From Octopus vulgaris (Eukaryota): a stretch of DNA of 64,000 nt. Of the stretch, positions 1 to 64,000 are shown piece after piece. Every line of letters starts with the position of its first letter. Position 1 is the stretch's first letter. The translations under genes were made by a program, and so were the position numbers. Under the pieces are notes generated by a model. The model had not been told where the DNA came from. It searched no databases and saw nothing but the letters and a program-made list of their open reading frames with translations. The stretch covers positions 28,024,001 to 28,088,000 of the forward strand of contig OX597829.1 of assembly GCA_951406725.2 (NCBI GenBank), in the 5' to 3' direction.

Positions 1-184
1 TGTGTATTTGTGTATGTGTGTGTGTGTGTGTTTGTGTGTATGTGTGTGTGTGTGCATGCATGTATTTGTTCTTCCCTCACCATTTGACAATACAGATTGA
101 TGTGTTTATGTCCCTGTAACTTAGCAGTTCAGCAAAAGAGACCAATAGAATAAGTACCAAACTTTAAAATAAGTACTGGGTTTA

Positions 185-547
185 ACAAGTGCATGATAAA
201 GAATGTGGCTTACAAATGTGAGGTGAAGGTGGATACACAGAAAGATGTGTACATTGGTGGTACCAGAGACCCATGTAAAATCATCTGCAGAGCCATCCTT
301 TTCCAATGTAAACAGAAGGCACTCCACATCACTATCTAACCTCATCTGGAAGCTCAAACAGAATGGAGTGAAGCATACAACTCACTGGTTTATTATAAAT
401 AAAATGCTGCACCATAAGATAAAACATTGAGAGTGTGCAACTTATGTCTAGAAGAAACCCTGGCGATCATCACATCCAGAAAAAACATAATTAATAGACA
501 CCCTGAAGTTATTATATCATGTAAGCATGAATGTAAGGCATTATTCC
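185..547 (+). pseudogene. Penelope-like element GIY-YIG endonuclease remnant (frameshifted)
   Basis: Manual translation across frameshifts: NKCMIKNVAYKCEV..DVYIGGT ... STSLSNLIWKLK..HWFII ... VCNLCLEETLAII..NIINRHPEVIISCKH, the C-terminal GIY-YIG pattern of PLEs. Confidence 0.75.
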
Positions 548-679
548 TAGAATTTGAAAAAAGCATTTTGAAACAGAAAAGCACTAACCATCTTTAGCAA
601 GAGAAGAACATAAACAACTGAACAAAATAGTTACTATTTTCATATGCCATATGCTATACCATTATACCACCAAAAATAA

Positions 680-908
680 TTAACCCTTTCATTACTGTAT
701 TTATTTTGAGATTCTCTGTGTTTCTTTCAATTACTTTAAATATAGCAAAGAATTTAGTAAAATAACTTAGTTATCATTAAGCTAGCGTTAGGAACATAAA
801 TTGTGACTAAGGTTTGGTGGAAGATTTTAATTCAAAACTTACGGAAACAAGACATTTGTACTACAGAGCCAGAGGCGGTTTTGGCCGGGTTGGTATCAAA
901 AGCGTTAA
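680..908. mobile_element. piggyBac-like MITE (~225 bp), uninterrupted copy
   Basis: TTAA at 680-683 and 905-908; termini CCCTTTCATTAC / GTATCAAAAGCG; homologous to the split copy at 28644-29938. Confidence 0.7.
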
Positions 909-1435
909 TAGGACATTTTAAGAAAATATCATTTGTCAACTAAAACAATGAATCCCAACAACTGAGTGGTTGTAGTGGCTGTACATGCTGACCCAACTAA
1001 CATTGGATTCCTTGAAGAGAGGCCTGCAGCGAATGAAATCAAACCAAAGAACATACTACCCATTCTGACATCTGCATACTCAAATATCAAAATAAATCCA
1101 ACATCACTACACACACCTCCATCTCCTTATAATTACCATCCTTTCCTCTCTTCCCATCACCTTCCACTCCTCCCCATCAAATACACACAGAAATGCCCAC
1201 ATACCCATATCAACCACTTCATTGGTCAAAATTAATAAACAACCATCAGTTAAACATTCCTTAATGCTATATCACCCGAAGAAATGAATACACGATCATG
1301 ATCTACCCGATGCCCATGGATACTACATGGTGTATTGTAATTATCCCAGAAATATGGACTATGATCTTAAGACACATGATTTAAGAAAAAGCGTGTAGTG
1401 ATGCATTAAAATAGTAATAAATTCCATCCTAGGAT

Positions 1436-1783
1436 TATTACCTCCACCTTAGTGGAGGTATTGTTTTCAGTCACATTTGTTTGTTTGTTTGTTTGTCCAT
1501 GGACAAGATATCTCAAGAACCTCCAAATGGATCTGGATGAAACTTTCAGAGATGTTTGGCCTCATGACTGGCATGAACTGATTAGATTTTGGGATTAATC
1601 TGGTACCAGACAAGGGTTCTGGATTATTTTTCCTGTTTTTTTTACTTAATTTTTGAGAGTAGTCGCGTTCATTTTTAGTATTCTCGTTTGTGAGTGCAAT
1701 TGAGTTTATTTCAGATATTCTCATTTTAAAAATCGACGTTGGTGTTGCCTTGGTGGAGGTTTGCACTCTCTGAGTGCTCTTGT
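1436..1783 (+). mobile_element. Helentron-associated non-autonomous element (HINE/DINE-1-like)
   Basis: 5' TACCTCCACC..GTGGAGGTA inverted repeat, (GTTT)n tract, 3' GGTGGAGGT subterminal repeat and a short GCACTC/GAGTGC hairpin; second copy inverted at ~30015-30382. Confidence 0.65.
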
Positions 1784-1796
1784 TATTATTATCACT

Positions 1797-2272
1797 ATAC
1801 ATACATACGCATGCATGCACGCATACATACATACATACATACATATACATACATACATACATGCATGCATGCATACATACATACATACATACTACACATA
1901 CATATATACATACACACACATACATACATACATACATACATGCATGCATGCATACATACATACACACACACATACATACACACATGCATGCACACATGCA
2001 TGCATGCATGCATGCATACATACATACATACATACACATACACACACACACACACATACATACATACACACACATACATACATACATACACACACATACA
2101 TACATACACATACATACACATACATACATACACATACATACATACATATGCATACATACATATGCATACATACATACATCCATCCATCCATCCATCCATC
2201 CATCCATCCATACATACATACATACATCCATCCATCCATACATACATACATACACATACATACATACATATG
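1797..2272. repeat. Compound (ATAC)n/(ATGC)n/(ATCC)n microsatellite
   Basis: Direct inspection; explains the six overlapping low-complexity ORFs. Confidence 0.95.
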
Positions 2273-2400
2273 TACTCAACAACATTCTTTAGCATGATCT
2301 CAATTTTCCATAAGGATAAAATATGTATATCCGAATTTTGTTATTTGCTCTTTCCTTCATCACGTCTTCTATAATAGTAATAATTCCTGTGTATACTTTT

Positions 2401-2511
2401 TGCACTGATGAGAACAGTGATATGTAATTAATTTAATTTAATCAAATTAATTTTAATTATTCTACCATGTTATTTACATGTTAATATCGCTGTTCGAAAC
2501 GATCGTATGCA
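2401..2511 (+). ncRNA. Type I hammerhead ribozyme with extended stem II
   Basis: TGCA-CTGATGA-GAACAGTGATAT...ATATCGCTGTTC-GAAA-CGATCG-TA-TGCA: intact core, 4-bp stem I, 12-bp stem II, palindromic stem III, GUA cleavage triplet. Confidence 0.85.
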
Positions 2512-2752
2512 TGTACTAAAATTCTTTTATATTTCAACATCTTCTTTTCTCCATTTTTTAACATACTTGTTGAATTTCTATGGGATACCTTTCCATAAAT
2601 TCTCATAACACACCATTCACATGTAACAATAATTCCATATTCGCAAAAATCTTATGCCAGTAAGCTACCAGTAAAAGGTGAAGAATCTTTGTTAGTAGAA
2701 ATCACCCTTTGGAACCCTCCAAAGTAAAGGATGAAATAAAATTCAACCTCTC

Positions 2753-2792
<40 letters not shown>

Positions 2793-3019
2793 CCAAACAT
2801 GAACAAGCAAAAAAAAAAAGCAACAATGCGAGGATGTGGAATAAGTACAGTGTTATTGGATGTTCAGGCTTTCTTGAAAAGAAAGAGGATTTAACATTTT
2901 GAGCGGAGCTCTTCGTCAGAAAAAAAGAAAAAAAATCCAAAGAAGGAAAGACGGAGAAAGAAAATTGCCAACGATACACACGCAGTAACACACACACACC
3001 ACACACACACATGCATACA

Positions 3020-3087
<68 letters not shown>

Positions 3088-3986
3088 CATATTTATACAA
3101 TGAAGTGTTCAAGAGGATCCCAGCAACAATACAACTTCTATAGGACTCAGTACACTTCTAAAGTAGCTGACATTAGGAACAGTACCCAGCTGTAGAAGTT
3201 GAATCAAGATTAGACACTGGAGTAAGAAAGGCATGGTTCTCCAACCTGTTAGAACAGGGGTTGAACTATTCAATGTATGCCAGTATGGAAAGCAAGTATA
3301 AAATGATTATGATGATGATGATGATGTGTGTGTGTGTGTGTGCGCACGTGTATGTGTCCTTGTATAAAAGAAAATGGCTGGTAAAAGACTAGCACATATT
3401 AACATCTAATTTATGATAGTGAGCACAGCTGGAATTCCTGTTATAGGGATATGGTAAAAAATTTATAAACGAGTCAGTAAATTATTTTGTCAAAATATAA
3501 TAACTCCTCCTTACTCTACTTTGTTCCTATTACAGGAATGTGCTCAAGTGCACATACCCAGCTTGGTTTTTTACTTAGGACATTTCAGAATCAATCAGCA
3601 TATTATTTTTTACGGGCTTGTCAGGAATTATGTTCAATATGTGTCCTAAAAGACATCCTAGGAAGCATATGAAAATTAATCTAAAGTTACCGGAATTATA
3701 ATAGCATTATGCAAGATTAATTATATTGAATAATGTTGTAAATTAAGTATTAAAATGATTTGCTGACGCAGTTCTTCGATAGGTGTCATTTTACACCTGA
3801 TGTAATACTTGCATTGTTTAATTAAATGAAGTCGCATGAAACGATCGTACTTCATTACCTTTGGCTATCCTTGTTGCTTATTTTGATTGTAATCACCCCA
3901 TTTTGAATTATATGGATAATACCATACCAAATTCTGGTGCCTTTAACTTAAGTACCACATTCAACTGAATCTAAATTTTTACTGAA

Positions 3987-4023
<37 letters not shown>

Positions 4024-4106
4024 GTGTGTGTATGTATTTATATATGTGTGTGTGCGTGTATATATATATATATATATTTGCATATACACATGTACATATC
4101 TATCTG

Positions 4107-4139
<33 letters not shown>

Positions 4140-4503
4140 ATATATATATATATATATACACACGCACACACATACATACACACACAGACACACATATGCA
4201 TAGGTAAGTGTGTATATACATATGTATATACACACTTACCTACTTCAAAGCCAAATGTCAGCTTAATACGTTCTACCTGAATAAAGGAAAACAAAACAGT
4301 AAAGAAAATAACAAACAATACGAAAAAAAAAATGATTGAAATAATTATTAAAAGAACATTGTAAATAATGGAGGAAATTATTGTTTGCAAAAATTACCTC
4401 AATTTAACAAATTTGGTAGTTGTGTTAGTTTCACTACACACTCTCTTTCCCTATCACTTTCTGCCTTTGCCTCTGTCTGTCTATCTGCCAGTCTCTCTCT
4501 TTC

Positions 4504-4552
<49 letters not shown>

Positions 4553-4554
<2 letters not shown>

Positions 4555-4707
4555 CAAATAAGAAAATGGAGAAGCACAATAGTTGGTTCATCAACGTTAG
4601 GACGTTAAAATGTTAACTTATTTATTTATTAAAATGATAATTATAATAACATACATACATATAGCATATTATTCTATGCATATAAAATAAGAATACAAGC
4701 AAATATA

Positions 4708-4754
<47 letters not shown>

Positions 4755-4873
4755 GTAAAATAATATGTGACTACATTTCTTCTATTTACATAATATTGAG
4801 GTCTCTTTCTTTCTTTTGTTATCTTACCGTTTTTACCAATATATATATATATATACACATATATATATATACA

Positions 4874-4959
<86 letters not shown>

Positions 4960-5760
4960 TAGAGATAAAACCACTATTAGGCAAATCTTAATTTAAAAAT
5001 ATAAAAGTTAAAAATAAAAAATTATTTAAATAATTTAAACTTATAAATTTTATATATATATACAAATATATATATATATATATGTATGTATATTTTTATA
5101 TTTATATATTATTTTATTAATTAATTAATTTATTTTTTTAGTTTTTATTTATTTATTTATTTATTTATTATTATTTTTTTTTTAATATCAAAAGTATTAA
5201 AAGTTTAATAAAAGATAAAGAGTATTCAAATGTGTGTATTTTGTTTCATATTTATATTTATATTTTTATGATTATAATCTCTGACGAGGCCTTGAGATAT
5301 ATATACAAGTACCTCACTTTTAACTGCATGTTACCTCAATACACTTGACTAATATAATCAGAATGAGATGCTTTTATTTATGGGCTGAAATAGCTGTAAA
5401 TGATTTTAATAATTTATGTTAATGTTTGTTTTAATAATTGCTTGTATTCTTAATTTATGTGCATAGAATAATATGCTATATGTATGTATGTTATTATAAT
5501 TATCATTTTAATAAATAAATAAGTTAACATTTTAATGTTCTAAAGTTCATGAACCAACTATTGTGCTTCTCCATTTTCTTATTTGCAATATAAATAAATG
5601 GTAAAATATTTCTTTACCTTCACCCATTTAATACAATAGGTAAGTTTATTGCAATGCAATAAAAAACACTTGTGTATTAATAATTGGGTTATACCAACTG
5701 TATATTGGATAGATATTATCTCTTAGTGGGTTGGACCCATAACCCCTAACTTTCTTGGAG
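4553..5760. mobile_element. Penelope-like pLTR-type element with inverted partial copy, embedded in (TA)n
   Basis: 4554-4702 is the reverse complement of ~5438-5587; 5277-5760 is homologous to 58275-58780 and carries a decayed hammerhead at 5277-5402. Confidence 0.65.
5277..5402 (+). ncRNA. Decayed hammerhead ribozyme (same family as 58275-58398)
   Basis: ATCT-CTGACGA-GGCC...GGCT-GAAA-TAGCTG-TA; the 3' strand of stem I is degraded. Confidence 0.6.
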
Positions 5761-5872
5761 TTATATGTGTGTGTATGTGTATGTGTGTGTGTGTGTGTGT
5801 GTATATTCATGTGTATATGTATCTAGATACACACATATGTAGGTGCATCTTCCCCACACACATATATTCATG

Positions 5873-5932
<60 letters not shown>

Positions 5933-6054
5933 GGATGAATGTACATATGTCTGTATGTCTGTTTGTATGTATGTAAGAGAGATTTAAGGATGAATATTAC
6001 AATTGAGAAGGTGAGTCACAACAACCTTTTTGTGTGCATAGTTTGTAACAGACC

Positions 6055-6400
6055 ATGCCTTTCTTTTGCTGGGCTCAAATCACATTTGCAAACCTATGGA
6101 AAATGAACCTCCACCAACTATTCTGCCTATATATTTGTGCACACCTTTCAATGTATGCAATGTATGCCAGAAGGTTTTGCAAATCTAATGGAGGCCTCAA
6201 AAGACATTTTAAGTTGTATATATATCAGAACTTATCTGCAGCTCTTGGTGGATATGCAAATTGGATATGCAGTCTATATGGGTGTCTTTTCAAAACACTG
6301 TCTGGTTTAAAAAGCCACATCAGATGCCATGATGGTTCTAAGGTGTAGGTAGAGGAGGTGGTCAGACTCTGCATAAGGAGTAGACAACCACCATGTAAAG
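6055..6400 (+). mobile_element. Decayed retroelement 3' end with two C2H2-like fingers (RTE-type)
   Basis: ORF contains FCKSNGGLKRHFKL and CSLYGCLFKTLSGLKSHIRCH; no splice context seen. Confidence 0.4.
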
Positions 6401-6512
6401 GTACAAACAAATATCTCTTAAAAGGAAATATTGTCTCGTTGTAAACTTGGTAGTGCTATAATAGTCCTGCTGCAGGAATGTCTAAGAACATCATATATAT
6501 ATATATATATAC

Positions 6513-6986
6513 ATAAATCGAAATTGAACCAAATTCGATGACTGGCACCCATGCCAATGGAGCACTAACAGCTCCATCCAAGCGGGATCACTGCCAGAGC
6601 AGCTGTCTGGCACATAAAGTGCACCATTTGAGCATGATCGTTGTCAGCATCGCCTCACTGGCACTTGTGCCGGTGGCACGTGAACAAAACATTCAAGCGA
6701 GGTCATTGCCAGTGCTGCTGGGCTGACTCCTGTGCAGGTGGCACGTAAAAAACACCATTTTCGAGCGTGGCCATTGCCAGTACCGCCAGACTGGCCCTCG
6801 ATGGCACTTTAAATGCACTCACTATACTCTTGGAGTGGTTGGCGTTAGGAAAGGCATCCAGCTGTAGAAACTCTGCCAGATCAGATTGGAGTCTGGCGCA
6901 GCCATCTGGTTCACCAGACTGCAATCAAATGGTCCAACCGATGCTAGCATGGAAAGCGGACATTAAACGATGATGATGATGATGAT
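6513..6986 (+). mobile_element. RTE 3'-UTR-derived non-autonomous or truncated copy
   Basis: Degenerate ~60-bp GGTGGCACGTAAAAAGCACC repeats plus the tail GGTTGGCGTTAGGAA..GCATCCAGC..AGCATGGAAAGCGGACATTAAACGATGATGAT shared with the RTE at 19975-22190; related copies at ~26355-26735 and ~51795-52105. Confidence 0.75.
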
Positions 6987-7630
6987 ATCATTTATATTTA
7001 TCTTATACTTGTTTCAGCCATTTGATGTGGCCATGCCAGGGTACTGTCTTGATGGGTGTTAGTCGAGCAAATCAACCCCGTGACTTATTTTTTCAAGCCT
7101 AGTACATATTCTATTAGTTAGAGAGTATAAACACACCAACACCTATTGTCAAGTGGTAGTGGGGGACAATCACAGACACAAAGACATAAACATATAGATA
7201 TATATATATATATATACATATACGACGTCCTTCAGCTGAGATAGAGTGAGAATTACTGATGAGTATTAATTTCCTATATGGAATTAGCATGCTAATCTGA
7301 TGCATCTTGCTCGCAGAGGGGAGGGTTTTCTTTCTTGTCAATACAAAGAAACCATGTGCTTTTTGTGGCTAAGGAGTTTACGACTCCTATATCTAGCAAT
7401 GCTTGTGCTCACTGCACCCTTGTCACTCTTAGTGACGGTGAATTATTTCCTTGCTGGTTTTAAAGTGCTGCTAGCCACCTTGATTATTTTATAAACATAT
7501 ACATGGGTACATACATACACACATACATACATACATACACACACACATGCATACATACCTATTTACATTCATACATACATTCATACATTCATACATACAT
7601 ACGTACATACATACATACATACATACATAT

Positions 7631-7718
<88 letters not shown>

Positions 7719-7807
7719 TCATCATCATCATTTAGCGTCCGCTTTCCATGCTAGCATGGGTCGGACGGTTCAACTGGGGTCTGTGAAGCCAGAAGGCTGC
7801 ACCAGGC

Positions 7808-7876
<69 letters not shown>

Positions 7877-8417
7877 CATATACATACACATATATGCCAA
7901 TTGTATCAGTTCACCAGTATATGTAAATTGGTATATGCAAATACTTACATGCATGCATACATACATGTGTGTGTGTTTTTAAGCGTGAGTGGGTGTGTGT
8001 GTGTTTGTGTGTGTGTGTACACATATATATATACACTGCATGTAGAGATACATGCATAAAGTAAATTGATTCCTTTTTCTGTATATTTATCTGCTTCTAC
8101 TGCTGCTGCTGGTGGTGGTGGTGGTGGTAAAACTGCTACTACAGTGCTATTATAGTTATCATTGGTTTAGGTGTTGCTGCCGTTGTTTTCGCCGTCTTTT
8201 AGTTGGGCTTTAAATGTCAGCTGTATAGAAAACTAAATATCTGAATGGAGAATAGAAACTCAGTGAATCTAATTGATGCTGCTATGCTGTTCACTAGCCA
8301 CCAACATCGTATGGTAAAACAAATTCTACATTATTTTGAATTTTCTATTAGGAAAACCAACTTCTCTGCTTCTGTTGGTCTGTTTCTCAGTCACTTTCTC
8401 TCTCTATCTAATTATCC

Positions 8418-8597
8418 ACCCATTCTCCTATCTATGTATCTATCAATATATCTACCTACCTATCTATCTATCTATCGACCTACCTATATATCTACTTACC
8501 TACCTATATCTATCTGTCTGTCTATCTATCTACCTACCTACCTACATACCTATCTATCTGTATATCTACCTACCTATCTACCTATCTATCTACCTAC

Positions 8598-8628
<31 letters not shown>

Positions 8629-8683
8629 CCTACCTACCTACCTATCTATCTATCTATCTATCTATCTATAACTACCTACCTAC

Positions 8684-8752
<69 letters not shown>

Positions 8753-8795
8753 AATCTATCTATCTACCTACCTTTCTACCTACCTACCTACCTAC

Positions 8796-8847
<52 letters not shown>

Positions 8848-8895
8848 TTATCTATCTATCTATCAATCAATCAATCTATCTATCTATCTATCTGT
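8418..8895. repeat. (ATCT)n/(ACCT)n microsatellite
   Basis: Direct inspection; a second tract lies at 9340-9575. Confidence 0.95.
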
Positions 8896-9356
8896 TTAGC
8901 TATCTACCCTTCAATCCTTTTGTCTCTCAAACAATTTAAGTATTTATTTGTCCACCAATGTATCTGGTTGCTTACCTTTCTAGTTACCTATCTCTGTATA
9001 TTATGCATGTATCTATGTAATGTGATGTTTGTGTGAATATATGTATGTTATATTAGTATTTTGCTTGTCAAGTCTATCTGTCATCTATCTACTTACTATC
9101 TTTTTATCCTATACCTATCATTTCTCCCCACTCTCCATCTATTTATTTATCTTACCCATTTACATATCCATTGTCTATTCATCTGTGTACGTACCTACCA
9201 ATCTATCTGTCTAGCTATTTTTAAATAACTAATTTTCAATGTGATTGTCTATCCATTAGCTTGATTAGTTATGTATGTATGTATGTACGTATGCATACAT
9301 GCATGTGTGTATATGTGTGCGCGCGCGTACGTGTGTGTGTATCTATCTACCTACCC

Positions 9357-9417
<61 letters not shown>

Positions 9418-9430
9418 GCTACCTACCTAC

Positions 9431-9525
<95 letters not shown>

Positions 9526-10193
9526 ATATCTATCTATCTGTTTGTCTATCAGTCTGTCTCTCTGTCTGTCTATCTAACACTGACTTTTATCTTCATCACC
9601 ACCGTCATTAGTGGACTTAATTTTTAGTCAATGCCTTCCTTTAATACCATATGCGTAACAATAATAATGCAACAGCAAAAAAACAAAAGAAAAATGATAA
9701 TATTAATAACAATGATCGTTATCATTTCTATCCGCTTTCCGTTTTTCATTTAATTAACATATTTCATTTGATTATTGCTTATTAATTTAATGAGATTTTC
9801 TTTCCTGTTGCGTTTGTTACACGAGCTTGCAAAGTGTGACATGACATAACACGACAAATCGTTTAAGGCGGGAAGATGGTTGGTTTACATTGACTAATGA
9901 ATTACATAGAAAACATGAAATAAACACCGGCGTTTTGTTGTTGTTGTTGTTATTGCTTGTGTCGATCCCTTTCCTTCGATGTCAGATCCGACTGAGCAGA
10001 CTTATCAAAAGCGTTCCAATTACGACCACTGATTTTTAAAAAAGTTATTTTCTTCTTCATGCTTCGATGTATTCATCAACAGCAGTCATTTAAAATTCTA
10101 AATAAGGTAAACAAGGTAGGAAGTTTTACGCTTCCCATTTTGTAAGGAGTCATCTAAGAGAAATTTATATTTTATCTGCTGTTTCTATAAGGT

Positions 10194-10238
<45 letters not shown>

Positions 10239-10310
10239 GGAGTAAACACATAATTGTGAAACAAGGTGGAAAAAAGAGTACTCAAATACCAGTGGTAGAG
10301 TAATATGCTA

Positions 10311-10371
<61 letters not shown>

Positions 10372-10529
10372 TATACACACACACACATATATATATGTAT
10401 GTATACGCGCGTGTGTATACATACATACATTACCGTTTTAAATGGTATCAGAATATCAGGTAAATACTAGTGAAACGCGACACACACCGGTACACACACT
10501 ATAATAAAAAATACTTTAGTTGGCGCGCC

Positions 10530-10581
<52 letters not shown>

Positions 10582-11510
10582 GACGTGCACCAACTAAAGT
10601 ATTCTTTATCATATACACACTCATGTAAGCGTGTAACAAATATCTTTGTATATGTTTATGTACGCATATGTGTTCCAACGTGTGTCAAAGTGTACGTAGG
10701 CATGTGTTTGTGCGGAAATTTCTGTGTGAGAGAGTGTGACGGGTGCTCGACAGAATGGTTGAATTCGCATCGCATCCATTAAATTCAAGGCTCGATATCC
10801 ACTGCGCCTCCCCTTAAGCAAGAGACTTGTGTTACTATTGGATCTGTTTCACCTTAATCCTTGCCTGTGAAATATGCGTGGATAGCAGCTGTGTGTAAAG
10901 TATGTCAGATGGATTTGAGATCTAATTCAAAGAACCATTTCCGCTAGCATGTCAAGCCGGTTCTGGCTAGAATCACAAGCATTTGTAGAAAACTCAGCTA
11001 CTAGCACTAGTAGAAATGATGATAGTTTTAATACAGGGAGAAAGTGAAAGTTGGATTTTTTTAAAAATCTTACGGGAAAAAAAGCGCGCATGCACATGCA
11101 CACACATAAACACGTGTGCGTGCCTGTACACATACAGTTTCACGCACACGTTTCACAATTACTATGTGCGTGTATGTGTATGTGTGCGTGCGCATGTGTA
11201 TATATCTTTATCATTAATCTTTTGCTTGTTTTGCATTGGTCTGCAGCCATGCTGTGGCACCGCCTTGAAGAACTTCTAGTCGACTCCGGTAATTATATTT
11301 TAAGTCGGAAACTTATTCTATGAATCTGTTTTGGCCGAACCGCTAAGTTTCAGTGACGTAAACACACCAACACCGGTTGTCAAGTGGTAGTGGGAAACAA
11401 ACACACACACACAAAGAAACACACAAACACAAAGACACACACACACACGCGCGCGCGCGCGTATATTAAATAATTGATAGGGAAGATAGACATACTGTAA
11501 GTTTTATTTA

Positions 11511-11616
11511 GCCTGACGATCGTTTCGGCTTACATCTGCACTGCTCCCTTGTGGGTGGGGAACGATATAATGGAATCGATTGCACTCCACAAAGCAGAAG
11601 AAACCTCATCAGAGTA
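11511..11616 (-). ncRNA. Type I hammerhead ribozyme with extended stem II
   Basis: Minus strand: CT-CTGATGA-GGTTTCTTCTGC...GCAGATGTAAGCC-GAAA-CGATCG-TC-AG; GUC triplet, palindromic stem III, weak stem I. Confidence 0.7.
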
Positions 11617-11835
11617 CACGATACATTACAGTGTTATAATATGTACATTTCGTTCCTGCGACTAAAGTGCAGTACGACGGAAGACGCCTGGTAGCCGTAT
11701 GTGGTGAACGTGCTCTCAAGGTACACTACTAGGGACATACCCAAAACAAGGTTTGGATACAACATTTTAAAGTAATTTATTTAAACCCAGAACTATATCG
11801 CTGGGCAGCAAGCTTCTTACCACAGAGCCACCCCT

Positions 11836-12215
11836 TATCTTTAACTTGTTTCCGTCATTAGACTGCAGCCGCACTGGGGCGATGCCTTGAAGAATTTTCT
11901 AGTCAAAGGAATCACCCCCAGTACTTATTTTAAAAACTTGGTACTTATTCTATGGAGTCTCTTTTGCTGAACCGCTAAGTCACAGGACGTAAGTACAACA
12001 CTGGTTGTCACATGGTGGTGGGACATCTTCAGATACAAAGACACACTCTTACACACACGCATATAAATGACGGGATTCTTTCAGTTCCTGTCTACCAAAT
12101 CCACTGACAAGGCTTTGGTCGGCTCGAGGCTATAGATGCTACGCAGTGTGACTGAACCCGGAACCATGTACTTGCGAAGAGAAGCAAACTCCTTACCACA
12201 CAACCATGTCTGTGC
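11836..12215 (-). mobile_element. tRNA-derived SINE family 1 (CORE-like), diverged
   Basis: Homology to the copies at 57607-58023 and 60853-61295. Confidence 0.75.
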
Positions 12216-12263
12216 TTATATATATGTATGCTTTGAATTTATGTATGTATGTATGTATGTATA

Positions 12264-12595
12264 TACTCTTTTACTTGTTTCAGTCATTTGACTGCAGCCA
12301 TGCTGGAGCACCGCCTTTAGTCGAACAAATAAGCCTAGTACTTATTCTATCGGTCTTTTTTGCCGAACCGCTAAGTTACAGGGACGTGAACACACCAACA
12401 TCGGTTGTCAAGCGATGGTGGGGGGACAAACAGACACACACACATACACATATACACGACGGGCTTCTTTCAGTTTGCGTCTACCAAATCCACTCACAAG
12501 AAGACACTTGCTCAAGGTGCCATGCAGTGGGACGGAACCCGGAGCCATGTGGTTGGTAAGCAAGCTACTTGCCACACAGCTACTCCTGCACCTAT
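12264..12595 (-). mobile_element. tRNA-derived SINE family 1 (CORE-like)
   Basis: Reverse complement of the family (head ..GTGTGGCAAGTAGCTTGCTTACCAACC.., tail GACTGAAACAAGTAAAAGAG). Confidence 0.85.
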
Positions 12596-12699
12596 AGTCG
12601 AATGAATCGGCCCCAAGTTGGTAGGTTTGCTGTGGTAGTTCGTGCTTTGGGGTTGACTATCAGCACCAAGAAGACCGAAGCCTGGGATAGAATATACTC

Positions 12700-13270
12700 G
12701 AGATTTAAGTCTGATGATTGACAAGAATCCACTCAAATGGGTCAGGCCACTTAAATATCATGGAAATTCACTAAACTTTAAGAATACTTTTTATGACGAA
12801 ATCAATGTTAGAATATCTAAAGCTGCACCATTTGTGGGGTGGACACGGTATCAGTCTAAACACTAAAATTTGTATTTGCAAATCTTGTATTTTGAGCACA
12901 CTCTTGTACGTGGCAGAAGCACAGACTCTCTTCTACAGACATATAAAGAAACTTGAAATCTTGCACATGTGCTGTCTTCGCAAAACTGGCAACATAAAAT
13001 GTCAGAATTTTAGAAAAATGTATCGAAAGCATACTATTGAGAATTCAGTGCAGATGGGCAGAATATGTTCGAATGAAAGATGATCGCATTCCGAAAATTA
13101 TTTTCTATGGCCAACAAGTAGAGGGATACCATGGTAAAAGAAGACCGATCTTTAGGTATAAGGATAAGTTAAAGCAAGCGCTAAAATCTCTACAGCTTAA
13201 TTTGACATCTTGGAAAATTCATTGACTAGACTGATCTGCATGACGTAAAATGTGACACGCTGCATTAAAA
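12700..13270 (+). pseudogene. RTE (BovB-like) LINE 3' remnant
   Basis: HGISLNTKICICKSCILSTLLY, RHIKKLEILHMCCLRK, RWAEYVRMKDDRIPKIIFYG..RPIFRYKDKLK. Confidence 0.8.
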
Positions 13271-13789
13271 CAATTTGATTTAATGAAACAAAGTTATATC
13301 CTGCAATCAACAGACATATTTGTCCAGTCCATGACAAAATCAAAAATCATCAGTGTCCCCTTGGTGACGTTTGAGCAAAATCCATACCTGAACTCAAATT
13401 ACATCCATTTCAAATAGATGCAGTTTCTTTTATCTTTTTAATCCATTCCTTCCAACACTCATACGACGGTAGGACTTTATATACATATGTGTGTGTGTGT
13501 GTGTGTATGTACATGTGCATGTGTGTGTGTGTATATGCGTGTGTGTGTATGTGTAAGGTTGTTTGTTATGATCGGTCAGAGAGTGACCATTGGTTTCGCG
13601 CCTGTAAAGCGCTTATCTATATAGGTGACTCGTCAAGCTCAAATGGCCGGAGGCACATAACATCTTCACAACTACTGCTAAGTATAGTGTAAAGTGACCG
13701 AGCATGATAAGGCTGGCATTTTGTACACACGCACACACACACACATACACACACGGATGGTTAACTATTATGGTCGATAAAGTCCAAAG

Positions 13790-14170
13790 TAGTATTTTGT
13801 TCATTCGTGTACCCTCTTGGTCACAGTCAGATGCACAATGGCGGTCACACGCTGGACACATAGTGAAATGCTCTTCTGTGTCAGGTTTAGCTTTCATCGC
13901 TGTATCACCGCGCACTTTTCTACTTTGCTGACTCGTCTTTCATTTTCGTAGGCTTCTGTTCCCTTGGGAATTGTTTGCCTCCATTCAGACCTGTTCGTGA
14001 CCATGATTTCCCATTGTTCTTCATCAATGTCACATTTCTGGAGGGAGTTTTTCAGGGTGCCTCTATAGTGAAGCTTTGGCTGATCTCTTGGCCAATTGCG
14101 CTTTGTCAGTTCACTGTAGAACTGCTTTGGTAACCTGTTTTCCAGCATGCGCATGAGGCTTCCAGAGTAG
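13790..14170 (-). pseudogene. RTE LINE 3' remnant
   Basis: MRMLENRLPKQFYSEL...PKLHYRGTLKNSL...WE....NRSEWR, followed by a CPACDRHC finger remnant. Confidence 0.75.
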
Positions 14171-14199
14171 GAGCTGACGTCTGTAGGGGACTGAAATGT

Positions 14200-14800
14200 C
14201 GCTGTGGTAAGCCCCTCGATTCTACAGGTGTTCACGCTCTGTCTTGCCGCTTAAATGCTGGTTGTTTCCCTCGTCACGCTTGGCTAATTCTGGAGCCAGT
14301 GGGATTTTCCAGAAGTGATGGGAAGAGACCAAATGGTCTTACCCTCTGCTTCTGGGTAAAAGGTAGGTAGGTGTCTCAACTGGGACGTCACAGTCTGTGA
14401 CTCTTTTGCTCCCTCCCACATCCTGGATTCTGCTGTAAATGGGAGGGTCACTGCTTCCGTAGCCAAACGGAACAAAAGCCCGAAGTATTGGGACCTGGCA
14501 GTGAACCATCTCTTTCAGCCTGTGGTGGTGTCTAAGGCGTTTGGAGGGACTGGGCCTCTAACGGCGAAGTTCTTGTCATCGTTGGCAGCTTGCCTTACCG
14601 AGGTGTCAGGTGATGTCTGTGAGTGTGCTTGGCGGTTCCAACGCCTTAGCCTCGCCATCGCCCGTGGCAATGCTGCGAGCGTGCTGACTTGCTTCAGTAG
14701 GTTCCGTTGAACCTTGTGGTATGCGACCAATTGAAGGACTTAATGCTGCATTGTTGTTGTTTTTTTTTTCTCCCGCTTTTTTTTTTTTTTTGTAAAAAAA
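14200..14800 (+). pseudogene. CRE-clade non-LTR retrotransposon 3' end (restriction-like endonuclease)
   Basis: RPNG..LLLG..CLNWDVTVCDSFAPSH...KYWDL..NHLFQPV....FGGTGP....L...WRFQRLSLAIARGNAASVL, then a T/A-rich tail. Confidence 0.75.
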
Positions 14801-15398
14801 TTTTCTTCTCGTTTCTCTTTTGTAAAATATGTTCTCTTGTTCAGATTAATTTTTATTGTTAAATACTTGTCGGAGAAATTAGAAAGACGTCAGTTATTGT
14901 AATGAAATATGAAAAAAATCAAGTAAATGAACGCCCATCAGCGTTTTTTTCTTTTTCTTATACATATATAGTCAGACACATCGTACATTATCTATCTCTC
15001 TTCTCTCACAAACACACACACACACACACAGGTTTCTAAAAAGTGGACTGCATGTACATATGTATTGTTTTCGTTTTCTCGTGATTTGTTCCTGTTATTT
15101 TTCCTTGTTAGTTTGCTAACATAAGTACCCTTACAAGATATCTACTATCATTCACTACATCCTAGGAGAGGAAAAAAAAAGGTGAGGAATTTTCTGGTTG
15201 CTTGCTTCCGTATAAATAATTCTTTTGTTTAAGAATATATAATTTTTTTTTTTTTACAATTTTGCACACCCTCTCCAATTTTGCGCCGTTTTAATCGCTA
15301 GATATTTCTTATTACATCCGAGTGAGATAGTAGATATTTACTGTCATATCCAACACCACACACACACACATTTACGTACGCGCTGAGAAGAGAAAGTA

Positions 15399-15690
15399 TG
15401 GATCTTTTCGGTTTGAACGGCAGTTTTTTAAAATAATTTCCACGTAACTGAACACTTTTAAACTTCGTATACTGATAGAATGTGTTTATAAAACATCCTT
15501 TTCTCTTGGCTTTATTGAGAAAATTCTACAGTTTGTAAGATATTTGTTGTTTTTTTTCTTCAATTTCTGCAATTTCAACCAATCAATGACGTCTATTGAG
15601 GTAAAAAAAACATTCTGTGTCGTATGAATATGTCCCTCGTTTAAGAAACAGATTGGGTTTATTTACATTTGTGAAGAAAAAAAGATAACA
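15399..15690 (+). mobile_element. Truncated copy of the Merlin-like MITE at 44298-44712
   Basis: Starts GGATCTTTTCGGTTTGAACGGCAGTTTTT and is collinear with 44298-44580. Confidence 0.8.
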
Positions 15691-16958
15691 CTAAGTTAGT
15701 GTTAACATAACTAATATAATGAGCATTAAATACAACCATACTGATTACAATATACCAATTAAATGAGCAACAAATTTCCAATTCAATCATTTCGACAAGT
15801 ATTGGAGACAACTCTGCACATGCTCCGACCTTATTATATTCCCTTGCTGAAGCATAGACTTCGCCATACTTGCTAATGTAGTGATGAGAGAAGTTGATGT
15901 ACAAAACTGAGTAATATTCAAGTTTAAGACATCACTTCCACTTTTGTCAATCAATAGTTATGACAAAAGTCAAGATGGTGTCTTAAAAACTTATGTCTTC
16001 TAATAATCGTCAGCAGGTGTGAATGTAACCGTTTGTCTTTTACTTGTTTTCAATCATTGGATTTTGGCCATGCTGGAGCACTACTGCCTTGAAGGGTTTT
16101 GTTGATCAAATCATCTTCAGTACTTGTATTTAAGCCTGGCACTTTCAGTTTCCGTCTATGAAATCCACTCACAAAGCTTTGGCTGCATGGGGCTACCATA
16201 GAAGACACTTGTCCAAGGTATCATGCAGTGTGAGTGACTGAACACAAAACCATGTGATTGGAATGCAAACTTCTTAACCACACAGCCATGCCTATGCTTA
16301 TGCAACGACAATTTTAACAATAAGGTTTCTGTTGTTCAAGTGAACAAACAGGCTCACTTGTATCCTCTCTTCCAAAATGCAGCAAGCAACCTGTTCTACT
16401 CTGGCCCCATGTATCATACCTTGACCTCCCTCATCTCCTGCTATAAAGTCGGCGTTTGTAGTTTTGTAGGTTGCATGGCAACCTCATTAGCATTGGAAGC
16501 ATGAAATTATACTCTGTACATCCTGTAAAGTGGTTGGCATTAGGAAGGTGTAGAAACCAAGCGAAAGCAGACAATAGAGCACAATGTAGCCGGCAAGGAC
16601 CATGGATGTTAAATGATGATAATGGCCGAATATTCCATAGACATGACTAGTTTTGTCATCTTAACACAGAATCAGTATGACACAATGTATGACAATGGTG
16701 GCCTTTAAATTTTTAGTGTATATCATCTGATGGGTTTCCTTACAGTTTTCATCAAATCATTCTCAATGACAAAGCTTAGTTCAGTTCAAGGGTATGGGGA
16801 AAAGATGCTTGCCAAAAATGTCACACTTGTGGAATTGAACCTGAGGCCTTATGATTGCAAACTGAGCTTTTTAACCATCTGGGACATGCTTTATGTATTA
16901 TGCATGCAGGATTAATGTGATATGTGATATCATGTGAATGGCAAAAGACACTTGTTTG

Positions 16959-17022
<64 letters not shown>

Positions 17023-17536
17023 CTTTTGTGAAAAAGAAATTCAGGATTCAGCTTGTAGTTCATTTTATGATTTTTATGATTGTAATTCAAGATCAAAGTA
17101 TGAATGGAATGACAGGATATGTCATATATGTCATTAAAAACTAACAATTTTCATTAGTTGAAAAAGTTACATAATGAGGCCAGTTCAAACAAGAAAATGT
17201 TTTAGCTCCTGTTTAATGAAAGTTATATAATACAACATACATAAGTTTTTAAATTTTAGATTTTTTTTATCATCATCGTTCATCATCATTTAGCTGCCTT
17301 CCATGCTGGCATTGGTGGGACATCATTGTTATTATCACCATTTTACTTCTCAGAGTTCTCGATTTCACTTGCTCTAGCTAATTTTGTAAGAGCAGATAAT
17401 AACCTGTTGTCAAGGGTCTCATAGGGTCTCTTTCCATGATACTTAACACCCAAGTACCAATCTCAAAATTCTTGCTGCCCTCAATTAAGCAGATTTCTGA
17501 GCATGTTTTACCCTCATATCAATCCCAATTTCACCA

Positions 17537-17872
17537 AAGGTGAGCTGGCAGAATCATTAGTATACCAGGCAAATAATTAGCAGCATTCTATCTGTCTTTA
17601 TGTTCTGAGTTCCAATTATGCCTAGGAAGACTTTGCCTTTCGTCTTTTCGAGCAGTGGGATCGATGTAATTGACTTACCTGTTCCCCAGAAATTGTTGGC
17701 CTTGTGCAAAAGTATGAAACCATTTTTATTATTGTTGTTGTTATCCTGCTGAGGTTGACTTTGCCTTTTATCCCTTCATAGCTGATAAATTAAGTACCAG
17801 TCAAGACCTGGGGTTGATGTAATTGACTATTCTCCTTCCCCAAATTTCAAGCTTTGTGCCTATAGTAGAAAG
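17537..17872 (+). mobile_element. tRNA-derived SINE family 2 (with duplicated core)
   Basis: GGTGAGCTGGCAGAATCATTAG head, GTTCTGAGTTC B-box-like motif, GACTTTGCCTTT.ATCC..GATAAATTAAGTACCAG core; copies on - at 28180-28592, 34288-34480 and 53052-53268. Confidence 0.75.
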
Positions 17873-17913
17873 GATCATCATCATCATCATCATCATCATC
17901 AACATCATCATTA

Positions 17914-18462
17914 TTGAGTGAGAGAGCAGTGCATGCCATCAAAGTGACACTGGGGTAAAATATACCAAGCCCAGTATACCCATCATGACTACTCGTCTGA
18001 TAAGGGTACACCAGGCACATGCATCGCAACCATATGTGCGCGATATGGTGATTTCATATCAAGATAAACAGCACATGACCTTGCAGGTGGAACCCAGTTA
18101 GAATTTTATTCTGGCCGAGTAACCCATCCCATTCAAACGGTCCCTGAATAAAGGTGGTTTAAGGATGTTGAATGAAACACCCATGTTTCCAGAGGTGAAT
18201 TATTCAAACCCCAAAGAATCCCTCTCAACACATGGCTATGATGCTCCCCACTACTTCTGCTCATGATCAGAGAGGGACATGGTCAACTGGTTATGGTCAA
18301 ACAACTGACAAGTAAATCTGTGGTATTGAGCAGAATATTTGCTGTAGCCCATCTTTTATACCAAGACAAAACAATGTACATGATAACACTTCCAATCACT
18401 GTCTGGTACTGCATCAGGGCATAACCACGAGAGCCACTGTCTGGTAATGCATCAGGGCATTT
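17914..18462 (-). mobile_element. Unclassified interspersed element bounded by (AAT)/(GAT) tracts
   Basis: Non-microsatellite block between trinucleotide tracts with a short tandem duplication CACTGTCTGGTA.TGCATCAGGGCAT at one end. Confidence 0.4.
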
Positions 18463-19501
18463 ATTATTATCAGCATCATCATCATCATTGTCATTATTTT
18501 AAAAGGACTGACATTACTCCCCCCAAAGGTAAATAGACAATACAAAGTGTGTGATGCAATTGCAATATTGAAGTCACATCATGCTCTTTGTATTGTTTAT
18601 TATTATTATTATTATTAATAATAATAATTATAATAAATACTAACCAAATGTTTACTAGCCTGGCTAATCACAAGTAAAGCACCGGGGTTTATCAAATCAC
18701 AGTTTTAGCTGCAAGTGATATTATCCACATATTTTTTTGTTATTTAATTACTGGACATTGAGAAAATATTGAATAATTTATCCATCCACTAAAAGTCGAT
18801 TAAATAAATCATGTAGTCCCACATTAAAATTCATAAAACAAATTAATTGAATAATTTCAAACATTTTACTTTAAAAAATATCAATGCAACTAATTGATTT
18901 TTCTGTTCTTTTCACAAACTATTATCATAAATTGAACACACAAACTTCCTCTAGGCAGACACATAATAAAACTTTGATATCTCTTTCTCTCTCTCTTCCC
19001 TATTTTTATCTTTTATGCAACACAGACATGTGTGTGTGTGTGTGCATGTATGTCTGTGTGCATGTGTGTGTGTGTGTGTGTGTGTGTGCATGTATGTGTG
19101 TGTGCATCATCATCATTGTCATTTGACATCCGTTTTCCCTGCTGGCATGGGTTGGATGGTTTGAGTAGAGCTGGCAAACCAGAGGACTGCAGCAAGCTTC
19201 AGTGTCTGCTTTTGTATGGTTTTTACTGCTGGATGTCCTTCCTAACACCAACTACCTTACAGAGTGGACTGAGTTCATTTCATGTGGCACACGCACACAC
19301 ACACACACAAACACATGTATATGTATATATTCATACACACTTATATGTATATGTAAGTATGTATTCTATGTAGACACATATATCTTTGATTGTACCCCTC
19401 TGAAGATGGGCTTTTGTGCTTGAAATATATAAAGGTTTCACAATTTTCATCTCTGCATTGTTAGCGCCTTTCCTCATTTCTCTTTTTGTTTATTATTCTA
19501 C

Positions 19502-19544
<43 letters not shown>

Positions 19545-19547
<3 letters not shown>

Positions 19548-19848
19548 GAGGCACAATGGCCCAGTGGTTAGGGCAGTGGACTCGCGGTTGTAGGATCACA
19601 GTTTTGATTCCTAGACCGGGTGTTGTGAGTGTTTATTGAGCGAAAACACCCAAAGCTCCATGAGGCTCCGGCAAGGGGTGGTGGCAATCCCTGCTGTACT
19701 CTTTCGCCACAACTTTCTCCCACTCTTTCTTCTGTTGGCCTGCTCGCTTACCCAGCGGGGTGGCATAATTTGGAGGCTAAAACAATGTGAAGCGCATTGT
19801 GACCAGCGATGTGTAGCAACATCTGATAGCCTGGTCGGTCATGGTGAT
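19545..19848 (+). mobile_element. tRNA-derived SINE family 3, alternative tail
   Basis: A-box TGGCCCAGTGG and a B-box-like TTTTGATTCC; head shared with 25221-25608 and 49431-49620, 3' part different. Confidence 0.8.
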
Positions 19849-19974
19849 TTATATATATAAGTATATGCGTAAGTATATGCGTGTATATGTACATGTAGAG
19901 GTAGGTACGTACATATATGTTTATATATATGCATATGTTTTATTTTATTTATTAATATATATATATATATATGT

Positions 19975-22190
19975 ATAGTTAACCAGGTGATACACAAAGG
20001 AGTCATTCCCAATGACTGGTGTAGCAGCATAATAGTCAGCTGCTACAAAGGTAAAGGTGACACCCTAGATACAAATAACTACAGGGGTATCAAGCTGCTG
20101 GATCAGGTAATGAAGGTTACGGAGAGGGTTATAGCCCAACTAATTAGAGAGAGAGTTAGCCTAGATCAGATGCAGTTTGGGTTCGTGCCAGGGAAAAGTA
20201 CTACTGATGCTATTTTCATGGTAAGACAGCTGCAGGAGAAATACCTAGCCAAAGACAAGCCCCTATACCTGGCTTTTGTTGATATGGAGAAAGCCTTCGA
20301 CAGGGTCCCCCGATCCCTCATCTGGTGGTCAATGAGGAAACTAGGGATAGATGAATGGTTAGTGAAAGCTGTACGAGCCATGTACAGAGACGCTGCTAGT
20401 AAGGTGAGGGTTGGCATCGAGTACAGTGAAGAATTCAGGGTAGAGGTTGGGGTCTACCAAGGTTCAGTCCTCAGTCCCCTCCTATTTATCATAGTCCTCC
20501 AGGCAATAACGGAGGAATTCAAGACAGGATGCCCCTGGGAGCTCCTCTATGCTGATGACCTTGCTCTAATTGCTGACTCTCTATCAGAACTAGAGGAGAA
20601 GTTTCAGGTATGGAAGCAAGGTTTAGAATTGAAGGGCCATAGAATCAACCTAGCCAAAACCAAAGTCCTAATAAGTAGGAAGGTAGACCAATCACAAACG
20701 CCTTCAGGTAGATGGCCCTGCTCGATCTGTAGAAAAGGTGTAGGTAGAAACTCTATAAGATGCACCAAGTGTAAGCTATGGACACATAAGAGGTGCAGCA
20801 ATGTCAAAGGAAGGCTAACTAGGAAGATGGTTTTTGTATGTGGCAGATGCTCAGGAACAATAAACACTGAAAATGCTCTGAGACCAACTTCCGTCACTTT
20901 CCAGGGAGAAAAACTAGAAGTAGTTGATAGTTTCCGTTACCTAGGTGACCAAGTCAGTAGCGGGGGTGGGTGTGCTGAAAGTATAACTGCTAGAGTAAGA
21001 ATAGCCTGGGCAAAGTTTAGAGAGCTCTTACCCCTGCTGGTGACAAAAGGCCTCTTGCAGACTGTATGATGCATGTGTACGTACAGCCATGCTACATGGT
21101 AGTGAATCTTGGGCTGTGACTGCTGAGGATTTGCGTAAGCTCGCAAGAAATGAAGCTAGTATGCTCCGATGGATGTGTAACATCAGTGTTCATAATCGAC
21201 AGAGTGTAAGTACCTTGAGAGAAAAGTTGAACCTAAGAAGCATCAGTTGTTGTGTGCAAGAGAGACGTTTGTGCTGGTATGGTCATGTGATGAGAATGGC
21301 TGAAGATAGTTGTGTACGAAAGTGCCACACCCTGGCAGTTGAGGGGACCTGTGGAAGAGGTAGACCCAGGAAAACCTGGGTCGAGGTGGTGAAGCACGAC
21401 CTTCGAACTTTAGGTCTCACCAAGGAAATGACCAGTGACTGAGACCTTTGGAAGTATGCTGTGCGTGAGAAAACCCGGCAAGACCAGTGAGAACAGTCAA
21501 AATCAAAATCAAACCAAATATCAGAAAGCAGAACCAAATTGAGGTCGATCAACATCAGGGCCCCCGTGCAGGTGACACGTAAAAGCACCATCCGTTTGTG
21601 GCCGTTTGCCAGCCCTGTCTGGCCCCCGTGTCGGTGGCACGTAAAAGCACCATCCGTTCATGTTCGTTGCCAGCCTGGCCTGGCCCCCGTGCCGGTGACA
21701 CGTAAAAGCACCATCCGTTCGTGGCCGTTTGCCAGCTCTGTCTGGCCCCCATGCCGGTGACACGTAAAAGCACCATCCGTTCTTGGCCGTTTGCCAGCTC
21801 TGTCTGGCCCCCGTGCCGGTGACACGTAAAAGCACCATCCGTTCGTGGCTGTTTGCCAGCCCTGTCTGGCCCCCGTGTCGGTGGCATGTAAAAGCACCAT
21901 CCGTTCGTGTCCGTTGCCAGCCTCGCCTGGCCCCCGTGCCGGTGACATGTAAAAGCACCATCCGTTTGTGGCCGTTTGCCAGCTCTGTCTGGCACCTATG
22001 CGGGTGGCACGTAAAAAGCACCCACTACACTCACGGAGTGGTTGGCGTTAGGAAGGGCATCCAGCCGTAGAAACACTGCCAGATCTGACTGGGCCTGATG
22101 AAGCCTTCCAGCTTCACAGACCCCAGTTGAACCGTCCAACCCATGCTAGCATGGAGAACAGACGCTAAATGATGATGATGATGATGATGA
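19975..22190 (+). mobile_element. 5'-truncated RTE-clade LINE (RT, PHD-like insert, repeat-containing 3' UTR, (GAT)n tail)
   Basis: ORF 19987-21069: NNYRGIKLL, QFGFVPGKSTTDAIF, AFVDMEKAFD, GVYQGSVLSPLLF, LLYADD, FRYLG. A frameshift near 21055 continues as RLYDACVRTAMLHGSESWA..GRGRPRKTW. Confidence 0.95.
21559..22025 (+). repeat. Tandem array of seven 61-62 bp units plus a partial unit in the RTE 3' UTR
   Basis: Unit GGCCCCCGTGCCGGTGACACGTAAAAGCACCATCCGTTCGTGGCCGTTTGCCAGCTCTGTCT starting at 21559, 21621, 21682, 21744, 21806, 21868 and 21929. Confidence 0.95.
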
Positions 22191-22206
22191 TATATATATA
22201 TACATA

Positions 22207-22438
22207 CAGGGTGAGTCAAAAGTAGTGCCCAACTCCTGTTTTAGGATTGATATATATATGACTTACCAATTTGGGAATACTTTTGTCTTCTTGTTTTACA
22301 GGTTGGCATATCAAAGAGTATTAACAACATGATATGTGATCCAGATTTAATCAATTTCAAACTGTCAGTAATAACCTGCAAAACAACAAACAAAGGCATG
22401 ACTTTTCAGAAACTGGGCACTACTTTTGACTCACTCTG
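22207..22438. mobile_element. Tc1/mariner-type MITE
   Basis: TIRs CAGGGTGAGTCAAAAGTAGTGCCCA / TGGGCACTACTTTTGACTCACTCTG with TA on both sides. Confidence 0.85.
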
Positions 22439-22817
22439 TATACATATGAGGAGTAGATAGACAACCAACTGATGAAGGGGCCTTTTTCTGTGTTTTCTTG
22501 TCCTGTTTTCCATTTTTTCTCTTTGTTTATGTATTTAACTCGTTTGTTTACATATTTCATGTTATTTGCACTATTAGTGACATCCTCTGCTCATATATGC
22601 ATGTATGTATACATATATATATATACCTGAGTAAACACATAAATGTGAAACAAGGTGGAAAAAAAAGAGTACTCAAATACCAGTGGTAGAGTAATATGCT
22701 TTATTTAAAGCAGCAGAAAATTCAACAAAAAAAAATCAACAAAAAAAATTCAACAAAAAAAATTTTTTTTAGAATTCAACAAAAAAAATGTTGAATTTTC
22801 TGCTGCTTTAAATAAAG

Positions 22818-22864
<47 letters not shown>

Positions 22865-22906
22865 ATATTATATATATTATTTATTATTTATCATATATAT
22901 ATATAT

Positions 22907-23430
22907 ATGATCAAATCTAACTTTACTTGTGCCTCTGAAAACATAATTTATGTCATAAAATGCTCGGGCTGCCACCAAGACTACGTGGGATCCACGGGAC
23001 TATCACTCAGACGTAGATGCACACTGCATCGACAACAGATTGCATTCCCAGAATACAGAATGATACCTTTTAGTGAGCACATTTAGAAATGCGCAAAGCA
23101 ACTACTACCACAATTTTTAATCTTCCCATTTTACCAATGTGCTATCGGATCATCAACACAAATTAGACTAAACAAGGAAACATTCTTCATTGAAAAGTAC
23201 AAGCCCAGACTTAACCATTCCAACATACTGATACAGAGAAATTCACACCAAGGGAAGGGCAATAAAATTTTAAGCGATTATCTCCCTTTCACCGGAAGAA
23301 ATCACTCATTACCTCCCCTTATTTAGAACTCTTTTCAACATAAACATAATGATAACTCTACTCAACATAAACATAACGACGTAAGAAATTTGAAAAGCTA
23401 AACGCGAAACCAGTCTTTCTTCTAAATTAT
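22907..23430 (+). pseudogene. Penelope-like GIY-YIG endonuclease remnant with 3' region
   Basis: FTCASENIIYVIKCSGCHQDYVGSTGLSLRRRCTLHRQQI...SEHI*..FPFYQ...RLNKETFFIEKYKPRLN; a possible heavily decayed HHR at 23384-23420. Confidence 0.85.
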
Positions 23431-23530
23431 GCCATTGTAAGAAAAAAATTTATAATATTCTTCAGACATATTGACTCAAATATATATTTTTTAAACAAGC
23501 CTTCTGTAGTTTTTTCACTTTTTACTATTT

Positions 23531-23576
<46 letters not shown>

Positions 23577-23577
<1 letters not shown>

Positions 23578-26033
23578 TGTATATTTCCACATATAAGACG
23601 ATCTTTAAATACTAAAATTTACCCTAAGAATTTGGGGGTCGTCTTATACCACCATTCTAAAAACCAAACTTTGAATTTTAAATGATTTTATAAGTAAGCT
23701 AATCTCAACCTCAGTGCAGTAACCACAGACATATGTGAACAGATTAACAAAATAAGAAAAAATTATTATATAGCTATTAAAAACATTTTTACTTTATATA
23801 TCACTGGCATATCTTTATTATAAATACCCTATTCAAGAGATTATTCTCTATCATTGAAATCGACTTTTATCTATGCGAACTCGGCTGAGAAAATGTAAAC
23901 ATCGAGTCATGGTTGCACTCACAGTAACCTTTATCTTTCGCTAATCTTTCAAAAATTTTAATGGTGATGTATAACTGCAGTAATAACATTTAAAATAACA
24001 TACTTATATCTTTTATAAAATATCTTTTATCATTTGGTGGTAAATTACACAATTTGGATTACACACAGCCTTTATTTTTCAATAGAATTATTTTACAGTA
24101 GTTGCAATTAAAAGATGAGATATAATTTTTTTAAATTTCCTATCAAGATAAATAATATTAATAAAATATCAAACCTGCCACATGTATTTATCTAAAACCC
24201 ATCAAATTCCTCACAATAATCACTATCTGTTTCTAAAAGTTTCTTATAAGTATCACAAGATTCATTACATGTGCCATCATCATAAGGATTCCAGTCTGGT
24301 TCTGGTGAATCAATTTCAACTTCATCGTCACTATTGTACAGAATATTATCTTCGGTACCATCCATGGCATTAGAGATACCGTATTTTTTAAATGATTTTA
24401 TCAAATTTTCTACTTAAACTTTGTCCCATGCCTTTATAATAAAATCACAGAGAACATCAAGTGAGGCAGCACGCACAGCTCCACCATTTGTAAAAGATTT
24501 TTCTTCATTCATCATCCAGATATTCCATTGCTCTTTCACATTATCTTTAAATGGCTTGTTTAAACTGACATCAAATGGCTGCAGTATAGAGGTCAATCCA
24601 TCAGGAACAACAGAAAAATCAGTATTGGTTTTGGATAACTGAATTTTAGTATTTGCTATTATGTGGCTATGAAACATATCCCAAACCAATAAACTGCATT
24701 CGTTTATCCTCAATCCATAATTTCACACTACTCTCGTCCATTCACCCATTCTTGTGAAAATGAGCAAAAGTGCCAGGAGGAAAATCTATTTTGGGTTTTG
24801 TTATACATTTAAAAATAACCGTCAGCCATGCAGTATAATACCACCATATATCTCGTTTTCTCATATCGTGTGCCTTCAACATGTACTGTTTTTACTCCTT
24901 TCAAATCTACCCGTCTTGTTACCCAACATGTCAAAATTTAATGGAGTTTCCATATTTCCAATATGAGACAATGGAAACTGATGCCTTTTTCTCAGCTGGA
25001 TGATGAACTGGTGAAAACTAGTTACTTTGTGATCGAGATCTCTCAGGAGATTTTGAGCAATTGTTATTTTCTCCCTTCTTACCAGATTGTTCGAATTCTT
25101 GGCTACAGCTATAACTTTCAGTTTTCTTCTTTTTGCTGTGGTTGCATATCAGTATGGGTATAAAATAATTATAAATTTCACTTGACTAGACAGCGATTTT
25201 ATATGAAGTATAGGTAAATGTGGAGGCGCAATGGCCTAGTGGTTAGGGCAGCGGACTCGCGGTCATAGGATCGCGGTTTCGATTCCCAGACCGGGCGTTG
25301 TGAGTGTTTATTGAGCGAAAACACCTAAAAGCTCCACGAGGCTCCGGCAGGGGGTGGTGGTGATCCCAGCTGTACTCTTTCACCACAACTTTCTCTCACT
25401 CTTACTTCCTGTTTCTGTTGTACCTGTATTTCAAGGGGCCGGCCTTGTCACTCTCTGTGTCACGCTGAATATCCCTGAGAACTACGTTAAGGGTGCACGT
25501 GTCTGTGGAGTGCTCAGCCACTTACACGTTAATTTCACGAGCAGGCTGTTCCGTTGATTCGGATCAACCGGAACCCTCATCGTTGTAACCGACGGAGTGC
25601 TTCCATCCATAGGTAAATGGTTATTAATATATCAGGCTGACTGTAACTGTTTAGAAAATTTCAGTCATATGAACCACCATTAGTGCATTGATGTTAGCAG
25701 TTGTTATGATAACGATAAAGTTTTGATAAAGAAGAAGAATCAGGTTCCCTTTTAGGTGATGTGTATATGAAAAAACATGATATAGAAACAGATTTGTTAT
25801 TTTGTTTATTTTAATTTGGAATGATATAGTAAATAAAAAACATTTGTAATAACATCATCTTAACATGAGCAATATTTCTAAAGATACCTGTTGTTGCAAA
25901 AGCTAGCTTGTACACAAATGGTTTTGTAATTTAGCAGTCATCTTATACTACAGATATGAGATAAATTCATGAAATCTTTTACAAACTTTGACCTTGTCTT
26001 ATCTAAAGGTCGTCTTATACACAGAGATATATG

Positions 26034-26035
<2 letters not shown>
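23577..26035 (-). mobile_element. Decayed pogo/Tigger-type DNA transposon
   Basis: Imperfect TIRs (CTGTATATTTCCACATATAAGACGATCTTTA / TAAAGGTCGTCTTATACACAGAGATATATGG) in TA context. Transposase remnants: IGNMETPLNFDM, LLVWDMFHSH, VPDGLTSILQPFDVSLNKPFK, IIKAWDKV, IKSFKKYGISNAMDGTED. Confidence 0.85.
25221..25608 (+). mobile_element. tRNA-derived SINE family 3, full length with TSD
   Basis: A-box TGGCCTAGTGG, B-box GTTTCGATTCC; 11-bp TSD ATAGGTAAATG at 25210-25220 and 25609-25619; inserted in the pogo element. Confidence 0.9.
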
Positions 26036-26081
<46 letters not shown>

Positions 26082-28179
26082 TAAATGTGAACGTCCAAAG
26101 GCTATTAGTCAGGGAATTCAAATTCCCATGCCTAACAGCATGTTGCATTCTTGAGCAAAACATTTCATTTTGTATTCCTCTGCAGTCACACACCATGCAC
26201 TGGTACAGGCAATGTCGATTTGATGGAGGGCATGAACTAATGTACCACACAAACATTTGATCACTATAAACAAATCATTTGTGTAGATTGTTTAGCAAAA
26301 AGTTGCAGAAACCTCATGTCATTTAAGACCAGAGAGTCTACCTATATATATATAAAAAGCACCATCCAAGCGTGGTTGATGCCAGTGCTGGCTGACTGGT
26401 CCTGTGCTGGTGGCATGTGAAAAGCACCATTTGAGCGTGGTTGTTGCCAGTGCCGCCTGACTGACTCCCATGCCGGTGGCATGTAAACAGCACCATTCAA
26501 GTATGGTTGATGCTAGCATCGCTTGACTGGCCCTTGTACCAGTAGCATGTAAAAAGCACCCACTACACTCTCAGAGTGGTTGGCATTAGGAAGGGCATCC
26601 AGCTTTAGAAACTTTACCAGATTGGATTGGAGCCTGCTGCAGCCTTCTGACGTGCCAGCCCTCAGTCAAACCATCCAACCCATGCCAGCATGGAAAGTGG
26701 ACGTTAAACAACAATGATGAAGATGATGATGATGTATCTGTTGCTTGTGTTAGTTATTGGACAGTGGCCAGGCTGGGACACCACCTTTAAAGGTTTAGAA
26801 CAAATTGCTCCAGTACTATTTATTTTGGAAATCTGGTACTTATTCTACACACACACTCTGTCTCTCTCACACACACTTGTAATATTTGATATACATGCAC
26901 ACATACATACATGCAGATATGTATGTGTCTGTGTAGGCAATTAATAGGCACAGATCCAGCATTCTGGATATTGTATACTTCTGTTTTAATGAGAACTACA
27001 CATGTCTGGCAATATGATCTTTGTTGGGACAGTGCCAAGTTTCCTGTAGGTCAGGTATTCTTCCAGCCTTGTCCATCTTATCTGTTTCATCCTCATATAT
27101 AGAGAATTTATGCCCACATCCCTTCTCAATATATTTGTTCCAAATTCCAGACAGTATGGATTGATTTGAAAGAAATTTAGCTGTTGTTATTTTGTGAGAG
27201 GGTCATGTAATCAATGAGAAGTTCAATGATTGGGTTTCTGCTGCAGTGGTCTAAATGTAACGGATTCATAGGAATGGTTGACATGAATTCTGTGGATTTT
27301 TATTTGCCATGAGTTTGGTACAAGCAAATTGCATGAGCTAGTCTTTTGTTGCTGCATGGCTGTGTTGATAATATATTTGATATAGATGAAGAAGACAGAA
27401 CACAAATCATAACACCACCTCGTGAAATTGTTTGCTATGTCTGCTTTGAATTGTATCATATGTGCTAACCTCTATACCGAAATGATGTCATAACTCTTGA
27501 CCACTTAACTTGGTAGTAGATTTAAGTTAAGTTGCCACAAAGACATACTACTGATCTGTCAGTTGGGATCTTAGTTCACACAGAATTCCTGGTATATTGT
27601 TGTCAATCATTGTCATCATCATCATCATCATCATCATTTAGCCTTCATTTTTCCATGCTTGCATGGATCAGATGGAATTTAGGGAGGCAGATTTTCTTAC
27701 AGTTGGAAGCCTTTTCTGGTGCCAACTCTCACCTGTTTCTAGGCAAGGCAATGTTTCCCATGGCCAGACTGGCATGTCAGTGGAGCTCATTTACAACCAA
27801 CATGTGATGTATAGACAAGGGTACACACATAGACACAGACAGACAGACACATGCACACACACACAGAGTGGATTTCTCTTCAGCTTTTGTTAAACAAATC
27901 CACCTGCAAGGCCCTAGTCAGCCAGGAGCCACAGCAGAAGACACTTGCTCAAGGTGCCATATATTATATAATACTAACCGGACGTGTGAAAATTCCATAG
28001 TGTAAGTATGCATAATGAGAAACACTATGTTAATATATTAAACATAAGCAAGGAATTTCAAAAAATTCTTTTGAAATCCTACCATTTAATCAAAACCATA
28101 CATTTAAATATAATTGAAATGAACATATTAAAAGAAAGTAAGTAAGCATTGCCTTCCAAGTATTGCTTATGTACCATCT

Positions 28180-28592
28180 TATTTCTTTATTGCCCACAAG
28201 GAGCTAAACATAAAGGTGACAAATAAGGACAGACAAAGGGATTAAGTTGATTACATCGAACCCAGTGCATAACTGGTACTTACTTTATCGACCCTGAAAA
28301 GGATGAGAGGCAAAGCTGACCTTGGCAGAATTTGAACTCAGAACATAATGGTAGATGAAATACCTATTTCTTTACTACCCACAAGGGGCTAAACACAGAG
28401 AGGAAAAATAAAGACAGACAAAGGGATTAAGTCGATTATATCGACCCCAGTGTGTAACTGGTACTTAATTTATCGACCCCGAAGGGATGAAAAGCAAAGT
28501 CGACCTCGGCAGAATTTGAACTCAGAACGTAACAGCAGACGAAATACGGCTACACATGCTACATGCTAACGTTTCTGCCAGCTCAATGCCTT
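28180..28592 (-). mobile_element. tRNA-derived SINE family 2 with tandemly duplicated 3' half
   Basis: Two ~185-bp similar units (28180-28365 and 28365-28550) followed by the head. Confidence 0.8.
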
Positions 28593-28643
28593 CCTTATTT
28601 ACCTTCTTTTAATATGTTTGACAGATGTGATGTGCTTTATAGT

Positions 28644-29938
28644 TTAAGCCTTTCATTACCGTATTTATTTTGAGATGCTCTGTGTTTCTTTCAATTAATT
28701 TTAAACATAAAAAATAATTTAGTAAAATACGAGTAAAATGCTTTCCTTTCAAAAACAACTTCATGGCTGGGAAAGGTGAAAATCAGAGTGTGCAAGGTCA
28801 GGAGAGTTGGGGGGATGGGGGAGGAGTTTATAGCCACACACCTGTGATTCTGATCTGGCGACAAGAGAGTTGTGAACCGGAGCATTGTCCTGCAAGAGGA
28901 GGATGCCTTTGCTGATCTTGCCCCGCCTCTTGATTTTGATAGCTTCTCTTAATTTCCTCAAAAGTGAAGCATAATAGGCTCCTGTAATTGTGGTACCCTT
29001 TGCCAGGAAATCTGTCATCACTACTCCGTCCTAGTCCTAGAAGACTGTGAGCATGACCTTGCCATCTTTGGAGGAGGTGAGTCCCGGTCTTTCCACTGCA
29101 TTGACTGGACTTTGGTCTCTGGATCATAGTGATGGACCCAGGTTTCATCCTGTGTAATCAGTCTTTTGAAAAATTTTGACTCATCTTCTTGGCACATCTC
29201 CAAATTCATCCTCGAGCACTCGATGCGTTCTTGCTTCTGGAAAGGTGTGAGCAACATGGGAATCCATCTGGCAGACACCTTTTGCATGTACAAATGGTCA
29301 TGAATGATAGTTTCCACAGACTCGGTACTAATCTTGACCTCATAGACTATTTGGTGAATAGTTATGCATCGATCTTTCAAAATGGCAGCCTCAAATTGAC
29401 GGACAAATGGCTCGTCGATGGCAGAAGGGAGGGGGGGCGACCAGATCTGGGAGCTGTTTCCACAGAGTTCCGACCATGTTTGAATTCATGATGCCAGCGT
29501 TTTACAAGGTTATAAGATGGGGCATCATCACCATAAGTTACTTTCATTTCATCAAAAGTCTCCCGTGGTGTGCGTTCTTTCAAATACAAAAACCGGATCA
29601 CTGCTCGACACTCAACAGGCTCCATTTCACACTTGACTCAGTTCAAACACCTGTAAATCAGAAACTACAATTAGTTCAGAGCTGTAATTTGCCACTTAAT
29701 CTATAGAGATATAAATAATTGCACATGCAAAATTTCAGCTAGATCAAACAACGGCAGTTGGGTCAGGGGCATTACTTATTGAACGTCCCTCATAACTTAG
29801 TTATCATTCAGCTAGTGTTAGGAACATTAATTGTGACTAAGGTTTGGTGGAAGACTTTAATTCAAAACTTATGCAAACAAGACATTTGAACTACAGAGCC
29901 AAAGGCAGTTTCGGGTGGCTTGGTATGAAAAGGGTTAA
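28644..29938. mobile_element. piggyBac-like MITE interrupted by a mariner
   Basis: 28644-28729 plus 29795-29938 reconstitute the 680-908 element; TTAA at both ends. Confidence 0.8.
28730..29792 (-). mobile_element. Mariner transposon, frameshifted, 3' end deleted
   Basis: MEPVECRAVIRFLYLK..VKRWHHEFK..APRSGRP; SARWIP; TQDETWVHHYDPE; LLQDNAPVH; HPPNSPDLAHSDFHL; TA TSD at 28728-29 and 29793-94. Confidence 0.92.
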
Positions 29939-30014
29939 GGAAAGAAAAACTGAATTAAAAGGACAAAACTTATTATGCTTATTATTTACAATCTTTAGTA
30001 CATGTTTACAAAAT

Positions 30015-30382
30015 AAACAAGAGCACTCAGAGAGTGCAAACCTCCGCCAAGGCAACACCAACATCTTCTCAACCATCAGCCAGAGATGATTTTTTAAAAT
30101 GTGAATATCTGAAATAAACTCTTCTGCTCTCACAAATGAGAATACTAAAAATGAACCCAACCACTCTCAAAACTTAAGTAATAAAACTGGAAAAATAATC
30201 CAGAATCCTTGTCCGGTACTGGATTGGTCCGAAAATCTAATCAGTTTATGCCAGGTATGAGGCCAAACATCTCTGAAAGTTTCATCCAAATCCATCCAGC
30301 AGTTCTTGAGATATCTTATCCATGGCCAAACAAACAAACACGACTGAAAACAATACCTCTGCTTTTGCTAAGGTCAAGGTAA
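30015..30382 (-). mobile_element. Helentron-associated element (HINE-like), second copy
   Basis: Reverse-complement homology to 1436-1783. Confidence 0.65.
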
Positions 30383-30899
30383 TAAATAAATACAAACTAT
30401 ATTTCATATGATTATGATTTGCTTATAGGCAAAAGACATGAACTTACTGAGTTAGATATAATACATTCTACATTATAAATGGAACTACACAAAAACTGTA
30501 TGTAATATACATATATACATAGTGATACAAAACATGAATTGATTTAAATATATATGAAACAGTTATTGTACTTGAACCAACAAAATGCTTTTCAAAATAT
30601 GAATGATATAAATATACATGAGATTTAATTGTTCTCATTTATAGACGTTTGTGATATTGTTTCATTATGTTAAGCATTTTAGTTTCGCTTGCAATTTGAA
30701 TCCACAAATGCAAAATAATATGAACTGTCTCTCTCTCTCCCCTCTTTCTCATGTTTTCTCTTTCTATTTTTCATCAATTCCACTATATCCATTATTCTCT
30801 TTGTCTCCCCTTCTCTCTCTCTATGTATGTCTTTTCTCCATTTGAGTTATTACCTCCCTTGATGTAACACATAGACCAAACAGGTAGACCACAGGAAGA

Positions 30900-31150
30900 A
30901 CATTTGATGGATATTTGTCCTCAAATTGTTTGTTAACACAATGTTTCGGCTGATATACCCTCCAGCCTTCATCAGGTGTATTGGCAAAATTTCGAACCTG
31001 GGTTCTCATTCCTAAGGTATTTTTCAATGTAGTTATTATTATTATTATTCAGGCCACTGCCTGGAATCGAACTTGGAATCTTGGGGTTAGTAGCCTGCAC
31101 TCTTAACCACTACACCATAACATGCCTGTGGGCATATGGCGTAGTGGTTC
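30900..31150 (-). mobile_element. tRNA-head / (AAT)n / hammerhead short element
   Basis: Minus strand: TGGTGTAGTGG (A box)..AGTTCGATTCC (B box)..(AAT)n..ACAC-CTGATGA-AGGCTG..CAGCC-GAAA-CATT-GTGT; inverted partial head at 31131-31149. Confidence 0.8.
30936..30979 (-). ncRNA. Minimal type I hammerhead ribozyme
   Basis: Stem I ACAC/GTGT, core CTGATGA, stem II GGCTG/CAGCC, GAAAC(A/G)TT; the three copies imply an ancestral GAAACGTT. Confidence 0.7.
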
Positions 31151-31474
31151 TTGAGAAGTGTTTACTAAAATCATCCACTTGTTCTGTGCATTTGAAGATA
31201 AGTGGAATGAAAGCTCCCTTATTTGGAAAACAGATGACAAGATTAGTGACAGGAAGGGAATCCAGATGTAAAAATAACTATGCTTCAACAATATGTACTC
31301 ATCTAGTACCTGGCAGCTTAGTAAAATGGACACAAAAGCATATGAACAAATGAATGAAGGGTGTGATTTGAAGAGGTTTAGCTGTTATTTCTTGCGGGTT
31401 GAGAGACCATATAGTAGCTCATCTATAGTCTTAGCTTCTCCACAAAAATTGTGTTGTTGCATCCATGTAAAATA

Positions 31475-31688
31475 TTGGGTTGTCCGGAAAGTTCGTGCTG
31501 ATTTTTAAAGGAAAGAAAAAGGTCAATAATACTTGCCATTACATTTTCAATCAACGAAATACGAACCATTTTGTTGCACAATCTTTCCTTTAACTTGAAA
31601 ATACCCTCTTCCCAGAATTGAGGTGCCTGGGAGGGTAAGTTGAAAGGTAAGCTACTATAAATCAGCACGAACTTTCCGGACAACCCGA
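31475..31688. mobile_element. Mariner-type MITE
   Basis: ~30-bp TIRs TTGGGTTGTCCGGAAAGTTCGTGCTGATTT / AAATCAGCACGAACTTTCCGGACAACCCGA flanked by TA. Confidence 0.88.
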
Positions 31689-31879
31689 TATTATTTATCC
31701 TTATGTTCCTTTGTTTAAAAAACCTTTGTGAATGATGTGCAAAAACAGCTGCATCAAACTTTTTTTAAAATTTCATTTCTAGTCCAAGTGGTAATATAAA
31801 TGTCGTAAAACCATATGAGCAAAGTCATAAAATTGTGTTGTTTTGAAGTAATATTTTAAAGTAATTCTTTTAATTGATA

Positions 31880-32575
31880 TCTCTAAACTGCCGTCCTCGA
31901 TCGGTGGTGATCCTTGAGGGAACACCAAAACGAGATATCCAGCCGGATATTAAAGCCCGAGCTACGGTCTCAGCAGGAATGTCGACCCAAGGTATGGCCT
32001 CTGGCCAATGAGAAAACTGGTCAACACAGGTCGGGATAGACATATATCTATCACTGACGGGCCAAAGACTAACTAGGTCGATGTGTATGTGGCGAAAGCG
32101 AGTGTCCAGTTGATGGAATTTTCCCAATGGAACACGAATATGTTGATGGATCTTAGAACGCTGGCACTAAGTACAAGAACGAGCCCAGGTGGTGATGTTT
32201 CGGCGCATGTCTGGCGAGAAAAACCAAGCTGTGATGAGCTTGACAGAGGCAGAAATTCCTGGATGCGATAAGGAATGCAAATAATCGAAAACGATCCAGC
32301 GATGACTCAGATGAACGGACAGACGCGGTGATCCGGTGGATACATCGCAAAGGATATTACTATCCGCAGTTGATAGGGGTAAGTATTCGAACTGACAATG
32401 CAAAAACTCAGGTGATGAGATGTCAACTAAACTTGGTGGAGATTGGTCGGAAGCCAAGGTAACCAAATCCAACGTAGCAGGAGTTAAAGCGGAAACGGGA
32501 AGTCTGGATAACGCGTCTGCTGGAATATTCTCGAAGCTCGCGATGTGACGGATGTCGTGCGTGAACTGGGATATA
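31880..32575 (-). pseudogene. Gypsy LTR retrotransposon pol fragment (end of RNase H, integrase)
   Basis: NIPADALSRLP; LHSLSHPGI....WARSCT*CQRSK; FRHIHIDLV; [14 protein letters not shown]; [19 protein letters not shown]. Confidence 0.9.
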
Positions 32576-32711
32576 ATTTTGAATTTGAATTTCTATAATT
32601 TTGAATATTTATCACATTTCATTTTGAACTCGACAAAGGCAGGCAAACTGTCGAAATATCGTTCAACCAATAGAATATCTAATGCAATCGCATCGCGCTC
32701 TTCATATTGTC

Positions 32712-32763
<52 letters not shown>

Positions 32764-32785
32764 TATTATTATTATTATTATTATA

Positions 32786-34207
32786 ACTAGGAATCCATTA
32801 ACTAGGTATGATACAACACACAAAGGAAAAATAAAATAAATAAAGAATACTATAGACGAGTTAGATCAATACTAAAAACAGAGGTCAATGCTAAAAACAA
32901 GATAATAGGTATTAACACTTTAGCCGTCCCAGTTATAAGTTACAGCTACAATATCCTTAACTGGACGCTAAATGAACTAACCAAAATAGATAGGAAAACA
33001 AGAAAAATAATGACAGGATCTAGGATGCATCACCCAAAATCTGACATAGAAAGGCTATATATACAACGTATAGAAGGTGGTAGAGGCCTTATACAGCTGG
33101 AAAACTATTATGAAATAATCACCATAGGACTACAAAATATCTACTTCAGAAGCAAGGAAAACTGACACAAATAGCGGCAAAACACGAGCAAAAAAAAAGG
33201 AAGCTGACAAATACAAACAAGAAATCATAACACCTAACAAATATGAAGAAGAAGAAGAAGAAGAAGAAGAAGAAGAAGAAGAAGAAGAAGAAGAAGAAGA
33301 AGAAGAAGAAACAACAAAAGCTATAAAACAAATGAAATCCAAACTAAAACTAGAACAGCAACGGACCATGATAAAACGATGGCAAGAAAAGCCCCTTCAT
33401 GGCAAATACTGCACTAAACTAAACGCAAAAGAAATAGACAAAGAAAAATCCCAGCAATGGTTGAGAAGCTCAGGACTCAAAGCAGAGACGGAGAGATTTT
33501 TAATTGCAGTACAAGACCAAAGCCTCCCCACCAGAAATTACCAAAAACATATAATGAAAAGAAACATAACAAGTAACTGCAGAATATGTGGAGATGGACA
33601 AGAAACAATAAATCATATTATCTCTGGCTGCCCAGTCCTGGCTAACAAGGAATATATTCACAGACACGACAGAGTTGGGACCTACATACACTGGAAGCTA
33701 TGCCAACAGAAAAAGGATGGTATAAGCACACACCAGAAAAGGTTACAGAAAACGAGAAAGCAACCATCCTCTGGGATTTGCCAATACACACAGATAAAGA
33801 AATTAAGACCAATAGGCCAGATATAGTTGTTAGAGATCATGAAGAAAAAAATGTTTTCTAATTGATGTATCAATACCAGCAGACGACAACGTTTCTCTAA
33901 AAGAAATGGAGAAACTATCAAAATACAAAGATCTGGAAATAGAGGTAACTCGAATGTGGAATCTATAAACAGAAACAATCCCTATCATAGTGGGTGCATT
34001 AGGTATGATAAAAAAATATTCAGACAAATACATAACGAAAACACCAGGACTTACAAACACATATAACATACAGAAAATTGCACTACTGGACACTGCACAC
34101 AAACTACGCAAAACATTTCAATAGAGTAACCATCAGAGCATCACATCAAATCACAGCACATACCCAAGGCACACAGAGCTGCGCTCGGTAGTGAAGTGAA
34201 AGCACTA

Positions 34208-34210
<3 letters not shown>
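32786..34210 (+). mobile_element. 5'-truncated, decayed Dong/R4-type non-LTR retrotransposon in (AAT)n
   Basis: EYYRRVRSILKTE, MHHPKSDIERLY, KPLHGKY, CRICGDGQETINHIISGC, RHDRV, RPDIV, KYKDLEIE; (AAT)n on both sides; internal (GAA)n expansion at 33245-33310. Confidence 0.9.
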
Positions 34211-34273
<63 letters not shown>

Positions 34274-34484
34274 AAGAAGAAGAAGAATGGTTTCAAATTT
34301 TTCCACAAGGGCAGCCATTTTGGGGGAGGAGATGAGTCGCTTACATCGACCCCAGTGTTTCATTGGTACTTAATTTATGGACTCCGAAAGGATGAAAGGT
34401 AAAGTCGATGTTTGGCGGAATTCGTACTCAGAACGTTGCGGCAGACGAAATACGCTAATCATTTCGCCCAGCTTGCCGCTTTTC

Positions 34485-34554
<70 letters not shown>

Positions 34555-34569
34555 GATGATGATGATGAT

Positions 34570-37500
34570 GATTTCTTTATTAACCCTGAGGGTTTTCATT
34601 AAGAAAAAACATGGACAACACAGGACAGAACGAAAAATGTGTGTGTGCATTTGTGTGAGTGTGTGTTGTGAGGGTTTTGCGTGTAAACAAGACTAACAAA
34701 ATTAAAAAAGAAAAGAAATCAATAGGGAGGGGACGTTCGAGGGCTGCTCATGGAAAAATCCCACAAAAAAACTATGGGTACTCTGACTTTTGGAGCAGGT
34801 GACTTTTCTCCTTTGTTTTTTCAACTGCAGGCGTAGGCTCTGGGCAGACCCGTTCACTCGTACCTTTCTTGCCACTTTCATTCAACTTTCAGCAAATTGA
34901 CTGGAAGACAACATTTCCCTTATTTTCCTTTTCAAGTGAAACTTGAAGCAGTTCGTCAGGGATGGCCAAAGAGAAAAGTGTTTGTCTTCAGCACCTTCCA
35001 TCTCGTCCATCATACAACCTCTTTCGCCATGGCCACCAGGCATATAAACACAATCTTTCCTTCTCGGAAATTTTGGCCAAGGTGTTTGCTACGAAGTTGG
35101 CGCTTGTCGTCGGGGATTTAACAGGGAAGGTACAGATATCTACCATTCTGAAAAGATCCATCCACGACAACCTCTACCTCATGCGATACATCATTGAGAA
35201 ACTGACTAAAGAACCTGGCACAGGGAGAGACCCTGATCAATTTAGATCAGCCTAAAGTTTTCAATAGGATCGATCATCTATACCTGGCGGCAGCAGGTTT
35301 CGGGCCTGTATTCAGGGGCTGGATCGCTGCAATGCACAACGACATCTGTTCAGTAGTCAGAGTGAACGTTCACCTCTCAGAACAGTTCAACATCATGCGC
35401 TCGGTCCGGCAAGGTTGCCACCAATAGTCTCTCTTGTATGTACTAACACTCGAGCCACTACTACACAAACTGGAGGCGTTGAGAGGCATCCCGCGTGACC
35501 TAGGATGTGGAAGATGCGTGTCGGTATATGCCAACGACGTCACCGTAGGAAGGCAGCGGGGCGATCTTCACGATGGATTCAGTTGACTGCCGGGTCCGTC
35601 CTACACGCAACAGCAGGTGTTCGACATAAACCCACAGGTCAGTAATGCTCAGGCACTGGACGAGTGCATGCAGGGCCGTCTCGTCACCCTGCGCGCATCT
35701 TGGACACGCTCGGCCGACGAAACTCTCCGGTAGCACTGCCAGGCCAGAGATTTTTGGGAATTATCCATCGGTCCCGGGTCGAAAGTTCTCTGGAAAAGAG
35801 CGGCTAGCTGATCTTTGACGCTCAAGGTCTCCCCAAGAGCGTCGTCGCACGTTTCCTCATTAATCCTCTATAAAAATCTAGTGGACGTACCACCTATCGC
35901 AGTGTCCAATTGGCTGAGGGCTGTGAACGCTCGAAGACATTACACTTTTCAAATATCTTCTCTCGGTCTCTGTGTTACCTAGGACTGCAGCTCCGTTAAA
36001 GAAACTAGCTGCGGAAATACGTCCTGGTGAACCGCAACCACACCTGTTCACCGTCTAGGAAGTACTAGAGATGTTGTAGTGTCAGTGCATATCTGCACAT
36101 CATCAACCACGGCATGCCCCGGCCACCACTCACCGGGGTTTGATAGCAGATAGATCGTCTGATCATCGGGACGCGTCCTTTCCACCAGAAGCGGAAGAGT
36201 ATACGCTCCAGCGTAATCAGACGGTGGCCAGGACAAGGCACGACGGTCAAGCGATAGTAGATGACGGACATGATATACGGGTTAGCCACCTCTTCCCGAC
36301 CTTTCAAGCACAGCTTTCTCGCGGCCCATTTCTGAGTAAGGGTAGCCACCCTGCAAAGACGCAGCTGGACGGTATGGACCTGCCTCTCCAGGTGCCGAGC
36401 CCACTGATTTTTCCTGGTTAATCGTCGCTCCTGAAACTGCCTCGCAGTCCCTGAAAGCGATGTGGATAATTTCTACGTGCTTATGATCCGACACCACTAC
36501 GGTGACGTCGTTGGCATATGCCGACACGCATCTTCCACATCCTAGGTCACGCGGGATGCCTCTCAACGCCTCCAGTTTGTGTAGTAGTGGCTCGAGTGTT
36601 AGTACATACAAGAGAGACGATTGGGGGCAACCTTGCCGGACCGAGCGCATGATGTTGAACGGTTCTGAGAGGTGAACGTTCACTCTGACTACTGAGCAGA
36701 TGTCGTTGTGCATTGCAGCGATCCAGCCCCTGAATACAGGCCCGAAACCTGCTGCCGCCAGGTATAGATGATCGATCCTATTGAAAACTTTAGGCTGATC
36801 TAAATTGATCAGGGTCCCTCCCTGTGCCAGGTTCTTTAGTCAGTTTCTCAATGATGTATCGCATGAGGTAGAGGTTGTCGTGGATGGATCTTTTCAGAAT
36901 GGTAGATATCTGTACCTTCCCTGTTAAATCCCCGACGACAAGCGCCAACCTCGTAGCAAACACCTTGGCCAAAATTTTGAACTCTGCATTCAGCAGAGTT
37001 ATGGGCTCTAAAGTTTTTGATACACTCCCCCTTGTTCGGTTCTTTTCTCCTCAGCTCACAAAACTGGGAATTCTCCCATTCTGTTGCCAGTTGCAGTAAA
37101 CGTTTGCTAAAAAGTCGCCAAACAAGTCTGGCATGTATGCGCAAAGCTCCTAGGGGAAAAACTATCCAAACCAGGCGACTTGTCTCTCATGCAACTAGCC
37201 ATTGCTTCTCTTATTTCAAAGGCTGTTATCGGCACATTTGTCTCGGATTAGTTATCATTTGCCCGTTGCAGCCCGGTAAGGATCGGATCGTGGATTTGTT
37301 GCCACGCTGTGTCTCTGCCTCGGGCTCATTGCACGGCTTTCGTCCCTTTGTGTCTAAGTGTTTGTGCCTTAGCTCTGACGACACAACCTTAGTTTTTCGC
37401 GTCGAAGAATTAGTCGAGTGCCAATCTTGCTGCATGCACGTCAGTCGCTATGCCTTTTCTAAAAGCCTCGTCTAACTTCTTGACTAGCTCTGCCTCTACT

Positions 37501-37810
37501 CTATTTCTTTCTACTGCTAGTCCTTTGCTAAACCTTATCGAATTTATTCTAAATGCCTTTTCAGGGCGAATCACCATTTATCGTTGATTATTATTCCCGT
37601 CAAAGCCCTCTTAACTAGTCCACTAATCCGGTCATTGAAATTTTTACGCGCCAGCAACGACGTGTTCAGTTTCCAGTAACCGGGCCCCTGTCTATGAAGC
37701 CTACAAATCACGAATTTGTGGTCTGCGTAGTCGACTACTTTAAACTGTGGACAACCTATGCTATCCTTATCTGCTACTCTACAAAATACCCTATCTAGAT
37801 ACGATCTGGA
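34570..37810 (-). mobile_element. Decayed Tx1/L1-clade LINE
   Basis: Minus strand: YLDRVF, DHKFV, GPGYWKLNTSLL, ILAKVFATRL, RSIHDNLYLMRYII, VRQGCPQSSLLYVLTLEPL, SAYANDVT, CPRCAQGDETALHALVQC; the 3' UTR ends near 34570. Confidence 0.88.
35068..35548 (+). repeat. 481-bp inverted duplicate of 36497-36977
   Basis: Near-identical reverse complement with a few substitutions. Confidence 0.92.
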
Positions 37811-38323
37811 TGACCCGATGCAGTTTGACCAGGTCCACTCCGGGAAATACCAGTCGATACCTGTCAGACAGTTGGATTCGTCTGAGCAGGTTTGCGAGGC
37901 TTTTTCACCCTCTTCTCCTGTCTGCTAAACCAACACAGTCCCACCGTGCATTTAAAACTCCATTCCAGTCCTCCACTAACACTAAAGAGCAGGACGTTTG
38001 TTCTGTGTGTATTTGTTTTTGTTGGCTTGATTTTTTTCTTTCTACTTCTTGCGTGCATGAGGATTGTTTTTGCTTGTCCATATGTTTGTTTTTCTGTCTC
38101 TCTCTCTTACTCTTTTTACTTATTTCAGTCATTTGACTGTGGCCATGCTGGAGCATCGCCTTTAGTCGAGCAAATCGACCCCAGGACTTATTCTTTGTAA
38201 GCCTAGTACTTATTCTATTGGTCTCTTTTGCCGAACCACAAAGTTATGGGGACGTAAACACACCAGCATCGGTTGTCAAGTGATGTTGGGGCGACAAACA
38301 CAGACACACAAACATATACACAC

Positions 38324-38373
<50 letters not shown>

Positions 38374-38431
38374 ATGTTTCGTTTGTCGTAGCACACGTTT
38401 CCGTCGATTTCCTCCGTCGATTTCCGTAAAA

Positions 38432-38840
38432 AGTGTAAACACTGAATCGGCCATACATACATACATACATACATACATACATACATACATACATACATAC
38501 ACACACACATACATACACACACACACATACATAGATACATACACACACACATACATGCAGACATACATATACACATAAACCGAGTAAAAAATTACACTGA
38601 ATCGGCCATACATACATACATACATACATACATACATACACATACACAGATACATACACACATACATACATACATTCAGACATACATATACACATACACC
38701 GAGTGAAAAATTACACTGAATCGGCCATACATACATACGTACACACACACATACATAGATACATACACACATACATACACACACACATACATAGATACAT
38801 ACACACACATACATATACACATACACCGAGTAAAAAATTT
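38432..38840 (+). repeat. Composite tandem repeat: fixed spacer plus (ATAC)n
   Basis: CCGAGTAAAAAATTACACTGAATCGGCC recurs about every 120-150 bp, separated by microsatellite. Confidence 0.8.
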
Positions 38841-39296
38841 CAGTTATCTCTCTCTTTCACACATTACTCTCTCTGTCTCTTCGCACACACTAACAGAAGC
38901 ACTTCACTTACACAACATACTGTCTGTCTCCCACACTCCATCAAACACACACACGGGGACTTCAAAAAGAAATTCCCTCGTCATAAAATCGCTTCCTCTT
39001 AGTCTCTTTCGCTCTCATTACTTCAAATATTCCCGCAAAGCCATATGTAACTACAGAATAGCTATTTGTGGTGTTACTTGTTGAATGATGATTTTGGCCA
39101 GTCTCTGGCAGCAGTAGAAAGGAACCGACAACAGCTCGTCCCTTTTGAGAGGATTCAGAGAGTGATATAATACGAATTCACATAAAGAATCTTGCAAACC
39201 AGAAACAAAAAAAACGAAATAATAATGATTTCTTTATTAACCACAAGGGTTTATATTAAGAAAAACATTATAGACAGTACAAGACAAAACAAAAGT

Positions 39297-40207
39297 GTAC
39301 AATTTTTACATTTGACGGATATTTGTCCTCATCTTGGTTGTTGTTAACACAACATTTCGGCTGATATACCCTCAAGCCTTTATCAGGTGTCTTGGGGAAA
39401 TTTTGAACCTGGGTTCCCATTCCTAAGGTATTTTTCGATGTTGTTGTTGTTGTTATTATTATTATTATTTTTTCTTCTTCTTTCAAATTTGCTTCCATTT
39501 CTTGCCGAGCGTCTTCCCGACTCCCAGGGCAAAGAAACTCATAGTATACATTGGTAGGCCATTAAACCAAACTCAATAGTTCGTTCATTTAAAAAATTTT
39601 TTTTTTAGGGTTAAATTAAAATCAAATAGGGCCTACTGTCTTGATTCCGTGTTCTCCATATACTGTAAGAGTTTGCGGTGTGTCTCTCTTGAGATGGCCT
39701 ACCTAATGCATAGTAATAAGCGTATATTACTTCTTTATACTCTTCTCGGGTCCATTTGTTCCGCTTACATTTTTCTTTCTGTGGTGGTTGTGGTGGTGAA
39801 CTTGGAGGGCTCGAGTTGGGGAATTTCCCGTTCAAGTGACCATCCATGTCCGTATTCGGAGAAGAGTTTGTGCCAGTTGATGACTTTTCGATCCCAGGCT
39901 GGCTCTTCCCTGGGGGACGCGCTTCCAGATTAACCATAGGACAAGCGATTTGGTATACTGATTTGGTTTTCCTTTTAGTTTCCAAAAACATTTTGGTGCT
40001 ACGATAATATTATCATTTTTGAGCTTTGATTGGCTCGTGGGGAGACGGCCATCTTGCCGTTACAATTATAATCGTTGCCGTTACAATTATAATCGTAATT
40101 ATTATTATTATTATCATTATTATTGTTATTATTCAGGTCACTGCCTGGAATTGAACTCGGAATCTTGGGGTTAGTAGTCTGCGCTCTTAACCACTACGCC
40201 ATATGCC
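39297..40207 (-). mobile_element. tRNA-head / (AAT)n / hammerhead element, left arm, interrupted by a Dong derivative
   Basis: Head 40132-40207 (TGGCGTAGTGG, GAGTTCAATTCC); tail 39297-39440 with a decayed HHR at 39347-39390. Confidence 0.8.
39470..40095 (-). mobile_element. Internally deleted Dong/R4-type element (5' end fused to 3' end)
   Basis: ORF 39611-39991 contains RNKWTREEYKEVIYAYY..IWRTRN, resembling R4/Dong N-termini. The 3' end TTGCCCTGGG..CTCGGCAAG parallels TTGCCCTAGG..CCCGGCAGG at 43505-43540. (AAT)n flanks. Confidence 0.6.
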
Positions 40208-40272
40208 GGAATCTGGGGATTAGTAGCCCGTGCTGTTAACCCCAATATTCCAAGTTGAATTCCAGGCAGTGA

Positions 40273-40341
<69 letters not shown>

Positions 40342-40396
40342 TAACAATGATAACAATAATAATAATAATAATGATAACAACAATAATAATAATAAT

Positions 40397-43300
40397 ATGA
40401 ATATTAAGCCGAGAAAAGCTAGAAAAATCAAGCAAAAATATAAAATCAAAGATCTCATAAACCTCCCTGCAACTAAGGAACTGTTGAAACAACGGATACA
40501 GTTGAAAGCTCAACGGCTTAGAAGGTATGACAAAAGAAACAAATTTTATCGACAAAATAAATTTTTTAAGACAGATGCAAAGAAATTTTATAGGGAAATT
40601 GGCAAAAATAAAATACACATAGAAGATCCACCTAAGATTGAAGAAGTGGAGGAGTTCTGGAAGAAGGTATGGAGCAACGAAAAAGAGTTTAATGCTGAGG
40701 CTGACTGGATAGAACGTGAGAAAGAGAGACTGGATGAACTTGAAGAACAGAAATGGGAAACAATAGGAATAGAGGAGCTAAGGTGTGTCCTTAGGAAGGC
40801 TCATAAATGGAAAACCCCAGGACTGGATCGGATCCCTAACTTCTGGCTGAATTGTTTGACAGAGGTACACGAACATCTCGCTGCATCTCTGTCTGATGTC
40901 ATTCAGAACCCAGAGCAAATACCTGCTTGGCTGACTGAAGGAACCACCTACCTATTACCTAAAACCGAAGACACAAAAAACCCAAAGAATTACCGGCCAA
41001 TAACATGTCTCAACACCACCTACAAAATCCTCACATCCACAATAACGGAGAGAATGTACGCTTTCCTTGAACAAAATTCTATCCTTCCACAAGCTCAAAA
41101 AGGTTGTAAAAGAAACTCTTATGGGTGCAAAGACCAATTGCTCATAAACAGAATGATTGTAGAGAATTGCCGGAGCAAAAACAAAAACCTGAGTATGGCA
41201 TGGATAGACTACAGGAAAGCGTATGACAGTGTCCCGCATAAATGGATACTCAAGGCCCTTGAGATATACAAGATCTCTCCTGTCGTCTCAAAATTCTTAG
41301 AGAATAGCATGACCATGTGGAACACACGTCTCTTTCTAAGCCATAGTAATGGGATGAGCCAGTCCAACAGCATCAACATCAAACGAGGCATCTTTCAAGG
41401 TGACTCCCTCTCTCCATTACTTTTTTGCATGGTACTGATCCCACTCTCAAACGAATTGGATAGTACCAGATATGGGTACAAAGTTTTTAGTAAGTTAATA
41501 AACCATCTTTTCTATATGGACGACCTAAAGCTGTTTGCCAGGAATGACCAAGAGCTAGAAGGGCTGCTAACAACTGTTAAAGAGTTTAGCAATGATATCG
41601 GAATGGATTTTGGCCTTGATAAGTGTGCTAAAGCAACTTTTGTAAGAGGCAAGCTCAGGCAAACAGCTTCTGTTAAATTAGATATTGACACTACCATCAA
41701 GGAACTTGACCCACAGGAAAGTTACAAATACCTAGGAATCAACGAAGGAGATGGTATACATCATGCTACTATGAAGGAAAAAATAAGAAAGGAATACTAT
41801 AGGAGAATAAGGCTTGTACTGAAGACTGAACTCAACTCCAAAAATTGCATTGAGGCCATTAACACCCTGGCACTTCCAGTAGTCCAGTACAGTTTTAATA
41901 TAATTAACTGGAACCTTACGGAACTCCAACGCTTAGACAGGAAGACAAGAAAGTTACTGACATCCAAGAGCATGCACCACCCTAAGCAACTTTTGTAAGA
42001 GGCAAGCTCAGGCAAACAGCTTCTGTTAAATTAGATATTGACACTACCATCAAGGAACTTGACCCACAGGAAAGTTACAAATACCTAGGAATCAACGAAG
42101 GAGATGGTATACATCATGCTACTATGAAGGAAAAAATAAGAAAGGAATACTATAGGAGAATAAGGCTTGTACTGAAGACTGAACTCAACTCCAAAAATTG
42201 CATTGAGGCCATTAACACCCTGGCACTTCCAGTAGTCCAGTACAGTTTTAATATAATTAACTGGAACCTTACGGAACTCCAACGCTTAGACAGGAAGACA
42301 AGAAAGTTACTGACATCCAAGAGCATGCACCACCCTAAGGCAGATGTAGACCGCTTGTACCTACCTAGAAGCAGCGGGGGAGAGGAATGATGCAATTAGA
42401 GCTGTGCTATAAGACCTCTACTGTAGGAATGAACAGGTACCTATCTAGTACAAAGGACTGGATGCTGCGACTTGTGTGCGAACACGAAAGCAACAAAAAG
42501 CTGCATTCTATTGTCAAGGAAGCTTATAAGTTCGAAAGGGAACTAGACATTAACCTTGAATCAGATGAAGAGCCGGAAACCACTGCTACCAAGCAAGCAA
42601 AGCGAATCAAGCAGACTGCAAAAAAGAACGGGCAGAATCAAATTGAGAGGCGGTGGAGCCAGAAGCCCCTGCATGGACAATATATTCTCCGAAGCCAAAA
42701 TGCTGATGTAGACCAAGCAACAACCCATCAGTGGCTGAAGAGCTCTGGATTGAAAGCAGAGACTGAAGGTTTCATAATGGCAGCACAAGATCAAAGCTTG
42801 TTTACCAGAAATTACCAGGCTAACGTTCTCCGAAACGGTACTGACCCTAAATGCAGATTCTGCGACACATTTGACGAAACGATAGACCATCTCGTTTCGG
42901 GATGTCCTGTGCTGACACCAAACGAATACAAAAATCGCCACGATAGGGTAGGACAGTATATACATTGGAAGATATGTAAACACTACAAATCCGACACTCC
43001 TGCTAACTGGTATGAACACCATCCTCAGCCAGTTGTTGAAGGTAAAGATGTCACCATCCTCTGGGATTTTCCAGTCAACACTGACAGAACGATCAAGGCT
43101 AATCGACCAGACATAATTGTTAAAGACAGGGAAGAAAATACCTGCAGACTAATAGAAGTAAGCGTCCCCACTGATAAAAATGTATCTGTCAAGGAATTTG
43201 ACAAACTTAGTAAATATAAGGACCTGGAAATCGAAATACAGAGGATGTGGAATCTTAAAACAAAAACTGTTCCTGTTATTGTAGGTGCCCTAGGTATGAT

Positions 43301-43575
43301 AAAAAAGGGATGTCAGAAACACCTAGACAATATCCCTGGAAAACCATGTCTCAAGGAAATCCAAAAGATTGTGCTAACAAGTACTGCCCACATCCTTAGA
43401 AAAACCCTATCAATGTAAATGTCTGTGTTTGCATTACATGGAGATATATCTCTACTTCCCCTCCCCAAGCTTTCAGCTATATTTCAACAACTCTTAACCT
43501 TCACTTGCCCTAGGGCGCTGGGTGTGTCCCGGCAGGTGATTGCATCAAACATGCAGATTAAAAGTAAATGACAAT
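40397..43575 (+). mobile_element. Dong/R4-clade non-LTR retrotransposon (RT, CCHC, RLE), 5'-truncated, young
   Basis: NYRPITCL, WIDYRKAYDSV, GIFQGDSLSPLLF, FYMDD, YKYLG, CRFC..ETIDHLVSGC, RHDRV, RPDII..IEVSVP..KLSKYKDL; broken only by a 353-bp duplication and a G-run frameshift near 42375; flanked by (AAT)n. Confidence 0.95.
41631..42339 (+). repeat. 353-bp direct tandem duplication inside the Dong ORF
   Basis: 41631-41986 recurs at 41984-42339 with AAG microhomology; no differences seen by eye. Confidence 0.93.
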
Positions 43576-43591
43576 GATAATAATAATATTA

Positions 43592-43640
<49 letters not shown>

Positions 43641-43642
<2 letters not shown>

Positions 43643-43822
43643 ACAACATCGAAAAATACCTTAGTAATGAGAACCCAGGTTCGAAATTTCCCCAAGACAC
43701 CTGATAAAGGCTGGAGGGTATATCAGTCAAAACATTGTGTTAACAACAAACAAGATGAGGACAAATATCCGTCAAATGTAAATAATGTACATAATTCCTC
43801 ATCTCTTACATATAGAACTGTA
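43641..43822 (+). mobile_element. Tail of the tRNA-head/hammerhead element, right arm (head at ~40236-40277)
   Basis: CATCGAAAAATACCTTAG..ACAC-CTGATAA-AGGCTG..CAGTC-AAAA-CATT-GTGT, homologous to 30900-31030 and 39297-39440. Confidence 0.8.
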
Positions 43823-43958
43823 TTAAAAGAGTGTGTGTGTATATGTGTGTGAGCGTGTCGATGTAAGGGTTTTGCCTGTAAACAAGACTAACAAAATAAA
43901 AGATAAATAAAATCTTTAAAAATCAACAATGTGTAAACAAAATTATAATATCCTTCTA

Positions 43959-45020
43959 GGCAAGACTTCCGCCCGTCCCCCGCAAAAAAACCACCCTTTA
44001 GAAAAAAAATTTGTCTTCGCCCCCCTATCGCCCCCTCCCCCTCTCCCCCCTCCCCCTCTCCCCCTCTCCCCCCAAAATTGGCAAAAATCGATATTTCTAA
44101 ATTACCACCCCCACCCTTATTTCCTTCATTTGAAACTTTTTTTCACAACTTTTAATATGCGGGAAAATACGGAGATTATGATTCTGAAAACAATTTCCGA
44201 AAATCCGTGTAAAATTTTTTTTTAACAATTTTTTTTTTCTAAAAATGCTGAAAAATACGGACATCATGATTAGGACAAAAATTTCAAAACATTTCTGGGA
44301 TCTTTTCGGTTTGAACGGCAGTTTTTAACATAATTTCTAGGTAACTAAGAATTTTTAAACTTTGTATACTGGTAGAATGTGTTTATAAAACATCTTTTCC
44401 TCTTGGCTTTATTGAGAAAATTCTATAATTTGTAAGATATTTGTTGTTTTTTTCTTCAATTTCTGCAATTTCAACCAATCAGTAACGTCTATTGAGTTAA
44501 AAAGCATTCTGTGCCGTATGAATATGTCCCTCGTTTAAGAAACAGATTGGGTTTATTTACATTTGTGAAGAAAAAAGATACCCTTCCCCCCACCCCTAAC
44601 CCTAACCCTAAAATAGATTGAAATGCAATAGATCGATACTAGGGTCATAATTATGGGTGACAATTTCATATGACACCGCTAGAAAAAACTGCCGTTCAAA
44701 CCGAAAAGATCCCATTTCTGTACTTACGGTTAGGGTTTTAGGGTTAGGGTTAGAGTTAAGGTTTTAGGGTTAGGGTTTTAGGGTTAAGGTTTTAGGGTTA
44801 GTGTTTTAGGGTTAGTGTTTTAGGGTTAGTGTTTTAGGGTCAGTGTTGGGGAAAAAGTCAAAATTTAAGTTGGGGGGAGGGGGCGGGAATATCACAGTGC
44901 CAATTTTTGGCAATTTTCTGGAACCTCCATATACGAAAACGAGGATTTTGGGCAAAAAAAAAAAAATTACAAAAATAAACAGATTTGGGAGGAAATGGGG
45001 GGGGGGGCGGAAGTCTTTCC
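43959..45020. mobile_element. GG-terminal TIR element carrying telomere-like repeats
   Basis: TIRs GGCAAGACTTCCGCCC / GGGCGGAAGTCTTTCC; TTAGGG/TTTTAGGG array at 44728-44840; no clear TSD. Confidence 0.6.
44298..44712. mobile_element. Merlin-like MITE
   Basis: 29-bp TIRs GGATCTTTTCGGTTTGAACGGCAGTTTTT; 8-bp TSD CATTTCTG at 44290-44297 and 44713-44720; GG termini with an 8-bp TSD fit Merlin. Confidence 0.8.
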
Positions 45021-47318
45021 TTTTTTCTTTACTCAAGAAAGTAGGGTGTAGTTTGAAAGACAGGATTTGACTGCCATTTCTTGCAGCCTGAGTGACCAAT
45101 TAGACATTCTTTCAATGCTGTTGATCTTGTCAACAGCGTTTTCCTTTCAGCTGTCGTATAAGCAACAGCTGTCATTGTTATCATTTGTTTAGTAATATTG
45201 TCGCAGGTAATATTGGTCAGTTTGTTTTTTTTTATAATTGTTGTTGTTGCTGTTTTTTCTGTTATTGTTGTTTTCTTACGAACGTTTTCTACTTGATAAC
45301 GGCGGTGACAGGATCAATATGTAACCTCCAAAAAAAAAAAAAAAGTTAAAAGGCTTCGTAATCACGGAAATTCTTGCACACGCTGTGTGTGTGTATGCAT
45401 GTGTGTGTGTGTGAATGTGTAAGAGTTTTCGTATGTTTGGGCGTTTTTTTTTTTTTATTTAACGTCCGGTTCAACCCCCAACAAACACCACCACCACCAG
45501 CAACGCGAACACCATCCATGCCAGCGTAAATATTAGATCAATACATTATTGTCCAGGCATTGTTTTTATATCCGGACGCTCTTTACGCCGTTAATCTACA
45601 TCTGTCGTGTTTTAAGGTAGGTAGGGAGGTTTTTTTCTTTCTATTTCTACAAGTTTTTGAATGTACAGTTTGCCATCTAAACTATTTATTAATATGGAAA
45701 TGACAACGAAGAACATTTCATCATAGAACATGTAATTTTCATGTATAAGTGTAGTAAGATATGTTTACGTGTGTATTTTCCCGCATATGTGTGTGTGTAT
45801 GGGGTGTGTCAAAACGTGGTGTTTTCATTGCTTTTTTGACTTTGAGGCAAAATATATTCTTTTACAAATATTCACTACCTGGCAAAAAATAAATCAGCTA
45901 AGCAAACTTCCTTCCTTAAATGCATTAAAAGCATAATTAAAAACATAATCTAATCACTACGGATTTCAGAAAACTGTCAACGTTCTCTTTGGGCATATAA
46001 AAGACAAATTTGGCTGGGGCAAAATGAGTAAGATAAGATAAAGTAAATTTGTTGCGTCAGTTCTCCAGAAAACCGATTCATACACATCAATATCCATCAA
46101 TATCCATCCCTTGACATCAGAAAGATCAAAGATGCAAAAAAAAAAAGAAAAAAAGAAAGAAAAATATAAATATCTAAGTCAAATGGAAGAGGATCAGGGA
46201 AAAATGCAATTTGATATGAAATTAATATAGCTAATTAAAAAATAACTCTATATTATCTATAGCTTCATCACAATCTGCTGAGAGTGTCCTCTTTGTGATA
46301 TATTTACTCACAATACAGTTAAACAGACGAAATTATTAGAATTAGGCATTATTCATTTTATCCCCTTTTAGACATCAGTTTTTGAAACTTGAAAATTATC
46401 AAATTAGACATTAGAATTGGGGAAAAAATTTGACTTGGAATCCAGCAGAGAAAAGAATATTGATTGTTAAACAGCAAAAATTATCCATATATGTTATTAT
46501 CGATCTCAATTACAATTGGGTTAAAGTTGTGGGAAATTTTCTTGAAAAAAGAGGAACTTACCACCTGACTATGTTTTGGACACTCTCAACTTCAATGACA
46601 ACAATGCTGACCAACTTCCACTCCTAAAATAATGATACAATACTTGCAGTGTAACGATTCCAAACAGGTAATGAGAAAATAATGAGAGACCAGTAGTTAC
46701 TCATTTTGCTCCAGTTACTAATTTGTGCACCGCCCCTCTATCTCTCTCTATATATACAATAATGCCTTTATATACTAGTTAATTTGTTCCCAGATACCAC
46801 TAAGTAGCAATGTTATAAATCGCAATTCATTCCCAGAAAAATATTTTACCAATAAAATTTATAATACTCATAAATAAATGGCAATAAAACAACAGTAGAA
46901 TGTAAAGAATATTTTATGTGAAATAAAAAGAATACCAAGATCATTTATAATTAAAAAAATATCATTATAATCGTTTTCCGAATCCCTTTCACTTGCACTA
47001 GACTCACATACACCATTACTTGTAGACATGTTCAGTGATTCACAAGCACTTTAAGACAAATTTGTAGATTTCTTTTTATAAAACAAGATTGAGTTATTTG
47101 GTTAGAAGCTTTTTTTTTTTTCACTCTCTATAAATTTCACTCTCTAAAAACACGCAGAAGCATTTGTTATGGTAGTAGAAACTTTTGCACAAAGTTCAAA
47201 ATTTGGATCTTGTGCTTGAAAAATAAAACTCATAAACCCAGGGTCTTGTAAAGCAGGTCCTCAGTCTCATAAAGTGAGGTATTACTGTATATATATTTAT
47301 GTGTGCATGTGTGATATA

Positions 47319-47390
<72 letters not shown>

Positions 47391-47559
47391 CATCTCAGAG
47401 TATCATATATCCCCAAAAAAGAAGCATACTCTAAAGCATAGAGCAGTAATGTATTTATATGTAGTTAAATCTATGTCCAGTCATAGAGTGACCTTTGGTT
47501 TTGCATCTACAAGGGCTTAGCCCCATATGGTCCCATTCTCCAGTTTGGGCTTATACCAG

Positions 47560-48510
47560 CTTCCGCTTACTGAGTTTTCTGCTCTTGCCTTCTCTAGGAT
47601 CTCCTGCATCATCATTACCATCCTCTCTCCTACTTTGTCTCTGCAGCTTGCTCTATATTCTCATCTCTTGACATAGCTGCATGCTGTTCAAAGCCACCTC
47701 ACTATTTGATAGTGACCCACTACTCTCCCACACATCGAGGATAGTTCTCGTCTGTTGATGGAATCTCATTTCTTCTCTGAAACACCAACATGCCTGTTTT
47801 GTCTCTTTGAAGCTTGACCCCCAATGCAGCTCCTCCAACCATTGTCTCCGGTGATTTTGCAGTCAGACCGAACTTCTACATGACCTCTACAACAGATACT
47901 ACAATCTCGTCTACCAGGATGTCTTCTATATAGGAATTGGTGGCCTTTTTTAACTTGTCCATCTTTCCCAGGATAGATTTGAGCACTGTTTCCATGATCT
48001 TTGGTGCAGAATCCAGCCTGAAACTCAGCCTAGTCAAACTGTATGTCTGGCACTTATATCTCACCAGCTGATGCTTCCACAATTTCTTGCTCTCATAGAG
48101 CTGCAGATATGCTGACTTCAAGTTGAGAATTGTTGCAGCCCAGGTTATCCATCTCCATTCTCAGATCTCTCCACAGACATCAGTCACCTCGCTAACCATG
48201 TGACATGATACATGATCATTCACCTCTTGAAAGTCCAGTACCAGTCTGATCTTAGCCTTTGTATGATCCTTCCATAAAGGCTTCCTTTAGGCACTGCTCA
48301 ATTTTCTCTGTGTCCAGCTGGTTTGTTTCATCTATTTTGAGGTACAGTGCCAATGCGTTTCCCTCCAGATACAGAACCATGAGACCTGCTACATCTTCAA
48401 TGCTTTGCAATCTGGCTGGCACCTTGATCTTACAGATCCAAACGATAACTTCTCCCTCGACACATAAAGGTCTCATAGCATCACTACCAATCCTTATTTT
48501 CACCGCCATT
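47560..48510 (-). pseudogene. Internally deleted Gypsy-like gag/RT remnant
   Basis: gag-like LYLEGNALALY..EKIEQCLKEAF fused to RT-like LDFQEVN..LKSAYLQL..YSLTRLSFRLDSAPKIM..SYIEDILV. Confidence 0.75.
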
Positions 48511-48639
48511 TTGTGAAAGGAGACAACAACAACAACAAAAGAAAAAATATATATATATACACAAGTGCTGAAATAACTTGTAATATGAAGAACAAAGTGC
48601 ATTCACCTACCAATCCTGTCCGGCTGGGTTCAATGCATA

Positions 48640-49170
48640 CACAATGCTTTAAAAATCTCAGGTTTGCCATAATGGGTACATCTTAAATACTGCGCTTTAT
48701 CAACCATCCTGGTCCTTTATCATCTCTTCAATGAGGTTCAACTTCCTGAGATTGTTCTTCACTACTTTGTCTTATTTCTTTCTGGATTTCCTTCTTCCAT
48801 AAGTTCCATCCACATTAAGGAATTAGAGATTCTTTATGCAGCTACCATTGTCCATCACATGCCCATATCAACATAACCTTCTCCTTTTCACACTATATCC
48901 AATGTTTCTTGTGCCCAATTTTTCTCTAAACACATTTGCACTTTGTCATACATGCACACTGACATCATTCACCCTGCAGAACATGCTAGTTTATTTCTTT
49001 ATAGTTTTTGCAAGTCCTCAGCATTTAGAGCCCATGTCTCACTACCATGAATCTTTGCAGTTCATACATAACCATACAGCCTGTCTGCATTTCACTCTGA
49101 TAGAAAATCCTTTTGCTACCAACAGTGGTAATAACTCTCTTAACTTTCTCCAGCTTATCTGAGTTTAGAA
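48640..49170 (-). pseudogene. Old RTE LINE 3' remnant
   Basis: SVKRRRLC*YGHVM and RKLRELLPLLVAKGF echo the RTE at 21000-21300. Confidence 0.6.
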
Positions 49171-50065
49171 ATCCTCTTGACCCACTCTAGAACATCTAAA
49201 AGAGTTGACTGACAAGCTAAAATAGTAGTCAAATCTTTCCAGACTCAAAACACTATATTAAAAAAAAAAAAAATGAAATTTGTCTGGGCAAAAAAAACAA
49301 AAAAAAACTTCAAAAGGTGGAGTTATATCTAAAACATCACTGATATTAAATTTTCTTATTTGGCTCTGACTTGGATTGAGGCTAAATATCAGTAGTAACA
49401 ACTGCAACAACAACAACAACAACAACAGCAGTGGAGGCACAATGGCCCAGTGGTTAGGGCAGCAGACTCACAGTCGTAAGAATGTGGTTTCGATTCCCAG
49501 ACTGGACATTGTGAGTGTTTATTGAGAAAAAACACCTAAACTCCACAAGGTTCCAGCAGTGGTAGTGGTGAACCCCACTGTACTCTTTCACCACAACTTT
49601 CTCTCACTCTTTCTTCCTACTTCTGCCACAAAGCAGAGGAACCATGGTGTGGTAAACTTTCAGACCCTACTCTCGATTGCGAATCCTCTGTACCCCAAGA
49701 TGGTTGAGCTCTCCACCCATTAAAAGCCACCATTTATGGATTGAGGATAACAACATAGCTTTCATGCCCGTGCAACCGCAAGTCTATCGCGTGTGGTGGG
49801 TGGATCTTCAAGTTGCCACACGCATTCTTTGTAGCTTAGAATAGGCTCGAATTAGAGATTATTCTTAGTGGATAATGGCGTGAGTCTTGATTTGAAGAAG
49901 AAGACAGCAACAGCAGCCACAACAACAATTGTAACAACTAAAAAAAAAAAAACTTGTATGTACCATGCTTGTATGTTAAAATCACGAGTAAAACAAATCA
50001 GACGTGTCAGATAAAATAACTCAGATTCTTTGGAAATTTTATTTCAGGGTCCTCAATACAGAAAG

Positions 50066-50230
50066 ATGCTTTTCTTGACTTTCCTGTCCCTGCTCCTACT
50101 TTCTGAGTGTGAATCAATGAATGCCAAGGAATATTCTTCACTTCCAGAAAAGCTGAAGACGAAGGATAAAGATGATAACCATGGAGGAATTAGAATGGGT
50201 ATTGTTTCAAAATTTTGTGATGATGGCAAG
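50066..50230 (+). CDS. Candidate first coding exon of a secreted or membrane protein (signal peptide)
   Basis: Acceptor TTTATTTCAG at 50047, ATG at 50066, donor AAG|GTAATC at 50230 (phase 0); MLFLTFLSLLLLSECES-MNAKEYSSLPEKLKTKDKDDNHGGIRMGIVSKFCDDGK; non-repetitive sequence. Confidence 0.55.
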
Positions 50231-50792
50231 GTAATCATATGAACTTTTATTTTATATCTTATCCTTTACCCAACCCATACCACAATGTGGTTTGGGTTGT
50301 GGGTTCTGATCCGCCTTCAAGAGTTTTAGTTGATTGTCTTTTCATTTATTCTTTTACTTGTTTCAGTCATTAGACTGTGGCCATATTGGGATGCCCCCTG
50401 GAGGAGATTTTAATTGAACAAATCGACTCCAGTATTGTATTTTTTTTTTTCAAATCTGGTACTTATTTTATTGGTCTCTTTTGCTGAACCGCTAAGTTAC
50501 AGGAACATAATAAACAAGCCAATACCACTTAGGGGACAAACACAAAGACACACACACACACATAGATATTATCATCAGCATCGTTTAATGCCTGCTTTCC
50601 ATGCAGGCATAGGTTTGACAAGAACTGGCCAGGTAGGAGACTACCCCAGGCTACTGTGTTTGATTTGGCTCGATTTTTACAGTTGATACCCTTCTCAACA
50701 CCAACCACTCTGCAGAGTGGACTGAGTGCTTTTTACATACATACATATACATACATATACATACTCACACACACACATACATACATACATAC

Positions 50793-50852
<60 letters not shown>

Positions 50853-50903
50853 CTCATGACAGATCGCTAGCCACTACACATTATTTATTTTGTCTCCTTG
50901 TTC

Positions 50904-50939
50904 CTTTCTGTGGAAGAGCATAGGCTCGAAACGTTAAAG
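50904..50939 (+). ncRNA. Minimal hammerhead-like motif with variant core
   Basis: CTTT-CTGTGGA-AGAGC-ATAG-GCTC-GAAA-CGTT-AAAG, inside a short element bounded by (TA)n; related decayed motif on - at ~2890-2922 with a CTGACGA core. Confidence 0.5.
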
Positions 50940-51613
50940 ACTTTTTCACTTCCTGAGCGTTATAATAATACATCTGTTTGTTGTCTACACCACCTGTCTT
51001 CATCTTTTGTTTTTTTGTGAATTCTCCCCCTATATATATATATCTTTTCTCTTCCTCACATTTCCTCTTCATGCACTATAATTACCTCCCACTCCTCATC
51101 CCTGCCCTCACTGCCCTACTCACTGTATGGTTGCTTTCCGCACTCCCTCTTTATACCTAGGTTCCCACCAGTCACTGCAGTCCCCACATCCACTCCCTAC
51201 TCATACCTGGCTGCTTTTATTATGACCTCCATACCTTGAGGACATGCCCTGACAATTGCCACCATTTTTTCTTCTCTTTCTTACTCTACCACCCCACCTA
51301 TGCTCTGATCCCCATTCCTTGTGAGTATATGCTGGCACTTCACGTTACCACCATCTCTCTCCTGCTCTCTCTTGCACTCTTGCTGTCTCCTACTCTCGCT
51401 CGCTCCCTCTCTCTCTCTCTCTCTCCCTCTTTCCCTTGCTCTTCCCTCAGGCTGGGTATCCATGTATCTCCTCTACAACAGTACATCTGTTTCTGCTCTC
51501 ATTCTCAATCACTCTCTCTCTCTCCTTCTTTTGCTCTTTCCTCTGACTAGGTAACCAAGTATCTTCTTTACAGCAGCACACCAGTTTCTGTCCTCTTTCT
51601 TGTTACCCCCCCC

Positions 51614-51667
<54 letters not shown>

Positions 51668-52208
51668 GGTTGGGTAACTATGTACCTCTTCTACAGCAAG
51701 ACACCTGTAAGTGTCTCTGTCATATTCTAACCTTTCATCATCAAATACAAGTTCTCTTTCTCCAATGCCCCCTCCCCTCTCAAAATTCCTTGTCTTGCAA
51801 GTTAATTGGTGACCCTGCTGGTGCTGGTGCCATGTAAAATGTATCCAGTCCACACTGTAAAATGGTTGGCGTTTGGTAGGGCATCCAGCTGTAAAAGAAT
51901 CATGCCAAAACTGACCTCGCCTGTATTGGTGTCACATAAAAAGCACTCAGTCCACCTTGTGGAGTGGTTGGTGTTAGAAAGGGCACCCAGCCATGAAAAT
52001 CATGCCAAAACAGACAGTGGCCAGCTCCTGCCAAACCATCCAACCCATGCCAGCATGGAAGGCGGATGTTAAATGATGATGATTATGATGATGATGATGA
52101 TGATAATGACATACATACATACATTCGTACATACATACATACATACATTCATACATGCATACATACATGCATGCATGCATGCATACATACATGCATGCAT
52201 GCATGCAT

Positions 52209-52245
<37 letters not shown>

Positions 52246-52588
52246 AACAAACAATGGGTTTTTTCAGTTTCTGTCTACCAAATCTACTCACAAGGCATTA
52301 GTTAACCCAAAGTTATAGTAGAAGACACATCATATTTGTGTGTGTGTGTATCCAGCCCTGCTTGACATCTGGTGTTGGTGTGTTTACCTTCCTGTAACTT
52401 AGTGGTTTGGCAAAGAAATTGATACCGTGCTTTAAAAAAAAATATGTAGTAGGGTTGATTCATTTAATTAAAACTTCTTCAAGGCTGTGCTCCAGCATGG
52501 GCTGCTTTCTGATGACTAAAACATGTAAAAAGATAAAAGATACCTACAGAATAATTTTCCTTCACTTTTTGTTTCTTTTTCTCAGATA

Positions 52589-52814
52589 CTCTTTACTCTT
52601 TTACTTGTTTCAGTCATTTGACTGCGGCCATGCTGGAGCACCACCTTTAGTTGAGCAAATCGACTCCAGGACTTATTCTTTGTAAGCCTAGTACTTATTC
52701 TTTCGGTGTCTTTTGCCGAAACAATAAGTTACGGGGATGTAAACACACCAGCATCGGTTGTCAAGCAACGTTGGGAGAACAAACACAGACACACAAACAT
52801 ATACACGCACATAC

Positions 52815-52867
<53 letters not shown>

Positions 52868-53041
52868 CATATATATGATGGGCTTCTTTCAGTTTCTGTC
52901 TACCAAATCCACTCACAAGGCTTTGGTCGGCCCAAGGCTATAGTAGAAGATACTTGCCGAAGGTGCCATGCAGTGGGACTGACCCCGGAACCATGTGGTT
53001 GGTAAGGAAGCTACGTACCACACAGCCACTCCTACGCCTAT
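52589..53041 (-). mobile_element. tRNA-derived SINE family 1, full length
   Basis: Complete reverse-complement copy with a central (TA)n/(CA)n tract. Confidence 0.9.
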
Positions 53042-53419
53042 ATATTAATATTGATTTCAAACTTTGGCACAAGGCCGACAATTTTTGAGGAGGAGTTAAA
53101 TTGATTACATTGATCCCAGGCTCAGCTGGTACTTATTTTATAGATCCCCTAAAGGATGAAAGATAAAGTCGACTTTGGTGGAATTTGAACTCAGAACATC
53201 ATTAGATGGAAGAAATGTTGCAAAGCATTTTGCCTGGTGTGCTAATGATCCTGCCAGCTCACTGCCTTAATACGCATATTAATATTGATAGACTTTTATT
53301 AAAATGCATAATTAATTAAATGTAAAACAAAGAAAACAAGTGGATGTATTCCACTGAAACTAGGTAAATAAAGATTTCGAACTGGGATGATCAGTAGCGA
53401 CACCTGCAAGTCTGACTAC

Positions 53420-53462
53420 GCTGCATTGATAAGGGGCAACAACCCTGAAACATGTCTGTAGC
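53420..53462 (+). ncRNA. Decayed minimal hammerhead ribozyme
   Basis: GCTGCA-TTGATAA-GGGG-CAACAA-CCCT-GAAA-CATG-TC-TGTAGC: all stems present, core differs from CTGATGA by two transitions. Confidence 0.6.
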
Positions 53463-54074
53463 TGTCTGACTGGCAGGATGAAGCGGCTGACCTCCCTTGT
53501 TCGAAGGTTTGTAATGGATGCAGGTTGTGTGTCAAATAGCTAGCTTGAGGCGGTGGCCTCTTGGAGCTAATCAGCGACAGCTTTAGTCTTATATTTATAA
53601 GACTGCCATATTAGTATGGCGATAACTATTAATTTCCAGTAACGCTGCCGTAATCTCCTTTAGAGAGACTTAGTCATTTTAATATTTCTATTAAAGAAAA
53701 TGATACAATTATTTATACACATACATAAGTACATGCGTACACACATTCTTGCATAAACACATACATGCATACAAATACATGTATATACATGCACACATGC
53801 ATACATATGTACATGGTTGCTGTCAGCTTGTAGATGAATATGGCCATCACTGACAAATTATCTTACCCTAAATATTAATGACAATGGCTGTCAGGGTTAA
53901 ATTTCCACATGTAGAAATTAAACCCTTTAGCTTTCAAACAGGCCATGTCAGATCTCATTATTTTACTAGTTTTATGTTAAAACTGGTCAGATCTGGCTTC
54001 TCACTTATGGTCCTTAAGAATGATGTCAGTTGTGGGGAGGGTGGTACTTATATATATACATGTATATATATATA

Positions 54075-55345
54075 TATATTGTTATATTTTGGAATGGTCA
54101 TATTGCCAGTTTAGCCAATAAAAACACACACACTATATATTTGGTGTTATTTTGCTTCAGTGTTATTTATTTATTACATTGATCTTAATCTTATTTTGGC
54201 CAGAGTTCTTTCGTCACACTCCTGTGACCGCATCAGTGGTTCTTTGTTTTCTTCTTTCTTATTTGTGTCTCTCCTTACTAACCGTCAGCCATTTTGTATT
54301 TCTATTGTATGTCTTCATTTGCGCATGCTTATATCTCTATGTGTGTCTATGTTTATTTAGTGTGTGTATGTGGGGGGATGCCTGTAATATTTGTATCTTC
54401 TGTTTATATATGTTCATGTAATTTGTATTTTGTTTTTGTTGTTTTTGTTTATTCTTATTTTGTTCATGTGTTTACATCCACTTATTATTATCATTACATA
54501 TGCTTGTATGTATGTGTGTATGTATGTATGTATGTATGTATGTATGTATGTATGTATGTATGTATGTATAACAACAATACTAGTAATAATAATAATAAAT
54601 CGAATCGAAAAAAAAAATATATATATATATATATAGATAGTTATTTATTTCTATTAGTTTATTTATCTGTGTATTTATTATGTTTTCGGGATCCTCTATC
54701 GTCATATATTGTGGTGTGTGTTAGTGCTCCATTCTAGTTTTCTATTCAGGCTAGGTTTATTTTCTATTATGTGTGTAGCTTCTGTAATTTGTCTAATTGT
54801 TGCATCTGTTCTATGTGTGGACAATATTTTAATTTCTATGTTATTGATTGATCCCCTGTGTTCCTGTTCAGCGTGTTGGTACAGAATCGATGAGCTTTTA
54901 CCTTCCTTGAGTTGTCTCCAATGTTCATTTACCCGCTCTCCTATGCTTCTTGCCGTTTCCCTTACGTATGTCGTTGTCTTGTTACTGCATCGTCCCTCTA
55001 TACATCTTATACTATAGACTACATTTCTGGCTTTACAGTTTGTTTGTGGGCTAAATCTACATACAGTACAGTACTTATCCGTACAGGGGGTTCTACTAAA
55101 AGGATAGGTTCTACCAATTATAGATTTGATAGGGTTGCCTGGCTTTTCAACAACCTTAATTCTTAGCTTAAGTTTGTCTAGGATCCTTCTAAAGCGGTAC
55201 GCCAGTTCACCTCGGCATCCGAAACTCAGTGTTTTCTCTTGGCTACCGAATAATTGTCACATATTATTTTACAGATAAAATTCCTCTATTTACATAATAT
55301 TGAGGTCTCTTTCTTTCTTTTGTTATATTACTGTTTTTACCAATA
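54075..55345 (-). mobile_element. Penelope-like element 3' portion: GIY-YIG ORF plus pLTR with hammerhead
   Basis: Start-less open frame ~55224-54702: IKVVEKPG..PF..PCTDKYCTVC..CKARNVVYSIRC...C....YVRETARSIGERVNEH...ITEATHIIENKPSLNRKLEW; HHR-like motif ~460 bp downstream on the same strand; ends at (TA)n. Confidence 0.85.
54200..54239 (-). ncRNA. Minimal hammerhead-like motif in the PLE pLTR
   Basis: CCA-CTGATGC-G-GTCAC-AGGAGT-GTGAC-GAAA-GAAC-TC-TGG. Confidence 0.6.
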
Positions 55346-55367
55346 CATACATACATACATATATATA

Positions 55368-55399
<32 letters not shown>

Positions 55400-56348
55400 G
55401 ATATGTGTGTGTGCCTGTGTGTGTGCATATGTGTATGAATATATATATATTTCATAGATGAGATCCAAATATTCTCCATATAGAATACACATAACAGTGC
55501 TTAAGAGATTGAAACTTGAGAGCAGGTATAGTATAGAAGTAAATGTGAGGATAAGCAAGTTAAACAGATCAATATATAAAGTATATTAAAGACATAAAAT
55601 ACAAAATATGTTTATATATATATACATATAAAAAGATCCACATTTGTCTGTGGTCACTTTGACACCTGACATTCGGCACACAGTGCACCTGTTCAGAAAA
55701 CATCGATTTGATGGAGAGAGTGAGCTAATGTGTGATATGAACATGTGATCATTATAGACAAATCATTTGTGCTGATCGTTTGGTAAAAGATGAATGCTCA
55801 TCTGTTGTCTTCGATGGGAGAGTCCATCATGTACATATATCAACCTCAAGCCAACCAAGGCTTTAGGAGCGGATTTGGTTGACGGAAGCTGAAAGAAGCC
55901 ATCATATGTATTTGTGTGTGTGTGTCCCTGTAACCTAGCAGTTGAGCAAAAGAGACCAATAGAATAAGTACCCAGCTTTGATATAAGTATCGGGGTTGAT
56001 TTGTTTGGCTAAAATTCTTCAAGGTAGTACCTCAGCATGGCCACCACTGAATGACTGAAACAAATAAAAGAAAAAAATACACCCATCCAACCATCCATCC
56101 ATCCATCCATACATATATGTACACACACACATTATTTAATAAACATAGTATATATTTTTATGAGCTACTAATAGTTTCATACAATGAAAAATAGCTGTAA
56201 CAGCATTTAATATTGTCTAGTGCCTTTGCACAATCCTTCATGGAACATTACAATATGGTTCTTAAATTGTTATTTTTCATGTTCTTGAATTGATATTTTC
56301 AGTTACTTATGTTTATGCCAAATAAATATACTATATTCTTTTATATAA

Positions 56349-56388
<40 letters not shown>

Positions 56389-56417
56389 TAGAAGGTTTGG
56401 AGATGATGTACAGGTAT

Positions 56418-56701
56418 TATATATTAGAAGAAATGAGGTACTCAGAAACCTGGATGGTTTTATGTTTACATATATTTATTAGTATGTTACATGTTTTTAT
56501 AAATCATATATCATATATTAGTGCTTTCGTCCACTCTAGTGGAGTTTTCAAATTCAAATTTTCAAATTTGACAACTCTACTAGAGTGGACGAAAGCGCTA
56601 ATATACGATATATGATTTATAAAAACATGTAACATACTAATAAATATCTGTAAACATAAAACCATCCAGATTTCTGAGTACCTCATTTCTTCTAATATAT
56701 A
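56418..56701. repeat. Foldback palindrome A (~128-bp arms, a few mismatches)
   Basis: TATATATTAGAAGAAATGAGGTACTCAGAAA... mirrored by ...TTTCTGAGTACCTCATTTCTTCTAATATATA. Confidence 0.92.
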
Positions 56702-56969
56702 TAGAATGGTTGTATACTGTCAATCTAACAAGAACGTGACAGTAGGGGGTACACCACCGCTGTATAGCCCTAGGAGGCATCGAACGCCTCCTGATAGCTT
56801 TGACACATTTTTTCCCTGTTTGTCTCCCCTTCGTATATGTATATAAGGACAAAGGGAAAAAATGTGTCAAAGCTATCAGGAGGCGTTCGATGCCTCCTAG
56901 GGCTATACAGCGGTGGTGTACCCCCTACTGTCACGTTCTTGTTAGATTGACAGTATACAACCATTCTAT
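56701..56969. repeat. Foldback palindrome B (117-bp apparently perfect arms)
   Basis: 56701-56817 is the reverse complement of 56853-56969; 35-nt spacer. Confidence 0.95.
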
Positions 56970-57543
56970 CGCCCCACCACCGTACATGTCTCTACGAGAG
57001 ATTTAGAAATTCAATATTTCTTATATATATATATATATATATAACCCCGTTTTGTATATATATCTGTATGCATTATTTTTATACTATTACACCTACTTAT
57101 ATCAGTACACACTTTTTCTTGTATATTTATATTTAATTATCTTATTATCCTGCTTCTGATCCATTACTTTCAATCAATAGATAGTATGTATGTATTTCCA
57201 GGTATTCCATATGTAAGTGTTTTGAGTGGTCTTTATAGAGACCACCTAATAATTGATTAATTAATTAATTAAGTGAAGATGAGGGATTAAATTGATTCTA
57301 CTTAATAGCAATCTTCCTTTTAATGTTTAAAATTGATCCATATACACCTTTTACCTTATAAAAGATTGTATTTTATTTTTGTACAACATAATAAGGTTGT
57401 TTATAAACAACATACTCCCATCTCATTATAGTTATAAGAGGAGTGATATTGTAATTTATAAAATCAATTTATCTTAAAGTTATTTCAGTTATACAAGAAC
57501 GAAATTGCATATACATGAGGAACATACATATATATACACACAT

Positions 57544-57578
<35 letters not shown>

Positions 57579-57606
57579 CATATATGTTTCCACTCAAACA
57601 TACTCA

Positions 57607-58023
57607 TAGGTGCAGGGGGTGGCTGTGTGGTAAGTAGCTTGCTAACCAACCACATGGTTCCGGGTTCAGTCCCACTGCGTGGCATCTTGGGCAAGTGTCT
57701 TCTGCTATAGCCCCGGGCCGACCAATGCCTTGTGAGTGGATTTGGTAGACGGAAACTGAAAGAAGCCTGTCGTATATATGTATATATATGTATGTGTGTG
57801 TGTTTGTGTGTCTGTGTTTGTTCCCCTAGCATTGCTTGACAACCGATGCTGGTGTGTTTACGTCCCCGTCACTTAGCGGTTCGGCAAAAAGAGACTGATA
57901 GAATAAGTACTGGGCTTACAAAAAGAATGAGTCCCGGGGTCGAGTTGCTCGACTAAAAGGCGGTGCTCCAGCATGGCCGCAGTCAAAATGACTGAAACAA
58001 GTAAAAGAAAGAAAGAAAGAAAA
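57607..58023 (+). mobile_element. tRNA-derived SINE family 1, full length
   Basis: A-box TGGCTGTGTGG, B-box GGTTCAGTCCC, CORE-like CTTGGGCAAGTG, central microsatellite, (AAAG)n tail. Confidence 0.9.
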
Positions 58024-58274
58024 TAGGTACATACGTATTATATGTGTTTAGAAGGGACGATAAGTGCAGTAGTTTGTATCATTATAATTATATAATATAA
58101 TTATAACAATAATACACAAACTTATATATATTTTCATATAAACATGATATGTTTATTTCTCCATTACAATATTACTTCTCTTACAACTTTCTCATATCTC
58201 TGTTTATAGTTATGTATATATATAAATATGTGTGTGTATTTATATTTATAACTTAACCTTATGTACTTTCTAAA

Positions 58275-58398
58275 ATCTCTGACGAAGCCTAGAGAAACAC
58301 CCAAGTATCTCAATTTCATCTACTAATTACTTCAGTCTACTGGAGGGATAAAGGTAGAATGAGGTATTTTTGCCTCTTGGCTGAAACAGCTGTAAGAT
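58275..58398 (+). ncRNA. Type I hammerhead ribozyme with extended stem II
   Basis: ATCT-CTGACGA-AGCCTAGAG...CTCTTGGCT-GAAA-CAGCTG-TA-AGAT: intact core, palindromic stem III, GUA triplet; downstream sequence to 58780 homologous to 5400-5760. Confidence 0.82.
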
Positions 58399-58777
58399 AT
58401 TTTCCCAATTTCTATTCCTGTATGTTATATATTTTGATAATTACTGGTATCTTTATATATTTTATATGTAAAGCATAATATGTTATACATGTATGTATAT
58501 TGTTGTAATTGTCATTTTAGTAAATAAATAAATAATTTGACATAATATAATGATTAGAAGTTGATGAATACCACCTATTGATCCCCTCCATTTTCTTATT
58601 GCTCTATAAATTAATGGTAAAATATCTCTTTACATTCACCAATTTAGTACACAAGGTAATGTAATTGCAATGCAATAAAAAACACACTTGTGTATTAATA
58701 ATTGGGTATTCTACCAGCAGTATATTGGATAGATATTATCCCTTAGTTGGGTGGATTCACAACCTCTAACTTTCTTG

Positions 58778-58851
<74 letters not shown>

Positions 58852-60034
58852 CACACATATATGTATGTATATATTTCAATACAGAGCAAATAATTCAGAA
58901 AATCTTTGCAAAAATATTATTGGCTCTGTTATTATCTAGTGTAACAGTTAGAAATTATAATAACAGAATCAATAATGTATGCAATTGCAGGCCCAAAAAA
59001 GTAATTAACTAGCTGAAGAATTAAAATTAATCCAAGGACATACTAAGTATATCTACCTGCTGGAAATAACAGTCAAAACTTATCTAAATCACCGAAAAAA
59101 ACACTGATAATAACTACAGAAATCAACTGTCTGCAGGCAAACAGGCTAAGACAATCTCTCAACTTACATTCAAGTATTTGGACTCATGTTGATTGGTTTC
59201 TGGACTGGCATTAAAGCCTCACCTTCCTCAGCATGCTTAACCTTAATGGAAAGTTGGGGCTTTGAATTCATATATTGTGACACATATATATATATAAAGA
59301 TTATAAACATTATTTCAATGCAATTGTATTATTTCCCAGCAAACATTTGTGTCTTGTTTTGCCACTATTTCCTATATATATATATATATATACACATACA
59401 CGCACACATACTTCAAAACGTGGAGTAGATGAAACAGACACAACTGATGAAGGGGAATATTCTTTTTGTTGCATGTCTCGTTTCTCTGTTTGTTTTCTGT
59501 TTTTGTTTTTATGTTTTCGTTTCACATTGTGTTCAACATTTTTTGATGTCCTGTACCCATATATGCATGTATGTATACATATATATGTAGGTATGTACAT
59601 GTATGTATATATGAATATATTTATATATTATTTATATTATTATATATGTGCATACATACATATGTATACACACATACATTCACACACACAACATATTTAC
59701 ATGACTTTATTCATTGTATATTCCAGATCTCCCTTGATGTGGATCTCAAGGATTCTACCATTGGTTATAAGTGCAAACAGGCTATTAACCATGTAAATCA
59801 AGTGGTAATTTAATAATATTTAATATATCTATATAAATTTAATACCGCCTTGCTCTATAATAAATATATCATTGATACCATTGCATCTTAATGTTACTTA
59901 GTTATGGCAATATTGAAGACATGCCCTAAATTTCTTGGAATGTATACTAATATAGGATTTCTGTTTTTTTTTAAGAAACTATTTTTGGAAATTTGTTACG
60001 AATTTATATCTATTCTTTTTCGTCAGCATCCCCA

Positions 60035-60835
60035 TTCTTGTCATTCTCATCATCACCATCATTATGTGTCATTGCTGCCACTGCTGTCATCCCGAAAACC
60101 ACATCTAACCACCATTGCCTCTCTTCATCATTGACATCTTCATCATCGTTGTCTTCATCATTGTCATCTTCATCGTTGTCATCTTCATCGTTGTTAGCTT
60201 CATCATTGTCATCTTCATTATTGTCATCATCGTCATCTTCATCATTACCATCTTCATCATCATCATTTTCATTGTCGTCAACTTCATCGTCCTCAACTTC
60301 ATCATTATCGAGTTCATTGCCATCATCTTCATCATTGCTATTTTCATCATCATCATCATCTTCATCATCATCATCTTCATTGTCATCATTGTCATCTTCA
60401 TTGTCATCATCTTCATCGTTGTCATTTTCATTATCATCATCATTTTCATCATCGCCATCTTCATTACAATCACTGCTACCAATACTGCCTTCTCTAGCAG
60501 CAGCATTAGCACCACCACCACCACCACCACCACCACCATCATCATTGTCATCAACTTCATCATTGTCATTATCATCATCATCATCATCATCATGGTCATC
60601 ATCATCATGGTCATTGTCATCATCATCATTGTTGTCATCATCACCACTCTCGCTACCACCACGTCTACTACTGCTATTGTCATCACTGTTTTTGCTGCGG
60701 CCATGGCCACCACTATTACCAACACCATCACTATCACCATCATCACCACTACTGCTGTTGCCAGAGCCAGCCACCTCCTCCATCATCATTATCATCATCA
60801 TCAACACCATCACCATTATCACATCATCATCATCA
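60035..60835. repeat. Degenerate (CAT)n trinucleotide repeat
   Basis: Gives poly-S, poly-D, poly-M and poly-I ORFs in several frames. Confidence 0.9.
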
Positions 60836-60852
60836 AGAAGAACATAACAGAA

Positions 60853-61021
60853 TAGGCGCAGGAGTGGCTGTTTGGTAAGTAGCTTGCTTACGAACCACAT
60901 AGTTCCAGGTTCAGTCCCACTGCGTGGCACCTTCGGCAAGTGTCTTCTACTATAGCCTTAGGCCGACCAAAGCCTTGTGAGTGGATTTGGTAGATGGAAA
61001 CTGAAAGAAGCGTGTCATATA

Positions 61022-61074
<53 letters not shown>

Positions 61075-61295
61075 ATATGTTTGTGTGTCTGTGTCTGTCC
61101 CCCCAACATCGCTTGACAACCGTTGCTGGTGTGTTTACGTCCCCGTAACTTAGCAGTTCGGCAAAAGAGACTGATAGAATAAGTACTAGGCTTACAAAGA
61201 ATAAGTCCTGGGGTCGATTTGCTCGACTAAAAGCAGTGTTCCAGCATGGCTGCAGTCAAATGACTGAAACAAGTAAAAGAGTAAAGAGTAAAGAG
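60853..61295 (+). mobile_element. tRNA-derived SINE family 1, full length
   Basis: Collinear with 57607-58023. Confidence 0.9.
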
Positions 61296-61502
61296 AGAAT
61301 CTGTAGCTATCTAAATACACTAAATAGCTTGATGCCTGTAATCGGTACCTTCATGACATCTCCACATCACACTTGTGTAAAGCATACACACAGCCTCATA
61401 AATTCAGATGACATTGTACTCATGTCTTCCTACAATTTTTCAATGTTACTTTGATCTTCCAACCTTCCATGTCTGAAATAAGCATTCACCAAATTCCTAG
61501 AA

Positions 61503-62111
61503 CAGTGGTTATCAACCATTTTTTTTTTATCTATAAATCCCTCTGATTACTATTTTACTCTGGTGCACCACCATAGCCATTCCATGTTTAAAATGTAGTG
61601 TCATAGGTACTTTTTCGAAAAATTTCTATTTTGCTTTCCACTCATTAACTTTCTTAGGTTGAACTGCGTAAAACGTTTGGGAAAGAAACCTAGCCGTTTC
61701 TTGGAATAAATAAATGCTCTTTGGCTTGGCATCATGCTCTTGCTTGATGGGACTGGGGTTATCCCAGGTAAGTGGTCCCAGAGACATCATTATGCATAGA
61801 GCCAACCAGGTCCGCCGCTGCTCTTCATTGCTGGTGGTCTCAGGCCAGCCCCTCTGCATCCTCCAAGATGACATTGAGCCTCTGAAGACTTTCCCCAATT
61901 ACATTTGACTATCTGGTGTGAACCCTGCCAAGAGGCCTATTCTAGTTCCAGTTGCTGTGGATGGTGGATATGATGGAGGGGTAGGACAAGAATACACTTG
62001 CCTCATAGACTGGTAGTAAGATTTTGTATCGTTCAAGTTGAAATGAAGGAAAAAGTTATGTGTAGTTTGTTTCCTTTGATTCAGTTCTGATAATCTTTAA
62101 CTGCACCCAAT

Positions 62112-62194
<83 letters not shown>

Positions 62195-62526
62195 TTCTCT
62201 CTCTCTCTTTCTCTCTCTCTCGCTGAGCAGTCAGAAAAAACCCCCAGAAAAGTCTAAGGAATTTGTTTATCACTGGTGCTTCTTTTGTATAAGAACTGAT
62301 CCCTTGCTGCCATTGTCTACAGGTTTAACGAGTTCCGGTCTAGTTGCTGTGGATGGTGGATATGATGGAGGGGTAGGATGATCTAGCAGGAGACAGTGGT
62401 AGCAACAGTGGTCATTATAAAATCTTTTTCATGGATCCTTAATATAACTACGGTGGATCTCCGATTTACTAAGTTGCTTGTGTGGACTCCGAAAAATCTT
62501 GTATGGCCCTTGGTTGAGAAACACTG
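61503..62526. mobile_element. Possible old hAT-like non-autonomous element
   Basis: Termini CAGTGGTTATCAACC / GGTTGAGAAACACTG; TSD unclear. Confidence 0.4.
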
Positions 62527-63157
62527 ACAAAGAACATTATAAGTGGCTGTCCATGATTCTTAGTGCTGTAAAATGGATCTCTGGTGCTTCTGATGATGAA
62601 TTTTATATTGTTTTTCAATCAACTGAAATAGTTGCTTGTGGCTGTGTAGTTAAGTAACTCACTTCTCAATCATGTGGTCTTGGGTTCAGTTCCACTGTGC
62701 AGTGTCTTGGGCAAGTGCCTTTAACTATTATAACTTTGTGAATAAATTTAAATGAATATATATATATATATACTGTTGATAGGCCAAATACTGCAGTATT
62801 TGTCCAGAGATAATATTTCTTATGCACTTGCTGTGCTAAAAACACTACAAAATATCATAAAGACAAATGAAAATTTATCCCACCAGCTGTAGTGAGAGCC
62901 ACAAGCATTTTGGCATTTTCAATGGTGCATACTTCCAGCCAGTCATATCATACACATTGATATATCTATATGCATATATCAATGTGTTTGTGTGTTTTTA
63001 GACATCATATGATCATTGTAAAGAGTATCACTGACATACAAATAATGTTGTTCACTTTCCTGCCATCCATTGTCACATTTTTTTACTTTGCTTCAAAGCA
63101 GGTGAGGGTTGGCAAAAAAGGCATCCAGTAGTAGAAAATGTACCTCAATAAATGTGT

Positions 63158-63840
63158 CTCACTCACCCACTCACCTACCACTAACCCACTCATTCACTCA
63201 CACACCCACTCAATCACTCATTCATACACACACTCACTCACTCACCTATACACTCACTCACCTCTCACTCACTCATTCACTCACATCTCATTCACTCACT
63301 CACCCACTCACTCACTCAACCACCCACTCACTTAACCACTCACTCCATCACTTATTCTCTCCTTCACTCAACCCACTCACTCACACACACCCACTCACTC
63401 ACTCACATACTCATTCAACCACCCACTCACTTAACCACTCACTCACTCCTACCCTCACACACTCCCTCACTCACCCACTCCATCCCACCATCCCTCCCTC
63501 CCTCACTCACCCACTCAATCACTCATTCACACATTAACTCACTCACTCGCTTGCTCACTCAACCATCCACTCAGTCACTCACTACCTCACTCCATCACCC
63601 ACTTACTCACTCTCTCCCTCACTCACCCACTCACTCACTCCCTCCCGCCCTCCCTCCCCTCACTCACCCACTCACTCACTCACACACACACTAACTCACC
63701 CAGTCACTCACTCGATTGCTCACTCACCCACCCACTCACTCATTCACCTACTCACTCAACCACCCACTCACTCCCTCACTCCATCACCCACTTACTCTCT
63801 CCCTCACTAACCCACTCACTCACTCACTCCTTCACTCAAC
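63158..63840. repeat. Degenerate (ACTC)n microsatellite
   Basis: Direct inspection. Confidence 0.92.
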
Positions 63841-64000
63841 TACTCTGCATAGAGTATCAGAAATGAAACAAAAGCATGCAAACATTCAGAACAATCGCAA
63901 GTATCACATTTGATCAATTTGAAATGAATTACAAGAGTGATGGTAGTGGTGGTGGTCCTGGTGGTGGTGGTGATTGCGATGGTGGTAGTGGCGGTGGTGA

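Follow-up and report, generated by a model that had tools for sequence, protein, structure and literature searches.

The window, a 64,000-nt stretch of the Octopus vulgaris genome (assembly GCA_951406725.2, contig OX597829.1, positions 28,024,001 to 28,088,000 of the forward strand), contains two insertions of one repeat family. The first, at 30900..31127 on the minus strand, is classed as a solo pseudo-LTR of a Penelope-like element (PLE) in its SINE-like form, 91% identical to the family majority sequence and ending near element position +228 (+n coordinates start at the head's first G in the 271-nt majority sequence of the family, which was built from 30 loci). In this copy a tRNA-like head (31050..31127; A box 31117-31107, B box 31072-31063) is followed by an (AAT)n tract (31032..31049), the length of which differs from copy to copy, and then by the start of a PLE reading frame, which opens at an ATG (31007..31009, element +116) and contains a putative minimal type I hammerhead motif (30936..30979) with a predicted cut between 30940 and 30939, all on the minus strand. 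The distance of 45 nt from A box to B box corresponds to tRNA-type spacing. The A box, B box, (AAT)n and hammerhead-shaped tail of the original prediction are therefore all present on the minus strand at 30900-31149, a stretch that also includes a short inverted copy of the head (31130..31149, plus strand), forming a fold-back centred on a GCCC-AC-GGGC palindrome at the head's 5' end.

Three copies had been counted in the window; three sequences do exist, but they represent only two insertions, with 39298-40207 and 40237-43822 forming the left and right arms of a single one. The left arm comprises head and (AAT)n at 40117..40207 (minus) and a tail at 39298..39460 (minus) with a short 3' end (+238), whilst the right arm has a 5'-truncated head at the junction (40237-40296, plus) and a tail at 43628..43822 (plus) with a long 3' end (+271). 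The head-to-head junction spans 40207..40296 and includes an inverted head piece (40207-40241, minus), so that inverted head segments occur at both loci, as had been proposed. The CTGATGA core ascribed to the copies holds for the one at 30.9 kb, but a change at G8 has turned it into CTGATAA in the other two, and the 43.7-kb copy is mutated at G12 as well.

Each arm of the second insertion (39298-43822) is interrupted at its (AAT)n tract by LINE sequence. That in the right arm (40397..43575, plus) is an unrelated, 5'-truncated LINE of ~3.2 kb lying outside the element proper, with a reverse transcriptase (RT) match (PF00078, E 5e-31) and, by eye, CCHC and restriction-like endonuclease motifs; its motifs lead us to label it Dong/R4-like. 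A 353-bp perfect tandem duplication (41631-42339) breaks its ORF frame, and the 100% identity suggests either a very recent event or an assembly artefact. The left-arm piece (39480..40050, minus, boundaries approximate), which gave no Pfam match, is probably the 5' part of a Dong/R4-like LINE, a label based on an N-terminal motif. TAA repeats are described as the target of Dong elements (PMC3812793). A second and more diverged Dong/R4-like LINE remnant, 65% identical to the LINE at 40397-43575, lies at 32783-34015 (plus) beside (TAA)n and (GAA)n arrays.

No PLE ORF was found within the 64-kb window. Other features included an LTR-type integrase zinc-binding fragment (PF17921, 32167-32592, minus), a decayed LINE RT fragment of another family (PF00078, 36282-36839, minus, with neighbouring frames to ~37924) and a degenerate (TTAGGG)n-like array of interstitial telomere type (44724-44840), ~900 nt from the right arm. 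GC-rich tandem units at 21559-22022 (62/123 bp) and 26353-26560 (66 bp), which have a short motif in common, are probably internal repeats of another SINE.

A tRNA-like head and a putative hammerhead motif

In the family majority sequence the A box (+8) and B box (+53) are both intact and correctly spaced. Among the tRNAs present in 30 sampled loci, in which some isotypes were unsampled, the closest to the head was tRNA-Arg (46-49 of 74 letters alike), with a weak margin over Cys, Ala and Thr in the head alignment. Rfam returned no tRNA for the window among the 150 of 153 matches listed, nor in a good copy, and ARAGORN found no tRNA in the window; the head, as far as its letters tell, is therefore tRNA-like rather than a tRNA. 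Linkage of head and tail was genome-wide, with 79 of 102 solo heads accompanied by a near-full tail within 450 nt and the best 40 scored genome matches spanning nearly the whole head-tail query. The proposed CpG decay of the palindrome was likewise borne out, the CG site reading CG in 99, CA in 44 and TG in 40 of 207 gap-free copies.

The hammerhead motif consists of a 4-bp stem I, CUGAUGA, one unpaired base, a 5-bp stem II, GAAA and a palindromic stem III remnant, which is CpG-decayed in the 30.9-kb copy. Compared by eye, it agrees at every letter with the metazoan minimal hammerhead (min-HHR) consensus given in the PMC4209133 supplement, following the pattern CUGANGA-H, G-C closed stem II, GAAA-N-palindrome-UH and stem I, and its core letters are intact in 98 of 215 copies spanning the motif. 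As Rfam reported no hammerhead among the 150 of 153 window matches listed or in a good copy, the hammerhead call rests on this consensus match. The miRNA matches in Rfam correspond to microsatellites or the inverted pair.

Stem covariation was not detected (0-3 double changes per stem I/II pair, at noise level) in copies that derive from near-identical masters by neutral decay, from which little covariation is expected. Nor did 5' ends accumulate significantly at the predicted cut (6 of 99, P = 0.41); a 5'-end step seen post hoc (6 ends in +157..185, 14 in +186..200) was not pre-specified and was set aside. Of 435 pairs of variants compared, the most strongly linked one (P = 8e-8) has its sole change within the hammerhead at N7, the free core position, which as a single event may be a mild sign of hammerhead constraint. 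Related min-HHRs show no activity as monomers and little as dimers (PMC4209133), and the hammerhead of the Anolis element PAc depends on protein for cleavage, which in vitro insertion does not require (PMC11167929). The idea that cleavage frees a translatable RNA (compare PMC13725137) was rejected because the frame opens at +116, upstream of the predicted cut, which would remove the start codon.

Identity as a PLE pseudo-LTR

The original prediction of a separate non-autonomous lineage with a borrowed tail did not survive. As judged from sequence comparison, the same genome harbours an autonomous PLE, with RT and GIY-YIG-type endonuclease, of which the short repeat is the pseudo-LTR. The whole unit, from the A/B-box head and (AAT)n through the ATG at +116 and the in-frame minimal hammerhead to the 3' ends at ~+244 and ~+271, forms this pseudo-LTR, and its tail is continuous with the PLE ORF. 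A degenerate PLE RT-motif pattern matched 115 places in the genome (control, 0), and in 16 of the 30 loci examined around such motifs a head lies ~1,000 nt downstream on the same strand, the rest being rearranged or without a head. In long copies the pseudo-LTR starts ~30 nt past the ORF stop codon, and a head follows the ORF in nearly all copies extending that far. At the opposite end, a 17-mer from the 5' part of the ORF occurs at 116 genome places, and 31 of the 38 such loci examined are preceded at a fixed distance by the +271 element end. The frame of the conserved N-terminus is open in the majority sequence back through the link, tail and hammerhead to the ATG at +116, so the tail constitutes the first ~155 nt of the PLE reading frame. 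With the frame open from +116, head and (AAT)n stand in the place of a promoter and 5' UTR, and the tail itself is coding. An alternative start, an ATG 35 nt past the element, was rejected as out of frame with the conserved N-terminus.

A single ORF carries DKG, MGSPLSP and YVDD, which we take to be RT motifs of the PLE type, named in part after PMC8557442; a natural piece of it matches RVT_1, and the Atlas neighbours of this piece carry PF26215/PF00078. The C-terminal piece has no direct Pfam match and aligns (E 1e-8) with the PF01541-scoring stretch of the metagenome PLE L244, which points indirectly to a C-terminal GIY-YIG endonuclease. No Cys-rich linker, such as the Zn-finger linker of Neptune/Nematis, was seen by eye in the ORF. 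The majority ORF retains two frame breaks, and no intact copy was seen. Metagenome contigs L241-L248, used as controls, carry PLE ORFs themselves, that of L244 being open over 827 codons with both RT and GIY-YIG domains.

Insertion structure

The 3' ends of the family group at +231-250 and at +266-271. A long end is joined with a short one in 50 of the 60 inverted pairs, the others being short-short (eight), long-long (one) or of another kind (one); 29 long-short pairs would be expected among the 59 classed if ends were independent (P = 1.5e-8; a few loci give two pairs). Direct repeats of 9-15 nt, with one mismatch allowed, flank 39 of 55 inverted loci, compared to a mean of 3.6 and a maximum of 9 in 20 shuffled pairings. 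The family thereby displays the PLE hallmarks of pseudo-LTRs, inverted 5'-truncated copies and a 30-40-nt tail at one end, the last being known from PLEs (PMC8557442). For one PLE, two internal RT start sites, a hammerhead within the ORF and cutting of both target strands are described (PMC11167929), and the pairing of one long with one short arm fits priming of two nicked strands at two sites. The 50 of 60 natural junction pairs also lend genomic support to two-site internal priming, observed in vitro in one PLE (PMC11167929). The two 3' ends, head-to-head arms and target duplications uphold the earlier proposal of mobilisation by PLE machinery, and both PLE origin and PLE-type integration hold under our preferred reading and the two rivals discussed below.

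SINE traits lacking in the sampled loci are a LINE partner, its place being taken by a PLE, and a simple-repeat tail, the 3' ends lying at two fixed non-repeat sites. Retrozyme-like head-to-tail arrays were not found either, sampled loci being single or head-to-head with occasional partial tandems. Five loci (L270, L271, L272, L274 and L277) pass the ORF-5' motif by 20-90 nt and then jump back into the element, representing either partial tandems or priming further inside the ORF. One head-to-head junction (L010:1450-1548) scores in Rfam as a miRNA-like hairpin, and such pairs could give false miRNA calls.

Copy number and 5' ends

Exact 20-mers were counted genome-wide 6,882 times for the tail and 5,148 times for the head (reversed controls, 0), compared to 843 times at -32..-13 and 749 times at ~-140 upstream of the head. 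With no match of the reversed controls, the head and tail counts are not a product of chance. Copy number declines by 25% from tail to head (120 nt), by 84% from head to spacer (60 nt) and by 11% over the next 110 nt, a sixfold fall just 5' of the head. Forty 10-kb stretches chosen by round coordinates contained five loci, four of them inverted pairs, which extrapolates to ~35,000 loci in the genome (Poisson range roughly 11,000-80,000). The ORF-linked share was 16% by 20-mer ratio versus 4% in the sampled loci. Between 67 and 92% of element words were present in 20 sequencing runs (11 studies, 5 organisms; presence only). Four runs, consisting of contigs, showed no starts, ends or circles and so weigh neither for nor against expression.

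In a sample of 126 head segments, weighted to one contig and to exact-match copies and with one locus (two segments) counted twice, 5' ends fell at +18..31 (n = 8), +6..17 (n = 30), -7..+5 (n = 67), -20..-8 (n = 15, some of these calls being partly an artefact of the resemblance between inverted head and spacer), -33..-21 (n = 1) and further (n = 5). Among the 88 segments reaching +5, 67 end between -7 and +5, a rate of ~0.06 per nt; the truncation rate of ORF-linked copies is 0.0026 per nt (30 loci). The head is where the majority of copies start. Pol III is expected to start 7-12 nt before the A box. The 5'-end step also coincides with a predicted hairpin across the spacer-head junction (-13.4 kcal/mol), where many inversions are centred. 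That the step sits at the expected Pol III start but also at the fold-back palindrome is the main ambiguity of this analysis.

Absence of TTTT

TTTT is the Pol III terminator. The 2,610-nt majority unit contains no T4 run, with 13 T3, 8 C4, 0 G4 and 30 A4 runs, and the T4 runs expected in 821 joined codons numbered 2.9 under codon shuffling (P = 0.025) and 4.9 under resynonymisation (P = 0.004). An earlier, shorter version of the unit gave P = 0.009-0.016 by mononucleotide and P = 0.07-0.10 by dinucleotide shuffle, and for the absence of G4 in the unit P was 0.05-0.28. Natural ORF pieces totalling 62 kb carry 17 T4, 24 G4 and 155 C4 runs. Eight metagenome PLE ORFs, which are T-richer (26% vs 21%) and probably related to one another, contain 50 T4 runs in 9.8 kb, and the ORF of the R4-like LINE in the window contains 10 in 2.7 kb. 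By pattern, neither a B box nor a hammerhead was found in the eight metagenome ORFs. The TTTT deficit is modest, and suggestively points to Pol III transcription.

Proposed transcription and copying of the element

The head is likely an RNA polymerase III promoter, and its action as such would lead to short SINE-like copies far outnumbering long ones. Indirect evidence speaks well for a Pol III start there. Our preferred reading, to which we assign a probability of roughly 0.55, is that Pol III starts at the head of the upstream pseudo-LTR and that internal priming at either repeat gives rise to short or long copies. Initiation would occur at about -5 to +1 in the upstream pseudo-LTR, no TTTT being met in the unit, and the PLE protein would nick both target strands and prime at two internal RNA sites, ~+244 and ~+271. 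Copying that is primed in the upstream repeat and runs back to the RNA 5' end would yield the ~270-nt form, and priming in the downstream repeat the ORF-bearing copies, mostly truncated. Two cDNAs would then join head to head, often via fold-back at the palindrome, and intact solo copies may likewise give transcripts that are mobilised in trans. Hammerhead cleavage would need a dimer or the help of protein; with its predicted cut 70 nt inside the ORF, it is probably unneeded for making most copies.

Tentatively, and at somewhat short of even odds, the reading may be extended to an autonomous coding PLE transcribed end to end by Pol III from a tRNA-derived promoter, with its 270-nt SINE-like copies born in cis. 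Against a full-length Pol III RNA stands the observation that the whole head is clear in only one of the 18 ORF-5' copies with an upstream repeat, with one or two more possible that are cut by the edge of the examined sequence. For twelve of the 18 the start lies at +178..247, and the tail alone accounts for seven of these. Translation of an uncapped Pol III RNA is a further difficulty, which this model leaves unexplained.

Alternatively, the element could be an ordinary PLE with a passenger tRNA-derived head, transcribed by Pol II read-through, its short copies being 5'-truncations or fold-backs at the junction hairpin. The palindrome and extended hairpin lie exactly at the 5'-end step, and an inverted segment precedes 67 of 102 head rows, a count to which one pair may contribute both its arms; in addition, PLEs are heavily truncated and mostly single pseudo-LTR remnants (PMC4209133), and the internal promoter of Penelope is LINE-like and TATA-less (PMC2377424). 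However, the head is also the starting point of most of the 31 rows with neither inversion nor ORF, the tail stem and hammerhead hairpins produce no comparable step, the majority sequence preserves the A and B boxes at proper spacing, and the missing TTTT is left unexplained. We consider this alternative unlikely.

Less likely still is an independent Pol III SINE that took up the priming region and hammerhead of a PLE and moved in trans, with the ORF-linked form a Pol II-transcribed SINE-PLE fusion and Pol III making short RNAs only. Solo copies exceed ORF-linked ones 6-25 fold and have all the requirements of a SINE, with no TTTT inside, and SINE-like repeats of schistosomes pair a Pol III promoter with a hammerhead (PMC6765202). 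Yet solo-specific diagnostic changes are lacking: the majority letter was identical at every position between 39 ORF-linked and 102 solo heads and between 22 and 79 tails, respectively. Five positions differ in frequency at P < 0.01 between solo and ORF-linked copies with the majority unchanged, and the linked variant pair, a subfamily variant, occurs in both classes. This suggests, in a small sample, that solo and ORF-linked copies are one lineage. The lower divergence of solo heads (5.9% vs 8.1%) was discarded as an artefact of locus selection by an exact head 20-mer. A fusion is further opposed by the head after the ORF in nearly all copies reaching there, by the open tail frame continuous with the ORF and by the lack of TTTT in the ORF itself.

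Implications

SINEs are Pol III RNAs copied by LINE enzymes. If our preferred reading is true, a tRNA-headed unit made by PLE enzymes would extend the SINE partnership to a third retroelement class, and one route of SINE origin would be the promoter end of an autonomous element. Should the 2.5-kb ORF be read by Pol III, it would offer a natural test of a Pol III RNA as mRNA. Repeat annotations would call the copies 'SINE' and miss the link to the PLE. More speculatively, thousands of 250-bp inverted pairs could form dsRNA in host transcripts, which may bear on RNA editing in cephalopods.

Comparison with known systems

Neither a tRNA-headed PLE nor this element was reported in the literature searched, the sequences of Repbase, Dfam and SINEBase lying outside that search. 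Already known are min-HHRs in pseudo-LTRs and solo pseudo-LTR remnants (PMC4209133) and PLE-related retrozymes (PMC7229834). Cephalopod Penelope elements, SINEs or hammerhead counts have been reported without a link between them in the available text (PMC8967140, PMC6962438), and an octopus repeat annotation of 2026 contains 893 SINE families that are recently active and unclassified, the word ribozyme being absent from its available text (PMC13282606).

Penelope, Poseidon (PMC4209133) and Anolis PAc (PMC11167929) resemble the octopus element in having RT and C-terminal endonuclease in one ORF, a pseudo-LTR spanning the ORF start and a minimal type I hammerhead, located partly or wholly in coding sequence, with an unpaired base before stem II and a palindromic stem III, as well as inverted upstream copies and two 3' ends ~27-35 nt apart. 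The order of parts is the same as in PAc, in which hammerhead and ORF start overlap and reverse transcription begins within the ORF (PMC11167929). Unlike these PLEs, as far as their available descriptions go, the octopus element has an A/B-box head and (AAT)n at the 5' UTR, a sixfold copy step and no TTTT; the available text of PMC4209133 and PMC11167929 makes no mention of a tRNA-like head.

Non-LTR retrozymes (PMC7229834; bioRxiv 10.64898/2026.07.22.740005) and Chlamys MRC1 (PMC8557442) are likewise short, non-coding and related to PLE pseudo-LTRs, and retrozymes and non-autonomous Chlamys elements such as MRC1 are thought to be moved by PLE enzymes (PMC7229834, PMC8557442). They differ in forming head-to-tail tandem arrays, with circular RNA in retrozymes; 'tRNA' does not occur in the available text of bioRxiv 10.64898/2026.07.22.740005, nor 'Pol III' in that of PMC7229834. 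The Schistosoma repeats SM-alpha and Sj-alpha place a Pol III-type promoter before a hammerhead in one short repeat, as here, yet occur as tandem units cut from multimeric RNA and have no autonomous partner named in the available text (PMC6765202), whereas the octopus unit, dispersed and head-to-head with target duplications, has a minimal hammerhead and itself belongs to a protein-coding PLE.

With tRNA-derived SINEs the short form has in common a tRNA-like head, a length of ~270 nt, tens of thousands of copies and a 3' part that is its partner's. It departs from them in that the partner is a PLE and not a LINE, the 3' end has no simple-repeat tail and copies often form inverted pairs. The octopus SINEs OK, OR1 and OR2, reportedly described by Ohshima and Okada in 1994, are said to be partly tRNA-Arg-derived. 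OR2 is listed as a CORE SINE (PMC4758252). Set beside OK, OR1 and OR2 by description only, the short form may already have a SINE entry that lacks the PLE connection; at 271 nt and with a tRNA-like head and promoter boxes, it falls within the SINE definition of PMC3531059 (<700 bp; tRNA, 7SL or 5S head with promoter boxes). Finally, in Helenus and Ajax, too, the terminal repeat of a retroelement other than a SINE contains a tRNA- or 5S-like stretch, but these are described as non-autonomous LTR elements (PMC10886601), in contrast to the PLE of autonomous type to which the octopus pseudo-LTR belongs.
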